Source of the DNA: Candidatus Latescibacterota bacterium
Lineage (GTDB): Bacteria > Latescibacterota > UBA2968
Assembly (NCBI GenBank): GCA_965208125.1
Contig: OZ242320.1
Span: 1,408,001 to 1,472,000, forward strand
Reading direction: 5' to 3'
DNA length: 64,000 nt
In this document: positions 1-64,000 of the stretch, piece by piece
Position numbering within the stretch: the first letter of the stretch is position 1
Layout of the letters: the number at the start of each line of letters is the position of its first letter
Program-made: the position numbers and the translations under genes
The notes under the pieces: model-generated
What the model was told of the DNA's origin: nothing
Seen by the model: the letters and a program-made list of their open reading frames with translations, nothing else
The model's database searches: none

Positions 1-2
1 AC

Positions 3-269
3 GCGCGCTATTGTTCGCGCCAATTCTTCAATTATGAAACCGCAATCCCGGGCACAGGGCACTGTATCACAACATATACAGACGACGGCAACCCCCTGCC
101 CTCATTCCAGGGAGAACCGTATCCCGTCGAATTATTCGACGACATACAGCAAACCGCCGATATATTCTGGAACCTGTTAGACGAAGACAATCGCGTCTCA
201 CTACTCGTAAAATTCATCCACCCCGAGACCTCTGATCTGGTAATCGTGAACAAATACGGATCGAGATAA
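3..269 (+). CDS. 3' end of IMP cyclohydrolase-like protein (PurO-like family), truncated by window edge
   Basis: Frame 3 is open from base 3 to TAA 267-269: ...GHCITTYTDDGNPLPSFQGEP...FWNLLDEDNRVSLLVKFI...IVNK. This resembles the C-terminus of bacterial IMP cyclohydrolase-like proteins. Not in the ORF track. Confidence 0.75.
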   Translation, partial: ARYCSRQFFNYETAIPGTGHCITTYTDDGNPLPSFQGEPYPVELFDDIQQTADIFWNLLDEDNRVSLLVKFIHPETSDLVIVNKYGSR

Positions 270-272
270 AAG

Positions 273-310
273 CAGGATGAAAGGATTTTCAGGATAAAAA
301 ACCCGCAGGA
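273..310 (+). repeat. Intergenic repeat family A (CAGGAT..GGATTTTCAGGAT..ACCCG.AGGA), copy 1
   Basis: Near-copy at 1426-1463; reverse-complement relative at 20837-20872. Confidence 0.55.
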
Positions 311-322
311 AGGAGCACCTCC

Positions 323-1423
323 ATGGAACCAATCAAATACGGTATGTTCATCATGCCCTTTCACGCCCCGGACAAGCCATTGAGTCAGGGATTTGACGAG
401 GATTTGGAACTCGTTGTCAAAGCAGAGGAACTGGGCTTTGATGAATTTTGGATCGGCGAACACCACACCATGAAATACGAAACCATTGTCACGCCCGAAA
501 TTTTCATCGGACGCGCCCTGGGTGAGACCCAGCGAATCCGCCTGGGACCGGCACCGGTCTGTTTGAACCTGCACCACCCCGCCTATGTCGCCAGCCGTCT
601 ATCTTTTTTGGATCACCTATCCAAAGGCCGACTCAATCTGTGCTTTGGCCCGGGCAGTGTCACCTCAGATCAGGAACTGTACGGCCTGGATCCCAAATCG
701 GGCGGCGCAATGACCGGGGAAGCCATTGACGCCATCCTCAACTTGTGGGCATCGGATCCACCCTATGAGCACCGGGGGAAATACTGGCAGTTCCAACTCA
801 AAGACAATATTGACGAAGAAACCCAGATCGGCTTCATCCACAAACCCTTTCAGCAACCCCACCCGCCCATTTCTATGCCGGGAATGAGCCGCAACTCACA
901 CAGCATGCAAACAGCTGGCGAGCGCGGCTTCCAGCCCTTTTCCGCCTGCCTGATATCGGGCAACGTAGTAGCCGACAACTGGCAGATCTACGAACAGAGC
1001 GCCCTGCAAGCGGGACGGCAGCCGCAGCGGACCGACTGGAAAATCGCCCGCTCAATCTTTCTCGCCGACACCACGGCCGAAGCTGTGAAAAAGGCGCGGC
1101 ACAATTCCCTGGCAAAAAATTACGAATACATCGGGCGCCTATTCGACAGAGGCCTGGGGCGCCAGGTGTACAAACGCGATCTGGACATGCCCGACTCCGA
1201 GTGCAATCTGGACTATTTGATGACCGAACAGATCATCGCTGGCGATGTCGATGAAGCACTGCGCCGCTTGCTGGCTCTGTTCGAGGAAACCGGTCCCTTT
1301 GGCACGCTCGTACTAATGGGCTACGACTGGGACGACAAAGATAGTTGGATATACAGCATGGAATTGTTCGCCCGTGAACTAATGCCAGCTTTGAACAAAG
1401 CAGTGGGCGCAGTACCGGGCTAA
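323..1423 (+). CDS. LLM-class flavin-dependent oxidoreductase (luciferase-like monooxygenase)
   Basis: YGMFIMPFH, AEELGFDEFWIGEHH and DHLSKGRLNLCFGPG motifs; AAGGAG RBS. Confidence 0.92.
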   Translation: MEPIKYGMFIMPFHAPDKPLSQGFDEDLELVVKAEELGFDEFWIGEHHTMKYETIVTPEIFIGRALGETQRIRLGPAPVCLNLHHPAYVASRLSFLDHLSKGRLNLCFGPGSVTSDQELYGLDPKSGGAMTGEAIDAILNLWASDPPYEHRGKYWQFQLKDNIDEETQIGFIHKPFQQPHPPISMPGMSRNSHSMQTAGERGFQPFSACLISGNVVADNWQIYEQSALQAGRQPQRTDWKIARSIFLADTTAEAVKKARHNSLAKNYEYIGRLFDRGLGRQVYKRDLDMPDSECNLDYLMTEQIIAGDVDEALRRLLALFEETGPFGTLVLMGYDWDDKDSWIYSMELFARELMPALNKAVGAVPG

Positions 1424-1425
1424 GA

Positions 1426-1463
1426 AGGCTGATAAAAATTTTCAGGATTAGAAACCCGTAGGA
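1426..1463 (+). repeat. Intergenic repeat family A, copy 2
   Basis: ATTTTCAGGATTAGAAACCCGTAGGA matches ATTTTCAGGATAAAAAACCCGCAGGA at 285-310. Confidence 0.55.
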
Positions 1464-1509
1464 TTGCCCGTGTACATTCAAGTCATACTTTCACACCAAA
1501 GGACAAAGC

Positions 1510-2523
1510 ATGCCTGAACCTAAACTCGGTCAACTTGAGTCTGTAGATATACGTAAAGTATGGCAGGACGAAGCACAAGACTTCACCCCTTGGCTCGCCA
1601 AAGAAGATAATCTCGCTCTCCTCTCCGAAACTCTTGATATGGAACTCGAGCTAGAAGCACAGGAAAAGTCTGTTGGTCCATTTCGAGCTGACATCTTGTG
1701 CAAAGACACTGCCAACGATTCTTGGGTGCTGATCGAGAATCAATTAGATAGAACAAATCATCGACATGTAGGACAGCTCATCACATACTCCGCCGGGTTG
1801 CAGGCGGTAACTATCATCTGGATCGCAGGTGCTTTCACTGATGAGCATCGTGCCGCACTCGATTGGCTAAACGAAATCACAAAAGACGACTTCAGGTTCT
1901 TCGGGCTGGAGATTGAGCTATGGAAAATTACCGATTCACCTGTGGCACCTAAATTTAATATCGTTTCGAAACCAAACGACTGGAGCCAATCCGTTAGACA
2001 AACTACACACGGTGGCGATCTATCTGAACGTGACATACTGTTGCAAAGTTACTGGTCAGCTCTCCGTGACCATCTGATCGCTAAGAACAGTCCCGTAAAG
2101 TCGCAGACTCCGAAAGCACAGCAGTGGGCTAATTTCGCTATCGGCACGAGTTCTTTTAATCTGCGTGCTTCCATAAGTACTCAAAAAGAGCAATTGCAAG
2201 TGGCATTGCTAATAGGAGGACCGGACTCAGAAGCCCACTTCAATCTGTTAGAGCAGGATCAACAAATAATCGAACAAGAGATCAAAGAAAGCCTTGATTG
2301 GCGATCTCGACCAGCCGGAAAAAAAAACGTAATATCCGTCTTCAAAACAAATGTAGACCCGTCCAATGAAGATGACAGGGACAATCAAATAAAGTGGATA
2401 GTTGACATGCTTGAACGCTTTAACTCAACATTTCGTCCGCTCGTCAAAGGTCTTGATGCATCAGAGTGGGTACCAGATAAAGACGAGTACGATGACGATC
2501 TGGAAGAAGAAAATGACAATTAA
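1510..2523 (+). CDS. DUF4268 domain protein with N-terminal NucS/PD-(D/E)xK-like endonuclease domain
   Basis: W..EAQDFTPWLA, GPFRADILC, VLIENQL..T.H.H.GQLITY motifs; C-terminal DUF4268-like region. Confidence 0.85.
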   Translation: MPEPKLGQLESVDIRKVWQDEAQDFTPWLAKEDNLALLSETLDMELELEAQEKSVGPFRADILCKDTANDSWVLIENQLDRTNHRHVGQLITYSAGLQAVTIIWIAGAFTDEHRAALDWLNEITKDDFRFFGLEIELWKITDSPVAPKFNIVSKPNDWSQSVRQTTHGGDLSERDILLQSYWSALRDHLIAKNSPVKSQTPKAQQWANFAIGTSSFNLRASISTQKEQLQVALLIGGPDSEAHFNLLEQDQQIIEQEIKESLDWRSRPAGKKNVISVFKTNVDPSNEDDRDNQIKWIVDMLERFNSTFRPLVKGLDASEWVPDKDEYDDDLEEENDN

Positions 2524-3220
2524 AGCATTGACATTTGACGTATTTGGCACAGTAGTTGATTGGCGCAGTTCGGTCATCCGCGACGGTGAGCGATTGGGCA
2601 AACGATTGGAATTGGACGTAGATTGGGCCGCATTTGCCGATGCGTGGCGCGGAGGCTATGGCCCATCCATGAACCGCGTGCGCACGGGCGAATTACCCTG
2701 GACAAAAATCGACGACCTGCACCGCATGATCCTGGACGAACTCCTGAAAAAATTCGGCATCTCGGGATTATCCGAAGAAGAAATCGCGGACTTCAATCGC
2801 GTCTGGCATCGCCTCGACCCCTGGCCCGATGCCGCAGGCGGCTTGTGGCGGTTAAAATCGCGGTACCTCATCGCCACACTATCCAACGGCAATGTATCGC
2901 TACTCGCCAACATGGCGAAATACGGCGGATTGCCCTGGGATTGCATCTTATCCGCTGAATTAGCCGGACATTACAAACCCGACGCCGAGACCTATTTGAA
3001 AGCCATCGAACTGCTCAGTTGTGAACCCCGGGAAGTCATGATGGTCGCCGCCCATCAGGGCGACCTGCACCACGCAGCGCGCGTCGGCATGAAAACGGCT
3101 TATGTATTCCGACCCTTTGAGCGGGGTCCCAACGCAAAAAAAGACTTACCTCCCGATTTAGACTTCGACATCATAGCACATGATTTTCACGACCTCGCCG
3201 ATCAACTGGGGTGTTATTGA
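2513..3220 (+). CDS. Haloacid dehalogenase type II (HAD superfamily)
   Basis: TFDVFGTVVDWR, TLSNGN, YKPD, MMVAAH..D. Start placed at ATG 2513, overlapping the upstream gene end. Confidence 0.92.
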   Translation: MTIKALTFDVFGTVVDWRSSVIRDGERLGKRLELDVDWAAFADAWRGGYGPSMNRVRTGELPWTKIDDLHRMILDELLKKFGISGLSEEEIADFNRVWHRLDPWPDAAGGLWRLKSRYLIATLSNGNVSLLANMAKYGGLPWDCILSAELAGHYKPDAETYLKAIELLSCEPREVMMVAAHQGDLHHAARVGMKTAYVFRPFERGPNAKKDLPPDLDFDIIAHDFHDLADQLGCY

Positions 3221-3225
3221 CAAAC

Positions 3226-3954
3226 ATGAAACTCACCGATTTCAAAGTCCTGACATTTGATTGCTATGGCACGCTTATAGACTGGGAAACCGGGATGATC
3301 AAAGGACTGGAGCCGCTTCTATCAAAAATCGAACGAAAATTGTCGCGCAATGAAATCCTTCAAGCGCACGCGCGACACGAATCAACGCAACAAACCTGGA
3401 CACCGGGCATGCGCTATTCCGAACTCCTCGCCATCGTATATAAACGCCTCGCCGAAGAATGGGGCGTCGCCGTCACGCCCGATGAGTGCGCCGCTTATGG
3501 TCAATCGATAAAACAATGGCCGGCGTTCTCCGATTCTCCCGACGCGCTGCAATATCTGAAAAAGCACTACAAGCTCGTGATCCTATCCAACGTCGATAAC
3601 CACAGCTTCAAATACAGCAACGACCGTCTCGGTGTCGAGTTTGACGCCATATACACGGCTGAAGACATAGGATCGTATAAACCCGCGGACCGAAACTTCA
3701 AATACATGCTGGAACACCTGAAATCGCTCGGCATTGCAAAATCGGAAATACTACACACCGCAGAAAGCCTATTCCACGATCACATCCCAGCGAACAAAAA
3801 CGGACTCGCCTCCTGCTGGATCTACAGGCGCGTCAACGACGAAGGCTTCGGCGCAACCATAGACCCGGGCGCAATGCCAAACTACAATTTTCAATTCAAT
3901 AGTATGGCAGATCTCGTAAAAGCTCACCAAAAGGCTTTTTCAACGCTTTTTTAA
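3226..3954 (+). CDS. Haloacid dehalogenase type II, second subfamily
   Basis: TFDCYGTLIDWE, ILSNVD, GSYKP, HTAESLFHDH. Confidence 0.92.
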   Translation: MKLTDFKVLTFDCYGTLIDWETGMIKGLEPLLSKIERKLSRNEILQAHARHESTQQTWTPGMRYSELLAIVYKRLAEEWGVAVTPDECAAYGQSIKQWPAFSDSPDALQYLKKHYKLVILSNVDNHSFKYSNDRLGVEFDAIYTAEDIGSYKPADRNFKYMLEHLKSLGIAKSEILHTAESLFHDHIPANKNGLASCWIYRRVNDEGFGATIDPGAMPNYNFQFNSMADLVKAHQKAFSTLF

Positions 3955-3979
3955 CTCCCAATAATTTTAATAAGTGATC

Positions 3980-4267
3980 TCAAATAGGTGTCGCGTGCAA
4001 CCGAAAGCCCAATGCGTGTATAACCTTGAGCACCGTAGCAAAACCCGGATTGCCTTCAGGTGACAATGCTTTGTAAAGGCTTGTGCGTCCAAGACCTGTT
4101 TCACGGGCAATTTGGGTCATACCTTTGGCACAGGCGATATCGCCTAAGGCAGCAGTAATTAAATTGGGATCGCCATCCTCGAGTACGGCTTCGAGATATG
4201 CAGCGATATCTTCTTTAGTTTTCAGATGGGTCGCAGCATTCCAGGGATGTGTTTTCGTTTTTGCCAT
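3980..4267 (-). CDS. Addiction-module antidote (HTH antitoxin, HI1420-like)
   Basis: EDIAAYLEAVLEDGD...AKGMTQIARETGLGRTSLYKALS.EGNP; GAGGAG RBS; directly downstream of the toxin. Confidence 0.92.
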   Translation of the reverse strand: MAKTKTHPWNAATHLKTKEDIAAYLEAVLEDGDPNLITAALGDIACAKGMTQIARETGLGRTSLYKALSPEGNPGFATVLKVIHALGFRLHATPI

Positions 4268-4280
4268 GATTATCTCCTCA

Positions 4281-4571
4281 TCATAAATTGCGCGCCAAAC
4301 TCTGTGCTGTTTTAATATCTTGATCTTGTGTTCTTTTGTCACCACCTGCAAGTAGAATTACCAGTGTTTGTTCCCGCTGCTTAAAATACACGCGATAGCC
4401 CGGACCATAGTTAATTCGCAACTCTGAGACACCTTGTCCAACAGGTTTTACATCACCAAAGTTCCCCAGCGAGAGACGCCGAATTCGGGTATTGATACGT
4501 GCTCGTGCATGCCGATCACGTAGCTTGTCGAACCATTGGATGTAAACATTTGTCTGACGAATTTCTATCAT
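4281..4571 (-). CDS. Type II TA toxin, RelE/ParE superfamily (HI1419-like killer protein)
   Basis: GNFGDVKPVGQGVSELRINYGPGYRVYF...LLAGGDKRTQ. Confidence 0.93.
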   Translation of the reverse strand: MIEIRQTNVYIQWFDKLRDRHARARINTRIRRLSLGNFGDVKPVGQGVSELRINYGPGYRVYFKQREQTLVILLAGGDKRTQDQDIKTAQSLARNL

Positions 4572-4577
4572 CTATTA

Positions 4578-4606
4578 AATGTATCTTATAGGATACAAAA
4601 AAACAA
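4578..4606 (-). promoter_or_regulatory. TA promoter (TTGTTT-N17-TACATT) overlapped by an 18-bp palindromic operator at 4580-4597
   Basis: TGTATCTTATAGGATACA is 16/18 self-complementary. The -10 ends 6 nt before the toxin ATG, implying a leaderless mRNA. Confidence 0.6.
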
Positions 4607-4632
4607 GGGATTTGAAAGACAAGGAGGATACG

Positions 4633-6051
4633 TTGGCACACCCACACTTCGACGAAGCAGACTGGATCGCACGCCTGGCTACCGCTTTGGAAACCGTCGC
4701 GGCAAATGCCCGCCCCTTAAACTTTCCACTTCCACCTGAGATAATGCGATCCGGCCCAATCCCAACCCACGAGTTTTATTCAGCTCTACATCGTGAATAC
4801 CGAGATCTCGCGGCACGGGCGAAATATGATCCGGAGGCCTTGCGCCAGTTTAATAAATCGTATCTCCATGTTAAAACGGACCCTACCGAAGCGAGAGCTA
4901 TCCTGCGGGAACACCCTCTGATAAAGTCGGGACTAAATGGCTCAGGCAAGGATGAAGGGATCCAATTCAGTATTCTCAACAACAGCTTCGGCTTAAGTCT
5001 GACATCGCTCGTGTCGTGGCTCGCAAAACTCTCCTTGAAGGAAGGCGGTGCAGAGGCTGCTCAACGCCTGCATCGCTTCCTGAGTGCTGGAGCAAATGCG
5101 AGCGCGCCAGCGCACGAGATCACAGTCTTCCACGGACTGGTTGTGAAGAGACGTATCGATCTTGGCAATGGAGCTTACATCGCCCCGTACGAGTACGCCA
5201 GGAGCGAGTTCGACCTTCCCGAAGAACCTGAGCCGTGGCCAAAGTCGAGTCATCCAAATGCGACTGTGATTGTACGCAGCCTCCGCTATGGGCCCTGTGT
5301 TGCGCCGTCAGACGATGGTCCCGGCCTTCCCCAAGGGCAAATCTTTTACCGTTTTCCGACCAACTACCAGATCAATCTTGAGCGTTGGTTCAACGACAGC
5401 AAACTACTCGTCGATCTGCTTTCAATCGCCGCGCGGGTCCCATTGCTTTCCCGCACTCTTTATGTCCGCCTACCCAAATGGACAAAAGAAATCACTCCTT
5501 ACTATGACGCCTTTGGCACTCGGGTCTCCGAGGGCTTCATGTCCGACGTGTGGCCGAAAGGCCGCGACCTGTCAAAGGATGACGTAGATACATTCGTAGC
5601 ACTATCCCGCGGCTGGGGCGCATATGCGGGCAAATTGGACGCCATGAACCTTGCGATTCGTCGGTTAGCCGGTTCCTTCTCTCGTCCAGGTGGACAGTTC
5701 GGTGAGGAAGACCGCATTATAGACGTTGCCATCGCGCTGGAAGTATTTTATGGAGGTACGGGCCGCAAGCTCGCGCTACGCGCTGCGGGATTAATTGGAG
5801 AAAATGCCGAGGAACAAAAGCGGATATACGATCAGGCGAAGCACTTCTATAAAGTACGATCAAATATCGTACACTCGAAGAAGTCAACGCCTGCGCGGGA
5901 TTTGCTCTATCGGGATTTACTCTATAAAGAGCTTGAGGATGGACGCGACCTGGCCTGCCGTACTCTCGCGAGCCTGCTCAAGCGCGACACGCCAGTTCAG
6001 TGGGCAGACGTGATGCGTTGTCTGCAACCTGAAACGCGAACTTATATATAG
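4633..6051 (+). CDS. HEPN-domain protein (ApeA-like C-terminal HEPN RNase)
   Basis: C-terminal D..IALE..Y and YKVRSNIVH (Rx4H). AAGGAGG precedes TTG 4633. Confidence 0.75.
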   Translation: MAHPHFDEADWIARLATALETVAANARPLNFPLPPEIMRSGPIPTHEFYSALHREYRDLAARAKYDPEALRQFNKSYLHVKTDPTEARAILREHPLIKSGLNGSGKDEGIQFSILNNSFGLSLTSLVSWLAKLSLKEGGAEAAQRLHRFLSAGANASAPAHEITVFHGLVVKRRIDLGNGAYIAPYEYARSEFDLPEEPEPWPKSSHPNATVIVRSLRYGPCVAPSDDGPGLPQGQIFYRFPTNYQINLERWFNDSKLLVDLLSIAARVPLLSRTLYVRLPKWTKEITPYYDAFGTRVSEGFMSDVWPKGRDLSKDDVDTFVALSRGWGAYAGKLDAMNLAIRRLAGSFSRPGGQFGEEDRIIDVAIALEVFYGGTGRKLALRAAGLIGENAEEQKRIYDQAKHFYKVRSNIVHSKKSTPARDLLYRDLLYKELEDGRDLACRTLASLLKRDTPVQWADVMRCLQPETRTYI

Positions 6052-6334
6052 GCTAAGTACCAGCAGGACAAGTGATGCTCCAGCGTCCGGACAGCGTCAA
6101 TGAAGAACTTACGTGCAATAAATGCTGGTTCAACACCATCCAACCCTACGAACCCTACATTACTGACACACCCAAATCATAAGCGACATAATTAGTTGTC
6201 AATGCCATCACAGAACTCCAGTTGAAGAGAGTCATTCTAAACTTGATTTTTAATTGTGTTCACACAGTTCAGTAGCTATTATGAAACGCGGTTGGAAAGT
6301 GTCGAGTATTTCATTTGTCAGAGAGGAAATAAAA

Positions 6335-7492
6335 ATGTATTTGAGAGGGATCCATTTGGTGACAGACAATTTAGAAGACTCGGTCAACTTCTACGCCCAG
6401 ACCCTGGGACTGAAGGAAATAGAGCGCGAATCTGACAGGGTGGCTTTACAGGGGAAAGATATAGGTAGCTGTTTATTTCTCCATCAAAAGACCGCGGACA
6501 TGGATGAAGGATTAGATCACATATCCTTCACACTGGAAAACTTAGACAGCATTGTCCAGAAACTCAAGAACGCGGGCGTAGATGTCGAACTCAAAAACTA
6601 CGATGACGGGACGCGGACAGCCTATTTTTTTGGTCCTGAGGATGTAATAATAGGATTGACAACAACAGACCTGCCTGATATGTCAGGCAGCGAGGAAACA
6701 GAAATTCGGATTGATGGATTCGCCCTGAAAACGGATGATGTAGAGGACTCAGTACAATTCTATACCCAGATCCTGGGATTAAAGGAAATAGAGGGCCTAC
6801 GCTACGAGAACAATGAGGACTACGTTGGTTTGCAAGCGGGGAATATAGTCATAGAACTCTTATCGACTGGATGGTTTGGGTCTGGAGGCTTTGAACACAT
6901 AGACTTGACTGTGGACAACCTGGACAACACTGCCCAGAAACTCAAGAACGCGGATGTGGATGTCGAGTTTTACCAAGACGAGAAGACGGGTGAGACATTA
7001 GCTTCATTATATGACCCCGATGAGGAGGTGCAGATAATATTATCGTCGTTAGCCGAGAATGCAGAAACACAGATACCCCTGTCAGCCGAGGAAACAGAAA
7101 GCATAGATGGAAATACGGAAAGACCGAGTATCGGAGAAAAAGTGCGTTTCTGGGAGGAACAGGACCGAATCAACCAGGAGCTAATTCCTCGAGTCATTCG
7201 TCAGAACGAACTGCTAACCCAGCACATCGCTGAGCACGACAACTTACAGCAAATACTCAGCGACACTATCCAAAAGGCTCTATCTGAACAGGCCCAACAG
7301 TATGAATCAGCCCTGGATATCGCTCAAAAACAGCTAAACGAAATCCATGAACAAATCACTCAAAAGGCCCTGTCTGAGCAAGTGGAAATTCTACGCCAAG
7401 AGGCACGTCAGACCCGAAACAGACTTACCGCCATAGCTGCTGGCAGTGCTATCATCGCAATAACCGCGCTAATCGTCTCGGTGCTCTCTTAG
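6335..7492 (+). CDS. Tandem VOC/glyoxalase-domain protein with C-terminal coiled coil and TM anchor
   Basis: Two repeats (EDSV.FY.Q.LGLKEIE...HI..T..NLD...QKLKNA.VDVE), Q/E-rich helix, hydrophobic tail AIAAGSAIIAITALIVSVLS. Confidence 0.75.
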   Translation: MYLRGIHLVTDNLEDSVNFYAQTLGLKEIERESDRVALQGKDIGSCLFLHQKTADMDEGLDHISFTLENLDSIVQKLKNAGVDVELKNYDDGTRTAYFFGPEDVIIGLTTTDLPDMSGSEETEIRIDGFALKTDDVEDSVQFYTQILGLKEIEGLRYENNEDYVGLQAGNIVIELLSTGWFGSGGFEHIDLTVDNLDNTAQKLKNADVDVEFYQDEKTGETLASLYDPDEEVQIILSSLAENAETQIPLSAEETESIDGNTERPSIGEKVRFWEEQDRINQELIPRVIRQNELLTQHIAEHDNLQQILSDTIQKALSEQAQQYESALDIAQKQLNEIHEQITQKALSEQVEILRQEARQTRNRLTAIAAGSAIIAITALIVSVLS

Positions 7493-7504
7493 GAGATAGA
7501 TAAC

Positions 7505-9202
7505 ATGGCCATGAAGTCTCTGAACCTATTACCAGAACTACAGAAACTCCCCAGTTCGGAATCTGACCAGCGTAAATCCTTTCAGGATACGGTCACCGAT
7601 CTAAGGAGTATGGATCGAGAGCTTTATGCGGCAGAGGCGGCAGCCGCTGTCTCCTTCGCAATGTGGGGCATTTTTGATACCATCAATGTAGATGATACGT
7701 TAGCCGAAGCCCATGCCGCAGTTTTCCCCAACTACGAGGGCTCGCTTCACGAACACTGGCAGGAACTACTACAGCAAGGTGAGGAATCCTCTGACGAATT
7801 CATAAATACCTTCAAAGGCAAAGTAGCTGAACTCGACTTCGCAGAAGAACTTGAGGCACAAGGGTACACCAATATAGAAATCCCCCCTGATCCCACTCAA
7901 CACATCAGGGCCATTTCTCCCGCAGGACAGGAGGAACTTTTTCAAGTAGAAACTGGATTGGCAGATCATGCTGGCGATATCGATATAATCGTCGAACTAC
8001 CGGTAAGATATGCCGTTAGCACCGAAATTCGTAATAGAATCGCTGAACGAAACCCAGAACTCATTGACAGAATGATTGACATAGGACTAGATCGCGCACG
8101 GGAAGAAAAAATTAAAGCAACTCTCAGCACTATTGGCACTGAGGGTGCCGAGCAAAATCCGGAATTCATCAAACTGAACCAAGCCTACCAAATGCAATAC
8201 CCCGGAGAATATGCACAGTATTCACTTGCGGAGAAGTGGCAACAGATATCAGAAGGCGGCAACGAATCCATGACAGGATTCATCAGCGGACTGAAAGGCA
8301 AATATGCCGAAATCAACACTAAAGATATGCTGGAGGAGGTGCATGGCTTCACGAACGTGAATATCGCCCCGAACCCAACCCAAGGTGTATTTGACATCAC
8401 CGCCAATGCTCCCGATGGCGAATTTCTCCGCATCCAAGTCAAAACGGGTAGTGCCAGTTACGCCCCCGCTGTAACTCAAAAAATGCAGGACGGACAGGAG
8501 GTACTGTTCCAAGTCAAAACGGGTGATGCCAGTTACGACAGCGATGTAATTCAAACAATGCAGAATACTCCTGACCTTCCCATTTACATGTCGGACACCA
8601 ATATCTACGAATTAAACACTGAAATTTACGACAAAATTGCTGAGCAAAGTCCCGAACTCATTGACCAAACACCTGACATCGGTGCCAACTACGAACTGGT
8701 GAACGGGATAAATGATGGTCTCGAAACTCTCAGTGCCAATCAGGGCTTTGATCTGCCCGACAGTGTCGGAGAGATAGTCCCTTACGCTGCCGCAATTATT
8801 ATGGGTGCTCGTCTGATATACAACGTCATCAAAACTGAAAAGGAATTCAGTACCGTTGATCGCACCACTAAAAACAAGATGCAAGTGGTGCAAGCTCTCA
8901 CTACAATGTCCCGATTTGGCATCTCAACTGTCCTGTCAACTGCCGGTGGTTTTGGTGGGGCTGCCGCAGGCTCATTTGTACCGGGAATTGGCAATCTGGC
9001 TGGCGGTGTTGGCGGCTCGCTAATCGGAGCAGGAATAGGAATGTATCTGAACAAACACCTTCAACCCGATATGCTGAACTTGGCTCTGGACATCACCGGA
9101 CTCACCCGCGATGATTTGTTCTACTACAAGAACAAGCCGCATATTGACAGCGTGGCCCTATCCTTCCGGCAAAATGCTGACATGCTGATTGCTGCATCCT
9201 GA
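7505..9202 (+). CDS. Hypothetical protein with duplicated PD-(D/E)xK-like module and C-terminal glycine-zipper hydrophobic region
   Basis: KGK.AE...PTQ...D...QVKTG module occurs twice; AGGFGGAAAGSFVPGIGNLAGGVGGSLIGAGIG; AGGAGA RBS. Confidence 0.7.
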   Translation: MAMKSLNLLPELQKLPSSESDQRKSFQDTVTDLRSMDRELYAAEAAAAVSFAMWGIFDTINVDDTLAEAHAAVFPNYEGSLHEHWQELLQQGEESSDEFINTFKGKVAELDFAEELEAQGYTNIEIPPDPTQHIRAISPAGQEELFQVETGLADHAGDIDIIVELPVRYAVSTEIRNRIAERNPELIDRMIDIGLDRAREEKIKATLSTIGTEGAEQNPEFIKLNQAYQMQYPGEYAQYSLAEKWQQISEGGNESMTGFISGLKGKYAEINTKDMLEEVHGFTNVNIAPNPTQGVFDITANAPDGEFLRIQVKTGSASYAPAVTQKMQDGQEVLFQVKTGDASYDSDVIQTMQNTPDLPIYMSDTNIYELNTEIYDKIAEQSPELIDQTPDIGANYELVNGINDGLETLSANQGFDLPDSVGEIVPYAAAIIMGARLIYNVIKTEKEFSTVDRTTKNKMQVVQALTTMSRFGISTVLSTAGGFGGAAAGSFVPGIGNLAGGVGGSLIGAGIGMYLNKHLQPDMLNLALDITGLTRDDLFYYKNKPHIDSVALSFRQNADMLIAAS

Positions 9203-9254
9203 TTCTGTCCTATAAGTGGACAGATATGGATTACTGGTGTTGTGCTTGCGCGTG

Positions 9255-9280
9255 GCGGCTCAAAAGCCTGCCGCAATGAC
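9255..9280 (+). repeat. Degenerate REP-like repeat, family C (GCGGC-loop-GCCGCAATGAC)
   Basis: Matches the 3' part of the copies at 22281, 24444, 25259 and 56344. Confidence 0.55.
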
Positions 9281-9352
9281 GGCCTGGTTGATAGAGTTGA
9301 TTGATTCGTAAGATTGATTTCTTGATTCCGCTTCATGATCTCAGAAAGTGCG

Positions 9353-9814
9353 TCACACATCATCTAACATACGTTCGAATGCTTCGAGACTGGTGGCCTG
9401 AATTGCCGCACGAAGCAACTGCTTGAGGCGTTGTAAATCGTCAATATCGGCAATGCGATCAGATATGGGATGCGCCTTGCCCAGACCAAAGCGAATCTTC
9501 AACACCTCGAGGATATCTGCGAGCGTGCTTCGTTTTTCCCCTTGCTCAATGCCCTGCTTGAGCCATTGTTCTTTGTTTTCTTTAATCTCTTGCTCAAGCA
9601 GGTATTGGGCAAAAGATGATTCGCGAATCAGATCCATCACCCCCTCCTTTGAAATAAGGTTCGCAATCATTTCCCGATCATGCACCAACCCACCCAAAAC
9701 CGACAGACAAGTTAGAAAATCACCTCTGACAGATTCATCCAGCGGCAGGTCTATCGCCGTGTCAACGCACGCACCAAACCACGCCTCAGAACCCATCCCT
9801 TCAGGCGGCTTCAT
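9353..9814 (-). pseudogene. 5'-truncated Rpn (recombination-promoting nuclease/putative transposase) family gene; internal small ORF 9637-9353 intact
   Basis: MKPP...IRESSFAQYL...QGIEQGEK...ILEVL.IRFG...I.D.DDLQRLKQLLRAAIQA.SLEAF is the typical Rpn C-terminus. The N-terminal nuclease half is absent. Confidence 0.7.
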
Positions 9815-9928
9815 CTACCAATTTAAGAGTTGAAATCATTGTCCCCTACAAAGAAGATTGCGCGAAAGGCGATTCTGAGATACATTTGAAAAATTAAATT
9901 CCGAAAGCACAAATTCAGGAGACCCACC

Positions 9929-11188
9929 ATGATCCGAAGCGGTGTTGCAAGCGGAGACATCACGCCAGAACCCGGTCCAGTGCTTCAGGGGCATTGGAAC
10001 ACCAACCCATCGCATTCCGTACTCTACCCTCTGGAAGTACGGGCAGTAGTCTTTGCCGACGGAGACGCACAAATAGCCATTGCCACACTCGACGTCATCG
10101 GCATAACAAAAGCCACCACTGACCGAATCCGGGCGAAAGTGGCAAATATCATTCCGGGAGACAGCGTAATGGTAGCGTGTAGCCACACGCACTGCGCCCT
10201 CCCCACATTGCCGTGTTTGGGCATGACCCCCGACCCCGAATATATGGATCGCATAGTCGAAACCACCGCCGCGTGCATAGCCGAAGCAGCCGCAAATCTC
10301 CAGCCCGTAACCCTCGGCCTGGGATGTGGGTCCGCGCATTTCAACATCAACCGCCGTCCGCTCCCCGGAGCCTCGAGCATGACCTTGAACTACGGCGGAA
10401 TCGTCGATCGCCGCGTAAGAGTCTTACAGGTAACAGGAGAAAACAACACCCCCCTCGCCACATTATTCCACTACTCCTGTCACCCAACCACATTGAGCGG
10501 CGCCAACGGCATCATCTCGCCCGACTATCCCGGCATTGCCCGCAATCGAATTGAACAAACCCTCGGTAGCAAAGCACTCTTCTTACCCGGATGCTTTGGC
10601 AACATCCGCCCCGCCATCCTGAGCGAAACCGGAGGATTCGCCTCCGCCACCAGAGAACAATTAGACGCGTGTGGTCACGAACTCGGCGATGAGGTCTGTC
10701 GCGTGGCTACAGGACTGAACACCAGAAGTGCAGAAGGCATATCTGCCCGCCGTACCGACATCGCAATACCATTCGGCGACCTGATGCCCGAAGAAGAACT
10801 CAAAAAAATGGCCGCAGACGAAAGCGGGCAATTATTAACGGGTCCCTGGGCAAAAAAAGTACTGGACATGGTGGCGTCAGACACCGTCCCATCTGAAAAA
10901 CCCACCGAAATGCAACTGATGCAGATAGGACCAATAGCACTGATCACCATACCGGGCGAACCCGTGCAGGAAATTGGGCATGCAATGGAAAAAAGACTGC
11001 GGAACATCAGTGAGGACCTGTGGCCCGTGGGATATGCCAATGACGAAGTGGGATATTTGTGTACAGAGCGGCAATACGAAGAAGGCGGGTACGAACCCAA
11101 TGCCTATCCGTATTACGGGGAACCCGCGCCATATCAGGGCGAAGAAAAGATCATCCTGCAAACAGCAGACGCTTTAGCACGGGATTAA
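9929..11188 (+). CDS. Neutral/alkaline ceramidase-like amidohydrolase
   Basis: DITP, SHTHC, NINRR, HYSCHPT, ISPDYPG, PGEP, GYAND, GGYE. Confidence 0.85.
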   Translation: MIRSGVASGDITPEPGPVLQGHWNTNPSHSVLYPLEVRAVVFADGDAQIAIATLDVIGITKATTDRIRAKVANIIPGDSVMVACSHTHCALPTLPCLGMTPDPEYMDRIVETTAACIAEAAANLQPVTLGLGCGSAHFNINRRPLPGASSMTLNYGGIVDRRVRVLQVTGENNTPLATLFHYSCHPTTLSGANGIISPDYPGIARNRIEQTLGSKALFLPGCFGNIRPAILSETGGFASATREQLDACGHELGDEVCRVATGLNTRSAEGISARRTDIAIPFGDLMPEEELKKMAADESGQLLTGPWAKKVLDMVASDTVPSEKPTEMQLMQIGPIALITIPGEPVQEIGHAMEKRLRNISEDLWPVGYANDEVGYLCTERQYEEGGYEPNAYPYYGEPAPYQGEEKIILQTADALARD

Positions 11189-11190
11189 AA

Positions 11191-12453
11191 ATGAAACAAA
11201 TCGATATACCTTATGGCCGGGGAGCCGTATCTGTTCAAACAGACCCCAAACTCGCGCACTGGGATGTAATCCGCCCCTCATTTGAACCTGCACTCAAAGA
11301 CCCCAAACGGCTCTTTCAAGAAGCCGTGCGCCACCCTCTCGGCACAAAACCGCTCAGAGAAATAGTCAAACCTTCAGACCGGGTCGTAATCGCAACATCC
11401 GACGGCACCCGTCCCGTCCCCAACAAACAACTGATCCCCTATCTACTCGAAGAACTGCCCGTATCCCCCGACCAGGTAACCGTATTGATCGGCACGGGCA
11501 CGCACAGGCCAAATACAAAACGCGAAATTGTCGAAATGTTTGGCGAAGAGATGGTTCGCCGCGTACGCATCGTCAATCACGATGCATTTAGCGAAACGCA
11601 AAACGAACAGGTGGGCAAAACCGCGGATGGAACAACCGTATTTTTGAACAAAGAATACCTCAACGCAGATGTGCGCATTGCCCTCGGATTTATCGAACCG
11701 CACTTCTTTGCAGGTTTTTCAGGCGGACCAAAAGCCGTCGCGCCCGGTGTGGCGAGTATTGAAACCATTTTTCGACTGCATCGCGCCGAACTAATCGCCG
11801 ACCCAAACAGCACATGGGGCGTACTCCACGAAAACCCACTACACCGGGAAATTCGAGAATGCGTCGCACTATGTCCCCCGGATTTTTTGCTCAATGTGAC
11901 ACTCAACGCAGAAAAGAAAATCTCGGGATATTACGCAGGCGACCTCTCTCTGGCCCATGCAAAAGGATGTGCCGATGTAAAAGCCTCGGCAATGGTACCT
12001 GTCGAAACACCCTTCCCGCTGGTGGTCACATCCAACAGCGGCTTTCCCCTGGATCAAAACTTGTATCAAACCGTAAAAGGCATCTCAGCCGCAGCGCGTA
12101 TTGTAAATGACGGCGGCACCATCCTGGTAGCCAGTGCGTGCAGCGATGGCGTACCCGATCACGGCAATTTTGCGGCATTGATGCGCGGAGGCCATTCACC
12201 TGCAGACGTGATAGAATCGGTCTATGCACGCGAACCAATTCTCGACCAGTGGCAGGCGCAAATTCTATCGGGCATCTTAGACCGCGTAAACGTAAAAGTC
12301 TATACCGAGATGGACAGCGACGAGGTCCGCGCCTGCAAACTACAGGTCATTCCTAACCTCAACAAAGCGATACACGATCACCTGAAATCCCGAGATACTC
12401 GCGTAGCCGTATTGCCCGATGGTCCACTTGCTATTCCCTACCTGAAGAACTGA
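11191..12453 (+). CDS. Nickel-dependent lactate racemase LarA-family protein (2-hydroxy-acid racemase/epimerase)
   Basis: SDGTRPVPN, GTGTHR, EPHFFAGFSGGPK, PLDQNLYQTVKG, DQWQAQ. Confidence 0.9.
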   Translation: MKQIDIPYGRGAVSVQTDPKLAHWDVIRPSFEPALKDPKRLFQEAVRHPLGTKPLREIVKPSDRVVIATSDGTRPVPNKQLIPYLLEELPVSPDQVTVLIGTGTHRPNTKREIVEMFGEEMVRRVRIVNHDAFSETQNEQVGKTADGTTVFLNKEYLNADVRIALGFIEPHFFAGFSGGPKAVAPGVASIETIFRLHRAELIADPNSTWGVLHENPLHREIRECVALCPPDFLLNVTLNAEKKISGYYAGDLSLAHAKGCADVKASAMVPVETPFPLVVTSNSGFPLDQNLYQTVKGISAAARIVNDGGTILVASACSDGVPDHGNFAALMRGGHSPADVIESVYAREPILDQWQAQILSGILDRVNVKVYTEMDSDEVRACKLQVIPNLNKAIHDHLKSRDTRVAVLPDGPLAIPYLKN

Positions 12454-12471
12454 TCCCTGCGGCGGAGAATC

Positions 12472-12532
12472 GGGCAACCACGGGCGGTGTACAACTGGTC
12501 GCAGTCCAGACCAGTTCACGGATTGCCCCTAC
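12472..12532 (-). repeat. GTAG-type REP element (family B) interrupted by a hairpin insert
   Basis: GGGCAACCACGG...ATTGCCCCTAC with internal AACTGGTC-N8-GACCAGTT. Confidence 0.6.
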
Positions 12533-12560
12533 AATCTGCGTCCATCTGCGGATACGCTCC

Positions 12561-14141
12561 TCAAACAGGACCCGCCTTCAGAATCTCATCGCTGACCCCA
12601 TCTTCAAATTGCCTGAAATTCTCCTTAAACAACCGCGCCAGATGCGTGGCCCTCGCATCGTATTCAGATGGATTGGACCACGTCGCACGCGGCGACAAAA
12701 TACTGCCCGTAACATCTGGACAGGTTTTGGGAACTTCAAAACCAAAGCGCGGATCTGTCTCGCACGCAACATCTGTCAAAGCGCCATTGTGTATCGCCCG
12801 AATAATTGAACGGGTATTGGTCAGTGTAATGCGCTTGCCAACGCCGTAACCACCACCCGACCAGCCCGTATTGACCAGCCACACATTCGACTTGTGTTGC
12901 TGGATTTTTTCTGCCAATTGCTCGGCGTATTTCCCCGGATGCCACACGAGAAAAGGCGCGCCAAAACAGGCCGAAAAAGAAGCCTGTGGTTCGGTAACTC
13001 CCATTTCTGTACCTGCGACCTTGGCCGTATAACCACTGATAAAATGGTACATCGCCTGTGCGGGCGTGAGCTTGCTCACCGGAGGCAAAACACCAAATGC
13101 ATCGCAAGTCAAAAAAATCACATTTTTGGGATGACCGCCCACACATGGAATTTGTGCATTGGGAATATACTCGATGGGATATGCCGCGCGCGTATTTTCC
13201 GTAATAGAATCGTCATCGTAACTAATCACGCGCGTATGCTCGTCAAAAACGACATTTTCGAGCACCGTCCCAAAACGGATCGCATTGTAAATCTCCGGCT
13301 CGCGCGCTTGCGAAAGACCAATACACTTGGCGTAACAACCGCCCTCAAAATTAAAAATACCGCGATCGCTCCACCCGTGTTCATCATCGCCGATCAAACG
13401 ACGCTGAGGCTCGGCTGAAAGCGTAGTCTTTCCCGTACCAGACAGACCAAAAAAGAGTGCCGTATCACCCGCTGCACCCACATTGGCCGAACAATGCATC
13501 GACAAAATATCCTGCCTGGGCAAAACATAGTTCAGAACCGTGAAAACACCTTTTTTCATCTCACCCGCATATTCCGTCCCCAAAATAACCATCTCTCGCA
13601 ATTCAAAACTCACATCCACGCTCGTAGTCGAAGTCATCTCAGCCGTATATCGATTCGCGGGAAATCTGCCAGCATTAAAAATAACATAATCCGGCTCGCC
13701 AAAATTTTCGAGTTCCGTACGCGAGGGACGCATAAGCATATTGTGCATAAACAGAGCATGGTACGCGCGGGCGCAAACAACCCGCACCTTAATGCGATAC
13801 TTGGGATCCCAGCCCGCGTACCCATCAACCACATAGATGCGGTCGCAGACATTGAGATAATCGATAGCCCGCTCTCTATTAATCAGAAACGTGCGCTCAT
13901 CGAGCTTGATATTGACCTCACCCCACCAGATATCGTCCGCACTATCGGGATGATTCACAATGCGTTTATCCTCTGGACTGCGCCCGGTCTTTTCTCCCGA
14001 ACGCACAATAAGCGCCCCAGTACTCGTAATAGTCGATCCGGTCTCGTGGGTCAGCGCCTCTTCGTAAAGCACCGCAGGCGAAGCATTGCGCAAAATAAGC
14101 GGCCTGGTGATATTGTATCGCTCCAAATTTATTCCGGTCAT
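12561..14141 (-). CDS. pckA: Phosphoenolpyruvate carboxykinase (ATP)
   Basis: [57 protein letters not shown]. Confidence 0.98.
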
Positions 14142-14293
14142 AAACAAATCCTTTCTATTATCAGTTATCAATTCCAACACCAAATATATCACACAAAACA
14201 TCCCAAACCAAATATTACTCCGCGCCCAAAAATTCCTTCATTTTTAAAAAATAGTCATTATATTTCGCGCCTGACCATCGATCGGAGGAAAAC

Positions 14294-15145
14294 ATGTCCA
14301 AAAAATGGTTGCGCGTTGCCACATGTCAGATGCATGCCAATGAGAACATCGAAAAAAACACATGTGAGATTATCGACCGTCTGAACACCTGTGCGCGTGA
14401 AAAAGTGGAAATAGCCGCATTTCACGAAGGGGTTTTATACGGCTATACCAACTGCCCCGACTTCTGGTCAAGCCTGGATCAAACGCGCATTGAAAAAGCC
14501 GAACGGCAAATCATACACGTATGCCGTGAAAAAGGCATTGCCGCAATCGTAGGCTCAACCCATCTCGAAAACGGGCAACGCTACAACAGCCTGCTCGTCA
14601 TAGACCGAGACGGCACCGTAAAGGGACGCTATGGCAAAATACATCTGGCGGGAGAAAAATGGTGTGAACCCGCGCAACACCTGCCTATTTATCACCTGTG
14701 CGGCGTACCCTGTTGTTTTTTAATTTGCCACGACATTCGATATCCCGAACTCGTGAGATTGCCCGCCGCAGCCGGTGCAAAAATCTGCTTCTTCGCCAGT
14801 TGTGAAAGCTCTGTCACCTCAGAACACAAATTGTCGGCCTATCGCGCCATGCCCATCAGCCGCGCAACCGAAAATGACATCTACGTCGTCATGGCAAACG
14901 CCCCCGCCGACCCCCTGGACATCAACCGCGCGGGATCTTCCCACGGCGAATCAAAAATCATCCACCCAAATGGCAACGTCATAGCCGAAGCCGGCATATT
15001 CACAGACGAAATCATAATCCGCAAATTAGACCTCCATCAGGCATCGAGAAACATCGCATTGCGAGCCGTGAATGACACAACGCGCCTGCGCGAATGGATG
15101 AAAAAAGGCGTAAAATTAGTAGATTGTTCGTCTCATAAAGAGTAG
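14294..15145 (+). CDS. Carbon-nitrogen hydrolase (nitrilase family)
   Basis: E-K-C triad: FHE, YGKIHL, ICHDIRYPE. Confidence 0.9.
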   Translation: MSKKWLRVATCQMHANENIEKNTCEIIDRLNTCAREKVEIAAFHEGVLYGYTNCPDFWSSLDQTRIEKAERQIIHVCREKGIAAIVGSTHLENGQRYNSLLVIDRDGTVKGRYGKIHLAGEKWCEPAQHLPIYHLCGVPCCFLICHDIRYPELVRLPAAAGAKICFFASCESSVTSEHKLSAYRAMPISRATENDIYVVMANAPADPLDINRAGSSHGESKIIHPNGNVIAEAGIFTDEIIIRKLDLHQASRNIALRAVNDTTRLREWMKKGVKLVDCSSHKE

Positions 15146-15168
15146 GGGCGGTGCCCCTGTGCCCGCCC
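15142..15168 (+). repeat. GTAG-type REP element (family B)
   Basis: GTAGGGGCGG-loop-CCGCCC, essentially the same as 30357-30383. Confidence 0.75.
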
Positions 15169-15187
15169 GTTGATTCAAGGAGCATTC

Positions 15188-16645
15188 ATGAAAGGAACAA
15201 AACCAAACATCTTGTGGATCTGTACAGACCAGCAGCGATATGACACCATTGGCGCATTGGGCAACCCCCATGTAGATACCCCCAATATCGACCGTCTAAT
15301 CGCCGAAGGATTTGCATTTACCCATGCGTATTGCCAGAGTCCGATTTGCACACCGAGTCGGGCGAGTTTTTTGACCGGACAATACGCCAGCGCCGTACAC
15401 GTAAATGGCAATGGCAACTCGCATTTCCCAGACGCGCCCCCCCTGGTCACCAAAATACTCGCAGATAATGGATACGACTGCGGACTAATCGGCAAATTGC
15501 ACTTATCAAGCGCGCATGGGCGCATAGAAAAAAGAACAGATGACGGATACCGCTACTGGCAATACAGCCACGCGCCCCGGGACGACTGGGAAACCGGACA
15601 CAATTATGCCGACTGGGTGCGATCAAAAGGCGAAATCCTGGGCGAACTCATCAAAAGTCCCGATGGCGTACCCGCAGAACTGCACCAGACCACCTGGTGT
15701 GCGGAAAAAACCATCGAATTTTTGAGCGAACAGCGCGATGGTCCCTGGTTGGCCTCTGTGAACATCTACGACCCACATCCGCCATTTAATCCACCCAAAA
15801 CGTACCGCGAAATGTTCGACCCCGAACAGGTAAACGGTCCCCTATTCCGAGAAAGCGACCTCGCGCAGCAAGAAAAATTGGAAGCCATCGACTTCCAGTC
15901 TAAAGGACGGCATCCCGATGAATTGGATATACGAAGCCCCGTGATCCCCAGAACACCGACGCGCGGATTGCGCGAATCTGAATCAGCCGGAAAACGCGAC
16001 GCAAAAACCCTGATCGCTGCCTATTACGCCATGATCAAACTAATCGACGATCAACTCGGGCGCATAATTACCGCATTGGAAGAAACTGGACAGCGCGACA
16101 ACACATTGATTATCTTCACCAGCGACCACGGCGAAACCCTGGGAGACCATGGACTGATTCAAAAGGGATGCCGTTTTTACGAAGGACTGGTGCGCGTACC
16201 ACTCATTTTCTCATGGCCGGGTCACGTAAAATCGGAACAAAAAAGCGACGCACTCGTCGAACTGCGCGACATAGCCCCCCTCTTGCTGGAACTCGCTGGC
16301 ATAGAAGTGCCCGAACGAATGCAACCGCATCCTCTATTGCCCCTGCTCAGCGGTGATCACCCCCCCGACGAACACCGCGACTTTGTGCGCTGCGAATATT
16401 ACGATGCACTCGATCAAGCCGACGGAACATTTGCCACAATGTATCGCAACCGTCGGTACAAACTCGTAGTTTATCACGGACACGGCCTGGGCGAACTCTA
16501 CGACTTACAGGAGGATCCAGACGAATTTGACAATCTGTGGGACAGTCCCGATCATGCGGACATAAAACTCGACTTAATGCAACGCAGCTTTGATGCGTCA
16601 ATGCTCGCAATGGACAGAGGGCCAGAACGCATAGGACCGATGTAA
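15188..16645 (+). CDS. Sulfatase (formylglycine-dependent, choline-sulfatase-like)
   Basis: PNILWICTDQQR, CTPSRAS (CxPxR), GKLH, DPHPP, SDHG, ELYDL..DPDE. Confidence 0.95.
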   Translation: MKGTKPNILWICTDQQRYDTIGALGNPHVDTPNIDRLIAEGFAFTHAYCQSPICTPSRASFLTGQYASAVHVNGNGNSHFPDAPPLVTKILADNGYDCGLIGKLHLSSAHGRIEKRTDDGYRYWQYSHAPRDDWETGHNYADWVRSKGEILGELIKSPDGVPAELHQTTWCAEKTIEFLSEQRDGPWLASVNIYDPHPPFNPPKTYREMFDPEQVNGPLFRESDLAQQEKLEAIDFQSKGRHPDELDIRSPVIPRTPTRGLRESESAGKRDAKTLIAAYYAMIKLIDDQLGRIITALEETGQRDNTLIIFTSDHGETLGDHGLIQKGCRFYEGLVRVPLIFSWPGHVKSEQKSDALVELRDIAPLLLELAGIEVPERMQPHPLLPLLSGDHPPDEHRDFVRCEYYDALDQADGTFATMYRNRRYKLVVYHGHGLGELYDLQEDPDEFDNLWDSPDHADIKLDLMQRSFDASMLAMDRGPERIGPM

Positions 16646-16686
16646 ACATCTGGAGATATACACAACCATCGTCGCGGAGGTGTTAT

Positions 16687-17553
16687 ATGGCAAAAAAACC
16701 CGTTCAAAAACCAAAAATTAAAATCATGGCCGCAGACTGGTCATTGAGAGATTACCCTTCTGCAAGAAATCCCTGGACTATTCAGACCAAAGTGCGAAAA
16801 GTCAAAGAAGCGGGATTTCACGGCATGTCGTCTGGAGCCGACGCCGAGTTAGCCGCAGAACTGCACAAACAGGGATTGGAAATGGTAGGCGGGGTAGATG
16901 TAGGCAGCAAAAAAGAAGCCGACGCAAAAATGAAAGCATTTGCCGACATAGGCGTGGTTCACATCAACGTGCAATTGTGCGATCACGACACAAAAACAAA
17001 AGACGCGGTAAAAGTCGCGCGCGCAGTCGTGAAAGCAGGAAAAAAGCACAACGTCAAACCCGCAATCGAGATCCATCGCGACACATGCACAGAAACACCG
17101 GAAAAAGCCTTTGCACTCGCCGATGCGTACCGAAAAAAACACAAAAAGAAATTGCGAATGAACTTCGACCACTCGCACCCGGCAATCATCAAACAACTCC
17201 GCCCGCACGAATACTGGGAACGGCTATCGGAACGCACCGACCTCTTGCAAATGCACGAACTCATCCACTTTCGCCCCTTCACCGGCAGCCATTGTCAGAC
17301 CCCGGTAACAAATGGCAAAGGGCGATTGGATCGCGATTTCAAAATCTGGCTGACAAATTACCTGGAACCCGCCCTCGAAGCGTGGTTACAGGGCGCAAAA
17401 CCGGGCAAAATACTCCATATCGTACCCGAACTGGGACCACAAGGCTCTGGATACGCGCTTGCCTGTTTCCCCGACATCTGGGAGGATGCCATTAGAGAAA
17501 AGAACGAGATAATAAAGGTCTGGCGCAAGCTGATGAGAAATTGGAGTCCGTAA
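16687..17553 (+). CDS. Xylose-isomerase-like TIM-barrel protein
   Basis: KVKEAGFHG, IEIHRDT, NFDHSH, HFRP, PELGP. Confidence 0.8.
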   Translation: MAKKPVQKPKIKIMAADWSLRDYPSARNPWTIQTKVRKVKEAGFHGMSSGADAELAAELHKQGLEMVGGVDVGSKKEADAKMKAFADIGVVHINVQLCDHDTKTKDAVKVARAVVKAGKKHNVKPAIEIHRDTCTETPEKAFALADAYRKKHKKKLRMNFDHSHPAIIKQLRPHEYWERLSERTDLLQMHELIHFRPFTGSHCQTPVTNGKGRLDRDFKIWLTNYLEPALEAWLQGAKPGKILHIVPELGPQGSGYALACFPDIWEDAIREKNEIIKVWRKLMRNWSP

Positions 17554-17568
17554 ATAGGCAGGGAAATC

Positions 17569-17644
17569 TACGAATAGACGAATAGACGAACCCCGCTCAA
17601 CCACCCAAAGTTGCTACAAACTACGTCGTTGATTCGTTGATTCG
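17569..17644. repeat. Octamer short tandem repeats (ACGAATAG x2.6; TCGTTGAT x2.4), loosely inverted
   Basis: Seen directly in the intergenic spacer. Confidence 0.55.
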
Positions 17645-17658
17645 CGCCTTTTATTTTA

Positions 17659-18450
17659 ATGGAAATAATTATGTCAAATCGCAATGGAAAAATCTTGATC
17701 GGCTCCATACTCCTGGACCTCAACCGCTGGGGCGATCCCAAAACACCGACCTACGAAGTAAGCGATTGGACTGACCGCTTTCGGAAAGCCGGATTTGACG
17801 GAATGGAACTCTGGGAATATCACGCCACACTGTGTTCAGACGCCGAACGCGAAAAACTGCTATCCTCTAATTTCCCCGCAACCATCTACAACACGTATTG
17901 CGACTTTGACGACAACTCTGCCGATGCGCGACAAAACGCGGCAGAAATGATCGGCCTATTCGGCTCAGCCGGTGTAAAATTCAACGTAGGCAAAGACCCT
18001 GCCCTGCGCCAAACCTATTTGAACAACCTGCGCGCCTGGCGTGAACAAGTCCCGCAAACCTGTACACTACTCTGCGAATGCCACCCGGGCACAATCGTTG
18101 AACACCCCGATGACGCCAGAGCATTCTTCGACGACCTGGGTATCGAAGGCTGGGAAATCATCGTACACTGCTTCATCCCCGAAATGGATATCCTGAAGCG
18201 ATGGTTTGATCTCTTTGGTCCCAAAGTCACCCACGCACACACCCAGCTACGCGACGAAAACACCAATGTCCAGTTGCTCCACGACCATCCCGAACGCGCC
18301 CAGACAGCACTGGACCTGATGGCTGAATACAAATTCGCTGGCTCCATCACCGTCGAATTTTCCAAAGGAACCCGCGAACCCGGCGAAAACATGGACGACC
18401 TCTGGACAGCGGCGAAAGCCGACCTATCGTTCTTGCGTGTGCATATTTAA
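17659..18450 (+). CDS. Sugar phosphate isomerase/epimerase TIM-barrel protein
   Basis: AGFDGMELWE, LLCECHPGT, HAHTQ, ITVEF. Start may be 17671. Confidence 0.8.
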   Translation: MEIIMSNRNGKILIGSILLDLNRWGDPKTPTYEVSDWTDRFRKAGFDGMELWEYHATLCSDAEREKLLSSNFPATIYNTYCDFDDNSADARQNAAEMIGLFGSAGVKFNVGKDPALRQTYLNNLRAWREQVPQTCTLLCECHPGTIVEHPDDARAFFDDLGIEGWEIIVHCFIPEMDILKRWFDLFGPKVTHAHTQLRDENTNVQLLHDHPERAQTALDLMAEYKFAGSITVEFSKGTREPGENMDDLWTAAKADLSFLRVHI

Positions 18451-18455
18451 AAAAC

Positions 18456-18485
18456 AAAAAAGGCTACTGATAACCTCGTAGCCTT
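18456..18485 (-). terminator. Intrinsic terminator between convergent genes
   Basis: AAGGCTAC/GTAGCCTT stem; U-tract on the minus strand. Confidence 0.6.
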
Positions 18486-18519
18486 CAAAGAAACAATATG
18501 TTATAATCCTTTAGATTCG

Positions 18520-19005
18520 CTATTCTCCAGCTTTACTCAAAATTAGAGTCCTCACATTATCGCTGAGATGAAAATGTATCTCTTGCAACTGATCAAGTAA
18601 AGGTTTTACCGCCGAGATATAACCCTCTTGTTTAGCTTTGAGTAATACACCTGCTGTACCTGTTACACGCAAACCTCGCAGGCGAGCTATTTTTCTTGCG
18701 AGTTTTTCATCAATAATAACCAGACTATCCGATTCTTCTAATGCTAAAGCCAACACCTCCGCTTCACCTGAGCCAAAGTCTGTACTCAACCCCAGAATTT
18801 GAGATGACCGAATGGCTCGGGTTTCAATCCACTTATAATTGTCTATCTCTGGCACATCTTCGCCTTGTCTGCGTCCTATCTCCAATTCTGCTACAACTGC
18901 TTTTGGAATAATAATCTTCTGATAGAGTTCTTGAAGCAGATCGAGAAGACGAAGTCGATGGAGGTAAAAGATCGGCGATGTATTGCCGATCACGACCTCA
19001 GGCAT
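18520..19005 (-). CDS. DUF3368 PIN-domain protein (putative toxin)
   Basis: NTSP, IP.AV..EL, GEAEVLALA, IIDE..AR, TGTAGVLL.AK. Confidence 0.92.
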   Translation of the reverse strand: MPEVVIGNTSPIFYLHRLRLLDLLQELYQKIIIPKAVVAELEIGRRQGEDVPEIDNYKWIETRAIRSSQILGLSTDFGSGEAEVLALALEESDSLVIIDEKLARKIARLRGLRVTGTAGVLLKAKQEGYISAVKPLLDQLQEIHFHLSDNVRTLILSKAGE

Positions 19006-19249
19006 TTTGGAGATCCTGTTCTAATTCTTCATCTGTCATATCAAATACAGACACGCCGTAGTGACCCATATTTTGGAGAAAATGAATGCGCGACATGCCA
19101 GCGAATTCAGCCGCATGCCCGGAAGACATCTTACCCATTTCATAGAGCTTGGCCGCGGCGGCCATGCGGACCTCCTGGGTAAATTCTTCAGGTGTCTCTT
19201 TTAAGGACAGAAAAATTTCTTCGGGCACTTCAATCTGAATCATCTGCAT
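18998..19249 (-). CDS. UPF0175-family protein (putative antitoxin)
   Basis: AAAKLYEMGKMSSGHAAEFAGMSRI.F; overlaps the DUF3368 start. Confidence 0.92.
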   Translation of the reverse strand: MQMIQIEVPEEIFLSLKETPEEFTQEVRMAAAAKLYEMGKMSSGHAAEFAGMSRIHFLQNMGHYGVSVFDMTDEELEQDLQNA

Positions 19250-19488
19250 TTTTGTTCCTTTAGTTTCATTATGGTCATTTAATAAATTTTAACCAGAATG
19301 CTCTTCTTGATAATTCTTACAAGATACTCAATATTACACAAATCTCAAACCCGTATCACAACCTTGCATTTTTGTAAACTGCTATTGCCGTTGTACATCT
19401 TTCTATTGAATTTTATCAATCTCTTTGTAAATTAGCGACCCGTAAATCCTGTAGAATGGTGCACACCTGATCCCGAATGGAGTAATAA

Positions 19489-20772
19489 ATGGCAAAAAAA
19501 GTAACAATAGCATTGATTGGTGCCGGGATGTTTGGCGGCGATGTTCACGCCCGGGCCTTTGCGGATCTGCAGCGCAACGGCATCAGTGGCCTGATGGGAC
19601 GAGTCGGACTCGACGCCTGGGCGCGCGACCTTGCAGACATCGAATTTGATCTCGTTGCAGTAGCCACGCGCAGCGAAGCATCCGCACAACGCGCAAAAAC
19701 CAACTTTGAGCAATGGACCGGACACGCGCCCGCACCCTATTGGGGCGAAACCCCTTGGGAAGATGTCTTGCGCGACTTTCCGGACCTCGACGTCATGGCC
19801 GTCGCTACACCCGACAACCTGCATACACCTGTGGTACTCGCAGCATTGAACAACGGCACCCATGTCATCACCGAAAAACCGATGTGTTTATCGGTCCACG
19901 AAGCCGACGAAATGATCGAACTCGCCAATGAAAAAGGACTGGTATGCGCGGTAGATATGCACAAACGCTACGACCCGGATCACATGCGCATCGAGCACGA
20001 CATCGCCAATCGCATCGGCGATCCCATTTACGGGCTCGCCATGTTGGAAGAACCCCTCGAAGTATCCACCACCACATTTAAGTGGGCAGAAGAAAGCGAC
20101 CCCTTCTCCTACGTGGGACCCCACTGGGTCGATCTATTTTACAACTACTACCGCAGCAAACCCGTATCCCTCACAGCCGTAGGGCAAAAAAAACGCCTCA
20201 TACGCGATGGAATTGACGCTTATGACGCCGTCCAGGTTCGCGTAGATTTCGACAACGGCATGAGCATTTACTTCCACAACAACTGGATCACACCCGATGA
20301 TTTTGAAGGTCCCGTCAATCAGGGACACGAAATAGTCGGCACCGACGGCAAAGTGGAATCCGACCAGCAATATCGCGGATTTCGCTTTTGGTACGCAGAC
20401 GGCGGCAGCCAGAGCTCAAACAACCACTTCACCCGCAACGTCAAACGCCCCGACGGCTCAGAAGTCTATGTGGGCTATGGCACAGACAGCATCATCGTGG
20501 CACTGGTTGCAATATGTCGCATCGAATTTTTGGGCGAAACCCTATCAGACGTAAAAGAAATCTATCCCACCGCTGAAGACGGGCGGATCACCACGGCAAT
20601 CGTAGATGCCGCGCGCATCGTCCGCGACCGCAATTTTGAATACATGCGCGAAGGCAAAGGCGCCACAGTCACAGCGCAATTCGGCGCAGACGGCATCACC
20701 ATCGTCGATCCCAACCGCGCATCTGACGGACCCGACGCAGTATTTGAAAAAATATACGATAGGCCAGTGTGA
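19489..20772 (+). CDS. Gfo/Idh/MocA family oxidoreductase
   Basis: IGAGMFG, VATPDNLH, HVITEKPM, HKRYDP, GPHWVD. Confidence 0.92.
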   Translation: MAKKVTIALIGAGMFGGDVHARAFADLQRNGISGLMGRVGLDAWARDLADIEFDLVAVATRSEASAQRAKTNFEQWTGHAPAPYWGETPWEDVLRDFPDLDVMAVATPDNLHTPVVLAALNNGTHVITEKPMCLSVHEADEMIELANEKGLVCAVDMHKRYDPDHMRIEHDIANRIGDPIYGLAMLEEPLEVSTTTFKWAEESDPFSYVGPHWVDLFYNYYRSKPVSLTAVGQKKRLIRDGIDAYDAVQVRVDFDNGMSIYFHNNWITPDDFEGPVNQGHEIVGTDGKVESDQQYRGFRFWYADGGSQSSNNHFTRNVKRPDGSEVYVGYGTDSIIVALVAICRIEFLGETLSDVKEIYPTAEDGRITTAIVDAARIVRDRNFEYMREGKGATVTAQFGADGITIVDPNRASDGPDAVFEKIYDRPV

Positions 20773-20819
20773 AGTAGGAAGTAGGAAGTAGGAAGTAGGA
20801 AGTGTGAAGTGTGAAGTGG
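20771..20819 (+). repeat. Heptamer tandem repeat (GAAGTAG x4, GAAGTGT x2, GAAGTGG)
   Basis: Seen directly; reverse-complement relative at 25321-25363. Confidence 0.85.
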
Positions 20820-20873
20820 AGTGGTGGAAGGGTGGCATCCTGTAAATCCTTTAATCCGGGACATCCTGATCCA

Positions 20874-22250
20874 ATGGGAAAAGAATTTGACATCACCCCT
20901 GTTAACGTACCAAAAATCGACACAAAATATCGCCGCATCGTGACCCCTGTCCCCCATCCAGACTCGGTGGCAACTTTGGAAACCCTGCACAGGATAGAAC
21001 CCATCTCCATGCGCGGACAACCGCCCATAGTATGGGATCGCGCAGAAGATTGTCAGGTCTATGACAAATACGGCAACATGTGGCTCGACTGGAGCTCGGG
21101 CGTACTCGTCACCAATGCCGGACACGGCATGCCCGAAGTCAGGCGTGCAATCGTAGATCAGGTAGGCACCGGACTATTGCACAACTACGTATTCCCGAGT
21201 GAAGAACGGGCGCAACTCGTCGAATTTCTGGCGGACCTGGCACCAGAAGGATTGGACAAAGTTTTTCTTTTAACAACCGGATCTGAAAGCACAGAAAACG
21301 CCTTAAAACTCGCGCGAACTTATGGCATTACAACCGGGGGAAAAAAGAAAATCGGCTTTGTGGGATTTGAACGCGGATTTCACGGACGCACAATGGGCGC
21401 CCAGCAAGTCGGCGGCATGCCCGGGCAAAAAGACTGGATCGGCAATGAAGACCCCGCCATTGTACAGGTCCCCTTTCCCGACGGATATTGGACGGAAAAC
21501 GTGGACTTCGATTTCTTCTGCTCTACACTCAAACACAAAGGACTAAATGCAGACAATGTATGCGGCGTCATGCTCGAAACATATCAGGGCGTGGGACCTG
21601 ATTTCGCGCCCGTAGCGTACGTACAGGCACTATCTGAATGGTGCAAAGCACACGGCGCCCTGTTGATCTTTGATGAAGTACAGGCGGGATTTGGTCGCAC
21701 AGGTAAAATGTGGGGATTTGAGCACTACGGCGTAATTCCCGACCTGATATGCTTTGGCAAAGGCGTAAGCAGCTCCCTGCCTCTATCGGGCGTAATCGGC
21801 AGAACCGAAGTCATGGACTTATACCCCCCCGGATCAATGACAAGCACCCACACGGGCAACCCCGTCTGTTGTGCAGCGGCACTCGCCAGCCTGAAAAAAA
21901 TCGTAAATGACGACTTAACCGGCAATGCAGCGCGACTCGAACCCGTATTAGCGAACGGAATCAAAAAAATCCAGACCGCGCATCCCGACGTGGTCGGGCA
22001 CGTAACCTGCAAAGGACTCGTAGGCGGCGTGCAAATGGTAAAAGCCGGTCAAAAAGAACCCGACCCGGATCTGGCGCACGAAATTGTACTGCGATGTTTT
22101 CACAAAGGACTGCTATTCTTTGCCCCTGTGGGCGCGTGGGGACAAACCGTAAAAATCTCTCCGCCCTTAACCATTGAACAAGACGCGCTCGAAGATGGCT
22201 TACAGGTACTTGGTGAAGTCGTAGATGAGGCGGTAAGAGGTAAGAAGTAA
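20874..22250 (+). CDS. Class III PLP-dependent aminotransferase (GabT-like)
   Basis: TGSESTENALK, FHGRT, DEVQAGFGRTG, FGKG, THTGNP. Confidence 0.93.
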   Translation: MGKEFDITPVNVPKIDTKYRRIVTPVPHPDSVATLETLHRIEPISMRGQPPIVWDRAEDCQVYDKYGNMWLDWSSGVLVTNAGHGMPEVRRAIVDQVGTGLLHNYVFPSEERAQLVEFLADLAPEGLDKVFLLTTGSESTENALKLARTYGITTGGKKKIGFVGFERGFHGRTMGAQQVGGMPGQKDWIGNEDPAIVQVPFPDGYWTENVDFDFFCSTLKHKGLNADNVCGVMLETYQGVGPDFAPVAYVQALSEWCKAHGALLIFDEVQAGFGRTGKMWGFEHYGVIPDLICFGKGVSSSLPLSGVIGRTEVMDLYPPGSMTSTHTGNPVCCAAALASLKKIVNDDLTGNAARLEPVLANGIKKIQTAHPDVVGHVTCKGLVGGVQMVKAGQKEPDPDLAHEIVLRCFHKGLLFFAPVGAWGQTVKISPPLTIEQDALEDGLQVLGEVVDEAVRGKK

Positions 22251-22280
22251 AAAGTAAGACGACCACCCAACACCACCCCA

Positions 22281-22313
22281 CTGGATCGCGGCTCAACACC
22301 ATGCCGCGATGAC
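22281..22313 (+). repeat. REP-like hairpin repeat, family C (CTGGATCGCGGC-loop-GCCGCGATGAC)
   Basis: Near-identical copies at 24444, 25259 and 56344. Confidence 0.8.
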
Positions 22314-22370
22314 GTGCCTTTCACGTCTCACCTTTCACATCTCACGTTTAACGCTTTTCGAGGATTTTAT

Positions 22371-23540
22371 ATGTCAAACGAAAAACCCGGACGACTGCGC
22401 GAAGTAGCGGCATTATTCTTCAAACTCGGTGTCATAGGCTTTGGTGGACCCGCAGCGCACATCGCCCTGATGGAAGACGAAGTAGTTGAAAAACGCGCGT
22501 GGCTATCGCGCGAGCGATTCTTAGACCTCGTCGGCGTAACCAGCATTATCCCCGGACCAAACTCGACTGAAATGGCGATACACCTGGGATTCTTGCGCGG
22601 CGGTTGGCCCGGCCTATTGCTCGCTGGCCTGTGTTTTATATTTCCCGCCGTTACATTGACAACAATCCTCGCCTGGGCTTACATGACTTATGGCGCCATC
22701 CCACAGGTTGCCGACTTGCTCTATGGCATCAAACCAGCGGTACTCGCCGTCATCTTGGGCGCACTCTGGCGACTGGGTCAAAAAGCCGTAAAGGGCTGGC
22801 GATTGAGCTTTCTGGGCCTGGCTGTAATGCTCGTAGCCCTCACCCAATTTAGCGGCGTCCTCGCACTGATCGGCGGCGGAATCATTGGAATGTTCTGGCT
22901 TAGAATGACGCGATCAAGAGACCGCGAACACATGGCCGTAATAGCACCTGTGGCCGGCACGGGATTGACCATGCTCGCAAGCCAGGGCGCCGTATCCGCA
23001 GCAGGTCCAACCCTGTGGGCACTGGGCCTATTCTTTCTAAAAATTGGCGCAATCCTCTACGGCAGCGGATACTTGCTCATTGCATTTCTCGAAGAAGAAC
23101 TCGTACTCGGATATGCCTGGCTAACCCAGGAACAATTGCTGGAAGCCATTGCCATCGGCCAGTTCACGCCCGGACCCGTATTATCGACCGCGGCCTTCAT
23201 CGGCTATCTCGTCACCGGCGGCAAATTATCCGGCGCACTCGTCGCTGCTGGCGCGATCTTCTTGCCCTCCTTTGTATTTGTCGCTGCCCTGAACCCCCTC
23301 TTGCCCCGCCTGCGAGAATCTGAATGGGTGGCGTCATTCCTCGACGCCGTAAACGTCTGTGCCGTGGGATTGATGGCCGCTGTAACAATAGAACTGGGCT
23401 ATCTAACCCTGGATTCAATACCCAAAATGGCAATCGCAGGCATCGCATCCATTCTGATATTGTGGCGCGGAATCGGCGCAGTGTGGCTGGTCGTTGGCGG
23501 AGCCGTTGTGGGTTGGATCATCCTCGCCGCGGGCTTTTAG
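22371..23540 (+). CDS. chrA: Chromate efflux transporter (CHR family)
   Basis: GFGGPAAHIA, PGPNSTE, YGSGY, GQFTPGP. Confidence 0.93.
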   Translation: MSNEKPGRLREVAALFFKLGVIGFGGPAAHIALMEDEVVEKRAWLSRERFLDLVGVTSIIPGPNSTEMAIHLGFLRGGWPGLLLAGLCFIFPAVTLTTILAWAYMTYGAIPQVADLLYGIKPAVLAVILGALWRLGQKAVKGWRLSFLGLAVMLVALTQFSGVLALIGGGIIGMFWLRMTRSRDREHMAVIAPVAGTGLTMLASQGAVSAAGPTLWALGLFFLKIGAILYGSGYLLIAFLEEELVLGYAWLTQEQLLEAIAIGQFTPGPVLSTAAFIGYLVTGGKLSGALVAAGAIFLPSFVFVAALNPLLPRLRESEWVASFLDAVNVCAVGLMAAVTIELGYLTLDSIPKMAIAGIASILILWRGIGAVWLVVGGAVVGWIILAAGF

Positions 23541-23542
23541 GG

Positions 23543-24433
23543 ATGAATCAGGAATATCTCAAACCCGAAGTCGTCTCCCGGCTCGCGCGCCTGGACCTGA
23601 TCGCCCGCATGGTCGTCGAAGGATTTATCACCGGCCTTCATCAAAGCCCCTACCACGGATTCTCCGTCGAATTTTCCGAATACCGTCAATACATGCCGGG
23701 TGACTCACTGCGCGACCTGGACTGGAAAGTATTTGGCAAAACCGACCGCCTCTACGTCAAACAATACGAAGAAGAAACCAACCTCAAATCCCATCTCCTC
23801 ATAGACGCCAGTGCCTCAATGGCCTATGCCTCGGACGCCACCACCAAATACCAATACGCATCTTATACCGCAGCCGCCCTATCCCATCTCATGTTGCGCC
23901 AGCGCGACGCAGTCGGATTAATCTCCTTCGATGATCGCATCCGCACGTATCTGCCGCCCCGCTCAGTCACCAGTCATTTGCACACCCTGCTGACCACGCT
24001 TCAAAACACCAGCCCCGAAGGCGCCGACACCGATCTGGCCGCCACCTTTCACGAACTGGCCGAACGCATCGTGCGCCGCGGCCTCGTCATCGTCATCTCC
24101 GACCTCTTCGACGACCCGGACCGCCTGCTCAACGGCCTCAAACACTTTCGCCATCGCAACCACGAAGTCATCGTCTTCCACATCCTGGATCCCAGAGAAC
24201 GCGACCTCAACTTCAACCGCGAAATGCGCTTTGTCGATCTCGAATCAGGCACGCAAATCGCCACAGAACCCTGGCATCTCGCACCTGCGTACCGCGAACA
24301 CATGGAAACCCTCATCAACCGCTACCGCCGCGAATGCCGCGAAGCCATGATTGACTACGTCCTCCTCGAAACCTCAGAACCCTTTGACACCGCCCTCTTC
24401 AACTACCTCGCCAAACGCAAAAAATTGATGTGA
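23543..24433 (+). CDS. DUF58 domain protein (vWA-like, MoxR-associated)
   Basis: G.H.SP..G.SVEFSEYRQY.PGD, DWKV, YVKQYEEETN, DASASM, ISD. Confidence 0.95.
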   Translation: MNQEYLKPEVVSRLARLDLIARMVVEGFITGLHQSPYHGFSVEFSEYRQYMPGDSLRDLDWKVFGKTDRLYVKQYEEETNLKSHLLIDASASMAYASDATTKYQYASYTAAALSHLMLRQRDAVGLISFDDRIRTYLPPRSVTSHLHTLLTTLQNTSPEGADTDLAATFHELAERIVRRGLVIVISDLFDDPDRLLNGLKHFRHRNHEVIVFHILDPRERDLNFNREMRFVDLESGTQIATEPWHLAPAYREHMETLINRYRRECREAMIDYVLLETSEPFDTALFNYLAKRKKLM

Positions 24434-24443
24434 GAGAATTAAG

Positions 24444-24475
24444 CTGGATCGCGGCTAAAACCATGCCGCGATGAC
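24444..24475 (+). repeat. REP-like hairpin repeat, family C
   Basis: CTGGATCGCGGCTAAAACCATGCCGCGATGAC. Confidence 0.8.
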
Positions 24476-24526
24476 ACTGCTCTCTTCTTGTATCTTTGTG
24501 TCTCCGTGTCTTCGTGTGAGGCCCTC

Positions 24527-25195
24527 TCACTTCTCACTTCTCATCGTCGAACCAAAAAAATTTGTCTTCAAATCGATCTTCTTCCCAACCCGGTTACCCA
24601 CCAGCCCGCGCGCGCCTGCAATATCAAAATCCTTCAACGCAATCTCAAACTCGCCCTTCACTACAAAAAAATCCCCTGGCGCGCGCTTCTTTGTCTGCTC
24701 TGACGCCAGCAAATACGTCGCCTCAAAAGGAATCTCCATCGCCTTATCCACGCCGTGCAGTGAAAAAGTCCCTATTGCCAACCCCTTAATCACAGCCCTA
24801 TCTTCTCCTCTCTCCACAGACACATCCTTCAACCCTGCAATCTCAAACACAATCACCGGAAACTGTTTTTCATCCAACCAATCCTCGCTATGCAAATGCT
24901 CATCGCGCTTCTCAATACCCGTTTCCATACTCGCAACCTGCACCTCTATCTTCCCCGTCATACCCTCCAAATTTGCCGGATCCAGTATCAACTCGCCCGA
25001 AATCTCCGACGCTGTACCGTGGATCTCCTCCAGCGGTGCCGAACTCACAAACTGAATCTGATTCTTACCCACCTCATTGCGCAAAACAATCGTCTGCACA
25101 CCCTCAACCGGCAACCCCAATGATGTCTCCGCCCAGACCTGTTGCACTGCAACACACCCGACAAAAAACAAACCAATGATCCACCGCATACTCAT
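24527..25195 (-). CDS. YceI family protein, secreted
   Basis: Signal peptide; SMETGIEKRDEHL...WLD..FP.I.F; G..SLHGV.K. Confidence 0.92.
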   Translation of the reverse strand: MSMRWIIGLFFVGCVAVQQVWAETSLGLPVEGVQTIVLRNEVGKNQIQFVSSAPLEEIHGTASEISGELILDPANLEGMTGKIEVQVASMETGIEKRDEHLHSEDWLDEKQFPVIVFEIAGLKDVSVERGEDRAVIKGLAIGTFSLHGVDKAMEIPFEATYLLASEQTKKRAPGDFFVVKGEFEIALKDFDIAGARGLVGNRVGKKIDLKTNFFGSTMRSEK

Positions 25196-25258
25196 ATTTT
25201 GTCTCCTTCTCTTGTGGTAACACCCAAACAATATAATCAGCAGTCAGCGAAGAACTTC

Positions 25259-25363
25259 CTGGATCGCGGCTTTAAACATGCCGCGATGACGGTTGCCTTT
25301 AACGTCTCGCTTGTTTCCCTCTTCACATTTCACACTTCCTACTTCAACCTTCACACTTCCTAC
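25259..25363 (+). repeat. Family C repeat (25259-25290) plus heptamer tandem repeat (CTTCACA/CTTCCTA, 25321-25363)
   Basis: Seen directly. Confidence 0.75.
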
Positions 25364-25463
25364 CCGTTCCCGAAATCCTGCAAATATCTCCTTGACTTTG
25401 GCCTTCGCATACTCGTATAATACGCACTTCAAAATCCGCCACAACAAAAACTCAGGAAATATC

Positions 25464-27680
25464 ATGACATCAATCGTCTATACAAAAACCGATGAAGCAC
25501 CTGCATTGGCAACGTGCTCTCTGCTCCCAATCATCAAAACATTCGCAGAACCCGCCGGCATTGAAATAACAATAAAAGATATCTCTCTTGCCGGCAGAAT
25601 AATCGCGAATTTCTCGGAAAACTTAACCGAAAATCAGAAACAATCCGATGCGTTGATGGAACTGGGAGAACTGGCAAAAACACCCGAAGCCAACATCATC
25701 AAACTGCCCAACATCAGCGCCTCCATACCCCAGTTGACCGCAGCAATCCGCGAATTACAAGAAAAAGGATATGATATCCCGGACTATCCCGAAGAACCGC
25801 AAACCGAAGCAGAGCGAGAAATTAAAGACCGATATGCAAAAATTCTCGGAAGTGCCGTAAACCCCGTCTTGCGAGAGGGCAACTCGGATCGCAGGGTGGC
25901 ATCCGCCGTAAAAGAATACGCCAAAAACAACCCACACCCCATGGGCGAATGGACCTCGGAATCCCAATCGGATGTGGCATACATGCGCGATGAAGACTTC
26001 TACGGCAGTGAACAATCCGTCGTAGCAACAGCAGATAGCACGCTCAAAATCGAGTTTGTAGATACCGACGGAAACACAACGATTCTCAAAGACGACATAT
26101 CCGTCCAGGCCAGCGAAGTCGTCGATGCAATGGTCCTGAACTGTCGCGCATTGCGCGCATTTTACGAAACCCAACTCGAAAAAGCAAAAAACAAAGGTAT
26201 TTTATTCTCACTCCACCTCAAAGCCACCATGATGAAAGTATCAGACCCGATCCTCTTTGGTCATGCGGTCTCTGTCTATTACAAAGACGTATTTGAAAAA
26301 CACGCCACTGTATTTAATGAACTCGGCATCGACCCAAACAACGGCATAGGAGAAGTATATACAAAAATAGCGCGCCTGCCAGAAACGCAACGCGCAGAAA
26401 TCGAAGCCGATATTGAAGCCTGTTATACCCATCGCCCGGACCTCGCCATGGTCAACTCAGACCGCGGCATCACAAATCTACACGTACCCAGCGACGTAAT
26501 CATCGACGCATCCATGCCCGCTGCAATCCGCGAATCCGGACAAATGTGGGGACCCGACGGCGAACTCCGCGACACCATTTTCACCATCCCCGACCGCTCT
26601 TATGCGCGCATCTATCGCGAAATCATCGACTTTCACAAAGAACACGGAACATTCGATGTTACCAAAATGGGCAATGTATCCAACGTCGGCTTAATGGCAC
26701 AAAAAGCAGAAGAATACGGATCGCACGACAAAACTTATGAAATACCCGCAAATGGCCGCGTTCGCGTCGTCGATGCTTCGGGGCAGGTCTTGCTCAATCA
26801 CGAAGTAGAAAAAGGGGACATCTGGCGCGCGTGTCAGACCAGGGACCTTCCAATACGGGACTGGGTCAACCTCGCCGTCAACCGCGCGCGCATAACCGGA
26901 TCCGCTGCTATATTCTGGCTGGACGAAAACAGAGCGCACGACAGAAACTTAATCGACAAAGTCGATACCTATTTGAAAGACTGCGACACAAGCGGTTTAG
27001 ACATCCAAATTCTATCCCCAACAAAAGCCATGCGCGCAACCCTGCAACGCGCAAAAGATGGCAAAAACACCATCTCCGTCACCGGCAATGTCTTGCGCGA
27101 CTACCTCACAGACCTGTTTCCAATACTCGAACTGGGAACCAGTGCAAAAATGCTTTCAATTGTACCCCTTCTGGCAGGCGGAAGCCTTTTCGAAACCGGC
27201 GCGGGAGGCTCTGCTCCCAAGCACGTACAACAATTTGTAGAAGAAGGGCATTTGAGGTGGGATTCACTGGGAGAAATATTGGCCCTCGCCGCATCCCTCG
27301 AAGACCTGGGGCATAAAACCAACAACAAAACAGCCAACATCCTATCCGAAACACTAAACGAAGCAACCCGCGTATTTTTAAACAACAAAAAATCGCCCTC
27401 GCGCGTAGTCCACGAATTGGACAACCGCGGAAGCCATTTTTACCTCGCACTGTACTGGGCACAGGCACTGGCTCAACAAAGCGAAAACGCGGCACTTCAA
27501 ACGCGATTTGCAAAATTGGCGCAGCAACTTGAAGCAAATGAAACAACCATCATCGACGAACTCAATGCAGCACAGGGTCCACCCGTTGACATGGGCGGCT
27601 ATTACCTCCCAGACACCGAAAAAATAACAGCGGCCATGCGCCCGAGCGCAACATTCAACGCCATATTGGACAAGGCGTAA
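25464..27680 (+). CDS. icd: Monomeric NADP-dependent isocitrate dehydrogenase
   Basis: [57 protein letters not shown]. Confidence 0.98.
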
Positions 27681-27692
27681 ATGACCACCTGT

Positions 27693-27718
27693 GGGCGACC
27701 ACAGGGGGTCGCCCCTAC
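27693..27718 (-). repeat. GTAG-type REP element (family B)
   Basis: GGGCGACC-loop-GGTCGCCCCTAC between convergent genes. Confidence 0.75.
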
Positions 27719-27720
27719 AA

Positions 27721-28641
27721 TCACCTCTCCCCCTCCAGCACACGCAACAACACCTCTGTCGTCGTCAGCAGATCCAGCGCATTGTGATGCAAAATATCGC
27801 GCATTTGCACGGCATTTCCCGACTTAACAAACCGGTGATACGCATTGGGAATCTCCGCACCTGGAATATCGCCTTGCCGGGTGCGGCGGCAAATATATTG
27901 TTCCAGAGTCTGCAACTTACAATTGGGCAACTGCCTGCCCCATATACGACGCCCCACATGCAACATATCGATATGCGCTTGTCGCAGCCGAAACGGCACA
28001 CCCATAAACAAACACCGGTCGCGGATATAGGGCAAATCATACGACTTGCCATTAAAGCTCACAATCACCTTCGAAGCATCTAACATGGTGACGAAGTGCG
28101 ACAACGACGCAGCCTCTTCCGTATAATCTCGCGCCAGCAACTGCACAATGCGCAACTCACCATTAAAATGCCCCAACACACCAATCAAAAACAGCGGCGT
28201 ACCAGCCGTCAACCCCGTCGTCTCAATATCGACGTAAATCACATCTTCGGCGCGTACATCAATCAAAGAATGAAACGTATCATACGGATCAGGCGGCACA
28301 TTGCCCGCATGTAACGCGCTTATTGCGCGTTCGTATCGCGCATCAAACGCACGCGCGCCACCGCGCAGAACCTCTTGAACAGTCTGATCAATCAGCAGAA
28401 ATGTACCTGCCGGCGTATGAATCTCCTCGCCCTGCGTCACCTCATCCAGCGCCAGATGCAATCGCGCATCGGACGCAGTAGCCATCACGCGCAAATCGTG
28501 CGGATCAGGCGTACGTCTCTCTCCACGGTCAGACCGAACTTCAGGCTCTACTTGCCCCTCGGCTTCAGAAACCTCATCTGCGTGTTTCAAATCGCGGCGA
28601 TTGAGCGCGGCAATGCGTCTTCTCATCTCATCAGAAATCAT
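27721..28641 (-). CDS. YprB/MrfB-like RNase H-fold (RNase_H_2) exonuclease
   Basis: DIETTGL, SFNGKSYDLPY, HIDMLH, KLQTLE, HNALD. Confidence 0.88.
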   Translation of the reverse strand: MISDEMRRRIAALNRRDLKHADEVSEAEGQVEPEVRSDRGERRTPDPHDLRVMATASDARLHLALDEVTQGEEIHTPAGTFLLIDQTVQEVLRGGARAFDARYERAISALHAGNVPPDPYDTFHSLIDVRAEDVIYVDIETTGLTAGTPLFLIGVLGHFNGELRIVQLLARDYTEEAASLSHFVTMLDASKVIVSFNGKSYDLPYIRDRCLFMGVPFRLRQAHIDMLHVGRRIWGRQLPNCKLQTLEQYICRRTRQGDIPGAEIPNAYHRFVKSGNAVQMRDILHHNALDLLTTTEVLLRVLEGER

Positions 28642-28757
28642 AAAAACAATATACTCGCACGACAGCCGCTCCGTCAAGGTTATAGAAAAAACCTCGCATA
28701 AACAAAACAGTTAGGTTAAGTTAAAACACATATTTTGAGTGGAGAAGACAGGTCGTT

Positions 28758-29183
28758 ATGAAACGGATCGCAATTATATTTTTCGGATTACTCTTGAGTA
28801 CCTGTGGCACAGAATCGCCCACATCGCCACAGGCAGTGACGGGAATTTACACATTGCAGGCGGTTAAAATTGATTCGGGTCGCGGACGCGCTCTGGTCTA
28901 TCGGAATCGCGAAGCAGAAGAAAATCCGCCCACTGGATTTATCGAATTAAACCCGGACAGAACCTATCGCTTATTCGCGAGCTTTGGCAGTCCGGATCGG
29001 AGTGTTTGGGAGATAGATGGGAATTACGCTGTAAATTCAAAATTTGAAATCACATTTTCCACTCCAGGAAGAAATTTTTCGGGTTTCTTCTACGACAACC
29101 AGAGTCGGATTGCCGTAACAGAATCGCTATCTGGTTCTATTGTACTCCTGGTATTTGAAAGAGATCTGGGGACGTTATCTTAA
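28758..29183 (+). CDS. Hypothetical lipoprotein (lipocalin-like beta structure possible)
   Basis: MKR, hydrophobic stretch, LSTC-G lipobox-like; G.Y.L strand. Confidence 0.65.
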   Translation: MKRIAIIFFGLLLSTCGTESPTSPQAVTGIYTLQAVKIDSGRGRALVYRNREAEENPPTGFIELNPDRTYRLFASFGSPDRSVWEIDGNYAVNSKFEITFSTPGRNFSGFFYDNQSRIAVTESLSGSIVLLVFERDLGTLS

Positions 29184-29192
29184 ACCTCTCTA

Positions 29193-30119
29193 TTACACGC
29201 CCAGCACCATCTGCAACAGTGCCATCCGAATAAAAACACCATTGTGTGCCTGGCGAAAATACGCAGCGCGGGGATCTGTATCAACAGCCGGATCAATCTC
29301 ATCAACCCGGGGAAGAGGATGCATCACAATCGCATTCTCCGAAAGTGCCGACATCGTCTCCACATCGATAATATACTTTCCCCGTGCTCTTTCATAATCT
29401 TGTATCCGATCGCCAAACCGCTCCCGCTGAATCCGCGTCTGATACACCACATCCACCTTCGACATCACACTCATCAAATCTTCTTCTTCCTCAAACACCA
29501 CCCCGTGTTGTGTCAGATACGCCTTGATATCATCTCTCATACGCACAACAGCTGGCGCGACAAAATACAACTTCACTCCTTCGTACTTCGTCAACAAATA
29601 AGCCAGTGATCGTGCCGTACGACCATTTGCCAGATCGCCGACCAATGCCACGTGAATACCATCTAACCTGCCGATCTCCTTCTGAATCGTGTACACATCC
29701 AAAAGTGCCTGCGTGGGATGTTGCCCAGGCCCGTCACCCGCATTGATAATAGGAATCGACGCCGCATCTGCTGCTCGCCGCGCAGAGCCGCTCTCGTAGT
29801 GCCGCAACACAATCACATCGGAATACCCCTCTACAATCCGGATCGTATCCTCCAGCGTCTCACCCTTTGCCGCCGAAGAAAACTCCTGCGCGCTCTCCGT
29901 AGTAATCACCTCGCCGCCCAGACGATACATCGCCGCTTCAAAAGACAACCGCGTGCGCGTACTCGGTTCGTAAAACAAAGTCGCCATAATCCGCCGATTC
30001 AAAATATTCGAACCATAACGGCTGACCACATGCTCCATCTCACGCGTCACATTAAAAATCTCATTCATGACATCTCGACTAAATTGCTGCGCCTCAAGCA
30101 CGTGAAACAGACTATCCAT
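29193..30119 (-). CDS. pyrB: Aspartate carbamoyltransferase catalytic subunit
   Basis: FYEPSTRTRLSFE, KGETLEDT, NAGDG..QHPTQ, YQTRIQRER, MHPLPRVDEI. Confidence 0.98.
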   Translation of the reverse strand: MDSLFHVLEAQQFSRDVMNEIFNVTREMEHVVSRYGSNILNRRIMATLFYEPSTRTRLSFEAAMYRLGGEVITTESAQEFSSAAKGETLEDTIRIVEGYSDVIVLRHYESGSARRAADAASIPIINAGDGPGQHPTQALLDVYTIQKEIGRLDGIHVALVGDLANGRTARSLAYLLTKYEGVKLYFVAPAVVRMRDDIKAYLTQHGVVFEEEEDLMSVMSKVDVVYQTRIQRERFGDRIQDYERARGKYIIDVETMSALSENAIVMHPLPRVDEIDPAVDTDPRAAYFRQAHNGVFIRMALLQMVLGV

Positions 30120-30122
30120 TTC

Positions 30123-30200
30123 CTACCCCCTTGAGTAAAAAAAAACGCCCCCTTGTGAGGGAGCGTTTGTATTCAACCTATTTATTTTGCCAGTCGTCAT
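30123..30200 (-). CDS. Putative pyrB leader peptide MTTGKINRLNTNAPSQGGVFFYSRG
   Basis: 26-codon ORF that starts at the predicted TSS, crosses the leader terminator and stops 3 nt before the pyrB ATG. Confidence 0.45.
   Translation of the reverse strand: MTTGKINRLNTNAPSQGGVFFYSRG
30137..30168 (-). terminator. Attenuator-type intrinsic terminator in the pyrB leader
   Basis: AAACGCTCCCT-CACA-AGGGGGCG followed by U9, between the promoter and pyrB. Confidence 0.75.
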
Positions 30201-30208
30201 CTGCCCAA

Positions 30209-30237
30209 AATATAGGCGAGAACATTGGCTTTTGCAA
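30209..30237 (-). promoter_or_regulatory. Sigma70-type pyrB promoter
   Basis: TTGCAA-N17-TATATT. Confidence 0.6.
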
Positions 30238-30268
30238 GAGGAAAAAACGCGTGAAAATTGACCACAAG

Positions 30269-30297
30269 TTGACACAAACCCAAAATCAGGGTATCAT
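30269..30297 (+). promoter_or_regulatory. Sigma70-type glyQS promoter
   Basis: TTGACA-N17-TATCAT. Confidence 0.7.
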
Positions 30298-30311
30298 TTG
30301 ACCTCTGATTC

Positions 30312-30383
30312 GGGACGGCACGGGGGCCGTCCCCTACACGGACACGATCATTGCATGTAGGGGCGGTGCCCCTGTGCCCGCCC
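30312..30383. repeat. Inverted pair of GTAG-type REPs (REPIN-like) in the glyQS 5' region
   Basis: GGGACGGC...GCCGTCCCCTAC, 19-nt spacer, GTAGGGGCGG...CCGCCC. Confidence 0.75.
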
Positions 30384-30430
30384 GCTACCCTTTGACCGCT
30401 GACCACGATCCACCAACCGAGGAACCAACC

Positions 30431-33412
30431 GTGAGCAACCACCTGCACTTTCAAGACCTGATCATGCGCCTCGAGCGCTTCTGGGCCGACAACGGCTGTA
30501 TAATCTGGCAACCCTACAGCGAAAAAGTAGGCGCAGGCACCATGAACGCGGCCACTGTATTGCGCGTCCTTGGACCCGAACCGTGGAACGTTGCCTATGT
30601 TGAACCCTCCTATCGCCCCGACGATGGGCGCTTTGGTGAAAACCCCAATCGCATGCAAATGCACACCCAGTATCAGGTCATCCTCAAACCCGACCCCGGC
30701 AACCCGCAGGAACTGTATCTCAAAAGCCTCGGAGCACTGGGACTCGATTGCAAAGCACACGACATCCGCTTTGTCGAAGACAATTGGGAATCCCCCGCTC
30801 TGGGTGCCTGGGGTCTCGGCTGGGAAGTGTGGTTAGACGGCATGGAAATCACGCAATTTACCTATTTCCAGCAGGCAGGCGGCATGCAACTCGACCCCGT
30901 TGCCGTCGAAATCACCTACGGTCTTGAACGCATTGCCATGTACCTTCAAGGCGTGGATGAAGTCTGGCAATTGCAGTGGAATGACACGGTAACTTATGGC
31001 GACATCCTCAAAAAACAAGAAATAGAATACTGCAACTACGAATTCTACTGGGCCGACGTCAACCGCCTCAAATCCATGTACGACATCTTTATAGCCGAAG
31101 CACAGGCAGCCCTCGACTGCGACCTCGTCATTCCCGCACACGACTACGTCATTCGCTGCTCGCACACCTTTAATCTGCTCGACACGCGCGGTGCCATTGG
31201 CGTAACTGAACGCGCCCGTTTTTTTGCTCAAATGCGCGACCTCTCGCGCCAAATAGCCGAAGCCTATGTCAAACAGCGCGAAGACCAGGGACATCCCCTC
31301 ATCAAACCATTAAAGGACGAATCCCCACTGGTATCCAAACCCGAAGATCCGCCCGAATTAAACGCCGCCGATCTCCTGCTCGAAATCGGCTCTGAAGAAC
31401 TGCCACCTGCCGATGTCGTCAGCGCCATAGCACAACTCGAAAAACTGCTACCCGAACACCTCGACGAAGCAAATCTCACGTACGACAGCATCGAAGTCAG
31501 CGGCACGCCGCGCAGACAATATGCCATCGTCAAAAATCTGCTGGGACGGCAACCCGATGAAATCAAACAAGCGCGCGGACCAGCCATCCGCATCGCCTAC
31601 GACAATGACGGCAACCCCACCCGAGCACTTCAGGGATTCGCCCGCGGACAGGGCATTGATCCATCAGCAGTGGAACAGCGCGACGACTACGTCTGGGCGG
31701 GTATCACCATTTACGGGCGCAAAACCCAGGAAATCCTCTCTGAACTGCTGCCCGAACTCATCGCCAAACTCAGCTTTGGCAAAACCATGCGCTGGGATTC
31801 CAATGGAATCGCATATCCGCGTCCCCTCCGCTGGATTGTCGCCCTCTTTGGTGACCAAATCATCCCATTCACTTATGCGCGCGCAACAGCAGGACGCACG
31901 AGCCGCGGACTGCGCCCCAATGCCTCGCCAGAAATCGAAATCGCTTCTGCTTCTGACTATCGCGCGCAAATGCAAAAACACGGCATCGTAATCAACCGCG
32001 ACCAGCGGCGGGAAACCATCAAACAGCAAGTCGAAGCACTCGCCCGAGAAATCGACGGCAACGTGCCCGATGATCCCGACCTGCTCGACGAAGTCACCGA
32101 CCTCGTCGAAGCCCCGCACGCGCTTTGCGGCACCTTTGAAAGCGCACGCCTTTCCCTACCCCGCGAAATGCTCGTCGCCGTCATGAAAAAACACCAGCGA
32201 TATTTCCCGGTGCTCGACAAAAAAGGCGACCTCAAACCCAACTTCATCACCGTGTGCAATGGGCTACCCGACGACTCCGACCTCGTCATCAAAGGCAATG
32301 AAAACGTCATACGCGCCCGATATGCCGACGCCAGATTCTTTTACGAAGACGACACAACCAAAAAACTCGACGCCTTTCTCACGCGCCTGGACACCCTCAC
32401 CTTTCAAGAAAAACTCGGCTCTATGCGCGACAAAACCCGCCGCGTTGAAAAACTCGTCGGCGACTTATCTGCCGCGCTTGGGCTTCGTGAAAAAAATAAA
32501 AAAACGGCTCTGCGCGCAGCCAAATTGTGCAAAGCCGACCTGGCGACCAGCATGGTCGTTGAAATGACCTCTCTGCAAGGCATCATGGGCCGCTACTACG
32601 CCCTGTCTTCCGGTGAAACAGAAGCCGTTGCCCGCGCCATTGAAGACCATTACCATCCGCGCTTCCCGGGCGACTCCCTGCCCCAAACACAACCCGGTCT
32701 CGCCGTCTCAATAGCCGACCGCCTCGACAGCCTCGCCGGTCTTTTTGGCGTGGGCATCAAACCCCGCTCAAATGCCGACCCCTATGGTCTCAGGCGCGAT
32801 ACCCTGGGCCTGCTTTCAAATCTCCTCGGTCACAAAATGCATTTTTCACTGCGCCATGGCCTCAATGCAGCCGCCAATCACTTGCCCGTTGTGGTGAAAC
32901 GGGAAGCCCTCGACGAAGCCTTTGACTACATCATCCGCCGCCTCGAAGTCGTTCTTCGAGACGAGGGCCTGCGCCACGACGCAATTTCCGCTGCAGTTGC
33001 TGCGAATTTGGATGATCCCTATCAAATCCAGCGAATCGCCCGGGCATTTACCTCGCAAATTCATTCCGATCAATGGCTCGATATCCTCCATGCCCATGCG
33101 CGGTGCAAACGCATTGTGCGCGACCTCTCGGAACACTACGACCTCAACCCCGACCGCGACCCCGAAGAAGCCTCCAATACACTGCACAAAGCCTATCTCG
33201 TCGCGCGCAAAACAATGGACACAGCCGACGACAAACTCACCGCCCTGATCCAGGTCATAGCCGAATTGCGCGACCCCATCAACCGCTTCTTCGAAGACGT
33301 GCTCATCATGGTCGATGACCCCGACCTCAAGCAATCGCGCCTCGCCCTTGCCCAACACATCGCCGCCTTGCCCGACGGCATTGCAGACCTGAGCCAGTTT
33401 GAGGGATTTTAA
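30431..33412 (+). CDS. glyQS: Glycine-tRNA ligase, fused alpha and beta subunits
   Basis: Alpha motifs ([32 protein letters not shown]) are in frame with beta motifs ([31 protein letters not shown]). GTG start. Confidence 0.96.
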
Positions 33413-33417
33413 ACGAG

Positions 33418-34737
33418 TCAAAGCGTTATTTTGGTCTGAATATTCAAAATCCGTTCGCGTCGAAATCCGCCGAAACCATCTGGCAAATAAGTAAATTCGG
33501 CCTCCATTATCACCACCGTATTCTTTACGGGTTCCAGCGCGACCACATATCCAAATCGCGTATTGGGCGTGCCATCGAACAAGCTTTTCAGGCTGATGTT
33601 CCGAAAGCGCTTCTCAAAATACCCCTCTGCCCGTGTCACTTTTTTTATTTTGGGCATCTGTTTCAAAAATTCTGGTATCATACCCGCGCGACCTTCCACA
33701 ATCTGTGCAACGTCGCCATCTCCGCGCAAGTGCTGATAGGACCCACTTGCCACAAAAATGCCGTAAAATCTCACAAGAGCACTGCCAAACACCCCTTGCA
33801 TTGACGCAGGCTGCAATGTAGCTTCGCGCGTGGTAATAGCCCCCGTACGCGGATCGACAAGTGCGCGATTAACATCGTAAAGCGCGTCAAAATGCCCGGC
33901 CTGAAACCGACCGTTCACCCAGCGATACTCCGCCTGCAATCGCGCCGGCCCCACATCAACCATCACACCGGGCAAAGCGAGACCCGTGCCACTATCCTCA
34001 TCCAAAATTCGCCCAGCAGCCGCATACAGCCGCGCCCTTAGATGCCTCCTATCGATAAAGGGATAGCCCACATCAACACTCGCAGATGCAAACGCATCTC
34101 GCGGCAGGTCTGCGCGAATTGAATCGGGCAGACCGCTGAGTTGATCCGCATCTACAACCGCGGTGACGCCCATATCCAATAGCGGAACGGGTTGAAATTC
34201 GACGCGCCCCCCAAAAACCGGTCCACCGCCTTCTAAATCCAACAAATTGCCGATCACGGCGCGTACTGTCAAACGCCTGAAAATATGGCGAATTCTCATG
34301 TCCAAACCCGCGCGTTTTATTCCCGGCGAACCGTGCGTATTGCGATAGTTGCGCATCACCAGCCCTGTGCCCAATGTCACCCATTCTAAAGCACCGACGT
34401 ACAGAGACAACCGCCGATTGCGATCATCGATATCCCCATAGCGCACGTAGTGAATTTTTCGCAACAGGCTCTCCACACCGCTTCGGCGGCTCGAAAAATC
34501 CCAGCCACTGTCCCGAATACGCCCCTCGTGATCTAAAAAAATCTCCAGATCAAAAGCCGCAGATAAGTCCCCAATGCGTATGCGAGGCTGTATATTATAG
34601 CGTTGCCTCTGCTCCTGCTCAACCGTTACAGATCCCAGTATCGCAGACAAGTCCCAGGGAATTCCTATTGCATCTGCTGAAACACCTTCAAAAATCAGCC
34701 CCCAAAACGCGACAATCCAACAAAATCGATACCGCAT
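33418..34737 (-). CDS. Hypothetical secreted protein, probable outer-membrane beta-barrel
   Basis: Signal peptide, many alternating beta segments, YVRYG and TLG.GL.M..Y.N motifs, terminal strand LNIQTKITL; GGAGG RBS. Confidence 0.65.
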   Translation of the reverse strand: MRYRFCWIVAFWGLIFEGVSADAIGIPWDLSAILGSVTVEQEQRQRYNIQPRIRIGDLSAAFDLEIFLDHEGRIRDSGWDFSSRRSGVESLLRKIHYVRYGDIDDRNRRLSLYVGALEWVTLGTGLVMRNYRNTHGSPGIKRAGLDMRIRHIFRRLTVRAVIGNLLDLEGGGPVFGGRVEFQPVPLLDMGVTAVVDADQLSGLPDSIRADLPRDAFASASVDVGYPFIDRRHLRARLYAAAGRILDEDSGTGLALPGVMVDVGPARLQAEYRWVNGRFQAGHFDALYDVNRALVDPRTGAITTREATLQPASMQGVFGSALVRFYGIFVASGSYQHLRGDGDVAQIVEGRAGMIPEFLKQMPKIKKVTRAEGYFEKRFRNISLKSLFDGTPNTRFGYVVALEPVKNTVVIMEAEFTYLPDGFGGFRRERILNIQTKITL

Positions 34738-34831
34738 AAAATCGCCTCCAAATGGTTTAGATCCTCTTTTGTTCATTGCCTCAACATAAGACCCTTCTTT
34801 TTTTTTCGTCAAGTACAGAATCGCAAAAAGC

Positions 34832-34858
34832 GGAACCACCTTATCAGTCAGGCGTTAT
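34832..34858 (+). promoter_or_regulatory. Putative ECF-sigma promoter upstream of GWxTD gene 1
   Basis: GGAAC-N16-CGTTAT; a sigma70-type TTGACA-N17-TATTTT follows at 34900-34928. Confidence 0.55.
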
Positions 34859-34981
34859 CAACATAGTCTCACGCACGAGGTTGAAGTGATTGGAACCTAT
34901 TGACAAAGACATTTCCTTACAATATTTTAACAAATACTAAAAACACATTTGGTCCTCCGACTTTTCCATCGGGAGAATACC

Positions 34982-37462
34982 ATGAAAATTGGATTGTGGT
35001 TCTGGATGGTTATCTGCTGTACCTCTTGCATCGCGCTACCTCTTCTTGCAGAAGAAGATGAAACGCCTCAACAAGACAAAGCCTACCGAAATACGATGTT
35101 TGCCCTGGGCCAGCGTCAGATTCAAGCGGGTGAAATCAACGAGGCTATGGCGACCCTGCAACGCATTTTAGAACTTTTTCCCGAAGACGCCCATGTGTAT
35201 TCTCAACTGGGTTATATCTATCTCAAACGGAAAGAATTCAAAGAAGCCGAAGGTGCCTTCAAAACAGCCAAAAAATTCGACAAAAGCCTCGTCGAAGCCT
35301 ATGTTGGGCTTGGCCTTACGTATGCCGAAGCACCCACGCGGGGAATGCAATCTTATTACAATTTCCGCAGAGCCATCAGAGAAGCCAAGCGCGCCACCAA
35401 ACTCGATCCCGACTACGGTCCGGCCTATCGCTTGCTCGGCGAAGTCTATGAGCGATTTCAAGAAGACCACAACAAGGCCATGCAGTATTATCAGAAATAC
35501 GTCGAACTCGAACCCGATAATCCCGAGGGCCTTTATTATTTTAGTTTAGCCTGTGTACAGGCCAAAGCATTTGACAAAATTCGCGAACACATTGCCCCCT
35601 ATCTCTCGGCAAATCCCAACGTCATTCAACTCTTGCCCATTGTTGCACAGGGTCATTTTTACAACGACGAAACGCAAAAAGCCCTCGAACTCTTCGAGCG
35701 TTATCTCGCCAACACCGAAGGCAGTGAACGCGCACACTACACCGATATTTCCTACGTTGCCTCAGATACAGAACTCCAGGAATACCGCGCCGCCACACCG
35801 GGACCCGAACAACAGGCATATCGCGAGCAATTCTGGGCACGGCGCGATCCCGACATTCTCACCAAACTCAACGAGCGCGTCATCGAACACTACCGCCGCA
35901 CCTGGTATGCGCGCACCTATTTTTCATCCAATGTCTATCCCTGGGATGAGCGAGGTGCTGTTTATATCCGATATGGCGAACCCGATTATCGCTCGCGCTC
36001 CAATGATCGCAACTTTGTCCAAACCGCCGACGTAGAGCGCGTACGCACGCAGATGGCCGTTGACATCTACGGTCCCGAAGCGGCCTTTTTCACCTTCACA
36101 GGTCCCGTCTTCCCCATTCGCACCGGTCTCGAAACAGGCTCCCTCTTCGAACCAAGCGACCCTTCTGAACAGATCGACGAGAGTTTTACGTCCGAGGAAG
36201 CCGGCGAAGCTGTCGATGAAACTATGAGCGACCTTGCCGAGGCCGAAGGCGGTGAGGCTGTGGACTTCAGGCTCGGTTTTGCGCGCGATCCATTTGAGCG
36301 CGATGGCACTATCGAAAGCGTCCTCGATGAGCAAACGGGACAGCTCAACACCCGCTTGCAGTTTGGCCGCTATTCGCCTGTTACCATTGGCAGTGAAATC
36401 GATACCGTGCCCTGGGAAACCTGGACCTATATTCAGATCAATGGGGGCATAGAGATTACATTCACCGACGAATGGGGCAATGGACGCTATGACTTTGCCC
36501 CACTGCCCGAAGCCACAACCGAAGATCCCGACGCCATCGCGTATATCGCACGCATGACCGAACACACACCCGAAGTCATCTATCAGCAAGCCGTATCGAC
36601 TTCGCCCGATTTTTATCGCCCTGGACTTCCCGGCGATATACTCAATTTCTACTATGACCTGGCGCACTTTCGCGGTCCAGAAGGACAAACCAATCTCGAG
36701 ATTTATTTCGGCATCCCGCCCGAGCAGGTCGAAATTGAGCAAGAGGCCGATTCGAGTTTCATACACGTACAATTGGCCGTTGCGCTGGCAAATGAGGGTC
36801 ACACATCCATCTATCGCACAACCGATGAGTTCGCGTATCGCGGCGCACAAGTACCCGGCACAACCGAACAAGGTGCTTTTGTGCCTGAAATCATTAAGAC
36901 ACAGGTACCGCCCGGCAAATACGAACTTCAAGTACAAATGAAAGACCTCCTCTCTGGGCGCACTGGACTCTATCGGCAAGAACTCCAGGTCAGAGACTAT
37001 CAAATCCCAGAGCTTCAAGTTAGTGAAATTCAACTGGCTTCGAGTATTGCGGAAGAGGGCGCGACAAAATTTCTAAAAGAAGATGTGTGGATCATTCCCA
37101 TTCCCACGCGCAGTTATGCTATAAAGCAAAATGTCTATGCCTACTTTGAAATCTACAACTTGACCAAAGACACCTTTGGACAAACCCGCTACAAAACCGA
37201 GTACCGCATTCGCTCCAGTGCCATGCCCGCCGTTGGCGTATTTGGCGCAGTGGCCTCGGGGCTGCGCACGATCTTTAGAACCACCAAAGCCCAGGTGGCT
37301 ATATCCAACGAACTCACGGGACGCGAAGCCGACGAGCGCGAATACGTCGAAATCGTACTCAACAAAGTCAAACCCGGCGTCAACGCGCTCGAAGTCATCG
37401 TAACCGATCTGATCAGTGGCCAGAGCGTCGAACGCGAAGTGCGCTTCCGATATGGGAATTAA
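34982..37462 (+). CDS. Secreted TPR-repeat plus GWxTD-domain protein
   Basis: Signal peptide, TPRs, FW.RRDP..T..NE...EHYRR..YA...F...WDERG.VYIRYGEPD, WETW.Y, F.D..G.G.Y, PG.Y.L.V. Confidence 0.88.
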   Translation: MKIGLWFWMVICCTSCIALPLLAEEDETPQQDKAYRNTMFALGQRQIQAGEINEAMATLQRILELFPEDAHVYSQLGYIYLKRKEFKEAEGAFKTAKKFDKSLVEAYVGLGLTYAEAPTRGMQSYYNFRRAIREAKRATKLDPDYGPAYRLLGEVYERFQEDHNKAMQYYQKYVELEPDNPEGLYYFSLACVQAKAFDKIREHIAPYLSANPNVIQLLPIVAQGHFYNDETQKALELFERYLANTEGSERAHYTDISYVASDTELQEYRAATPGPEQQAYREQFWARRDPDILTKLNERVIEHYRRTWYARTYFSSNVYPWDERGAVYIRYGEPDYRSRSNDRNFVQTADVERVRTQMAVDIYGPEAAFFTFTGPVFPIRTGLETGSLFEPSDPSEQIDESFTSEEAGEAVDETMSDLAEAEGGEAVDFRLGFARDPFERDGTIESVLDEQTGQLNTRLQFGRYSPVTIGSEIDTVPWETWTYIQINGGIEITFTDEWGNGRYDFAPLPEATTEDPDAIAYIARMTEHTPEVIYQQAVSTSPDFYRPGLPGDILNFYYDLAHFRGPEGQTNLEIYFGIPPEQVEIEQEADSSFIHVQLAVALANEGHTSIYRTTDEFAYRGAQVPGTTEQGAFVPEIIKTQVPPGKYELQVQMKDLLSGRTGLYRQELQVRDYQIPELQVSEIQLASSIAEEGATKFLKEDVWIIPIPTRSYAIKQNVYAYFEIYNLTKDTFGQTRYKTEYRIRSSAMPAVGVFGAVASGLRTIFRTTKAQVAISNELTGREADEREYVEIVLNKVKPGVNALEVIVTDLISGQSVEREVRFRYGN

Positions 37463-37473
37463 AACACGCTCTT

Positions 37474-38046
37474 ATGCGCATCATTGCTGGGGAATTTAAG
37501 GGCCGCCGCATCCCCTTTAACAACAAAAAGTACGGCAATGCCCGCGTCACATCCGACTTTGTCAAAAAAGCCGTATTCTCTTCCCTTGGCGAAATCCTCT
37601 ACGGCAGTTATTTCCTCGACCTCTTCTCCTGCTCTGGTCAAATCGGCCTCGAAGCCTGTAGCCGTGGTGCGCAGGTGGTCATCAACGAACCCGACCGCCG
37701 CTGCAACCGCTTCATCGCGCAACTCATACACAATTGGCATCTCAATGACCGCATCTATCTTTACGCGCGATCCGCACAAAAACTCCTACCTCAACTCGCA
37801 CATTCAAATGTCCTATTCGACATCATCTACCTCGACCCCCCCTATAACCAGCAATTAGACGGACAACCCATGTCCTGCGCCATACTCACCCGCCTTGCAA
37901 CAACGCCGATACTCGCGCCCAACGCCCGCATCCTCGTCCAACACGCCTCTCGTACAACACTCCCCAAATCCTTTCCCAACCTCGCCCTGTCCCGAGAAAA
38001 AAAATACGGCGACACAACATTGAGCACATACACCCTCACTTTCTAA
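37474..38046 (+). CDS. rsmD: RsmD-family 16S rRNA m2G966 methyltransferase
   Basis: MRIIAGEFKGR, FLDLF..SG.IGLEA.SRGA, DPPY, KKYGDT. Confidence 0.88.
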   Translation: MRIIAGEFKGRRIPFNNKKYGNARVTSDFVKKAVFSSLGEILYGSYFLDLFSCSGQIGLEACSRGAQVVINEPDRRCNRFIAQLIHNWHLNDRIYLYARSAQKLLPQLAHSNVLFDIIYLDPPYNQQLDGQPMSCAILTRLATTPILAPNARILVQHASRTTLPKSFPNLALSREKKYGDTTLSTYTLTF

Positions 38047-38047
38047 C

Positions 38048-38076
38048 TTGCGATCCATCGCCAAAATCACTATGTT
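38048..38076 (+). promoter_or_regulatory. Sigma70-type promoter for the small TGA-containing gene
   Basis: TTGCGA-N17-TATGTT. Confidence 0.5.
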
Positions 38077-38119
38077 TTAACAATTGCAAAAGCCATTATA
38101 CCTGAAGGAGGAATCAGTA

Positions 38120-38395
38120 ATGGACAAACTCAGTTCCGCTGTCGATTTTAGGCCGCGCAGCCGCCAGCTTTACATGGGCGACATGCCCTGGCTCCCGCGC
38201 ATTACAGATAAAGCCCGCGCAAAACTGCGAGGCTGCATCGGTGACTACGTCTATCCGTGACCAGCTGACCGAAAGTTCCTGGAGGAACTCGGAGTTGAAG
38301 CTGAAGAATTTACAAACATCGTCGCATCCAGCCCGACCGATGCCGAAGTCATCGAAAAAGTAAAACCCATCTGGGACAAGTCGCATTCTAAATAA
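38120..38395 (+). CDS. DUF5069-like small protein with in-frame TGA at codon 47; candidate selenoprotein
   Basis: AAGGAGG RBS; MDKLSSAVDFRPRSRQLYMGDMPWLPRITDKARAKLRGCIGDYVYP-TGA-PADRKFLEELGVEAEEFTNIVASSPTDAEVIEKVKPIWDKSHSK. The family-like pattern continues past the TGA. Confidence 0.8.
38258..38299 (+). promoter_or_regulatory. Putative bacterial SECIS element
   Basis: UGA-c-CAGCU-GA-CCG-AA-AGUUCC-[UGGA]-GGAACU-CGG-AGUUG. Apical loop is 19 nt from the UGA, with G at loop position 2. Confidence 0.7.
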
Positions 38396-38396
38396 C

Positions 38397-38429
38397 AAAA
38401 AAGCCGCCACATTGTGTGGCGGCTTTTTT
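38397..38429. terminator. Bidirectional intrinsic terminator
   Basis: A6-GCCGCCACA-TTG-TGTGGCGGC-T6. Confidence 0.9.
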
Positions 38430-38443
38430 ATTGCCATTATAGA

Positions 38444-41400
38444 TCACGACCCCAATCTTTCGCCCCCATTTCTTAGAGCCACTGGTTTTCCACCCACCGG
38501 TTTGCCAAATCCCTGTACAAAAATCAGAAAATCGCTGAACCCCACCATGCCATTGCCATCCAGATCGTATTTTTTTTCAAAACCCGCATCACCCTCCGAC
38601 AGACCAAACTTACCGGCAAAAAGCAAAAAATCTGTGAACCCTACCGCACCATCCCCATCAAAATCCAGATTTGCAACACCGATACCCGGCCTGATCAGTT
38701 TCACCTCTACGCTCTTGCCATCCTGACAGATAAACGCCACAACCGTCTGATCCTCGCCTCCATCTACAATCTCTGCCAGTTCATAGGACTGATCCAAACG
38801 CCATTTTCCGCGCACCGTCACCTCTACCTTCCGAGGCTCACTCGCCTGATTGACAATTAGCGACCCATCCTGCCGGTGCGGCGTCTGAATCTCCCAATTC
38901 CACCCAAAATCCGGATCAGCCACCGAAAGCAACAACCCATCACCTATCTCGCGGGACATCACCAAACTCGGCAAAGACACAGACTCAATCTGACCTTTCG
39001 TCGGCCTTGCATCCGCATCGAACAGCGCATAGCCCGTCGCCTTCATCCCTCGATGATGCACAATATGTGCCTCGCGATCTCGTTGCCACACATCGTATTC
39101 CGGTGAACTCGCAAACGCGCTTACCCTATCAGGCGACCTCTGAACCAGCACCGCATAGTGATATGACGCATCCTGAGGCATAGGACCGTGATCTACATAC
39201 GCCAATTCAAAAGTTCCTGTACCACCCTCTTCACCAAAATCTCCGGGGGCTTGCACCTGGCGCTGCACCCGTAGCCCTTCACCATCCGGAACCACATACC
39301 CATTGCCCAATGAATCCATCAGCCATGCCCTCTGCCCCTTTGTTCCCGCAAACGCATAAGGAATCGTCTGCACACGCTCCCCATTCACCCCCGTAGGCCG
39401 ATCCTCAGAAATAGCCGCCTGAAACAGAGGCGTCACCGTCGCATGCCCGCCATCATCATTCTCAATACCAGACCCCAGGCAAACAAGCACATCGTCAAAA
39501 CAAAACACCGTCTTAACCGCCCGAAAACTCGTATTGAATCTCGTATCGTGCAGCTTCAATGCAAACACACCGTCTTGCCCTTCAATATTCACCCCACCCA
39601 CAAAAGTCTCATCCGAAAAATTGCGGTCACGTCCCTCGTGTTTGAGCTGCTCATGGCTCAGGCGAATCACCGTCGTACCGGGCCACATACTCCAATCCCA
39701 CCCATCTCGCACAATCCCACTCGCCTCACGCGTGACCGGGTCGCCACTGCCGTAAATCAGCATCGAACCATAGCTCAGATAACGACCGAGTTGATTTTCC
39801 CCACCGGCTGACGATTCAAAATCCCACACGTACTTGCTCCACCCCTTCATACTCACCATCCAGTCCCCACGCCGATGTATGGACAGCGCGCCATAAGGCA
39901 ACGTCCAGTGCCCAGAAGGTGCAGCGATCGGCGGGTATCCCGCACTTGCAAAATCCATCATCATCTGCATCGCACCCGGCGTGTGCAAATACATAATCCG
40001 AGAAGCTACCTGTTCGAACAAACCCTCTATCAGCAACTGCGATTGAGGTCTCCAGAGTTGCATAAACGTACCCGCCAGTTCTGCATCCACCGAAGGAAAG
40101 CTCAAAGCCATATACATATACGCTGGCAAAAGACCATCGGTAACCGTTGTATTAAGCGGAAAGCGACCACCGATAGCTGTTGAAATATCATACGTATTCG
40201 TCATAACTTTGGCCGTCAACAGCGCCTGCTTCAAATTATCGCGCCTATCATCTGCAACCGCAAAAGGCGTATCGCGCAGCAAATACACCAGAATTGAAGC
40301 CACATGAAAAGCATGTGGCGCATACGCATTGGCGTAAATACCCCGATGGTGAAAACCCACAAAATCCGGCTTAATCGTATCCAACCACCCCGGCGCAATA
40401 TCCAGCGCATTATTCAACCACGCCACATAGCGATGCATATTCGCCACCTTCTCGGGCGTATCCTCCATCATCAAAATACACAACAACCGATACATCCCTA
40501 CCGAACGCAAAAAATCTGCATTCGTGCCCGGATCCCAGTCCTCTTCATATAACTCGCCAAACATGCTATACCATTTCAAACTCGCCAATTCCCGTTCCAG
40601 CCGCTCCGTATCCTCCAGAATATCCCGCATCAAATACACGGCATGGGCATAGCTCGCAATCCGCAAAAACTCGTGATGCAATGCGCCAACACCACTGCCA
40701 TCTGCCCATCCTTGATCGTGCAAATAATCGAAAACATCTATCACCCGATCACGCGCCTCATCATTCCCATTCAACCGATAATCCAGCACCAGACGCAACA
40801 AAACATTTTGAAAAACACTCTGAAAATAGGGCCTGTAGGATGATCGAGCCGCAAACAGGGGTTTACCCAGAATGAGGTCATCTTCCCGCCGAATCTCGTA
40901 ATTTGCGAGATTGCTATGCCCACGCCTTATATAGGCTGTAAGTTCATTGAGCCGAATCCTCACAGGCTCCCGCTGATCATTCTTCACCCCATCACCTATC
41001 ACCCACGCCTCATACCGCGCCGCAATCGTCTCAAGAGCCAGCCTCTCATCATCGGTAATCTGCGAAGGAAGCGGACCCGGCAATCTATTCAGACTCCATC
41101 TGTATTCGCGGGTTCTCTCGCCACTTGTATTTATACCTCCATTCACAAATGGAACCTGTGCATCGGGAGATCGCCTGGAGTCAATCCTTTCCAATAACTC
41201 CATCAAATCCAGATACACAGTCCCGCTATTTGGCGCACGGATATCAAACGCCGTCACCCGTCCATTTCTCGGACCCGTATAAGAATTATTCCGCGCATCC
41301 TCTTGCAAATTGATCCACATCGCCCGCCAGCCTGTAAAATTCAAGCCAAACTCAAATTGATAACGCGGATTATTTGCTGCCAATTCAGATCCCGTACCAA

Positions 41401-41716
41401 ACCCAAATGTCAGCACCTCATTGAGCGCCTCCTCGTTGTACACCCACGCCCGAAACCCGTTCAGTACCTCGCTGCGGCCCAGCGTGGGATCCGTGAACAA
41501 AAGCCGCCCGTTATTCTGCCATGTCCATTTGAGAGATTGTGCTCCCCATTTGTAACGCCTCGTCGAAAGCGACACCTCGCTACCTTCATCTGCCTGAAAG
41601 GCTTCTGACATCTCCTCAAAATCATAGTGCCATGGTGTATTCTGTGCCATCGCCGCATTGACCATGCCTATCGCACCCCCTGCAAAAATAATTACCCATC
41701 TCCGCAAGTCCATCAC
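38444..41716 (-). CDS. Secreted polysaccharide lyase family 8 (chondroitinase ABC-like) with C-terminal EF-hand/dockerin-like tag
   Basis: SLKW.W, LNFTGWRA.W, DQGWADGS, IKPD..GFHH...Y..AY, GRYLSYG, GWDW..WPGTT, FVGG, K.VF.FDD..VCLGS.I; tail DFDGDG.VGF.DFL.F twice. Confidence 0.9.
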   Translation of the reverse strand: MMDLRRWVIIFAGGAIGMVNAAMAQNTPWHYDFEEMSEAFQADEGSEVSLSTRRYKWGAQSLKWTWQNNGRLLFTDPTLGRSEVLNGFRAWVYNEEALNEVLTFGFGTGSELAANNPRYQFEFGLNFTGWRAMWINLQEDARNNSYTGPRNGRVTAFDIRAPNSGTVYLDLMELLERIDSRRSPDAQVPFVNGGINTSGERTREYRWSLNRLPGPLPSQITDDERLALETIAARYEAWVIGDGVKNDQREPVRIRLNELTAYIRRGHSNLANYEIRREDDLILGKPLFAARSSYRPYFQSVFQNVLLRLVLDYRLNGNDEARDRVIDVFDYLHDQGWADGSGVGALHHEFLRIASYAHAVYLMRDILEDTERLERELASLKWYSMFGELYEEDWDPGTNADFLRSVGMYRLLCILMMEDTPEKVANMHRYVAWLNNALDIAPGWLDTIKPDFVGFHHRGIYANAYAPHAFHVASILVYLLRDTPFAVADDRRDNLKQALLTAKVMTNTYDISTAIGGRFPLNTTVTDGLLPAYMYMALSFPSVDAELAGTFMQLWRPQSQLLIEGLFEQVASRIMYLHTPGAMQMMMDFASAGYPPIAAPSGHWTLPYGALSIHRRGDWMVSMKGWSKYVWDFESSAGGENQLGRYLSYGSMLIYGSGDPVTREASGIVRDGWDWSMWPGTTVIRLSHEQLKHEGRDRNFSDETFVGGVNIEGQDGVFALKLHDTRFNTSFRAVKTVFCFDDVLVCLGSGIENDDGGHATVTPLFQAAISEDRPTGVNGERVQTIPYAFAGTKGQRAWLMDSLGNGYVVPDGEGLRVQRQVQAPGDFGEEGGTGTFELAYVDHGPMPQDASYHYAVLVQRSPDRVSAFASSPEYDVWQRDREAHIVHHRGMKATGYALFDADARPTKGQIESVSLPSLVMSREIGDGLLLSVADPDFGWNWEIQTPHRQDGSLIVNQASEPRKVEVTVRGKWRLDQSYELAEIVDGGEDQTVVAFICQDGKSVEVKLIRPGIGVANLDFDGDGAVGFTDFLLFAGKFGLSEGDAGFEKKYDLDGNGMVGFSDFLIFVQGFGKPVGGKPVALRNGGERLGS

Positions 41717-41736
41717 AAGCCCCTTTGCACTTTCAT

Positions 41737-43422
41737 TTATGCGCGGAACAACTCGCCCATGCGCCTGCCTAAAAATCGCCCGGCCAAAAACAGACTCACA
41801 ATCAGCAACACCATACCAAAAACACCCATTGCACTGGCCAAATACGCGCCATCTGCAATGCGCCCCATAAGCGCGTAAATCGCTTTTGTGATGGGATAGT
41901 ACTCGTCCTTAAGTGCCAAAATCAAACTATCGCTCACCTCGAGCATTGCAAATGCAAAACACAAAATACCACCAGCCACCAGATTGGCTAAAATCAGCGG
42001 AAATGTAATCTGAAAAAGCGTGCGCAACCGGGACGCCCCCAAATTCTGAGCCGCCTCTTCCAGCGTCACACTCGTCTGCTGAAATCCCGCATACGCCGCG
42101 CGCACCATATAGGGCAACCGCCGCACAGCATAAGCAATAACCAGCAGTGGCACGGGATAGTGTCGCGCATCCAAAAAAGTGCCCGAATACCCTGCCAGAT
42201 ACCCAAAAGCCAGCACCAGACCGGGCAGGGCTAAGGGCAACATCGCCATCGCATCTAAAACGCCCTTATACGGAATGCGCGTACGCGTCAACAAATACGC
42301 AATAGCAATCCCCAACCCAATATCCAGCGTCGTACTCAACACACTCAATATCAAACTCATCTCAATACTGGACAGAGACATCGGATGTTCAAAAACCATC
42401 GCATAAAATCGCCCGGTCGTCTCCTGGGGTAGCACAGCCATAAACCAGCGCTCGGCAATAGACGTCAAAAACACACTCATATGCGGAATCAGAGCAATGC
42501 CCGTAAGCGACAGCATCGCGGCGTAAATCAACACCGTCATCCCGCGAGAAGCGGGGCGCGATCCCGAACTGATATACCCTCGCGCAATCATCTCATAGCG
42601 GCGATTGCCCAGCGTCGCCTTTGACAGATAAAAGAAAAAAACCGTCAACAGCAACACAAAGACAACGAGCGCGTAAGCCATCGGATTTTCGTTAATATCC
42701 TCAATAGAATTAAAAATCTCGACCGCCACGACCTGCCGATAATTAAAAATAAGCGGCGTCCCCAAATCGGTAAACGCCCAGATAAAAACAATAATCGCCC
42801 CGGCAAAATAGCCCGGCAACATCAGCGGAAATGTCACCGTGCGAAAAAGGCGAAACCCGCTACTGCCCATATTGCGCGCCGCCTCTTCCAAACTCGGATC
42901 GACATTGGCCAGAGCAGCGGCCACATTGAGATACATAATGGGATAAAGATGCAGCACCTCTAAAATTACCACACCTACAAAACCACCGCCGCCAAACCAA
43001 TCTACTGGCTGATCGATAAGCCCCAAATCCAGAAGCAGCAAATTGATAGAACCAAAACGCGCAAACATCTGCTTCATGCCAATAGCCCCTACAAACGGGG
43101 GCAAAACCATAGGCACCAGAATCAAACCATTGAGAAACCCTTTGCCCGCAAAATTGTATCGCACCAGCAAAAATGCCAGAGGCAAGCTGAGCAACGTAGT
43201 CGCAATAGTCGTAATCATCCCCAGCCGAAAACTATTGAGAATAGATTCCTGATAGACCGGACTCGTCACCATCAACTCGTAAAACGCAAACGTGAACCTG
43301 CCATCCACCACCAGCGACTGCACAAAAGCATACCACAGAGGATAAAACAAAAAAAAGGCAAAAAAGCCCATCAATCCCACCAGGAAAATGAGCGTGGGCC
43401 AATTGAGATCAAACCGCTTCAT
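41737..43422 (-). CDS. ABC transporter permease (FbpB/ThiP-type, two domains)
   Basis: Two EAA motifs (LEEAARNMG, LEEAAQNLG); many TM segments. Confidence 0.93.
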   Translation of the reverse strand: MKRFDLNWPTLIFLVGLMGFFAFFLFYPLWYAFVQSLVVDGRFTFAFYELMVTSPVYQESILNSFRLGMITTIATTLLSLPLAFLLVRYNFAGKGFLNGLILVPMVLPPFVGAIGMKQMFARFGSINLLLLDLGLIDQPVDWFGGGGFVGVVILEVLHLYPIMYLNVAAALANVDPSLEEAARNMGSSGFRLFRTVTFPLMLPGYFAGAIIVFIWAFTDLGTPLIFNYRQVVAVEIFNSIEDINENPMAYALVVFVLLLTVFFFYLSKATLGNRRYEMIARGYISSGSRPASRGMTVLIYAAMLSLTGIALIPHMSVFLTSIAERWFMAVLPQETTGRFYAMVFEHPMSLSSIEMSLILSVLSTTLDIGLGIAIAYLLTRTRIPYKGVLDAMAMLPLALPGLVLAFGYLAGYSGTFLDARHYPVPLLVIAYAVRRLPYMVRAAYAGFQQTSVTLEEAAQNLGASRLRTLFQITFPLILANLVAGGILCFAFAMLEVSDSLILALKDEYYPITKAIYALMGRIADGAYLASAMGVFGMVLLIVSLFLAGRFLGRRMGELFRA

Positions 43423-44500
43423 CGCGGTCCTCCGCTTCATCGCGCAATATAACCACTTGCGAAAACCCTATTTGCACCTCATCGCCGGGCTGTACGTGCT
43501 GCATGGTCGCGCCGTACTTAATCAGTTTGACCTGATCCCCACTTGCCAATTCAACAAAAAATTGCTCGACTTCGCCCAGATAAATCGCACGCCGCACCTG
43601 CCCAGAAATGACATTATCTACCGCCCCAGATTCATCTAAAAGAAAATCTATTGCCTCGGGTCGAATCGCGCACAACACCTGATCCCCCACCTCAATACCT
43701 TCATATCCCGCCCGCCCGCGAATATCTCCCACATCTGTTGCAGCAACCAATCCGGATGCCACAGATTTTATCTCCCCGGAAATCAAATTGATCTCGCCAA
43801 TAAAATCCGCGACAAAGCGCGTGAGCGGTTGCCTGTAAACATTCCGTGGCGTACCGATTTGCGCCACCTTGCCCATCTGCATAACCGCAATGCGCTCGCC
43901 CATAGCCAGCGCTTCTTTTTGATCGTGTGTCACATAAATCATCGTAACATCCAGAGTCCGCTGTAAATCCTGTAACTGCTCGCGCATTTCCAACCGCAAT
44001 CGCGCATCCAAATTGGAAAGCGGCTCGTCCAACAACACAACATCCGGTTCTATGACCAGTGCCCGCGCCAGTGCCACGCGCTGTTGCTGCCCCCCCGAAA
44101 GCTGATTGGGCGACCGCTCGGCATAACCGCTCATCTGAACCATTTCCAGAGCGCGCTTCACTTTTTGGTCGCGCTCGTGCTGTGGCATATTGCGCATCGT
44201 AAGGCCGTATTCCACATTTTTCCAAACCGTCATGTGAGGCCACAAGGCATAATTCTGAAACACCATGCCCGTATTGCGCTCGTGCGGAGGCACAGCAGTC
44301 ACATCGCGTTCACCAAAAAGCACTCGGCCCCTCTCGGGCTGCTCAAAACCCGCCAAAATGCGCAGCAATGTGGTTTTGCCACAACCAGAGGGACCCAACA
44401 AAAAAAAGAACTCCCCCGCGTCAATTTCCAGATTGATGCGATCCAATGCCAGAACATTATCAAAACGCTTGGTCACATTTTCCAGCTTAATTCCGAACAT
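43409..44500 (-). CDS. ABC transporter ATP-binding protein (PotA/FbpC-type)
   Basis: GPSGCGKTT, LSGGQQQR, LLDEP, VTHDQ; TOBE-like tail. Confidence 0.96.
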   Translation of the reverse strand: MFGIKLENVTKRFDNVLALDRINLEIDAGEFFFLLGPSGCGKTTLLRILAGFEQPERGRVLFGERDVTAVPPHERNTGMVFQNYALWPHMTVWKNVEYGLTMRNMPQHERDQKVKRALEMVQMSGYAERSPNQLSGGQQQRVALARALVIEPDVVLLDEPLSNLDARLRLEMREQLQDLQRTLDVTMIYVTHDQKEALAMGERIAVMQMGKVAQIGTPRNVYRQPLTRFVADFIGEINLISGEIKSVASGLVAATDVGDIRGRAGYEGIEVGDQVLCAIRPEAIDFLLDESGAVDNVISGQVRRAIYLGEVEQFFVELASGDQVKLIKYGATMQHVQPGDEVQIGFSQVVILRDEAEDRDEAV

Positions 44501-44512
44501 GTCGCACCCTTT

Positions 44513-45916
44513 TTAATTCCTGCGCAAACGCCATAAATAAGCCACCACACAGCCGGCAATGCCCATAGGGAAAAACAGAGTAATCGCATTGGTGATACGC
44601 ACAGACAAAGGCACGTTGTGAGCACCGTATTTGTCGCGCACAAAATCCGTCCAATCAGCCATTGTCCGATTGCGCATCTCGGCATCTCCCCATGACTGCT
44701 CCAACTTCAGTGCTTCAGCCTCTGAAATGGGAACAGATGACAGCGTCTTGCGTTCTTCTTCTGACACGCCATCTGTCATCGCGTCCTTCCAGGCAGCTTG
44801 CAATGCCCGATGTGAGTCAATGACCATCACGCCAATCAAATCGTTCAACACGCGCCATCGCCCACTGCCTAATTCAGCATTGTATATCAAATCGGAACGC
44901 CATTCAAAGGGATTTAAAGTCACCGCAGCATCACTTTGATAGTGCGTGTACAGATCCGGCAATACGGTAAATCGATTCAACTGCTTTGCGACAGGACCGC
45001 CCGGCACGCCCTTTTTCAAAAACCATAGCTTTTGCCCCGCATTGGACATCACAAATTCCAAAAATACCTGCGCCACCTCCAGATTTGGCGCACCCTTTAA
45101 TATGGCGATACCATCGGGATTGACAATGGTCAAATTGTCGGGCATCACAAAGCCCACGTAGGCATCGCCTACTTCTGCGACTTGTGCCCATGCATAAAAG
45201 TCGATGGACAAACCATAAGCCACTTCGCCCATAGCAACTTCCCTGGGCGCATAAGAGCCACCTTGGCCAAAATTTCGCACATTGGCCCCCATTGTGGTAA
45301 TCACTTCCCATCCTCTTTCCCAGCCATAAGCCTGCAAAATCAATTCATAAGCCATGTGCACGCTGCCACTCTTGCGCGGATCACCCGAACCAACCCACGA
45401 GAACAATTCCGGCGCGCCCAAATCCGCCCAGGTTTGGGGGATAGGCAAATTCAAAATTTCGAGTACGCGCCGATTATACACAATGCCAAAACCGGACAGC
45501 GTTGCACCATACCATTGATAGGCCGAATCGTAAAGCGGAACCCCCCCAATCTGCGCGGGCAATCGATTGAGTGCGGCATCGGACAATCGATAGGGTTGAC
45601 ACAGTCCCCGCTCAGACAAATCCACATAAGGCGTGGTGCCCCCACCAAAAAAGATATCGATGCCAATGCCCTCTGGCGACCGCCCAAATTCCGATTTGAT
45701 ATAACGCAAAATTGCACTCGTACCCGCACCGATATCGAGCCATTCTACCCGCACATCTCGCCCTGTAGTCTTTTGATAAAAAGTCACAAAAGCCAACTCA
45801 AATTCATTTTGGATCTCATCTGAATGCGGCGACATCAGCACCAATTGATCAGCATCGCCTGGCAAAACCAGCAACCCGATAAGAACAAAACAAAAAATGG
45901 CATTGCAATATTTCAT
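44513..45916 (-). CDS. ABC solute-binding protein (Fe3+/thiamine-like cluster) with C-terminal TM segment
   Basis: SPH, DIFFGGG, GIVYN, P.TW.DL, DP.KSGS, NPD.IAILKGAPN; tail ITLFFPMGIAGCVVAYLWRLRRN. Confidence 0.88.
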   Translation of the reverse strand: MKYCNAIFCFVLIGLLVLPGDADQLVLMSPHSDEIQNEFELAFVTFYQKTTGRDVRVEWLDIGAGTSAILRYIKSEFGRSPEGIGIDIFFGGGTTPYVDLSERGLCQPYRLSDAALNRLPAQIGGVPLYDSAYQWYGATLSGFGIVYNRRVLEILNLPIPQTWADLGAPELFSWVGSGDPRKSGSVHMAYELILQAYGWERGWEVITTMGANVRNFGQGGSYAPREVAMGEVAYGLSIDFYAWAQVAEVGDAYVGFVMPDNLTIVNPDGIAILKGAPNLEVAQVFLEFVMSNAGQKLWFLKKGVPGGPVAKQLNRFTVLPDLYTHYQSDAAVTLNPFEWRSDLIYNAELGSGRWRVLNDLIGVMVIDSHRALQAAWKDAMTDGVSEEERKTLSSVPISEAEALKLEQSWGDAEMRNRTMADWTDFVRDKYGAHNVPLSVRITNAITLFFPMGIAGCVVAYLWRLRRN

Positions 45917-45989
45917 AACCGTTGACCCCTCATGTTTAGCATAAAAGTATATAGTATGTGCCTTCTGGTGTGTCAACGTCTTTTTAAAT

Positions 45990-46019
45990 AAAAAAAGCAC
46001 TCTAAATATAGAGTGCTTT
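45990..46019 (-). terminator. Intrinsic terminator
   Basis: GCACTCTA/TAGAGTGC stem with U7 on the minus strand. Confidence 0.8.
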
Positions 46020-46080
46020 GCTTGCAGACCTATTTCCGCTCGTCCTTAAAATCTGTGTCCTCTGGCGATGGAATAAACAG

Positions 46081-47286
46081 TTAATCAGACGTTTCAATAC
46101 GCCCAATTCGATTCCCCTCTGAATCGACAATCCAGACAACACCTCTGGAATCAACGCGCAAGTTTGTGACCTCAACATCATCGTCGGAAATCTCATAGAG
46201 CGTAAACGTTGTATCTTGCAAACTAAAACTGGTCAGCCATCCCGACGATTGTCCACCGACCCACACGCGATCATTCGAATCGACCTGCAAAGCATAAGGA
46301 GACCTCATCTCTTCGGGAAACCGGAAATAGCGCGTTTGTCGGGTTACAAAATCAAACATGCCCAGCCTTGTCGAATCCGTATCTGTAAACCACACCTTCC
46401 CCACTGAATCCAATCCCATTTGTCCAATTGTAAGACTATCATTTGAAACCGAAAAGGTCGTAATCTCTTCGGTATCGGGATCGAGCGTACCCAACAGGCT
46501 TTGCCCGCGATCGACGAACCAGACCTGCCCACTATCATCTATCTGAAGCGAACCAAGCGCGACATCTTGCTCACCAGTTGAATCTTGTTCACCAATTGAA
46601 AATTCTGTTATCGTTTCGGTGGTAGGATCCAACCGGGCAATGCGATCGGCTGCACTCTCGATAAACCAGAGATCTCCTTGATCGTCAAATTTCAAACTCA
46701 CTGGCCGACTGCCCGGAGTCGGAATAGTAAACTCCTGGATATCCCCGGAGAAAGGAGCCAGCACACCAATTCGATTGGCGGCAATTTCAGTAAACCAGAC
46801 GTGTCCCTGACTATCGAGGGTAATACTGTGTGGTTGCGCACCCGTCGTGGTTAAAGAAAACCTGAGAATCATATCTGTGCGCGGCTCTAATCGACCAATT
46901 GCATTGGCCCCCACCTCTGTAAACCATATATACCCTCGTGAGTCAATCGCCAGATCATGTGGCCGGCTATTCGTCAAAAGCTCAAAAAATTCGATCTGAG
47001 CAGAAGCTACTTGCTCCTCGGCCTCCTCGGTAATCGGCACGACGACTTCAGAGGTATCTCTCTGATTGTAAGCACCAGCGAAAATAATGAGATCTTGAAA
47101 ATTAATCACGCCATCTGGGTGCAAATCATACCGCGCTTGATTTGTCCCAAATGCTTCGGTCAGAGCCGCGAGATCTTGCTCATCAACGACGCCATTATCG
47201 TCAAAATCAATATCGATATCTGATTGCGCGTATCCCGAAAGGGGAAAAAGCACAACCAGCACCATAAAGAAAACGTTTCGATACAT
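46081..47286 (-). CDS. Secreted Vgb-like (virginiamycin B lyase fold) beta-propeller with N-terminal EF-hand/dockerin-like tag
   Basis: Seven D..G.VWF.E...N.IG.L.P repeats; DFDDNGVVD..D and YDLHPDGVINFQDL. Confidence 0.85.
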   Translation of the reverse strand: MYRNVFFMVLVVLFPLSGYAQSDIDIDFDDNGVVDEQDLAALTEAFGTNQARYDLHPDGVINFQDLIIFAGAYNQRDTSEVVVPITEEAEEQVASAQIEFFELLTNSRPHDLAIDSRGYIWFTEVGANAIGRLEPRTDMILRFSLTTTGAQPHSITLDSQGHVWFTEIAANRIGVLAPFSGDIQEFTIPTPGSRPVSLKFDDQGDLWFIESAADRIARLDPTTETITEFSIGEQDSTGEQDVALGSLQIDDSGQVWFVDRGQSLLGTLDPDTEEITTFSVSNDSLTIGQMGLDSVGKVWFTDTDSTRLGMFDFVTRQTRYFRFPEEMRSPYALQVDSNDRVWVGGQSSGWLTSFSLQDTTFTLYEISDDDVEVTNLRVDSRGVVWIVDSEGNRIGRIETSD

Positions 47287-47419
47287 TGAGCCTCCACCGA
47301 CAACTAAATACTCTCCCAAAAAATATATCTATACTAATACGCGCTATTTGTCAAGTATTTTCTACAATTTCAAGTGGTATAAATGCTTTATTATACAATA
47401 TATAGACACGTTTTTTAAT

Positions 47420-48718
47420 TTAGGTCATCTCTTTTAGCAGATTGATCGTCGTTATTTTAATCATATCTTCACACTCCGCACCTATCATCAATGTTCCATA
47501 ATACTTAAACGCTTGTTCGACTTCGTATCCACCAACGGGATAGGCATCCGCAGTCGGAACATATCCAATACACCCATTGGTATATCCCAGTGCGATAGTT
47601 CGATCAAAAGGCGAAGCATCATCTAAAAACAACTGGTAATCGACAAACATCTCCCCCGGGTATCCCACCACTGCCAAATTGCCAATATGCATGGTCTGAA
47701 TCTCAAACGACTCCGTTGGGCTTCCGCTTCTTCTCGCAGCCTGCACATAATCTTTTGCCCACCCGACCATCCCTTCGAATTGTTGGCGGCGTCGGTAGGG
47801 CGTTATATTTTTATCTTCTCGCACGCGTTGCAAATTCGCTGTGGCATCTGCAAGTGCTTTCTCTGCCTCATCGACATCGGGTACCATAAGAGGCAACTCG
47901 ACAACCCGATTATTCACCTCCAAAGCATCGCCTTCTAACATCTCGGCATGCAATGCAGCCGTCACCGTTGCCGCGCCCAGGCGCGTGCCCAACAACTCGC
48001 ACCCCTCAAACTTCCCGTCCTTTGGCGCACAGTTAATATCCCCACAGCAACCCTGTAAAAACAGAGGCATCGCCAAATTATCCCTCACAAATTGCGCGGC
48101 ATATCCCGGAAACTCTGCACTGATCGACAGCGCATTTAAATTCACGGGATGCGCCGCAGTCGCAAATACAACAGCCACAGGTACACCGCCTGCTGTATCC
48201 ACGCGCACCACATCAACCCATGGTGCTTCGGGACCTTTGGGATGATGGCCCAGCACAATGCGTCCATCGCGCATCTCCCTGCGGTTATGTGCAATACGCA
48301 CGGGTGCTCGCCCATGCAAAAGCGATGCGGGTATCAATCCTTCTACCGCCATTTTAATTGCCCCAACAACCTTGCGACACAACACATCTTCATAAGCTGC
48401 ATCGCGGTCGCCCATACATCGGAAAGCCATCACAGAGGGTCCCGAATGGGAATGAGACCCATTGAGCAAAATATGTCCCCCGGGAATCCCGACCGAATGC
48501 TCGACTATCTCCCGGATCCGATTGACCAGATCCGGTGCAAAACTAATCACATCAGCCCCCACAATTGCGACCTGCGTCTTGCCGTCATCCAGCACCAGTA
48601 CCCTGGCGTACAACTCGTCGTGTATCGCCTCGGATGGCCCTTCGCGCGCGGCAAATCCGCACATCGAAACGCCCACCGGCGGCGTGATATTCACCTCTGA
48701 AATCCCTGCTTTTATCAT
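47420..48718 (-). CDS. Neutral/alkaline ceramidase-like amidohydrolase
   Basis: NITPP, IHDELYAR, SHSHSGP, NRR, AHP, QGCCGDIN, PGE, GGYE. Confidence 0.87.
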   Translation of the reverse strand: MIKAGISEVNITPPVGVSMCGFAAREGPSEAIHDELYARVLVLDDGKTQVAIVGADVISFAPDLVNRIREIVEHSVGIPGGHILLNGSHSHSGPSVMAFRCMGDRDAAYEDVLCRKVVGAIKMAVEGLIPASLLHGRAPVRIAHNRREMRDGRIVLGHHPKGPEAPWVDVVRVDTAGGVPVAVVFATAAHPVNLNALSISAEFPGYAAQFVRDNLAMPLFLQGCCGDINCAPKDGKFEGCELLGTRLGAATVTAALHAEMLEGDALEVNNRVVELPLMVPDVDEAEKALADATANLQRVREDKNITPYRRRQQFEGMVGWAKDYVQAARRSGSPTESFEIQTMHIGNLAVVGYPGEMFVDYQLFLDDASPFDRTIALGYTNGCIGYVPTADAYPVGGYEVEQAFKYYGTLMIGAECEDMIKITTINLLKEMT

Positions 48719-48738
48719 GTTATACTCCTTTCACACGC

Positions 48739-49746
48739 CTAAAATTTCCCTGTTCTCGACTCGTATTTTGTCGGTTTGCCCAGCGTGCGACCATCGCTCA
48801 TAACCCAGTGTGCAACCCACGAGACAATTTCTTCAACAGAAACCCGCGGTGACCCCATCTCCTCAAACAGCACCCCTGCATCGCCCAACAGCGCAGTCTC
48901 GCTCTCTTCGCCTTCAAACACGGGATCAATACCAAAACACTCGCCCAGTTGCAGAGCCAAATTGCGCACCGACAACACATCCCTACCCGTCATATTCACC
49001 ACCCGTGCGGGACATGCACAAAGCGGAAACATCCGCGCCAAATACGCATTCGCATCGCCCTGCCATATCTGATTGACATGACCCATAGACAGATCAATAG
49101 GTGTCTCGGATTTAATCTTCTCGGCAATATCCAAAATGATGCCATAGCGCAACTCAGTCGCGTAAAACAAACGCACAATTGCCAGAGGCGTTTGATTCTC
49201 TTTGCAATAAAACTCGGCAAGCCGTTCACCGCCCAGCCGGGACATGGCGTATTCGCCAATTGGATCGACAGCAGCATCCTCCTGAGCACCCGAATCCGTC
49301 ACCGAAGCAAATTCGTAAACATTGCCAGAAGACACATAAACAACGCGCGAATCTGGAAACTGTTGCATAACCTTTGCGGGCAATACCGCATTCATCGCCC
49401 AGGTCAAAGGCTCATTGCCCGTTGCCCCAAACTTATGTCCGGCCATCAAATAGAGATACGGCACGCGAGGCAACTGCGCCAGTCCCTCATAGTCCAGCAA
49501 ATCGCACTTGATCGTCGAAATACCCCGCGCCTCCAGATCATCGCGATCCAGCGGATTGGAAAACCGCGACACGCCAATCACCTCATCCGCGCCAGCACGC
49601 AGCAGCAACTCTGATAGCGTCGGTCCCATCTTTCCCGCGATACCCAAAATCATCACGGGACCATCTAACTTTGACACAGCCTCGACCACCTCGGACGATG
49701 GGGTCGTCATCTGATCGATCAATTCTTCTTCTGTTTTAATCACCAT
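48739..49746 (-). CDS. NAD-dependent epimerase/dehydratase
   Basis: ILGIAGKMG, AGHKFG, SSGNVY, GEYAMSRLG.ER. Confidence 0.9.
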   Translation of the reverse strand: MVIKTEEELIDQMTTPSSEVVEAVSKLDGPVMILGIAGKMGPTLSELLLRAGADEVIGVSRFSNPLDRDDLEARGISTIKCDLLDYEGLAQLPRVPYLYLMAGHKFGATGNEPLTWAMNAVLPAKVMQQFPDSRVVYVSSGNVYEFASVTDSGAQEDAAVDPIGEYAMSRLGGERLAEFYCKENQTPLAIVRLFYATELRYGIILDIAEKIKSETPIDLSMGHVNQIWQGDANAYLARMFPLCACPARVVNMTGRDVLSVRNLALQLGECFGIDPVFEGEESETALLGDAGVLFEEMGSPRVSVEEIVSWVAHWVMSDGRTLGKPTKYESRTGKF

Positions 49747-49839
49747 AGTCGTTCTCTCCGTTCTATTCTCTTGACTTCTATGCCATCAAATAATAGGTTT
49801 GGGGCACAATCACAACGAACCTCAAGGCACAATAAATTT

Positions 49840-51615
49840 ATGGCCTTTATCAAACAAATCTACGACCTGCTCGAAGGTCGCCGTCTCTTTATGGCATGCT
49901 GCATCGCCTGTGGACTTATCTTTGCAGCAGCCAATCTGATTCCACCACTGCTCATTCGCAAACTCATCCAGTGGCTCACCGAAGCAAAACCCGCAGGAGA
50001 CCTCATAGAAGTCAGCCTCTTACTCCTTGGAATTTACCTGCTTCGCGGTATCTCCCGCTACGGTTATGGCTTCTTTTCCCACGTCACCGCCTATCGCGTG
50101 ATGCACGCACTTATGACGCGCGTGTACAAGCACCTGCAAAACCTGTCCCATAGCTTTTTCAATCGCCAGCGCACCGGCAATCTCATGGCCCGCTCCATCA
50201 ACGACATCGAAGCCATCGAAGACTTTATTGCACACGGCATTCCCGAAACCGCGCTCGCCACGGTTATCCCCATATCCATGGTCGCCGTACTCTTTTACCT
50301 CAACCCAGAACTCGCCCTCATCGCCATATTGCCCATTCCGCCCACGGCATTTCTCGTATATCGCTATGTATCCAAAGTGCGCGCCATGTGGCATGCAGTG
50401 CGCGAGCGGCTCTCCGAACTCGCCGCCCTCGTACAGGATAACATGTCGGGCATTGCCGTCATCAAATCATTTGCTCGCGAGCGGGAATGCGCCCACCAGG
50501 TAACACACCGCAGCGCCACCTTTCACGACCGCTTGATCAAAGCCAACACAGTCTCGCTCCTGCCCGCCGGCATCATCGAAGCCACAGGAGGACTGGGCAT
50601 TGTACTCGTCATCTGGAGCGGTGGCAACATGGCCCTCAGCGACAGCATCTCGGTAGCTGACCTATTTGTCTTTATCGTCTATATGGGCCACATCTACCAG
50701 CCTTTTTTGCAACTGGCATCTTTTAACGATGTATTGCAAAAAGCCGCCGCCAGCACAGACCGCGTTTTTCAACTCCTCGCCATCCGTCCGGAAATTACCG
50801 ACGCGCCCGGTGTAACTGCGCCCAAAACCATCACCTATGATATCGACATCGACGCACTCACCTTCGGCTATGATCCCAACACACCCGTCTTGCACGACAT
50901 CGACCTGTACATTGATGAAGGAGATATTCTCGCACTCGTCGGACCCACGGGAGCCGGCAAATCAACCCTTGCCAATCTCTTGCCCAGATTTTATGACCCC
51001 CAACAGGGCGCGATTCGCATTGGTGGATATGACCTGCGCGACCTGCCCCTCTCTTTTGTGCGCCAAAACATCGCCTCAGTCCTTCAAGACGTCTTCTTAT
51101 TTCACGGCACAGTATATGAAAATCTGATCTTCGGTCATCCAGATTCGACCGAACGCATGGTGCGAAAAGCCGCACAAGCAGCCAATGCCCATGCTTTTAT
51201 CCGCGACCTGCCCAAAGGATATGACACCGTCATTGGAGAACGCGGCGTGCGCCTATCCGGCGGTGAAAAACAACGCCTCTCCATAGCTCGAGCACTGCTT
51301 AAGGACGCCCCCATCCTCATCCTTGACGAAGCCACATCCTCTGTTGACGTTGAAACCGAAGCACTTATTCAAGAAGCCCTTTATCGCCTCACGCAAAACC
51401 GCACCACCCTCGTCATTGCCCACCGCCTCTCCACCGTGCGCCGGTCGCCTGCCATTGCTGTACTCGACAAAGGGCGCGTAGTCGAAACGGGCAATCACCG
51501 TTCCCTCATCGACCGCGATGGCCTCTATGCGCGCATGGTTCGGGCGCAAGACCTCACGCGCAATGGAGAAATACTATCGCGAGTTGCAACCCGCGAGTCG
51601 CAGGTCGCGGATTGA
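49840..51615 (+). CDS. ABC exporter, fused permease and ATPase (MsbA/Sav1866-like)
   Basis: TM domain plus GPTGAGKST, LSGGEKQR, LDEATS, IAHRLST. Confidence 0.95.
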   Translation: MAFIKQIYDLLEGRRLFMACCIACGLIFAAANLIPPLLIRKLIQWLTEAKPAGDLIEVSLLLLGIYLLRGISRYGYGFFSHVTAYRVMHALMTRVYKHLQNLSHSFFNRQRTGNLMARSINDIEAIEDFIAHGIPETALATVIPISMVAVLFYLNPELALIAILPIPPTAFLVYRYVSKVRAMWHAVRERLSELAALVQDNMSGIAVIKSFARERECAHQVTHRSATFHDRLIKANTVSLLPAGIIEATGGLGIVLVIWSGGNMALSDSISVADLFVFIVYMGHIYQPFLQLASFNDVLQKAAASTDRVFQLLAIRPEITDAPGVTAPKTITYDIDIDALTFGYDPNTPVLHDIDLYIDEGDILALVGPTGAGKSTLANLLPRFYDPQQGAIRIGGYDLRDLPLSFVRQNIASVLQDVFLFHGTVYENLIFGHPDSTERMVRKAAQAANAHAFIRDLPKGYDTVIGERGVRLSGGEKQRLSIARALLKDAPILILDEATSSVDVETEALIQEALYRLTQNRTTLVIAHRLSTVRRSPAIAVLDKGRVVETGNHRSLIDRDGLYARMVRAQDLTRNGEILSRVATRESQVAD

Positions 51616-51628
51616 CGCGACCTCCCGC

Positions 51629-53137
51629 CTATTGAATTTTCGCCCAATCGGGCATCACCCCGAGTTCAATACCCAGCACAACGCGACCAACAACAGCAAT
51701 CGCAGCAGTAATCATCACAGCCCCAACCAAATTCAACCCCACGCCCACACGCGCCATATCGCGCATAGAAATTCTATCCGTACCAAATACAATCGCATTG
51801 GGTGGCGTGGCTACCGGCAACATAAACGCACAAGAACACGACAACGTAGCTGGAATCATCAGCAACAATGGATTGAGACCCACAGCCACAGACAACGCCG
51901 CCAAAACCGGAAGAAACATCTCCGCCGTTGCCGTATTGGAAGTCAACTCAGTCAAAAAAGTCATCATCACACACAAACCACCGACCAAAAATAGAGGATG
52001 CAAGCGCCCCATATCCTCCAACTGCTGCGCGCACCAGAGCGACAACCCCGACTCTTTAAAACCACTTGCCAGAGCAAATCCACCGCCAATCAGCAACACA
52101 ATATGCCAGGGTACGTTGCCAGCCGTTTGCCAATCCATCACCCTGGACCTCGCGCCATCTCGCGCGGGCACGACAAACAAAATCAGAGCCATTGCCATAG
52201 CAACCGACCCATCGGTTATCAATCCGCCAGATTCGAAAAACTGAGACCAGCCCGGCAGCGTCCAATCGCCAATTTGAATGGGGCGTCTCGACAACCACAA
52301 CAGCGCCAACAACACAAAATCGGCCAGCACGACCTTCTCGGCAAACGACATCGGCCCCAACTCGGTATATTGCGTTCGCACCACACTCAGATCAATATCA
52401 TCGCCGCGACCGCGAATGCCAAAAACGAGGCAAAGCGCACCCCACGCACAAACGAGCATCACGCATGCCAGAGGCAGAGCAAAAGCAAACCACGTCGCAA
52501 ACGAAATCTCGGGAACCTCTGAAAAATGAATGGATAAAATCCTCACAAAAGACAAATTGGTCGGCGTGCCCACAAGCGTTGCGCTCCCACCAATTGAAGC
52601 CGCATAAGCCACCCCCAGAAACACCGCCGTGCCAAAAGAACTATTGGCCACACCCTGCTCTTCCATTCTAACCACAATTGCAAGTGCAATCGGCACCATC
52701 ATCATCGTTGTCGCCGTATTGGAAATCCACATGGACAAAAACGCCGTCACCAGCATAAATCCCGTCAGAATACACCGGGGACACCCCCCAAAAAGAAGCA
52801 GCAAGCGAAGGGCAATTCGCCGGTGTAAATTCCAGCGCTGCATGCCCAATGCCACCATAAAACCACCGACAAACAAAAAGATAATGTGATTCAAATAAAG
52901 TGGCGCAACCTCTTGCCCGCTCATAATACCCAGCAGGGGAAACAACACCACGGGCAACAGTGCCGTCGCAGCCAAAGGCACGGCCTCTGTCATCCACCAA
53001 ATCGCCATCCAGCAGGCCACACCTGCCGTATGTGTCACCTCGGGATGTCCCGGCTTGAGATCTCCAAAGACTGTGACTCCCACCCCAATCACAGGACCGA
53101 GCCACAGCCCCCAGCGTTCTATTTTTTTATTTAGCAT
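51629..53137 (-). CDS. SLC13/DASS sodium-coupled anion symporter
   Basis: WW.TEAVP, SMWISNTATT, GTPTN, TELTSNTAT, AFMLPVATPPNA. Confidence 0.95.
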   Translation of the reverse strand: MLNKKIERWGLWLGPVIGVGVTVFGDLKPGHPEVTHTAGVACWMAIWWMTEAVPLAATALLPVVLFPLLGIMSGQEVAPLYLNHIIFLFVGGFMVALGMQRWNLHRRIALRLLLLFGGCPRCILTGFMLVTAFLSMWISNTATTMMMVPIALAIVVRMEEQGVANSSFGTAVFLGVAYAASIGGSATLVGTPTNLSFVRILSIHFSEVPEISFATWFAFALPLACVMLVCAWGALCLVFGIRGRGDDIDLSVVRTQYTELGPMSFAEKVVLADFVLLALLWLSRRPIQIGDWTLPGWSQFFESGGLITDGSVAMAMALILFVVPARDGARSRVMDWQTAGNVPWHIVLLIGGGFALASGFKESGLSLWCAQQLEDMGRLHPLFLVGGLCVMMTFLTELTSNTATAEMFLPVLAALSVAVGLNPLLLMIPATLSCSCAFMLPVATPPNAIVFGTDRISMRDMARVGVGLNLVGAVMITAAIAVVGRVVLGIELGVMPDWAKIQ

Positions 53138-53235
53138 ATCTTCTCCATGATTACATCTTTGTAGAGATTCAACAATATACACCATAACACAAAAAGACAA
53201 AACTCGTTTGAGCCAACAAAAAATCACGCCTTTCG

Positions 53236-53341
53236 GGAACCTTTCCAGCCTTTAAAAGTAAAAGAATATGCGACAAAGCGTGTCGCAAAAATATCGGCGT
53301 TGACTCCTATACCCCGGCTGAGTCAACGCCGTTACTTGTTT
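53236..53341 (+). ncRNA. Candidate sRNA unit 1 (ECF-like promoter plus two hairpins)
   Basis: GGAAC-N16-AGTAAA; hairpins 53269-53287 and 53295-53331 (12-bp perfect stem, loop CUAUACCCCGGCU); U-rich tail. Confidence 0.45.
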
Positions 53342-53344
53342 CTT

Positions 53345-53436
53345 GGAACTCTTTACCGTACAAATGCGTCTAATTCGGTACCATGCAACATCCCTTGAGG
53401 CGTTGGTTATACCCTCCCAACCAGCGCCTCTTTTTT
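53345..53436 (+). ncRNA. Candidate sRNA unit 2 (ECF promoter plus hairpin with AUACCCUCCC loop)
   Basis: GGAAC-N17-CGTCTAA; 12-bp stem 53397-53430; U6. Confidence 0.6.
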
Positions 53437-53446
53437 ATTTATAAAC

Positions 53447-53538
53447 AAAAAAAGCCTTTGAGGGCTCCCTCCCGACACCCTCAAAGGTTTGTAATTCTGC
53501 TACCGAAGCAAAATAAATTCCCAAAATAACCCTGTCAA
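53447..53538 (-). ncRNA. Candidate sRNA unit 3 (sigma70 promoter plus hairpin with UGUCGGGAGGGAG loop)
   Basis: TTGACA-N17-TATTTT (53538-53510); stem 53455-53487; U7. Confidence 0.6.
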
Positions 53539-53539
53539 C

Positions 53540-53651
53540 AAAAAAAGCGGGCTGCCAACAGCGCTCTATTTATCGGGAGGGAGGAAATAAACAGAATTGC
53601 TGGGGCAACCCGCTGTGCATAAAACATACCCAACTTCAAAAACAACGTCAA
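53540..53651 (-). ncRNA. Candidate sRNA unit 4 (sigma70 promoter plus long hairpin with UUCCUCCCUCCCG loop)
   Basis: TTGACG-N17-TATGTT (53651-53623); rod hairpin 53546-53614; U7. Confidence 0.62.
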
Positions 53652-53816
53652 GAGTATAGACGAAAATTATTACTTAAGCAGCGTTTGAATATCAAAAACC
53701 GTTGTCCGCTGCTAAAAAAGGTACGCGCCGATCTGCCCCGTCTTTTCCGTTGCTTTTCTCGCGTAAACGAATAATTTATCACATCGTCCCTGAAACCTAT
53801 TGCGAAAGGTCCTCTT

Positions 53817-54044
53817 ATGTTTTTCCTGGCAAACCTCCTCACAATTTACGGCTACATCATCATTGCGCGAGCACTCATCTCATGGATAAATCCCAATCCA
53901 TACAATCCACTCATCAGAATAATATGCGCCATCACAGACCCGGTACTCGTACCCCTTCGCCGTCTGTTGCCCGACCTGGGTGGGCTGGACATCTCGCCCT
54001 TTGTCGCCCTCGTCATTATCTGGTTTATCATATCCCTGATTTAG
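53817..54044 (+). CDS. yggT: YggT family membrane protein
   Basis: RALISWINPNPYNP...ITDPVL.PLRR.LP..GGLDISP. Confidence 0.93.
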   Translation: MFFLANLLTIYGYIIIARALISWINPNPYNPLIRIICAITDPVLVPLRRLLPDLGGLDISPFVALVIIWFIISLI

Positions 54045-54072
54045 TCTCTCTCTCACAGAAATCGAGGCAGGG

Positions 54073-55308
54073 ATGCCTCTCCTACCTACAAAAGGGCATA
54101 ATTTGAGCGCAGAACCACATCCACCCACCTCTCGCATCCTCATTCCCATCTTGCTAACCGGCCTGTCTGGCTTGCCCCCCTTATCCATTGACATGTTTTT
54201 GCCCTCAATGCCGGCAATGGTTGAGGAGTTCCAAACCCATCCCACCCACATACAGCCCGCCGTCACCTTCTTCTTAATAGCACTGGGCGCAGCACAACTC
54301 GTCTTTGGTCCCCTCTCTGACCGATTTGGTCGCCGCCCCATCTTGCTCATCGGCCTGGCCTGTTACGCCCTCGCGGGTCTGGGCTGCCTGTTTGCACCCA
54401 CAGTGGGCGCACTCATTTTGGCTCGTGTATTGCAGGGATTTGCCGGAGGCAGCGGCCCTTCTGTAAGCCGCGCTGTAGTACGCGACATATACGGCGAAAT
54501 CCACGCCGCCAGAATAATGTCCTACATGGCCACAGCCATTGCCCTCGCCCCCATACTCGCCCCCATAATAGGTGGATTCTTACAAACCTATTTTGGATGG
54601 CAAGCCGTCTTTGTCGTACTCAGTGCGCTGGGCACCATGTTCTTCTTCGGCTACCTCTGGGCAGTGTCTGAAACCAATAACATGATGGACCCCACAGCCC
54701 TGAATCCAACGCGCATGATAGCCAATTACCGCGATCTCCTGAGCAGCCGTCAGTACCTCGGATATACCTTTATGGTCGCCATCTTATTCTGGGGCATGTT
54801 TGCCTTTATCACAAACTCATCTTTTGTACTCATCACAGAACTGAGTGTCTCTCCCCAACTCTACGGCTTCTGTTTTGGATCGGTCGCCGTGGGACTCATG
54901 ATTGGCGCATTTTTATCTGGCCGTCTCAACAATCGCCTCGGCAGCGCACGCATCATTCAAATCGGTAGCCTGATCGCAGCGGGCGCGGGCCTGCTCTTGC
55001 TGGGACTCAAACTCGCGGGCGTATTTTCGGTCATCAGCATCATCGCCCCAATGTGTTTATTCACAATAGGCGGCGGTATGGTGCGCCCCCAGGCAATGGC
55101 TGGCGCAATCGTGCCCTATCCGGAAAAAGCCGGACTTGCCTCCGCCCTCATGGGATTTATACAAATGAGCACAGCGGGATTATTTGTCACCCTCTTCAGT
55201 CAGTTCTACAGCGCCTCATCCATCTCCATGGTCACAGCCATTGCCATCTCAGGCGTCATTGCCCTGCTCGTGCGCCGCACGCTATTGCCTTATGGAGCCA
55301 CACCATGA
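54073..55308 (+). CDS. Bcr/CflA family MFS efflux transporter
   Basis: SIDMFLPSMP, GPLSDRFGRRP, ARVLQG, RAVVRD, APIIGG. Start uncertain (possibly TTG 54103). Confidence 0.92.
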   Translation: MPLLPTKGHNLSAEPHPPTSRILIPILLTGLSGLPPLSIDMFLPSMPAMVEEFQTHPTHIQPAVTFFLIALGAAQLVFGPLSDRFGRRPILLIGLACYALAGLGCLFAPTVGALILARVLQGFAGGSGPSVSRAVVRDIYGEIHAARIMSYMATAIALAPILAPIIGGFLQTYFGWQAVFVVLSALGTMFFFGYLWAVSETNNMMDPTALNPTRMIANYRDLLSSRQYLGYTFMVAILFWGMFAFITNSSFVLITELSVSPQLYGFCFGSVAVGLMIGAFLSGRLNNRLGSARIIQIGSLIAAGAGLLLLGLKLAGVFSVISIIAPMCLFTIGGGMVRPQAMAGAIVPYPEKAGLASALMGFIQMSTAGLFVTLFSQFYSASSISMVTAIAISGVIALLVRRTLLPYGATP

Positions 55309-56243
55309 TCCTCGCCATTGACATCGGCGGTTCCCAATTTGGTCTTGCCCTTGCCACGCCCGACGGCCGCGTCATCAAACACATCCAGCACCAAACAGAT
55401 CGCGCAGACCACGCAGACAAAAGAATTGACCGCATACTCGCCGCAAGCAAAACACTGATCTCACAATCATCCGTATTGGCCTGTGGCATAGGATTTGGTG
55501 GTCCCGTCAACTTCGACACACAGCGCATCGTCAACTCCACCCACGTCTCAGGATGGGACGATTGCCCACTGCCAGAAATTGTCGAACAACACCTCGGCGT
55601 ACCCGCAATAATCGACAACGATGCCAACGTGGGCGCACTGGGAGAATTTACTTTTGGTGCGGGCAAAAACAGTCGCCACATCATCTACTACACCGTCAGC
55701 ACCGGCATTGGCGCGGGCATCATCATCAACGGCGAAATCTACCGCGGTGGCAACGGATATGCCGGCGAACTCGGACATGTGCCCATCTTGCGCGACGGAC
55801 CCCAATGCGATTGCGGCAATCGCGGCTGCCTCGAAGCCCTCTGCTCGGGCACTGCCATTGGCAAGCGCGCAACAGCAGCAGTGCAAAAACACCCGCGCAA
55901 AGGCATCGCAATCACACGAGTCGCAAACAACAACCCCATCACAGCCAAAATCCTATTCGACACCGCGCGTTCTGGAGACCCTTATGCCAGAGCGCTCGTC
56001 GATGAAATCTGCACCGACCTCGGGCAGGGTCTGGCAATAGCCGTAAACGCATTTGCCCCCGATATTATCGTCATCGGAGGCGGCGTCTCAAACGCAGGGC
56101 GCATCCTATTTGAACCGCTGCGAAGAGAAACCCGTCAATTCCTCATGCCGGTTCACCGTCCACACCTCAAAATCGCCCCAGCCAAACTCAAAAACCGCTC
56201 CGTACTTCTCGGCGCAGTCGCGCTGGCGAAACAACTGAGTTGA
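55305..56243 (+). CDS. ROK family sugar kinase
   Basis: AIDIGGS, NDAN..ALGE..FGAG, STGIG.G, GELGH, C.CG..GCLE; no HTH. Confidence 0.93.
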   Translation: MILAIDIGGSQFGLALATPDGRVIKHIQHQTDRADHADKRIDRILAASKTLISQSSVLACGIGFGGPVNFDTQRIVNSTHVSGWDDCPLPEIVEQHLGVPAIIDNDANVGALGEFTFGAGKNSRHIIYYTVSTGIGAGIIINGEIYRGGNGYAGELGHVPILRDGPQCDCGNRGCLEALCSGTAIGKRATAAVQKHPRKGIAITRVANNNPITAKILFDTARSGDPYARALVDEICTDLGQGLAIAVNAFAPDIIVIGGGVSNAGRILFEPLRRETRQFLMPVHRPHLKIAPAKLKNRSVLLGAVALAKQLS

Positions 56244-56271
56244 AATCAGGACAAAATGACCATAAGTGGTC

Positions 56272-56375
56272 GTCACGCCTGCATGCCTTAAGCAGGCGTC
56301 CAGTCGATTACTGGCGTTTGCTACGCGTGACGGATAAAACCTTCTGGATTGCGGCTAAAACCATGCCGCAATGAC
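56272..56375. repeat. Inverted pair of family C REP-like repeats
   Basis: GTCACGCCTGC...GCAGGCGTCCAG (56272-56303) and CTGGATTGCGGC...GCCGCAATGAC (56344-56375). Confidence 0.75.
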
Positions 56376-56517
56376 AAGCGCAAGATCAATATACATAGCC
56401 TTTTTTTACGATACAACACTGACTACTTTTTTATCTTGAATTTTGGATATTTTTGAAGTTCATTACGGACGATAACCTGCTGCCCCAGTGATACAACACA
56501 CCCAAAGGAGACTTCCA

Positions 56518-57213
56518 ATGCCAACCTTCACCGAAACCATCCCCGTTAACGGCCAAAACATGGGCCTTTATCTCTCCCTTCCCGATGGCGACGGTCCCTT
56601 TCCCGGTGTCGTCGTCGGCATGCATGCCGGTGGCACCGATGCCTTCATTCACGCCATGTGCGACCGTCTCTCAGAAGCTGGCTATGTCGCCGCAGCACCC
56701 GACCTCTACCACCGTCTGGGCATCAATGACACGCGAAGTCCAGGCATCCTCAAAGACCTGGAAATGATCGCCGACGTCGAAGCCACCGTGGCCTTCCTGA
56801 ACGATCACCCCAGGGTCGATAACAACGCCCTCGGCATCACTGGCTTTTGCATGGGTGGCCGCGTAGCCTATCTTATGGCCGCCGCCGTCCCCGGCTTCAA
56901 AGCCGCTGTTGCCTATTACGGTGGCAACACAATGACCGCTCTGGGTGAAAACATCCCATCTCCTTTCGAGCGAACCGCCGACATTGCCTGTCCGCTCCTG
57001 TTCCATTTTGGCGAAGCAGACCAGAACCCATCCCCCGAAGACATGAAAACCCTCGACGCCGAACTCACCCGCCACAACAAAGAACACGAATTCTTCGCTT
57101 ACCCCAACGCTGGTCACGCCTTCATGGACGCCACCGGCTCTCGTTACAACGAAGCAGGCGACCGCACATCCTGGCCCAGAACCATTGAATTTTTCGACCG
57201 GCACTTGAAGTAA
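56518..57213 (+). CDS. Dienelactone hydrolase family protein
   Basis: GFCMGG, APDLY, GEADQ, YPNAGHAF. Confidence 0.93.
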   Translation: MPTFTETIPVNGQNMGLYLSLPDGDGPFPGVVVGMHAGGTDAFIHAMCDRLSEAGYVAAAPDLYHRLGINDTRSPGILKDLEMIADVEATVAFLNDHPRVDNNALGITGFCMGGRVAYLMAAAVPGFKAAVAYYGGNTMTALGENIPSPFERTADIACPLLFHFGEADQNPSPEDMKTLDAELTRHNKEHEFFAYPNAGHAFMDATGSRYNEAGDRTSWPRTIEFFDRHLK

Positions 57214-57226
57214 GAGGAAAACCCTC

Positions 57227-58468
57227 ATGCCCTACGACCTCCTCTTAAAAAACGCCACCGTCATTGATCCTTCCCAAAACCTCAATGCCATCCGCGATGT
57301 CGCCATCCAAAACGCCGCGATTGCCGCCCTCTCTGAATCCATCACCGATTCCGCCAGAGAAACCCTGGACCTTACTGGCAAAATTCTCACCCCTGGCTGG
57401 ATCGATATCCATGCCCATGTCTTTGCCGGCGCGACCACATGGGGCATTCAAGCCGATGCCCTTTGTCTCGCCACCGGCGTCACCACCATCGTTGACGCCG
57501 GCAGCCCCGGCTGGGCCAATTTCCTCGCCTTCCGCGACTTCATCGCCACCCCTGCCCGCACCCAGATTCTCACCTTTGTCCACATCAGCGGCATCGGTCT
57601 TACCTACGGCCCCATCGGGGAAATGACCGACATCAAATATGCCGATCCCGAACGCACCGCCTACGTCGTCCACACCTGGCCTGAAACCTGCGTAGGCGTC
57701 AAAGTACGCATCAGCAAAACCATCACCGGAGAAAACGGTGTCGTCCCCTTACAATTGGCCGTTCAAGCCGCTGACATGTCCCACACACCCGTCATGGTCC
57801 ACATGGGTGCTGGCGTCGCCCTCTCCGACATCCTGGCCGAACTGCGCCCGGGCGACATCGTCACCCACTGCTATCGCGGAGACGGAGACGCCACCATTGG
57901 CGACACCATTTTAAACCGCCAGCACAACATCCGTCCCGAAGTCCACCATGCCCGCCAGCAGGGAATTCTCTTCGACGTCGGCCATGGCGGCGGCAGTTTC
58001 CTTTTTGAAACCGCCAAAAAAGCCCTCGCCCAGGACTTTCTCCCCGACGTCATCAGCACCGACATCCACTCCGGTTCAATCAACGATCCCGTTTACAGCC
58101 TCCCAGAAACTGCCTCCAAACTGCTCAATCTGGGTATCGAACTCCCCGACATCGTCCGCCAAACCACCACCGCAGCGGCAGCCGCCATTGGCAGAAGCGA
58201 CCATTTGGGCACCCTCAAAATCGGCACCGTCGCAGACCTATCGGCCTTTGAAATCCGCGAAGGCGAATTCCAATTCCACGACGTCAGAGACAATTTGGAA
58301 ATCGGCCGCAAAAACATCCATCCCGTACTCACCATCCGGGCTGGCAAAGTCTATCGTCCCGAAACCCTTCGGGAAGAACGCGACGAAACCCTCGCCCGCG
58401 CCCGTGAAATTCGCGCTCTGACCTCCCGGCGGTTCGGCGATCTGGGATGGACACCACCCGGCGCATAA
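57227..58468 (+). CDS. Amidohydrolase/deacetylase family metallohydrolase (dihydroorotase-like)
   Basis: PGWIDIHAH, GVTTIVDAGS, GVKVR, MVH, THC, DVGHG.GSF, ISTDIH. Confidence 0.9.
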   Translation: MPYDLLLKNATVIDPSQNLNAIRDVAIQNAAIAALSESITDSARETLDLTGKILTPGWIDIHAHVFAGATTWGIQADALCLATGVTTIVDAGSPGWANFLAFRDFIATPARTQILTFVHISGIGLTYGPIGEMTDIKYADPERTAYVVHTWPETCVGVKVRISKTITGENGVVPLQLAVQAADMSHTPVMVHMGAGVALSDILAELRPGDIVTHCYRGDGDATIGDTILNRQHNIRPEVHHARQQGILFDVGHGGGSFLFETAKKALAQDFLPDVISTDIHSGSINDPVYSLPETASKLLNLGIELPDIVRQTTTAAAAAIGRSDHLGTLKIGTVADLSAFEIREGEFQFHDVRDNLEIGRKNIHPVLTIRAGKVYRPETLREERDETLARAREIRALTSRRFGDLGWTPPGA

Positions 58469-58497
58469 AAAAAGGCGATCACAGTACGTGACCGCCT
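58467..58497 (-). terminator. Intrinsic terminator between convergent genes
   Basis: Minus strand AGGCGGTCAC-N5-GTGATCGCC followed by a U-tract. Confidence 0.7.
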
Positions 58498-58524
58498 CTC
58501 GATTTTCTCTTAAAAACTCACCAC

Positions 58525-60882
58525 TCAACGCCGTCGTTCACCACCCCGCCTCTCGCGCCTATTCTGTCGCGCATCATCGCCCTGATTTTGCCGTTGTCTC
58601 TCGGCCATCTGCGGCGACGGTTCCAACCTGAAAATAGCCTCGCGCTTCACGGATTGACCACTCAACAAATCCGTCACTTCAACCTCAACCTGATTGAGAC
58701 CCAGGATCATCTTTTTTGAATCCAACTCCAGATGAATCGGCTCCCAAACATCTCGCCCCACATGCTCATAACTCACCGCCACCTGTGGTTTTTTACCCCT
58801 GGCCATCAATCTTTTGAACCCCCCACTCAACAGTCCAAAAATCGAAGACCCCGACCGCACATCCTGCTGAATCGTATAGGACACTTTGTATCGCGTCTGC
58901 CCAAATTCATCGCGTTTTAAATTATAGACCTCATAATAAACGAACACACTGCGATCATTCACAAAACTGCGCGACGGCATGGGCATCACCCACACATCGG
59001 CCTTGCGGTATTTGTCGTGAAACCCCTCTTCCTCACTAATGGACCACGCCAATTCCAGATCGCTCATCGCCAGTGAATCGGAAAAAGTCGGGGCTTCCAA
59101 ATCCTGCACATAAACCCCCCACTTGCCCGAATTTACATCGGCCAGATGCACCGCCATGCGATAGGTGCCAGGAGGCACTTCCAGATAAGCCAGATCGGGC
59201 ACAAATGTTCCCTTCTTCAACAGCGTGGAATCAATACCCCCAAAATGCAAATCATCCCGAGTCCGAAACACCTCCTCGCCCTCATCGTCCGAAATTACCA
59301 CCGAACGGCGCACATGCCCATTCTCATTTTCAATATCCACCTCCAGTGTCGGCACCCCGTAATACACCTCGACTCCGGTCTTGCCCTCTTCTCTTCTAAA
59401 ACGCGCCACATCGTAATAAAACTCCAGAGGTTCAATCCCCGGCGGCAAATCAAAATACTCCGGTGTCGAAGCCACCACATCGTTCAACACTGCGCCCGGA
59501 TGGGTTCGCAAAAGCGCGGACAGCCGCGCGCCCGACATCCGCGAACCATCTGGCAGCGGGGGAAACTGCCACTTGCCATTGAGCAACTCATCCACAAACA
59601 CAAACTCCACACCACCGCCGACCTGTGTGTAAATCCACGACTCCCACGGCACCGACCGCTCGTTAAACGCGACGGGATAAGCCGGTTCAATCAAATCAAC
59701 GTCTAACGCCTGTTTGTAATCTTCAAGCTCCTGTTCCTCATCCACACCACCAAAAAACGACTCCTCAGTCATGTCACCCGACTCTACAAAACCACCCGCA
59801 ATATCCAGAGCCAATCGCTCCTTCACCGCCTCAGCCTCGGCACTCGGCACTGCATTGGGCGCGTGTGAACGCGATCGATAATCCGGCTCCCCATACCGAA
59901 TATATACCTCGCCGCGCCGGTCCCACGGCTGTACCCCTTTCGCAAAATGCGTCCGCGCGAACCACACCCGGCGATAGTGTTCTGCCTCTCGCGCAAGACC
60001 ACCCGATATCAGCGTCAAATCGCGTTTGCGCCAAAACGTCGTCAAAAACGCTACGCGTTCTTCTTCGGGCAGCGATTCATACACCTTCAACTCCTCCGGC
60101 CTTGCCACCAGTTGCAAATCTTTATAGAGCGCCCGTTCTTCTGCTGGAATCGCATCGAAATACTGCGCGAACAACGCCAATGCCCGATCCGGATCGCCCA
60201 TACCCGCGTGAGCTTGTGCAAGCAGCGCCAACAGTCGCGCTTCGCCCGGATTCTTCATCAACGCCATCTCACCAATCCCAACGACAGACCGGTAATTCTG
60301 CTCCTCGGTATAAGAAACCGCCAATCCGTAAAGCGCATCGACATCACCCGGCCTCAGCCTCAGATACTTTTCGTACAACAGACGAATCTCGCCGTAATAC
60401 ATCTCGAAATTGTTATTGACATACCAATCCGCCAATTCCAGATACACCGGCGCGTAATCTGGCGCCAGTGCAATCACGCGGCGAAACGCATCCTCAGCAT
60501 CCAGATCGCGCAGCATTACCTTTGCCCGAGCCAGATACAACTCGGCATCTATCGACTTCGGATCCTTTGCGCGCGCCATCCGAAAATACGGCAATCCCTG
60601 TCGCGCCCGCGTTGGTCCCCTCGCCATATACACCCGTCCCAACCCCACATAAGCCTCTGCCGATCCGGCATACCGAATCCCCTTGCGAAACGCACTATCG
60701 GCCTTCTCGATCTCCCCCGCATTGAGATACAAATTACCCAGCACAACCCATGCAGCGCCATCTTTGGGCGCAGCTTTCACGGCTTCTTCCAAAACAGACA
60801 GCGAATCCACAACCTCTGAAGTTGTCTGCCCAGCGAATAATAGAAACAAAATAACCCACAAATTCAGTATCAAATATTTCAT
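58525..60882 (-). CDS. Secreted TPR-repeat plus GWxTD-domain protein (paralog of 34982-37462)
   Basis: FW..RD, EHYRRV.FA, PWDRRGEVYIRYGEPDYRSRS, WESW.Y, YYEVYNL..D.FGQTRY. Confidence 0.88.
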   Translation of the reverse strand: MKYLILNLWVILFLLFAGQTTSEVVDSLSVLEEAVKAAPKDGAAWVVLGNLYLNAGEIEKADSAFRKGIRYAGSAEAYVGLGRVYMARGPTRARQGLPYFRMARAKDPKSIDAELYLARAKVMLRDLDAEDAFRRVIALAPDYAPVYLELADWYVNNNFEMYYGEIRLLYEKYLRLRPGDVDALYGLAVSYTEEQNYRSVVGIGEMALMKNPGEARLLALLAQAHAGMGDPDRALALFAQYFDAIPAEERALYKDLQLVARPEELKVYESLPEEERVAFLTTFWRKRDLTLISGGLAREAEHYRRVWFARTHFAKGVQPWDRRGEVYIRYGEPDYRSRSHAPNAVPSAEAEAVKERLALDIAGGFVESGDMTEESFFGGVDEEQELEDYKQALDVDLIEPAYPVAFNERSVPWESWIYTQVGGGVEFVFVDELLNGKWQFPPLPDGSRMSGARLSALLRTHPGAVLNDVVASTPEYFDLPPGIEPLEFYYDVARFRREEGKTGVEVYYGVPTLEVDIENENGHVRRSVVISDDEGEEVFRTRDDLHFGGIDSTLLKKGTFVPDLAYLEVPPGTYRMAVHLADVNSGKWGVYVQDLEAPTFSDSLAMSDLELAWSISEEEGFHDKYRKADVWVMPMPSRSFVNDRSVFVYYEVYNLKRDEFGQTRYKVSYTIQQDVRSGSSIFGLLSGGFKRLMARGKKPQVAVSYEHVGRDVWEPIHLELDSKKMILGLNQVEVEVTDLLSGQSVKREAIFRLEPSPQMAERQRQNQGDDARQNRRERRGGERRR

Positions 60883-60999
60883 GTCAAATCCGTTCCTTTT
60901 TTGAGTTTTCGAGAAATCGACCTTTCATCGTTAGCCAGGACCGACCTCTCCGAGTTATGGATTTCGATAGCATTGGTTCATACATACCCTATTTGGCCC

Positions 61000-61017
61000 A
61001 TTTGCACAAGTGCAAAT
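61000..61017. promoter_or_regulatory. Perfect inverted repeat ATTTGCAC-AA-GTGCAAAT (possible operator or leader hairpin)
   Basis: Lies just downstream of the ECF-type promoter of GWxTD gene 2. Confidence 0.4.
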
Positions 61018-61032
61018 CTTCTATTGAACTTT

Positions 61033-61060
61033 ATAACGGATTGGGGAACATACGGGTTCC
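61033..61060 (-). promoter_or_regulatory. Putative ECF-sigma promoter upstream of GWxTD gene 2
   Basis: Minus strand GGAAC-N17-CGTTAT. Confidence 0.58.
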
Positions 61061-61230
61061 CTTCCTGTACCATGAAAATCCTCACACAATTTATTTTTCT
61101 TGACACAACGCCTTTTGCTTGACAATTAAAAACGCTTATAATAAATTTATTTGCAAACAAGAAAACTATTGCATTCTTGAACAACACATCTGTTCTTTTT
61201 TTGGATTACGATGGATTTGTTTCCAATGCC

Positions 61231-61326
61231 TGCAGATGCTCATAAGCACCTGCAAAACAGCAACTGCACTGTCTGTCCTCCCCCTTAGTTTATTAAGGCT
61301 ATTTGACAGTTGTGGTTGCTTTTTTT
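61231..61326 (+). promoter_or_regulatory. Structured nqr leader ending in a terminator-like hairpin and U7
   Basis: Hairpin 61231-61254 and long stem 61259-61320, downstream of TTGACA-N17-TAAATT (61119-61147). Confidence 0.45.
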
Positions 61327-61348
61327 ATTGCAAAATCTTGAGGACATT

Positions 61349-62701
61349 ATGGCATTGAAAAAAATTAAACAAGGGCTCGACCTTCCCATCAGCGGCGTAC
61401 CCGATCAATCCACAATACAAAATGGCGAGCCCGTCCAAACTGTGGCACTCCTGGGTGAAGATTATGTGGGCATGCGTCCCACAATAGTGGCGCAAGTGGG
61501 AGACCGCGTCAAACTCGGCGACGTATTGTTTACCGACAAAAAAATGGAAGGTGTTCTTTACACCTCACCCGGTGCAGGCGAGGTAATTGCCATAAACCGG
61601 GGGGCAAAACGCGCCTTCTTATCAACGGTCATCCGCCTGGAAGGCAACGATGAAATCACCTTTGAATCTCATCGAGAAGATGAAATCGACAACCTGGACC
61701 GGGAAATAGTCAAAGAACAACTCATCGCATCGGGACAGTGGACCGCCATGAGAGCGCGGCCATTTGGCAAAGTAGCCGATCCCGCGACAGAACCCCGATC
61801 CATCTTTGTCAACGCCATGGACACCAATCCCCTATCCCCGGACATGGCGCGTGTATTAGCTGGACAGGAAAGAAATTTCGCATTGGGTTTGAAAATCGTC
61901 TCAAAACTCGTGGATGGTACGATTTTTCTCTGCAGAGACCCCGACTTAGACCTGCCCGAAATCGACGACGACCGCATCCAGGTCGAAGAATTTACCGGAC
62001 CGCACCCTGCCGGATTGGTCGGCACGCACATCCACTTCTTAGACCCCGTACACCGCAACAAAACAGTCTGGCATATCGGCCTACAGGATGTCATAGCATG
62101 GGGGCATCTGTTCACAACCGGGCGGATAATGACCGAACGCATAGTCGCTCTGGCCGGACCAACAGTAAAACACCCCAAACTGATCCGCACTCGGATGGGC
62201 GCTTCAATAATGGATCTCGTAGAAGGCGAACTCGAAAACGTCGAAAATCGGGTCATCAGCGGCTCTGTCCTCTCCGGGCGCAAAGCAGATGAAACCCGCG
62301 CCTTTTTGGGGCGATATCACCAGCAGATCACCGCACTGGAAGAAGGCAACAAACGCGCCTTTTTGGGCTGGATCACGCCGGGATTCGAATTTTTCACCAT
62401 CAAGAACCTGGCACTGTCCAAAATGTTCTTCGGCCAACGCCTCAAATTAAACACCTCCACCAATGGCAGCCATCGCGCACTCGTGCCGCATGGCAATTAC
62501 GACGACGTCATGCCGCTGGACATCTTGCCCAACTTTTTGATTCGGGCACTCGTGACCCGCGACCTCGACGACGCCGAAAAACTCGGCATACTGGAATTGG
62601 AGGAAGAAGACCTATCACTATGCACATTCTCGTGCTCGTCAAAAATGGATTTTGGACCTATTCTGCGCGAAAATCTCACCGAAATTGAAAAGGAAGGATA
62701 G
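61349..62701 (+). CDS. nqrA: Na+-translocating NADH:quinone oxidoreductase subunit A
   Basis: [50 protein letters not shown]. Confidence 0.97.
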
Positions 62702-63900
62702 TGAAGCCCTTACGCGACTTATTGGACAAACAGGCAGAGCACTTCGAAGAAGGCGGCAAACTCGAAAAACTATATCCGTTTTACGAAGCCGGGGATACAT
62801 TCCTGTACACCCCCGGCGAAGTCACCCAGGCCGATGCACATGTGCGCGACGGCATGGACCTGAAGCGCATGATGATCACAGTCGTACTCTCGCTACAACC
62901 CTGTATTTTATTTGCCCTTTACAATACGGGCTTGCAAGCGAGCCTGGCCTATCAAAATATCGGTGCAATCGGCACTGGGGATTGGCACGTCTATCTCGCC
63001 CAGGCACTGGGCTTGTCCTTCCTGCCTTCCGATATACTCAGTTGTTTTGCGATTGGCGCCATTTATTTTGTACCCGTACAACTCGTAACCGTGGCCGCAG
63101 GCGGCATCTGTGAAGCCATCTTTGCAGTCATTCGCAAACACGAGATCAACGAGGGATTTCTCGTCACCAGCACGCTATTTCCCCTCACAATGCCGCCCCT
63201 GATACCCCTGTGGCAAGTTGCCATAGGCATCATCTTTGGCGTCGTAATAGGCAAAGAAATTTTCGGCGGCGTGGGAATGAACTTCTTAAATCCCGCGCTC
63301 ACGGGCCGCGCATTTCTCTATTTTGCCTATCCCGCGCAAATCTCGGGCGATGCAGTCTGGATCGCCGTCGATGGATACAGTCAGGCAACGCCATTGGCGG
63401 CCTATGCCGATACCCATATCCAGTTGGACTACACCTGGTGGGAGTCCTTTATCGGTCTGATTCCGGGATCCATGGGAGAAACCTCAACGCTTTGCTGTTT
63501 ATTGGGCGCAGGCGTTCTAATTCTCACACGCGTTGGCTCCTGGCAAATCATGGCCGGCGTAACCATCGGCATGATTGTATCTGCACTATTCTTCAACTGG
63601 ATCGGCAGCACCACCAATCCACTGCTCAACGTATCTCCAGCCTGGCATTTTGTCATCGGCGGCTTTGCATTTGGCACAGTATTTATGGCAACCGATCCGG
63701 TCAGCGCGGCCATGACGCGCCAGGGCAAATGGGTCTATGGCATTTTAATAGGCATCATGACAGTATTGATCCGCGTGACCAACCCGGCCTATCCCGAAGG
63801 CATCATGCTGGCCATATTATTCGCCAACGTATTCGCGCCCATCATCGACCGCGTCTTTATCGACCGCAATATCCAAAGGAGACTGGCCCGTGCAGAATGA
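62701..63900 (+). CDS. nqrB: Na+-translocating NADH:quinone oxidoreductase subunit B
   Basis: [36 protein letters not shown] (FMN site), MATDPVS. Confidence 0.97.
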
Positions 63901-64000
63901 CAGCATCCAAAAAACGATCTTTGTTGCGGTGGCCCTTTGTCTCGTCTGTTCTCTTTTTGTCTCACTATTTGCGGTATCCTTACACGATATTCAAAAAGAA
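63890..64000 (+). CDS. nqrC: Na+-NQR subunit C, 5' end (truncated by window edge)
   Basis: GTG start overlapping nqrB: [37 protein letters not shown]. Confidence 0.88.

What the first reader, a model, noticed from the sequence alone, without database searches (positions are those of the whole stretch)
38048..38429. Hidden candidate selenoprotein: DUF5069-like gene with UGA and a SECIS-like hairpin
Seen: own promoter-like motif, AAGGAGG RBS, ATG 38120, in-frame TGA 38258-38260, frame continuing 44 codons to TAA 38395, then a terminator 1 nt later, so the unit fits the read-through product. After the UGA a three-segment hairpin ends in AGUUCC-UGGA-GGAACU, with the loop 19 nt away and G at position 2. 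Known: this fits the bacterial SECIS model. From recall, DUF5069 proteins read PRS...LPR..DKARA...G..G.Y.Y.CP.D..FL, so the UGA falls on the Cys. A Cys at 39 lies nearby. Inference: a Sec-containing redox or metal-binding protein in a family I do not know as a selenoprotein family. No sel genes are in the window.
Basis: partly seen in the sequence, partly recalled or inferred. Interest (0 to 1): 0.87.

Follow-up and report, generated by a model that had tools for sequence, protein, structure and literature searches.

The report
New selenoprotein in DUF5069 family
A small gene that looks cut short by a stop codon most likely encodes a 91-residue protein with selenocysteine at that position, and it belongs to a protein family of unknown function that current catalogues do not list as a selenoprotein family.

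Summary
ATG 38120 to TAA 38393-38395 encodes a 91-aa protein if TGA 38258-38260 is read through. That protein matches Pfam DUF5069 across the TGA (E 2e-16).

- **Sec machinery:** the genome, a Candidatus Latescibacterota MAG, has selA, selB, selD and tRNA-Sec.
- **TGA conservation:** the TGA sits at the same codon in 104 of 119 orthologs found among 168 species genomes of the phylum. The other 15 have Cys. Poribacteria also carry TGA forms: 142 of 150 listed rows.
- **Hairpin:** it starts 15 nt after the UGA. In 103 distinct Sec-form sequences the loop UGGA is invariant, 102 keep all five core pairs, and one pair swaps G-C (58) to C-G (45) with none unpaired.
- **Cys forms:** none of 21 distinct Cys-form sequences keeps both the stem and the loop.
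- **Novelty:** a May 2026 catalogue of 119 prokaryotic selenoprotein families lacks PF16798, and NCBIfam gives no hit.
- **Function:** untested. The model is four helices, the fold matches only 3omd (unknown function), and no partner Cys is conserved. My best guess is a single-selenol redox protein.

It is a new member of a known kind.

The parts
38105..38111 (+). Shine-Dalgarno-like AAGGAGG, 8 nt before the start codon
   Evidence: Read. The ATG 38120 start agrees with the N-termini (MD...) of the orthologs.
38120..38395 (+). Coding sequence of the 91-aa DUF5069-family selenoprotein (stop TAA 38393-38395), with TGA 38258-38260 read as Sec
   Evidence: Translation. Pfam PF16798 E 2e-16 over residues 12-83. 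Orthologs are collinear on both sides of the TGA. Downstream codons 48-88 vary mainly at third positions in 20 genus sequences (10/4/30 by codon position).
38258..38260 (+). Sec codon UGA (residue 47)
   Evidence: TGA at this codon in 104 of 119 orthologs of the phylum, Cys in 15. Cys in 3omd and in database homologs.
38262..38303 (+). SECIS-like hairpin. Lower stem 38262-38266 with 38299-38303. Middle stem 38269-38272 with 38289-38292. Apical stem 38275-38279 with 38284-38288. Loop UGGA 38280-38283.
   Evidence: MFE structure. Loop invariant in 103 of 103 distinct Sec forms and five core pairs kept in 102 of 103. Compensatory changes at pairs 24-37 and 23-38. The lower stem is less well kept (72% of cells paired).
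38397..38429 (+). Intrinsic-terminator-like hairpin with A-run and T-run, shared with the converging gene on the minus strand
   Evidence: stem 38403-38420 plus T-run on the + strand, and the mirror site on the - strand.
38084..38260 (+). The truncated 58-aa ORF that table 11 yields (TTG 38084 to the TGA), that is, what a standard reading sees
   Evidence: the ORF listing. A 58-aa entry with '-' for sources, the mark of the window's own protein, appears in the protein search (P0023).

Best explanation
This is a genuine selenoprotein gene. The ribosome reads UGA 38258-38260 as selenocysteine because the mRNA folds, 15 nt downstream, into a SECIS hairpin: a 5-7 bp apical stem GUUCC/GGAAC with loop UGGA. 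SelB carrying Sec-tRNA(Sec) would bind that hairpin.

The product is a 91-residue, four-helix protein of the short subfamily of DUF5069. Sec47 sits directly before helix 2, after a conserved YxYP motif. It is the only Cys-like residue conserved in the subfamily.

Most likely (inference) Sec47 is a lone redox-active nucleophile recycled by an external reductant, so the protein would be a small selenol-dependent oxidoreductase. Its substrate is unknown.

Shown here: the gene structure, the Sec/Cys pairing, the hairpin conservation and covariation, the Sec machinery in the genome, and the fold family. Inferred: actual Se insertion, SelB binding, and the redox role.
For: 1. **Domain across the TGA.** Pfam DUF5069 scores 60.8 bits (cut-off 27) over residues 12-83. 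It is the only one of five DUF5069 hits in the genome with an internal stop.

2. **Sec machinery.** selA 577.8 bits, selB 396.2 bits, selD 364.8 bits (itself with one in-frame TGA), tRNA-Sec 70.1 bits with anticodon TCA.

3. **TGA is otherwise a stop.** It ends 18 of 41 ORFs of 250 aa or more in the window.

4. **Sec/Cys pairs.**
- Of 121 match rows from 168 Latescibacterota species genomes, 104 carry TGA. I extracted each and found it at the same codon. 15 are Cys orthologs and 2 are longer paralogs.
- Of 23 Poribacteria-labelled loci, 18 have TGA and 5 have Cys.
- Across the Poribacteria phylum, 142 of 150 listed rows show one TGA.

5. **Hairpin in 103 distinct Sec-form segments.**
- Loop UGGA in 103 of 103, and all five core pairs in 102 of 103.
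- The Leu codon is CTG in 103 of 103, although six synonyms exist; TTC in 101, GAG in 102.
- Nearby codons vary freely: Pro46 CCG 59 / CCC 37 / CCT 4 / CCA 1, and Phe64 TTC 66 / TTT 37.
- Pair 24-37 is G-C in 58 and C-G in 45, never unpaired. Pair 23-38 is AU 50, GU 30, GC 10, UA 7, other 6. 92.9% of cells pair, against 24-65% when the partner column is slid.

6. **Relaxation in Cys forms.** Of 21 distinct Cys-form segments, 1 keeps five pairs, 4 keep the loop TGGA, and none keeps both. The two Cys forms in the window's own genus each carry a synonymous change that breaks a core pair.

7. **Same geometry as selD.** The genome's own selD has 20 nt between its UGA and a GGU loop, so GG falls at +21/+22 in both genes.

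8. **Coding constraint after the TGA.** In 20 genus sequences, 22 codon columns vary only synonymously and 11 change the residue.

9. **RNA-library contigs.** Contigs from three studies bridge the TGA with no change listed there.

10. **Structure.** AlphaFold2 pLDDT 81, with helix 48-57 starting right after residue 47. The model matches 3omd with Z 12.7, rmsd 2.0 over 84 residues.
Against: - There is no experimental evidence of selenium in the protein.
- Rfam gave no SECIS match. All hits in 37900-38600 were below gathering scores and lay mostly on the terminator.
- The hairpin's thermodynamic z-score is modest (-1.32 to -2.49).
- Much of the covariation may trace to few events. The G-C to C-G swap separates one family-level clade from the rest, and related sequences are not independent.
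- Cys replaces Sec in 15 orthologs, two of them in the same genus, so Sec is dispensable.
- For the redox role: there is no UxxC/CxxU motif and no conserved second Cys. The fold matches no known oxidoreductase. Several longer DUF5069 paralogs lack the Cys altogether. The gene neighbourhood is not shared between the two phyla.
- The RNA-library contigs are 95-99% alike, so they may come from relatives, and such libraries can contain DNA.
Confidence: 0.9

Rival explanations
1. The gene is a genuine selenoprotein, but Sec47 is a ligand or carrier rather than a redox catalyst. The selenolate would bind a soft metal or metalloid (Hg, Cu, As, or Se itself) for detoxification, trafficking or delivery.
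For: Sec47 is the only conserved Cys-like residue. Conserved Arg13, Arg15, Arg27, Lys31 and Arg33 could hold an anion. The 2026 catalogue lists several metal-binding selenoprotein families.
Against: Tight binding of a soft metal usually needs two or more thiolate or selenolate ligands (established knowledge), and only one is conserved per chain. No metal-resistance or transport genes are conserved next to the gene.
Confidence: 0.25
2. The TGA is a true stop. The gene is a pseudogene or a 46-58-aa truncated ORF, and the downstream frame and hairpin are leftovers or chance.
For: Table 11 gives only a 58-aa ORF. The single-sequence folding z-score is weak.
Against: The TGA is kept at one codon in 104 species genomes, down to 43% protein identity to the query. 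The frame after it is under purifying selection. Synonymous sites are frozen only inside the hairpin. The only alternative at the codon is Cys. The Pfam domain and the 3omd alignment run across the TGA.
Confidence: 0.02
3. The UGA is read through without selenocysteine, for example by near-cognate Trp or Cys insertion or by a variant genetic code.
For: Five database homologs show W at this position (P0003-P0006, P0012).
Against: TGA ends 18 of 41 long ORFs in the window, so the code is standard. Those W proteins carry the same YP-x-GADKK context as DNA loci that have TGA there, so I infer a gene caller read TGA as W; their DNA was not seen. A conserved hairpin at SECIS distance and a complete Sec machinery are present.
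Confidence: 0.04

Closest known systems
PDB 3omd, uncharacterized DUF5069 protein of Leptospirillum rubarum
   Same: Same family and fold. Sequence E 1.2e-11 over residues 12-79; Foldseek TM 0.78; Z 12.7, rmsd 2.0 over 84 residues. Cys lies opposite the Sec position in ...Y-x-Y-x-C-P-x-D...
   Different: 3omd is 145 aa and has Cys. The window protein is 91 aa and covers only profile positions 4-75 of 133. It has Sec. Neither has a known function.
Computationally predicted bacterial selenoprotein families built on DUF or hypothetical proteins (such as DUF523, DUF3179, DUF166, GOS_B, GOS_C) in Table 1 of PMC13188914
   Same: The evidence is of the same type: Sec/Cys pairs in homologs, TGA-bearing orthologs in several Sec-using species, and a bacterial SECIS-like hairpin just after the UGA (passages of PMC12013277; Table 1).
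   Different: PF16798 is not among the 119 families and subfamilies listed. The protein hits no NCBIfam model at E up to 1. The held supplementary files of the GOS study contain neither of two motifs of this protein, and GOS_A is a different sequence. Most listed families carry UxxC or CxxU; this one has neither.
Bacterial SECIS elements as defined for fdhF and bSECISearch (recalled: stem-loop right after the UGA, apical loop about 16-37 nt away, conserved G in the loop)
   Same: The hairpin starts 15 nt after the UGA, the loop begins after 19 nt, and GG falls at +21/+22. The spacing matches the genome's own selD.
   Different: The criteria are recalled, and no bSECISearch run was possible. 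Rfam holds no model that matched. The apical stem and loop are almost sequence-invariant across two phyla.
Single-Sec or single-Cys reductases such as methionine sulfoxide reductase A (comparison by recall)
   Same: One catalytic Cys or Sec at a helix N-terminus, surrounded by conserved Tyr and acidic residues. Here these are Tyr43, Tyr45 and Asp50.
   Different: There is no sequence or fold similarity. This is an analogy only and was not tested.

Membership tests
Bacterial selenoprotein gene (Sec-UGA with SECIS) | In-frame UGA aligned with Cys in homologs | tested here: met
   Cys at the aligned position in 15 orthologs of the phylum, 5 Poribacteria-labelled loci, database homologs and 3omd.
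Bacterial selenoprotein gene (Sec-UGA with SECIS) | UGA conserved at the same codon in orthologs of other Sec-using species | tested here: met
   104 of 119 orthologs among 168 Latescibacterota species genomes. 18 of 23 Poribacteria-labelled loci. 142 of 150 listed Poribacteria rows have one TGA, though the codon position was not checked for all of them.
Bacterial selenoprotein gene (Sec-UGA with SECIS) | Stem-loop directly downstream of the UGA with G in the apical loop, conserved and covarying | tested here: met
   Loop UGGA in 103 of 103 and core pairs kept in 102 of 103. G-C 58 / C-G 45 at one pair with none unpaired. The hairpin is lost in Cys forms: 0 of 21 keep both stem and loop.
Bacterial selenoprotein gene (Sec-UGA with SECIS) | selA, selB, selC and selD present in the genome | tested here: met
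   (all over the curated cut-offs) and ARAGORN tRNA-SeC with anticodon TCA.
Bacterial selenoprotein gene (Sec-UGA with SECIS) | Selenium shown in the protein (75Se labelling or mass spectrometry) | not testable with these tools
   No proteomic or labelling data could be searched here.
Pfam DUF5069 (PF16798) | HMM score over the gathering cut-off | tested here: met
   60.8 bits against 27, E 2e-16.
Pfam DUF5069 (PF16798) | Full-length domain (133 profile positions) | tested here: not met
   Only profile positions 4-75 are matched. The protein ends at residue 91. It is a short subfamily of about 90 aa.
Pfam DUF5069 (PF16798) | Fold of the family's solved member, 3omd | tested here: met
   Z 12.7, rmsd 2.0, 84 residues aligned. 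Foldseek E 1.5e-4, TM 0.78. The model has pLDDT 81.
Thioredoxin-fold / CxxC-type redox selenoproteins | UxxC or CxxU motif | tested here: not met
   The local sequence is Y-P-U-P/G-A-D with no Cys within three residues. Cys39 occurs only in the window's genus, and many orthologs have no other Cys at all.
Thioredoxin-fold / CxxC-type redox selenoproteins | Thioredoxin-like fold | tested here: inconclusive
   The model is four helices with only two very short strand elements. After 3omd, no chain scored above Z 3.9.
Catalogued prokaryotic selenoprotein families (Table 1 of PMC13188914; NCBIfam selenoprotein models) | Family accession listed, or a family model matched | tested here: not met
   PF16798 occurs 0 times in the paper, and I read Table 1 in full. 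NCBIfam gave 0 families at E up to 1.

The most novel reading that the evidence does not exclude
The short DUF5069 proteins may be a previously unrecognised class of single-selenol enzyme on a fold with no known relatives. A lone Sec at a helix N-cap, framed by two Tyr, an Asp and a cluster of Arg/Lys, would reduce or carry an oxyanion- or sulfoxide-like substrate. The gene is kept as a near-universal core gene in two candidate phyla rich in sponge symbionts, Latescibacterota and Poribacteria. These share an almost identical SECIS hairpin, which hints at exchange of the gene between them.
Probability: 0.3. Interest if true: 0.72.

Novelty: new member of a known kind. Interest (0 to 1): 0.62.

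Why it matters
- **Annotation.** The finding adds a selenoprotein family on a non-thioredoxin, all-helical fold to the roughly 119 listed in 2026. Standard annotation misses it, giving a 58-aa stub or nothing, or in some database entries W at the position.
- **Functional handle.** It marks residue 47 as the critical site of DUF5069, a family with a solved structure but no known function.
- **Distribution.** The gene is present in most genomes of two uncultured phyla, so it bears on how these bacteria, many of them sponge-associated, use selenium.
- **Teaching case.** Sec and Cys forms are interleaved, and the hairpin decays wherever Cys takes over. This gives a clean natural example of how a SECIS inside a coding region constrains both codons and residues (the FLEE motif).

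Tried and rejected
- **Rfam.** The scan of 37900-38600 at E up to 10 gave only sub-threshold matches, mostly on the terminator, and no SECIS family.
- **Promoter.** The sigma-70 scan found 0 sites.
- **NCBIfam.** No family matched.
- **Fold searches.** Beyond 3omd, nothing above Z 3.9 or Foldseek E 3, so no function can be taken from the fold.
- **Gene neighbourhood.**
  - Latescibacterota: an rsmD-like PF03602 gene lies upstream in 33 loci. Downstream are a family-8 polysaccharide lyase or other genes.
  - Poribacteria: UPF0182 lies upstream and a chorismate mutase/prephenate dehydratase gene downstream.
  - No neighbour is shared across the two phyla.
- **Homodimer prediction.** Two copies of a natural Cys-form alignment (A4) gave no verdict: score 0.02 against a mark of 0.42. 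This is not evidence either way.
- **Literature.**
  - 'DUF5069' is in 0 papers.
  - 'PF16798' and 'IPR031849' have 0 occurrences; the '3OMD' hits are an unrelated abbreviation.
  - Selenoprotein with Poribacteria gave 1 paper, on hydrogenases. Selenoprotein with Latescibacter gave 3 papers, none about this gene judging by title and abstract.
  - The BSepDB supplement has no 'DUF5069' or 'PF16798' in the stored part, but the file was cut when stored, so its Table S2 of families was not seen.
  - Haft and Tolstoy 2025 (PMC12013261) is not held. I saw its families only as listed in the review's table.
- **Is this gene the reason the Sec trait is kept?** Rejected. The genome has other TGA-bearing candidates in known selenoprotein families. 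I did not verify those individually.

Full report
**What is in the sequence.** One search shows AAGGAGG at 38105-38111, ATG at 38120, TGA at 38258-38260 and TAA at 38393-38395. A GC-rich hairpin with a T-run follows; the tool places its stem at 38403-38420. Table 11 gives only a 58-aa ORF, from TTG 38084 to the TGA. Reading TGA as Sec gives 91 residues (P0001 with C in place of U). A 107-aa ORF on the opposite strand overlaps the region. No evidence supports that ORF, whereas the plus-strand product matches a Pfam family.

**It is a real gene that spans the TGA.** P0001 matches Pfam DUF5069 (PF16798) at E 2e-16. The score is 60.8 bits against a cut-off of 27, over residues 12-83, which lie on both sides of codon 47. 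The genome holds four further DUF5069 hits, none with an internal stop. The one solved member, 3omd, aligns over residues 12-79 with Cys opposite the TGA position.

TGA is an ordinary stop in this organism. It ends 18 of 41 ORFs of 250 aa or more in the window, although some of those ORFs overlap and may be spurious.

**The genome can make selenoproteins.** All of the following score over the curated cut-offs:
- selA: 577.8 bits.
- selB: 396.2 bits, adjacent to selA.
- selD: 364.8 bits, itself with one in-frame TGA.
- tRNA-Sec: 70.1 bits, next to selD.

ARAGORN calls the tRNA as tRNA-SeC with anticodon TCA. Other hits with one internal TGA fall in families known to include selenoproteins. These are an Fdh-like molybdopterin protein (below the family cut-off), a SelW/Rdx-like protein, and 9 of 26 AhpC-TSA hits. 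The CMD hit has no internal stop. I did not inspect these, so they are candidates only.

**Sec/Cys pairing across species.**
- *Close relatives.* Among 40 relatives plus the genome itself, 37 genomes have a full-length ortholog: 35 with TGA and 2 with TGC at codon 47. One further genome has fragments at contig ends, and three have only paralog-level hits.
- *The whole phylum.* Across 168 species genomes, 120 have a match at E up to 1e-12, giving 121 rows. Of these, 104 carry one TGA and 17 carry none. I fetched every row (and loci) and translated it. All 104 have the TGA at the aligned codon; one of them, L211, is cut by a contig end. Of the 17 without a TGA, 15 are Cys orthologs and 2 are longer Cys-bearing paralogs.
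- *Named MAGs.* A scan of named species genomes returned 80 loci, 61 with TGA and 19 with Cys. The titles of the 99%-identical loci read Candidatus Latescibacterota. Of 23 loci titled Poribacteria, 18 have TGA and 5 have Cys. The Cys forms also include loci titled Gemmatimonadota-type or Opitutales.
- *Poribacteria.* A search of that phylum (176 genomes) found 168 with a match. Of the 150 rows listed, 142 show one TGA and 8 none; 20 rows were not listed. I checked the codon position only for the 18 loci above.
- *Protein database.* It holds about 90-aa Cys forms. It also holds five entries with W at the position, in the same sequence context as TGA-bearing DNA loci. I infer that a gene caller read TGA as W; their DNA was not seen.
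- *Tree.* A tree of 142 orthologs, with the Sec/Cys column masked, needs at least 6 Sec/Cys changes. The tree is unrooted and built on about 90 columns by a quick search, so it gives no direction of change.

**The frame after the TGA is under selection.** In 20 sequences of the window's genus, variable sites in codons 48-88 number 10, 4 and 30 at codon positions 1, 2 and 3. Twenty-two codon columns vary only synonymously and 11 change the residue. Upstream the pattern is 3, 0 and 24.

**The hairpin.** The minimum-free-energy fold of the 53 nt from the UGA has three stem segments that end in GUUCC-UGGA-GGAAC. It gives -15.8 kcal/mol, z -2.49, with 2 of 200 shuffles as good. A 71-nt window gives z -1.32. 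Thermodynamics alone is therefore weak, and comparison across species carries the case.

From 167 Sec-form segments I obtained 104 distinct 60-nt sequences and aligned 103 of them. I left out L137 by oversight. The window stands in for its identical locus copy.
- The loop UGGA is invariant (103 of 103), and all five core pairs form in 102 of 103.
- Pair 24-37 is G-C in 58 and C-G in 45, never unpaired. Pair 23-38 is AU 50, GU 30, GC 10, UA 7, other 6. Overall 92.9% of cells pair, against 24-65% when the 3' partner column is slid by 1-3.
- The four codons inside the stem and loop are almost frozen: TTC 101 of 103, CTG 103 of 103, GAG 102 of 103, and GAA 97 with GGA 6. GGA keeps a U-G wobble at the cost of a Glu-to-Gly change.
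- Synonymous sites just outside vary freely: Pro46 uses four codons, Ala49 four, Asp50 two, Phe64 two.
- The lower stem is less regular, with 72% of cells paired and some covariation.

One caveat applies. The sequences are related, and the G-C to C-G swap separates one family-level clade from the rest. The number of independent events is therefore small.

**Relaxation in Cys forms.** Of 21 distinct Cys-form segments, 1 keeps five core pairs, 4 keep the loop TGGA, and none keeps both. The two Cys forms in the window's own genus are 94-96% identical in protein. Each carries a synonymous change that breaks a core pair, AAG to AAA in one and GAG to GAA in the other. This is the pattern expected if the hairpin matters only while the codon is UGA.

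**Same geometry as selD.** In the genome's own selD, 20 nt separate the UGA from a GGU loop on a 7-bp stem. GG therefore falls at +21/+22 after the UGA in both genes.

**Reads.** Sponge and marine metagenome runs hold parts of the stretch. Contigs of three RNA libraries from three studies are 95-99% alike and cover 38095-38382, 38138-38398 and 38138-38399. They bridge the TGA, and no difference is listed at 38258-38260. A DNA-run contig runs on past the terminator. Contigs cannot prove transcription, and such libraries may hold DNA. This is weak support for expression, but it argues against a sequencing error at the TGA.

**The protein.** AlphaFold2 on a 29-row alignment gives pLDDT 81 and pTM 0.68, with helices 25-37, 48-57, 61-70 and 74-89. 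Residue 47 therefore sits directly before helix 2. Only 3omd matches the model: Foldseek E 1.5e-4 and TM 0.78, and Z 12.7 with the next chain at 3.9.

Invariant or nearly invariant residues include Arg13, Arg15, Trp24, Arg27, Asp30, Lys31, Arg33, Gly41, Tyr43, Tyr45, Pro46, Cys/Sec47, Ala49, Asp50 and Phe64.

No second Cys is conserved. Cys39 is limited to the window's genus, and many orthologs have no other Cys at all. Of the longer DUF5069 copies I looked at, some have the Cys: 3omd, the second domain of a 283-aa paralog, L232 and L233. Others lack it: a 137-aa paralog, a 158-aa paralog and the first domain of the 283-aa paralog.

**How it most likely works.**
- *Recoding (inferred from the above).* SelB with Sec-tRNA(Sec) binds the hairpin and delivers Sec at UGA47.
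- *Function (inferred, low certainty).* Sec replaces catalytic Cys in nearly all known selenoproteins (established knowledge; see also the text of PMC13188914 read). A nucleophile at a helix N-terminus is typical of redox-active Cys. With no resolving Cys, the selenol would be recycled by an external reductant. The Tyr/Tyr/Asp and Arg/Lys surroundings recall oxyanion or sulfoxide reductases, but that comparison is from memory and is analogy only.
- *Main rival.* A metal or metalloid ligand or carrier role.
- Neither the neighbouring genes nor the fold decides between them.

**Comparison with what is known, and novelty.** The mechanism is the standard bacterial one. What is new is the family.
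- The May 2026 review PMC13188914 presents its Table 1 as the most comprehensive inventory, with 119 families and subfamilies. I read the table in full, and PF16798/DUF5069 is not in it.
- BSepDB searches only previously reported families (passages). Its stored supplement part lacks the term, but the family table was cut off.
- deep-Sep's nine new families do not include it (passages).
- The GOS study's held supplementary files lack two motifs of this protein, and GOS_A is a different sequence.
- No held paper contains DUF5069, PF16798 or IPR031849.
- NCBIfam has no model for it.
- Subscription papers and unseen supplements could still hold it.

**Verdict.** This is a genuine, previously uncatalogued selenoprotein family: the short DUF5069 subfamily. 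It is common in Latescibacterota and Poribacteria. Its function is unknown, and it is most likely a single-selenol redox protein.

Noticed in passing
own genome, locus L014 (selD; in-frame TGA at L014 2392-2394, minus strand) and L017 1497-1594 (tRNA-SeC): selD is itself a selenoprotein gene (…GG-U-ASK…) with a 7-bp hairpin and GGU loop 20 nt after its UGA. tRNA-Sec lies directly beside it.
   Followed up: partly
own genome: C1:2700863-2702917 (+), C1:1615389-1615607 (-), and nine AhpC-TSA hits such as C1:2419514-2419885 (-) and C1:5058321-5058695 (-): Further hits with one in-frame TGA fall in families known to include selenoproteins: Fdh-like, SelW/Rdx-like and Prx-like. This suggests a sizeable selenoproteome. 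I did not inspect them individually.
   Followed up: no
proteins P0003, P0004, P0005, P0006, P0012: These public database proteins of this family carry W exactly where the DNA loci have TGA. A gene caller probably used a TGA=Trp code on short metagenome contigs, which would be an annotation artefact hiding selenoproteins.
   Followed up: partly
window 38444-41716 (-): The converging 1090-aa gene's relative matches polysaccharide lyase family 8 domains (Lyase_N, Lyase_catalyt, Lyase_8). The window copy ends in two DxDGDG/DLDGNG-type repeats that look dockerin- or EF-hand-like to the eye. It shares the bidirectional terminator with the selenoprotein gene.
   Followed up: partly
window 37474-38046 (+) and 34949-37462 (+): An rsmD-like methyltransferase (PF03602 in the ortholog cluster) lies directly upstream in 33 Latescibacterota loci. 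In the window's genus a TPR-rich protein of about 800 aa precedes it. The synteny is conserved within the phylum but absent in Poribacteria.
   Followed up: partly
own genome, locus L026 1063-1914 (+): A 283-aa paralog holds two tandem DUF5069 domains. Only the second keeps the Cys that aligns with Sec47. Relatives have 435-479-aa open frames around two DUF5069 matches.
   Followed up: no

Follow-up and report, generated by a model that had tools for sequence, protein, structure and literature searches.

Putative small RNA genes in two tandem pairs, with complementary C-rich and G-rich loops, in an intergenic spacer of a Candidatus Latescibacterota genome

Introduction

The enterobacterial small RNAs (sRNAs) MicA, RybB, and MicL are sigmaE-dependent, are read from GGAAC-N16/17-TC/CGT promoters and act as the repressive branch of a stress regulon. 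The consensus of ECF-sigma promoters has AAC in the -35 element and CGT in the -10 element, at a spacing of about 16-17 nt, and an ECF sigma gene is usually preceded by the motif that its product recognises. Another kind of system is described in the part of PMC8216469 available to us: the C-rich single-stranded regions of RoxS/RsaE, FsrA, and CsfG pair with ribosome-binding sites, and a separate RNA, the sponge RosA in B. subtilis or RsaI in S. aureus, pairs through G-rich regions with the C-rich sRNAs and neutralises them. That work presents its method with reference to species in which no RNA hub protein, for instance Hfq, is known. According to the accessible part of PMC6486639, the actinobacterial 6C sRNA binds multiple mRNA targets via C-rich hairpin loops, independently of RNA chaperones, and sX13 of Xanthomonas and the alphaproteobacterial CcsR/cuckoo, mmgR, and BjrC1505 appear in the accessible text of PMC3771888 and PMC8034643 as short sRNAs with C-rich loop motifs.

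In this study, we analysed a 415-base intergenic spacer of an uncultured Candidatus Latescibacterota MAG (genome 96% complete), which lies in a stretch of 64,000 nucleotides, called the window below. To our knowledge, this phylum has no cultured member, and our literature search found no regulatory RNA described for it. The spacer probably holds four separate genes, arranged in two tandem pairs, whose RNAs are small, non-coding and trans-acting and belong to new families, as judged from sequence and conservation. Two of them, U2 and U4, are predicted to be short RNAs with C-rich hairpin loops like 6C, sX13, CcsR/cuckoo, mmgR, and BjrC1505, as far as the cited texts describe these. They differ from 6C, sX13, CcsR, mmgR, and BjrC1505 in phylum, in their promoters and in the presence of a complementary partner RNA. 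Promoters resembling the ECF type at U1, U2, and a further RNA, U5, recall MicA, RybB, and MicL; unlike in those RNAs, to which there is no homology, the putative seeds lie in loops and not at 5' ends.

Results

Anatomy of the Spacer

The spacer is flanked by divergent genes for a DASS transporter and YggT and is tiled by four promoter/hairpin/U-tract units, which were named U1 and U2 (plus strand) and U3 and U4 (minus strand). Units and flanks alike were as a first, sequence-only reading of the DNA had described them (Table 1). That reading had seen no credible ORF, in agreement with an ORF scan in which the longest ORFs of the spacer had 32-48 aa. In U2, U3, and U4 a GC-rich hairpin is followed immediately by a tail of U6-U7, as in an intrinsic terminator. 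U1 has only a weak U-tract here, with the broken tail GUUACUUGUUUCUU, and likewise in the other species of the genus except G016, G001, G018, and G010; distant species have U8. The -35 box of U3 begins 2 nt past the U-tract of U4.

Table 1. Positions of the spacer features in the window (RNA lengths and ends are predictions).
Feature	Position	Strand	Description
DASS transporter gene	51629-53139	-	flanking gene
Spacer	53236-53651		four units
U1 promoter	53236..53263	+	ECF-type: GGAAC 53236-53240, N17, GTAAAA 53258-53263
U1 RNA	53266..53345	+	~80 nt; 5' hairpin 53269-53287; terminator hairpin 53295-53331, loop CUAUACCCCGGCU
U2 promoter	53345..53373	+	ECF-type: GGAAC 53345-53349, N17, CGTCTAA 53367-53373; abuts U1 tail
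U2 RNA	53378..53437	+	~60 nt; terminator hairpin 53397-53430, loop AUACCCUCCC, core CCCUCCC, then U6
U2 5' block, single-stranded	53378-53394	+	GUACCAUGCAACAUCCC
U3 promoter	53538..53510	-	sigma70-type: TTGACA 53538-53533, 17 nt, TATTTT 53515-53510; 10/12 consensus matches
U3 RNA	53504..53444	-	~60 nt; variable 5' part; terminator hairpin 53487-53455, loop UGUCGGGAGGGAG with GGAGG, then U7
U4 promoter	53651..53623	-	sigma70-type: TTGACG 53651-53646, 17 nt, TATGTT 53628-53623; 9/12 consensus matches
U4 RNA	53616..53538	-	~79 nt; long interrupted hairpin 53613-53547, then U7; apical stem UUUAUU/GAUAAA bears loop UCCUCCCUCCC, anti-SD-like CCUCC
M16 peptidase gene remnant	53672..53712	-	3' end with stop codon; spacer positions 531-568 align to end of relatives' 906-922 aa ORF
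yggT	53817-54044	+	flanking gene

A consensus scan detected both sigma70-like sites, but its total of 3 sites, compared with 1.4 ± 1.1 in shuffled sequences, was not significant alone, so the case for more than chance rests on conservation and not on the scan. The scan was also blind to the unit terminators, since its rule admits loops of 3-8 nt only and the unit loops measure 10-13 nt. A BLAST search of the spacer against its own genome gave the self-match and otherwise matches of at most 52 nt (mostly 16-21 nt) at E >= 0.5; the spacer thus belongs to no repeat family, the high-copy case that the sequence-only reading had named as fatal to its proposal.

The Rfam search that it had suggested returned no family. 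The gathering-score scan of the whole window had no match, and in the E-value scan of 52900-54100 all matches (6 at E <= 10) were below threshold and at the level of chance. RsaE/RoxS (RF01820; 16.7 bits, E 7.5, against a gathering score of 79) was matched across U2 and antisense U3. On U4, BjrC1505 (RF02356; 18.3 bits, E 1, gathering score 50) and mmgR/suhB (RF00519; 13.7 bits, E 9.4, gathering score 41) aligned only with the CCUCCC loop and the terminator. 6C, sX13, and CcsR/cuckoo were not among the Rfam matches at E <= 10 over the same region.

Conservation and Arrangement in Relatives

The spacer is present in all 20 of the other species of the genus. BLAST of the 20 fetched loci located U1 in 19, U2 in 18, and U3 and U4 in 20 each; the misses were U1 and U2 in G005, where that half is on another contig, and U2 in G018. 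The DASS gene of G018 and G010 is only 77% identical and the RNA units are 78-85% identical, with loops at 100%. Covariance model R1 (U4) matched 19/19 genus genomes together with G024, G122, G119, G134, and G036, and model R3 (U1) matched 19/19 together with G122, G119, and G023. Weak matches outside families f1 and f2 were inspected in five cases for R1 (G035, G085, G123, G150, and G138) and one for R2 (G089), and all six were plain terminators without the loop. Beyond this inspected set, the weak matches were R1 in G081, G101, G106, G109, G118, and G120, R2 in G039, G040, G097, and G146, and R3 in G101 and G118.

The tandem U4->U3 recurs in G024, G036, G122, and G119, which represent three further genera and two families, with neighbours that are not the same across genera, and the tandem U1->U2 in G122 and G119, of another genus. 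G134 has U4 without U3. Upstream of U4, the context varies between genera, being a different ORF or a divergent gene. A sigma-factor cassette of 1.2-4.2 kb splits U1->U2 from U4->U3 in four of the 20 sister species, and in genus g9 the two pairs lie on different (short) contigs. The single four-sRNA array proposed at first thus stands as to its four units but not as one array; it is made up of two separable tandem pairs.

Between U4 and yggT, 17 of the 20 sister species carry an insert of 1.6-3.9 kb, which is an M16 peptidase gene where read (L031, L038, and L042; Pfam M16 and M16_C on L031:2526-5249). In L042, where the junction was read, the M16 stop codon stands 18 nt ahead of the -35 box of U4, and the coordinates of L031 agree, so that U4 probably terminates the M16 gene as well; relatives have no further terminator in between. 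By this comparison, the M16 gene is intact in most sister species and deleted in this genome, which has retained U4 and its promoter.

These observations bear on a reading of the units as promoter debris and ordinary intrinsic terminators from genes that come and go at a hotspot (M16 peptidase, RpoS-like sigma cassette), functionless as RNAs. The position of U4 directly after the M16 stop codon and the varying gene content between the units suit it, yet U4 outlasts the M16 loss here and is found in different surroundings elsewhere among the genera, all four units come with conserved promoters of their own, and the weak matches inspected in other families proved to be plain terminators that lack the loop. 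We consider this reading improbable, also in view of the loops described next.

Folds and Covariation

The fold energies of U1, U2, U3, and U4 were -30.2, -22.1, -25.8, and -35.3 kcal/mol, with z-scores against 200 shuffles of -4.9, -3.9, -3.05, and -5.9 and with 0, 0, 2, and 0 equally good shuffles, respectively. Covariation, another check suggested by the sequence-only reading, supported all four structures. Compensatory changes were found at 9 of the 21 pairs of the U4 stem (equalled by 0/500 shuffles), 6 of 12 in U3 (covariation score equalled by 0/500, pair count by 19/500), 5 of 17 in U1 (2/500), and 3 of 12 in U2, where 100% of cells were paired (0/500). In all four units the consensus pairing occupied 94-100% of cells, compared with 23-79% when the partner was slid by 1-3 columns. 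Stem covariation does not discriminate here, because any conserved terminator would show it too, and to that extent it also suits terminator debris.

A terminator has no need of a conserved loop, and in the unit alignments conservation is higher in the loops than in the stems. In U3, the loop CGGGAGGGA is unchanged in 16/17 sequences, and CCCUCCC is invariant in 21 U4 and 18 U2 sequences; the C-rich loops are unpaired in MFE and consensus folds. The single-stranded 5' block of U2 is nearly unchanged in 17/18 aligned sequences. UAUACCC, earlier taken as an element common to U1 and U2, proved not to be conserved: the conserved cores are CCCCGGCU in the U1 loop and CCCUCCC in U2.

No alternative antiterminator fold was evident in the folds of the units. 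This argues against cis-acting leaders or attenuators, in which U4 and U3 on the minus strand would be conditional terminators governing read-through towards DASS or, in species that have it, the sigma cassette. U4, U3, the cassette (4 species), and DASS do share a strand; but such read-through must cross U2 and U1 antisense, the U4->U3 neighbours change between genera, and the sigma gene of G002 appears by eye to have its own promoter-like TTGACA box and AGGAGGAG SD, 45-100 nt downstream of U3. We therefore regard a cis-acting role as very improbable.

Hardly credible, too, is a role through small proteins or protein sequestration, for example a 30-aa hydrophobic ORF in U4 encoding a type I toxin-like peptide, or U3 as a CsrA-type GGA-loop decoy. 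The 32-48 aa ORFs overlap the units and the U3 loop has two GGA motifs, but stems and loops differ between species by indels of 1, 2, 4 or 6 nt, so that no reading frame is kept; the frames after the ATG of the U2 5' block differ between genera (compared by eye), and the first ATG of the U4 ORF falls within the -10 box. As for a protein partner, neither CsrA nor Hfq had a Pfam match in the 96%-complete genome.

Promoters and Sigma Factors

In U1-U4, and also in U5, a stand-alone U4 paralogue elsewhere in the genome with an ECF-type promoter, the -35/-10 blocks stay unchanged and at a constant distance while the sequence between them diverges. The two minus-strand sigma70 promoters with 17-bp spacing noted at the outset were both recovered, and their spacing is conserved. 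TTGACA and TAnnnT at 17 nt precede U3 in all 21 genus sequences and in G024, G122, and G119, over unrelated spacers; G036 is the loosest fit of the 25 genomes, its -10 being readable as TATACA with a spacing of 16 nt or as ATACAT with one of 17 nt. For U4, CTTGAC and the -10 box are kept in 21/21 genus sequences, and the 17-nt spacing recurs over unrelated spacers in G024, G134, G036, G122, and G119.

The two plus-strand ECF-type promoters of the sequence-only reading held in full for U2 (GGAAC-N17-CGTCTAA) and in part for U1, where GGAAC-N17 is present but the -10 of this genome reads AGT and not CGT. In 20 aligned genus sequences, and likewise in G122 and G119, which belong to another genus, GGAAC and (C)GT of U1 are kept over a variable spacer; the -10 reads CGTAAA or CGTATG in the distant species G016, G001, G018, and G010 and also in G019 and G006, and CGTTGA in genus g9. 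Of 19 aligned genus sequences, the window among them, 16 keep the U2 promoter, as do G122 and G119. G016 and G010 lack the GGAAC promoter, and in G010 the U2 hairpin lies directly 3' of the U1 terminator without a promoter of its own. The U5 promoter, GGGAAC-N16-GCGTTTAT, is invariant in 12/12. U2, U5, and U1 with its GGAAC-N17-(C)GTAAA thus agree with the ECF consensus (apart from AGT in U1 here), and the ECF assignment of the three is one of resemblance.

Genome-wide counts of GGAAC-N(12-22)-CGT showed no peak at N16/17. Ten intergenic GGAAC...CGT matches were listed, of which nine were read and the tenth was U2 itself. The genome has 24 sigma70-family matches above the ECF-model cut-off, about 8 of them of RpoD/RpoS-like size; a scan upstream of all 24 gave 3 loose promoter matches, and none of the 24 was linked to the U1, U2 or U5 promoters. 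The one match with the right motif and spacing, GGAAC-N17-CGTCCA at G000:C1:1223082, was read in detail, considered as an ECF autoregulatory promoter and taken as a chance match, since it overlaps the SD and ATG of that gene.

The assembled contigs of four RNA libraries (X1, X2, X3, and X5; relatives mostly 90-95% identical) span the spacer and the flanking genes alike. These contigs carry no information on ends or strand and may include DNA carry-over, so that X1 record 1, which runs through all four units (53059-53613), is as compatible with read-through transcripts or carried-over DNA as with small RNAs.

Such a bridging contig would also be expected if U4-U3 and U1-U2 were each largely one two-hairpin transcript, giving two (or three) longer RNAs in which the complementary loops of U4-U3 kiss within the molecule, a compact structured RNA in place of a regulator and its decoy. 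The tight tandem of U4 and U3, kept across genera with the U3 -35 box 2 nt past the U4 U-tract, the weak U1 U-tract here and in most of the genus species, and the promoterless U2 hairpin of G010 agree with this. Against it stand the U3 hexamers, whose sequence and near-17-nt distance persist in the 25 genomes read although the spacers between them are unrelated, the GGAAC-N17-CGTCTAA of U2 in two genera, the strong end of U4 (hairpin and U7), the occurrence of U4 without U3 in G134, and U5 as a stand-alone U4-like RNA. We consider longer transcripts unlikely, though worth keeping in mind, and we retain four separately transcribed units as the probable arrangement.

Loop Complementarity and U5

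Over 11 nt, the loops of U3 (UCGGGAGGGAG) and U4 (CUCCCUCCCGA) are exactly complementary. We judge this the strongest feature of the locus; it was absent from the sequence-only reading. The longest perfect U3/U4 loop complement reaches 10 nt or more in 23 of 25 genomes; G001 has 8 nt and G024 has 6 nt. The complementarity is conserved and not covarying: both loops are nearly invariant, and the one U3 loop change, in G024, is uncompensated.

When 1003 terminator-like hairpins of the genome were ranked as partners of the U3 loop, U4 took rank 1 at -24.7 kcal/mol, U5 rank 2 at -20.0 and U2 rank 8 at -16.2, with a mean of -5.8 and an sd of 3.2 over all hairpins. This loop-only ranking was used because full-length U3 duplex folding was uninformative: for U4, U2, U5, and U1, respectively, 40, 13, 185, and 121 of 300 mononucleotide shuffles were as good. 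First place among 1003 hairpins for the 11-nt match is a further point against terminator debris. U3 thus presents, as a sponge or decoy does, a G-rich stretch that is single-stranded and complements the seed of its putative partner sRNA. A hairpin-loop and T-tract filter passed 4 of the intergenic CCCTCCC sites (n = 67) and 2 of the GGGAGGG sites (n = 67); the survivors were U2, U4, and U5 (C-rich) and U3 (G-rich), plus one weak, messy fold per motif.

Candidate Targets

The 16S 3' end is the canonical CACCUCCUUUCU, and a 4-mer SD lies within 20 nt at ~45% of crude gene starts, which makes SD occlusion feasible. Targets were sought by folding loop duplexes against positions -35..+15 of 4262 crude gene starts and by 9-mer searches. 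The target prediction suggested earlier yielded a few candidates but no enrichment at starts, and the 9-mer complements of the U4 loop were mostly inside genes, with few at starts. Two examples are GGGAGGGUAUA, over the start of ORF G000:C1:605154-606563 (an 11-nt match to the U2 loop), and AUCGGGAGGGG, 15 nt ahead of ORF 3374327-3375412 (U4); without enrichment, both are leads only. RpoS/RpoD-like sigma paralogues were considered as targets and set aside, as their candidate starts had no consistent GGGAGGG-type SD.

Discussion

The undescribed multi-sRNA locus first proposed for this spacer is supported by the absence of an Rfam match and by loops and promoters conserved in the genus and beyond, the very points on which unconserved loops or promoters would have spoken against it. 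That U1-U4 and U5 are genuine functional RNA genes is, in our judgement, likely.

A mechanism can be outlined. U4, U2, and U5 would display a C-rich loop (core CCCUCCC; CCUCC in U4) mimicking the 16S anti-Shine-Dalgarno, which would pair with G-rich mRNA ribosome-binding sites and block translation. U3, with its GGAGG loop, would serve as a decoy or sponge, neutralising U4 through loop-to-loop pairing and, by less extensive pairing, U5 and U2 as well. U1 would bear a different seed, CCCCGGCU. Action of the C-rich loops on SD-like sites is about as likely as not, and pairing of U3 with U4 or U5 in the cell has about an even chance of occurring.

U1, U2, and U5 would be read from the GGAAC-N16/17-CGT promoters of ECF type, presumably upon an envelope or stress signal in view of that promoter type, and U3 and U4 from sigma70-type promoters, so that competition for U3 would couple the stress sigma regulon with the housekeeping regulon. 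As a tentative proposal, and one that may well be wrong, this would make a self-contained circuit, with the SD-mimic decoy U3 encoded beside the anti-SD-mimic U4 and common to three C-rich sRNAs under two sigma classes: once the ECF sigma is on, U2 and U5 would compete with U4 for the limited decoy, and the regulons would be linked purely by RNA-RNA titration at 10-11 nt kissing loops. Going further still, one may propose that the GGAGG loop of U3 might also bind the 16S anti-SD and tune the availability of 30S subunits.

If these proposals are true, the locus and U5 would add five new RNA families for the annotation of Latescibacterota MAGs and a second, independent origin of the design of C-rich sRNAs with a G-rich sponge known from Firmicutes. 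The ECF-type promoter instances could then help to assign a regulon to an orphan sigma factor of an uncultured organism. With the sponge beside its partner and one loop-loop contact, the system would be unusually simple for in vitro testing.

The closest comparison is with RosA and RoxS, as far as the part of PMC8216469 available to us describes them. Three C-rich RNAs (U2, U4, and U5) face one G-rich RNA, U3, which can be likened to RosA, and the setting resembles the species without a known hub protein addressed there, no Hfq having been found in this genome. Unlike RoxS/RsaE and RosA, to which there is no homology in sequence or structure, each RNA here would have one functional loop in place of two or three regions. 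The decoy U3, predicted at ~60 nt, is also shorter than RosA (~229 nt), and its gene, unlike that of RosA, lies immediately downstream of its best partner U4, with the perfect 11-nt loop-loop match. Unlike in the RoxS/RosA system, two of the C-rich RNAs (U2 and U5) have ECF-type promoters, in a system that is known here from its sequence.

Anatomy of the DASS-yggT spacer

The spacer between the DASS-family transporter gene and yggT is 678 bp long, and no ORF in the interval 53236-53651 exceeds 48 aa, in line with the absence of a credible ORF in the sequence-only reading. The four predicted small-RNA units, U1 to U4, were as that reading had described them, correct to the base. Each consists of a promoter-like site, a stretch of 55-80 nt, a stable hairpin and a U-tract, in that order. 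The sigma70-type sites of U3 and U4 came from a consensus scan of the spacer, in which the site count alone does not exceed that of shuffles. In the window genome, the -10 of U1 reads AGT instead of CGT and its U-tract is broken, and U2 is without a promoter of its own in two other genomes (G016 and G010). The frames of small ORFs within the units are not conserved across species, given indels of 1, 2, 4 and 6 nt.

Coordinates of the features (window positions, or genome positions where prefixed by G000, the genome of the window's organism; L, fetched locus)
Feature	Position	Strand	Remark
DASS-family transporter gene	51629-53139	-	flanks spacer
Unit array U1-U4	53236-53651
U1		+	starts with GGAAC-N17-GTAAAA
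U2		+	starts with GGAAC-N17-CGTCTAA
U3 and U4		-	TTGACA-17-TATTTT and TTGACG-17-TATGTT
M16 peptidase gene remnant	53672-53712	-	last ~40 nt and stop codon
yggT	53817-54044	+	flanks spacer
U5	G000:C1:4889429-4889512	+	R1 match; with promoter 4889379-4889512 (L064, L172)
L160 element	G000:C1:1544485-1544625	+	GGAACTTTTTTTCTGAAAAAACGTTGA
Three 45-nt stretches	G000:C1:1361734, 1364384, 1368341	-
U2/U3 cassette, G002	L042:7201-11364
U2/U3 cassette, G013	L038:6472-7648

Conservation and structure of the units

The spacer is present in all 20 other species of the genus, with parts in four more genomes from the order. Exact-pattern matching of the U4 core against public genomes gave 14 records, all MAGs of uncultured Latescibacteria or Candidatus Latescibacterota. 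The whole region was taken from the 20 genus species for BLAST unit by unit; the misses were U1 and U2 in G005, where this half is split onto another contig, and U2 in G018. The RNA units of the most distant species are 78-85% identical, against 77% for the DASS gene, and their loops and promoter blocks are unchanged. Across the genus alignments the -35/-10 blocks are invariant at fixed spacing, with variable intervening spacers, and the loops are invariant while the stems vary. The loops and promoters of the sequence-only reading are conserved.

Structure and conservation of the units (z against 200 dinucleotide shuffles; R1-R3, covariance models, with genomes matched at E <= 0.01; rank as partner of the U3 loop among 1003 hairpins)
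Unit	Fold (kcal/mol; z)	Pairs changed on both sides	Shuffles reaching this	Cells paired	BLAST loci	Model, genomes	Rank (kcal/mol)
U1	-30.2; -4.9	5/17	2/500	98.8%	19/20	R3, 25/151
U2	-22.1; -3.9	3/12	0/500	100%	18/20		8 (-16.2)
U3	-25.8; -3.05	6/12	19/500 (covariation score 0/500)	94.1%	20/20	R2, 28/151
U4	-35.3; -5.9	9/21	0/500	97.1%	20/20	R1, 36/151	1 (-24.7)
U5							2 (-20.0)

The covariation check on orthologous spacers revealed compensatory pairs in every unit, and sliding the 3' partners by 1-3 columns lowered pairing to 23-79%. Because these alignments also supplied the folds, and their sequences share ancestry, the statistics support the folds and are not probabilities. Covariation by itself is what a conserved terminator would show as well.

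The Rfam scan of the whole window at gathering scores gave no match to a known family. A permissive scan gave only matches at chance level, among them RsaE at 16.7 bits (gathering score 79), BjrC1505 at 18.3 (50) and mmgR at 13.7 (41). Membership of the hairpins in a high-copy repeat family was ruled out, as the spacer matches itself alone in the 5.75-Mb genome. A literature search found no description of regulatory RNAs in Latescibacterota.

Homologues beyond the genus

The models R1, R2 and R3 were each applied to a sample of 151 genomes of the phylum, and each matched all 19 genus genomes in it. Inspection identified true U4 homologues outside the genus in G024, G122, G119, G134 and G036, with U3 directly behind U4 in all of these except G134; the U3 copy of G036 was identified by eye alone and is absent from the R2 listing. 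U1 homologues were found in G122, G119 and G023, and U2 lies directly behind U1 in the first two. Among the weaker matches, which include 12 further ones in 11 genomes, the six that were inspected proved to be plain terminators that lack the loop. Stems in the other genera have diverged through many compensatory changes, and the promoter hexamers and spacing are retained, most loosely in the U3 promoter of G036. The loops are also retained (U4 CCUCCCUCCCGA, U3 CGGGAGGGAG, U1 CCCCGGCU, U2 CCCUCCC). The gene upstream of U4 varies among genera and is divergent in G134.

A fifth member and the putative ECF-type promoters

R1 matched a paralogue of U4, U5, in the window genome, and a second R1 match was present in 18 of the 19 genus genomes in the sample. 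U5 is a long U4-like hairpin with the loop UCCCCUCCCA and a U-tract, preceded by GGGAAC-N16-GCGTTTAT. U5 is conserved in all 12 genus genomes whose locus was fetched, and in these the promoter-like motif is invariant around a variable spacer. This putative promoter is a third, independent case of the ECF type. GGAAC...CGT is assigned to an ECF sigma factor on the strength of the AAC/CGT consensus. The motif showed no genome-wide enrichment, and its sole match at an ECF gene sits inside the start region of that gene.

A conserved TTGACA-N17-TTAATT site directly follows U5. In the L160 element, GGAACTTTTTTTCTGAAAAAACGTTGA precedes a strong hairpin and U7 by ~110 nt, with no ORF downstream; this could represent a further sRNA under an ECF-type promoter. 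The genome has 24 sigma-70-family matches above the ECF-model cut-off, a large repertoire for 5.7 Mb; about 8 of them are open frames of 294-346 aa with an RpoD/RpoS-like look.

Variable gene content around the units

The interval between U4 and yggT is 1.6-3.9 kb in 17 of 20 genus species. In the three loci that were read (L031, L038 and L042), the insert is an intact ORF of 906-922 aa on the strand of U4, identified by Pfam as an M16 peptidase in L031; the L042 copy ends with its stop codon 18 nt ahead of the U4 -35 box. The window genome has kept U4 with its promoter although the M16 gene is reduced to its end; it carries a deletion of about 2.8 kb between yggT and U4.

G013, G012, G020 and G002 carry an insertion of 1.2-4.2 kb precisely at the U2/U3 convergence point, and in G005 the two halves of the array are on different contigs. 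The cassette begins with an RpoS/RpoD-like sigma gene in the two that were read (G002 and G013), and the sigma gene of G002 has its own TTGACA-like box and AGGAGGAG SD. Instead of a single array, the four units thus form two tandem pairs, located at a hotspot where genes are gained and lost.

The cassette sigma gene scored 225 bits with TIGR02394, under that model's cut-off. Four further ORFs follow it in G002, one with an FGE-sulfatase domain, and in G013 it is broken into ORFs of 135 and 158 aa, owing either to a frameshift or to faulty assembly.

Loop complementarity and proposed mechanism

The U3 loop 5'-UCGGGAGGGAG-3' and the U4 loop 5'-CUCCCUCCCGA-3' are exact reverse complements of each other. 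In 23 of 25 genomes the two RNAs share a perfect complement of 10 nt or more; its maximum length falls to 8 nt in G001 and to 6 nt in G024, in which the U3 loop carries one changed base. When the loops of 1003 terminator-like hairpins predicted genome-wide were ranked by pairing with the U3 loop (mean -5.8, sd 3.2), U4 and U5 came first and second. A scan for motifs inside a hairpin loop with a T-tract passed 4 of 67 intergenic CCCTCCC sites and 2 of 67 intergenic GGGAGGG sites; those passing were U2, U4, U5 and U3, together with a single weak fold for each motif. The U3/U4 loop complementarity is the key feature of the locus. It is added to the first reading, as are the two-pair architecture, the link with the M16 gene and sigma cassette, and U5.

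Spacer and genes are covered alike by contigs of relatives (mostly at 90-95% identity) in four RNA libraries from as many studies (X1, X2, X3 and X5), and one contig bridges all four units. The X3 and X5 libraries, labelled as sponge and coral metagenomes, gave contigs 90-99% identical to the spacer and flanking genes; some of these relatives have the sigma cassette at the U2/U3 junction (loose ends at 53434-53449). The interpretation of the spacer as a predicted sRNA locus is supported by every comparative test available.

By analogy with established systems, the C-rich loops of U4, U2 and U5 would act as anti-SD mimics that bind G-rich ribosome-binding sites, and U3, as an SD mimic, would titrate these three. 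The 16S 3' end is canonical (CACCUCCUUUCU), and 1915 of 4262 genes, with crude starts, have a 4-mer SD within 20 nt. Target prediction for the loops yielded candidate leads and nothing beyond them. Three near-identical 45-nt stretches, antisense in three neighbouring ~1.8 kb ORFs that are probably tandem paralogous genes, surfaced in a GGGAGGGAG search. U3 could also be read as a CsrA decoy; neither CsrA nor Hfq has a Pfam match in the 96%-complete genome, which argues against this.

New families of predicted RNAs make up the locus, and they are of a functional kind already known. C-rich-loop sRNAs are known too from Actinobacteria (6C), Xanthomonas (sX13) and Alphaproteobacteria (CcsR). For the design of C-rich sRNAs with a G-rich titrator, the closest precedent is that of B. 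subtilis; RsaI plays the same part toward RsaE in S. aureus (PMC8216469).

Follow-up and report, generated by a model that had tools for sequence, protein, structure and literature searches.

Introduction

In Bacillus subtilis, the G-rich small RNA (sRNA) RosA acts as a sponge for two C-rich sRNAs, RoxS and FsrA, and RsaE with RsaI of Staphylococcus aureus is a parallel case (PMC8216469). The motifs of the cyanobacterial sRNAs Yfr1 and Yfr2 are nearly complementary, and Yfr10 shares the Yfr1 motif (PMC6778093).

We analyzed a 64,000-nt stretch of DNA (the window) from a Latescibacterota genome of 5.75 Mb that is assembled as one contig, has 51% G+C, and is 96% complete. Four short hairpin units occupy a 680-nt interval of this window, where they separate a gene for a DASS family symporter from yggT. 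Like the RoxS/FsrA/RosA set as described, the genome has several predicted sRNAs with C-rich single-stranded regions and one stand-alone, complementary G-rich sRNA, unit 3. Unit 3 also resembles RosA in that a housekeeping-type promoter and a Rho-independent terminator are predicted for it from sequence. However, these RNAs are not homologous to RoxS/RosA or RsaE/RsaI in either sequence or structure, the phylum is Latescibacterota, and the RNAs are known here in silico only. Unit 3 is about 58 nt long with one G-rich loop, whereas RosA is described as about 229 nt long with three G-rich regions. Unlike in the RosA system as that article presents it, the partner and the decoy candidate stand in tandem, and the terminator of one overlaps the promoter of the other. 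The seed of unit 4 recurs in units 2 and 4b, much as the Yfr1 motif recurs in Yfr10. However, compared with Yfr1/Yfr2 as described, the motif sequences, the structures, and the phylum are unrelated, the loops of terminator hairpins carry the motifs, and the genes are adjacent.

A full-text literature search for small RNAs of Latescibacteria returned nothing relevant. Units 3 and 4 appear to add a new example, from a phylum that is unstudied, to a regulatory design that is already known. Should the pairing prove real, it would be the first riboregulatory circuit for an uncultured, sponge-associated Latescibacterota lineage. The design of a C-rich seed and a G-rich decoy, found in Firmicutes and echoed in cyanobacteria, would then have emerged anew in the FCB group, with none of the usual RNA chaperones. 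Our three new covariance models, R1 to R3, allow these families to be traced in metagenomes and metatranscriptomes.

Units 3 and 4 form tandem hairpin units on the minus strand

The first-pass annotation of this DNA took units 3 and 4 to be adjacent sRNAs and read both arms on the minus strand. Promoter-like sites, U-runs, and an asymmetry of G-U pairs support two distinct units on that strand, each with a promoter and a terminator of its own (Table 1). Unit 4 folds into its hairpin with a minimum free energy (MFE) of -35.3 kcal/mol and a z score of -8.0, which was equalled by none of 200 shuffles. All 21 genus orthologues, and distant homologues too, retain the -35 hexamer of unit 4, TTGAC(G/A), between variable flanks. 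RNAalifold pair tables for the 21 genus genomes place unit 4 on the minus strand, with 89 G-U cells and 2 A-C cells. In the genus orthologues, UCCCUCCC (21/21) and AUAAAUAG are invariant. The predicted unit 4 displays a C-rich seed in the loop of a stand-alone sRNA, as an RNA of the RoxS/RosA type does.

Table 1. Positions of the features discussed, in window coordinates unless a genome or locus is named
Feature	Position	Strand	Details
DASS family sodium-coupled anion symporter gene	51629..53137	-	TIGR00785, 247 bits
Unit 1	53236..53346	+	GGAAC-17 nt-GTAAAA promoter-like site, then two-hairpin RNA with loop CCUAUACCCCGGCUGA; 20-genome alignment
Unit 2 promoter-like site	53345..53373	+	GGAAC-17 nt-CGTCTAA; both blocks conserved, spacer variable
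Unit 2, predicted sRNA	53374..53437	+	Terminator hairpin 53397-53430, loop AUACCCUCCC; converges on unit 3
Unit 3, predicted sRNA	53446..53503	-	Variable 5' tail, then terminator hairpin with G-rich loop
Unit 3 loop, 11-nt arm	53465..53475	-	UCGGGAGGGAG; inverted repeat I6
Unit 3 promoter-like site	53510..53538	-	TTGACA-17 nt-TATTTT; 10/12 matches
Unit 4, predicted sRNA	53541..53616	-	About 76 nt, single long hairpin then U-run; inferred ends
Unit 4, 11-nt arm	53573..53583	-	CUCCCUCCCGA; complement of unit 3; inverted repeat I6
Unit 4 apical loop	53575..53585	-	UCCUCCCUCCC; C-rich seed; unpaired in MFE and centroid structures
Unit 4 promoter-like site	53623..53651	-	TTGACG-17 nt-TATGTT; 9/12 matches
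yggT (YGGT family)	53817..54044	+	Pfam PF02325, E 3.2e-21; divergent from units 4 and 3
4b, unit 4 paralogue	G000:C1:4889431-4889509	+	Outside window; L003/L173
Sigma-70 family gene inserted between units 3 and 2	L022 587-1513		G013
Sigma-70 family gene inserted between units 3 and 2	L023 572-1525		G012
Sigma-70 family gene inserted between units 3 and 2	L020 727-1650		G020
Paralogues with GAGGGAGGA leader	G000:C1:1361635, 1364282, 1366365	+	Outside window
Paralogue with GAGGGAGGA leader	G000:C1:2393119	-	Outside window

Unit 3 starts with a variable 5' tail of about 25 nt and ends in a terminator hairpin with the loop GUCGGGAGGGA (MFE, -20.5 kcal/mol; z, -2.49). The -35 element of unit 3 directly adjoins the U-run of unit 4, which makes a terminator-promoter overlap, and its TTGACA shows no variation in 26 of 26 tandem loci. 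UCGGGAGGGA of the loop is invariant in the 21 genus genomes, and the stem and 5' tail vary. The complementarity to unit 4 goes beyond the GGGAGGG core and takes in the loop letters AUC in deep-branching species and UGUC or UAUC in the others. In deep-branching species, unit 4 complements all 11 nt of the loop, AUCGGGAGGGA. Unit 3, as predicted, has the features of the second member of a RoxS/RosA-type pair, a stand-alone RNA with an exposed G-rich complement. The anatomy of units 3 and 4 is established, their strands are assigned from promoter-like sites, U-runs, and G-U asymmetry, and both are presumably transcribed.

Unit 3 could instead be read on the plus strand. There, it might form an RsaE/RoxS-like two-hairpin RNA together with unit 2, or the hairpins might merely be terminators of the flanking genes. 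Both hairpins show CCCUCCC on the plus strand, and the Rfam model for RsaE/RoxS (RF01820) gives a faint plus-strand match that scores 16.7 bits, where the gathering score is 79, with an E value of 3.1. Rfam as a whole gave no match in the window at the gathering score, and the best E value in E-value mode was 0.43. However, RNAalifold counts for unit 3 in the 21 genus genomes favor the minus strand, with 25 G-U cells versus 3 A-C cells; those three cells are G-U on the opposite strand. A U-run lies 3' of unit 3 on the minus strand only. Unit 3 homologues at other genomic sites have TTGACA at an equal distance upstream, on the G-rich strand, and have no A-run before the hairpin. The unit 2 hairpin is followed by a U6 run, and unit 2 is terminated on its own ahead of unit 3. 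Inserts of 1.2 to 4.2 kb part unit 3 from unit 2 in G013, G012, G020, and G002, and the unit 3 and unit 2 matches are on separate contigs in G005; unit 3 remains beside unit 4. A plus-strand unit 3, which the first-pass annotation had named as grounds for giving up its proposal, is contradicted by the G-U asymmetry, the U-run, and the side on which the promoter-like site lies. We regard the plus-strand and flanking-terminator readings as very unlikely.

Several smaller features were seen in this region. In some species, a sigma-70 family gene with regions 1.2, 2, and 4 is inserted exactly between units 3 and 2; it is intact in G012 and G020 and has one in-frame stop in G013. The minus strand has one more promoter-like site (TTGATA, 18 nt, AATAAT; 10/12 matches) at 53666 to 53695, upstream of the one assigned to unit 4, and one RNA-library contig reaches position 53705. 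A 48-codon open reading frame on the plus strand (53383 to 53529) was not taken as a gene. It spans U/A runs whose length varies among species.

The loops of units 3 and 4 are complementary

We recovered the 11-nt perfect complement between units 4 and 3 that the first-pass annotation had reported, as inverted repeat I6, with 100% complementarity and 97 nt between the arms. The stems are unrelated, as had also been claimed; this was confirmed from the sequences and the predicted folds. The match grows to 13 pairs with one G-U pair (UGUCGGGAGGGAG against CUCCCUCCCGAUA) and lies at both hairpin tips. The final GA of the unit 4 arm is within the weak closing pairs of the apical stem, outside the free loop. 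This complementarity is established.

An inverted repeat of at least 11 nt anywhere in the 801-nt region is not rare, being present in 16 of 150 dinucleotide shuffles. When just the two apical segments, 15 nt each, were shuffled in a way that preserved their extreme richness in C and in G, an 11-nt match between them arose in 3 of 20,000 shuffles. The 11-mer occurs four times on the two strands of the 5.75-Mb genome, and two of these occurrences are the studied locus. By our estimate, pairing would yield a net -10.8 to -14.5 kcal/mol once the cost of opening is paid, a range that ignores the topological strain of a 13-bp loop-loop helix. Full-length RNAduplex predictions for units 3 and 4 gave unrealistically long duplexes and were replaced by counts of contiguous pairs.

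The complementarity is conserved among relatives

The unit cluster is present in all 20 other genus genomes, and units 3 and 4 are in all 21. Searches of the order (53 genomes) with the covariance models detected unit 4-type RNAs in 32 genomes, some of them just terminator-like, unit 3 in 28 genomes (E up to 0.05), and unit 2 in 26 genomes. R1 matches of about 40 nt in G030, G047, G021, and G041 were rejected as unit 4; they are terminator stems that lack the C-rich apex. No unit 3 match came from 79 genomes of the class's two other families. The tandem unit 4-unit 3 order and the terminator-promoter junction also occur outside the genus, in G024, G048, G049, G036, and G042, and the arrangement spans two families. 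Conservation of units 3 and 4 is established at this level.

The intramolecular stems covary. In the 26 tandem loci, 16 of 36 stem pairs changed on both sides, which was reached by none of 500 shuffles, and 95.1% of the stem cells were paired, versus 35 to 54% when the alignment was slid. While the stems covary, the loops show no change in any of the 21 genus genomes; therefore, selection acts on the loop sequence itself.

Complementarity is retained at 8 to 13 pairs in 27 of the 28 unit 3/unit 4 pairings. Counted as contiguous Watson-Crick pairs, the match within the genus spans 11 nt in 17 genomes, 13 nt in G019, 10 nt in G020 and G009, and 8 nt in G001. Outside the genus, it is 10 nt in G036, G048, and G049 and 9 nt in G043, and both G042 copies have an 11-nt match that includes G-U pairs. 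The exception is G024, with 6 and 3 pairs around two mismatches. Loss of complementarity in orthologues had been named in the first-pass annotation as a result that would speak against pairing. Instead, the match is kept across two families.

The same annotation had proposed to look for loop covariation in relatives, and here the outcome was mixed. In the 26 tandem loci, 93.5% of the cells of the inter-RNA helix are paired, versus 35 to 64% when slid. However, none of its 13 pairs has a compensatory change, and the observed pairing was reached by 148 of 500 shuffles. The loop-loop match is maintained by conservation, not by covariation. A double change occurs in genus g11 (G042 and G043), where CCCG to CCCA in unit 4 accompanies UCGGG to UUGGG in unit 3 and turns a G-C pair into an A-U pair. 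The apparent co-evolution comes from this one lineage. Uncompensated loop changes are seen in G001 (leaving 8 nt), G024 (leaving 6 and 3), and G036 (one pair lost).

This pattern bears on the main rival explanation. Both units may be real sRNAs that do not regulate each other, with the complementarity a by-product of SD-like and anti-SD-like sequence. In this scenario, the C-rich RNAs would act on G-rich mRNA sites, and unit 3 would act on C-rich leaders or on the CCUCC end of 16S rRNA. Separate constraints on each loop could produce an inter-RNA helix that is conserved without covariation. The 3' end of 16S rRNA in this genome is the canonical CCUCC, and loops containing GGAGG could meet ribosomes. 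Moreover, unit 3 is present with no unit 4-type match in G041 (one contig), and unit 4 is present with no unit 3 match in G046. However, the match covers the whole unit 3 loop and goes beyond the SD-like core, the chance level of 3 in 20,000 was obtained with composition kept, and the tandem linkage is maintained in two families. The double change in one lineage also counts against this explanation, and abundant RNAs with 11 to 13 exposed complementary bases would be expected to pair if they are present together. We consider independent function possible, though we would not bet on it.

Two of these genomes have unusual arrangements. G042 carries two unit 3-like genes (L137 1622-1689 and L166 1501-1542), one adjoining unit 4 and the other elsewhere, and both have adapted to CUUCCUUCCCAA, the variant seed of the G042 unit 4. 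In G041, which belongs to the sister family, the unit 3 homologue (L161, G041:C1:804968-808032) is also divergent from an adjoining yggT. The slot expected for unit 4 is occupied there by another GC-rich hairpin without the C-rich seed.

Unit 2 and paralogue 4b share the unit 4 seed

A second match to R1, the unit 4-type model, was present in every genus genome, and we call this paralogue 4b. Alignment shows 4b to be conserved in all but one of the 21 genus genomes, and G023 has it too. Its loop is UCCCCUCCCA or UUCCCUCCCG, and the G000 copy has UCCCCUCCCA. The seed UCCCUCCC(G/A) is common to three sRNA families, namely, unit 4, unit 2 read on the plus strand, and 4b, and the G-rich loop of unit 3 matches all three of its bearers. 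The unit 3-unit 2 match in 19 species is 7 nt in 10, 8 nt in 1, and 10 to 12 nt in 8. In G020, a G-to-A change in unit 3 extends it to 12 nt. The match between unit 3 and 4b is 7 to 9 nt in 20 of 20 cases. Because the unit 3 loop matches all three RNAs, it fits a decoy for a C-rich sRNA family. A TTGACA promoter-like site and a gene lie directly downstream of 4b.

The first-pass annotation had matched the CCCUCCC loop of unit 2 to GGGAGGG of unit 3. This holds with unit 2 on the plus strand, which is the supported strand, and fails with unit 2 on the minus strand. Unit 2 has 32 G-U cells versus no A-C cells on the plus strand (RNAalifold), folds with an MFE of -20.2 kcal/mol (z, -3.93), and has the loop UUCCCUCCCGA in 9 of 19 orthologues. 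Unit 1 folds at -30.0 kcal/mol (z, -4.21), and a U-run lies 3' of its hairpin in deep-branching species.

A conserved motif, GGAAC-17 nt-(C)GT(A/C)(A/T)A, with a variable spacer precedes units 1 and 2 (53236 to 53437, plus strand), and 4b likewise has a conserved GGAAC-N17-CGTTTA upstream. In all three, the GGAAC and CGT blocks are conserved at fixed spacing around a variable spacer, as in ECF-type promoters. The motifs look like the ECF-sigma promoter consensus. It looks as if one ECF-sigma promoter class might drive these three small RNAs. MicA, RybB, and MicL are RpoE-dependent sRNAs of enterobacteria. Units 1, 2, and 4b are like them in having ECF-like motifs before short terminator-ended RNAs, with a promoter class that is tentatively assigned by likeness to the consensus. 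A loose GGAAC/CGT pattern was not enriched genome-wide (32 matches versus 35 for the reversed control). A candidate for ECF autoregulation, GGAAC-N17-CGTCCAA at an ECF sigma gene, was rejected as a promoter because it sits on the start codon.

RNA-library coverage and RNA-binding proteins

Contigs from four RNA-library runs (X1, X2, X3, and X7), 90 to 99% alike, cover units 1 to 4. Their depth over the units is low and similar to the level of the flanking genes (2 to 10), and these contigs lack strand and ends and may include DNA. The stretch from 53714 to 53849 is covered by no RNA-library contig.

Profiles for Hfq (PF17209) and ProQ (PF04352) gave no match in this one-contig, 96% complete genome. 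The CsrA profile (PF02599) gave no match in any of the 21 genus genomes, all of which have unit 3; control genomes gave matches. These results bear on a reading that the first-pass annotation had offered as an alternative, in which unit 3 is a protein decoy whose GGA loop titrates CsrA or another RNA-binding protein. RNAs of the CsrB/RsmZ class have many GGA sites. Unit 3 shares with them a GGA motif in a hairpin loop, and CsrA occurs elsewhere in the family, in four genera, among them that of the unit 3 carrier G024. However, unit 3 has a single GGA-bearing hairpin, it occurs throughout a genus in which CsrA was not found, and the CsrA-bearing G021, G022, and G023 have no unit 3 match. Neither Hfq nor ProQ offers itself as another protein partner in this genome. 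We find a protein decoy extremely unlikely.

A proposed sRNA-decoy pair

We propose that unit 4 is a C-rich sRNA and unit 3 its G-rich decoy, a pair that acts independently of Hfq and resembles RoxS/RosA, and we give this reading about an even chance. The two would be independent, tandem minus-strand sRNA genes with sigma-70-type promoters, and in each the terminator hairpin would carry the functional loop. The unit 4 seed UCCCUCCC(G)A, unit 2, and 4b would pair with G-rich mRNA stretches, including strong ribosome binding sites. Unit 3 would pair loop to loop with unit 4 and, to a lesser extent, with unit 2 and 4b, needing neither Hfq nor ProQ to form these putative duplexes. As a decoy or sponge, unit 3 would neutralize the C-rich sRNAs. 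The reverse is equally possible, with unit 3 neutralized by the C-rich RNAs.

More speculatively, and on balance doubtfully, the locus could be a hard-wired module in which unit 3 sets a threshold for three sRNAs with C-rich seeds and genomic linkage tunes the ratio of regulator to decoy. If so, a constitutively promoted G-rich hairpin RNA would be set beside two seed sRNAs on stress-type (ECF-like) promoters, and the decoy gene would be fused to its main partner through the shared terminator-promoter junction. Read-through of the unit 4 terminator would yield a self-neutralized two-hairpin RNA. All of this would take place in a candidate phylum without detectable Hfq, ProQ, and CsrA.

Candidate mRNA targets

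The first-pass annotation had cast unit 3 as an SD mimic that titrates anti-SD sRNAs. The decoy part of that proposal agrees with the loop matches to unit 4, unit 2, and 4b. However, the usual SD in this genome looks AAGGAG-like and not GGGAGGG, by a crude and partly circular gene call. Therefore, "SD mimic" is a looser description of unit 3 than "seed mimic."

Targets of unit 4 were sought among 4,772 crude start sites, which were picked with an SD filter, so the test is partly circular. A complement of at least 7 nt to the unit 4 apex was found at 423 sites. Shuffled seeds gave 239 +/- 109 such sites, and 14 of 200 reached the observed number, so the excess is not significant. The genome has 15 copies of the 10-mer UCGGGAGGGA, roughly what we ourselves estimate for chance.

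Four paralogous genes of about 600 codons share a GAGGGAGGA leader at the ribosome binding site that matches the unit 4 seed over 9 nt (Table 1). From this match, they are possible targets of unit 4. One of the four was scanned with Pfam and has an FlgD_ig domain and a weak secretion-tail domain.
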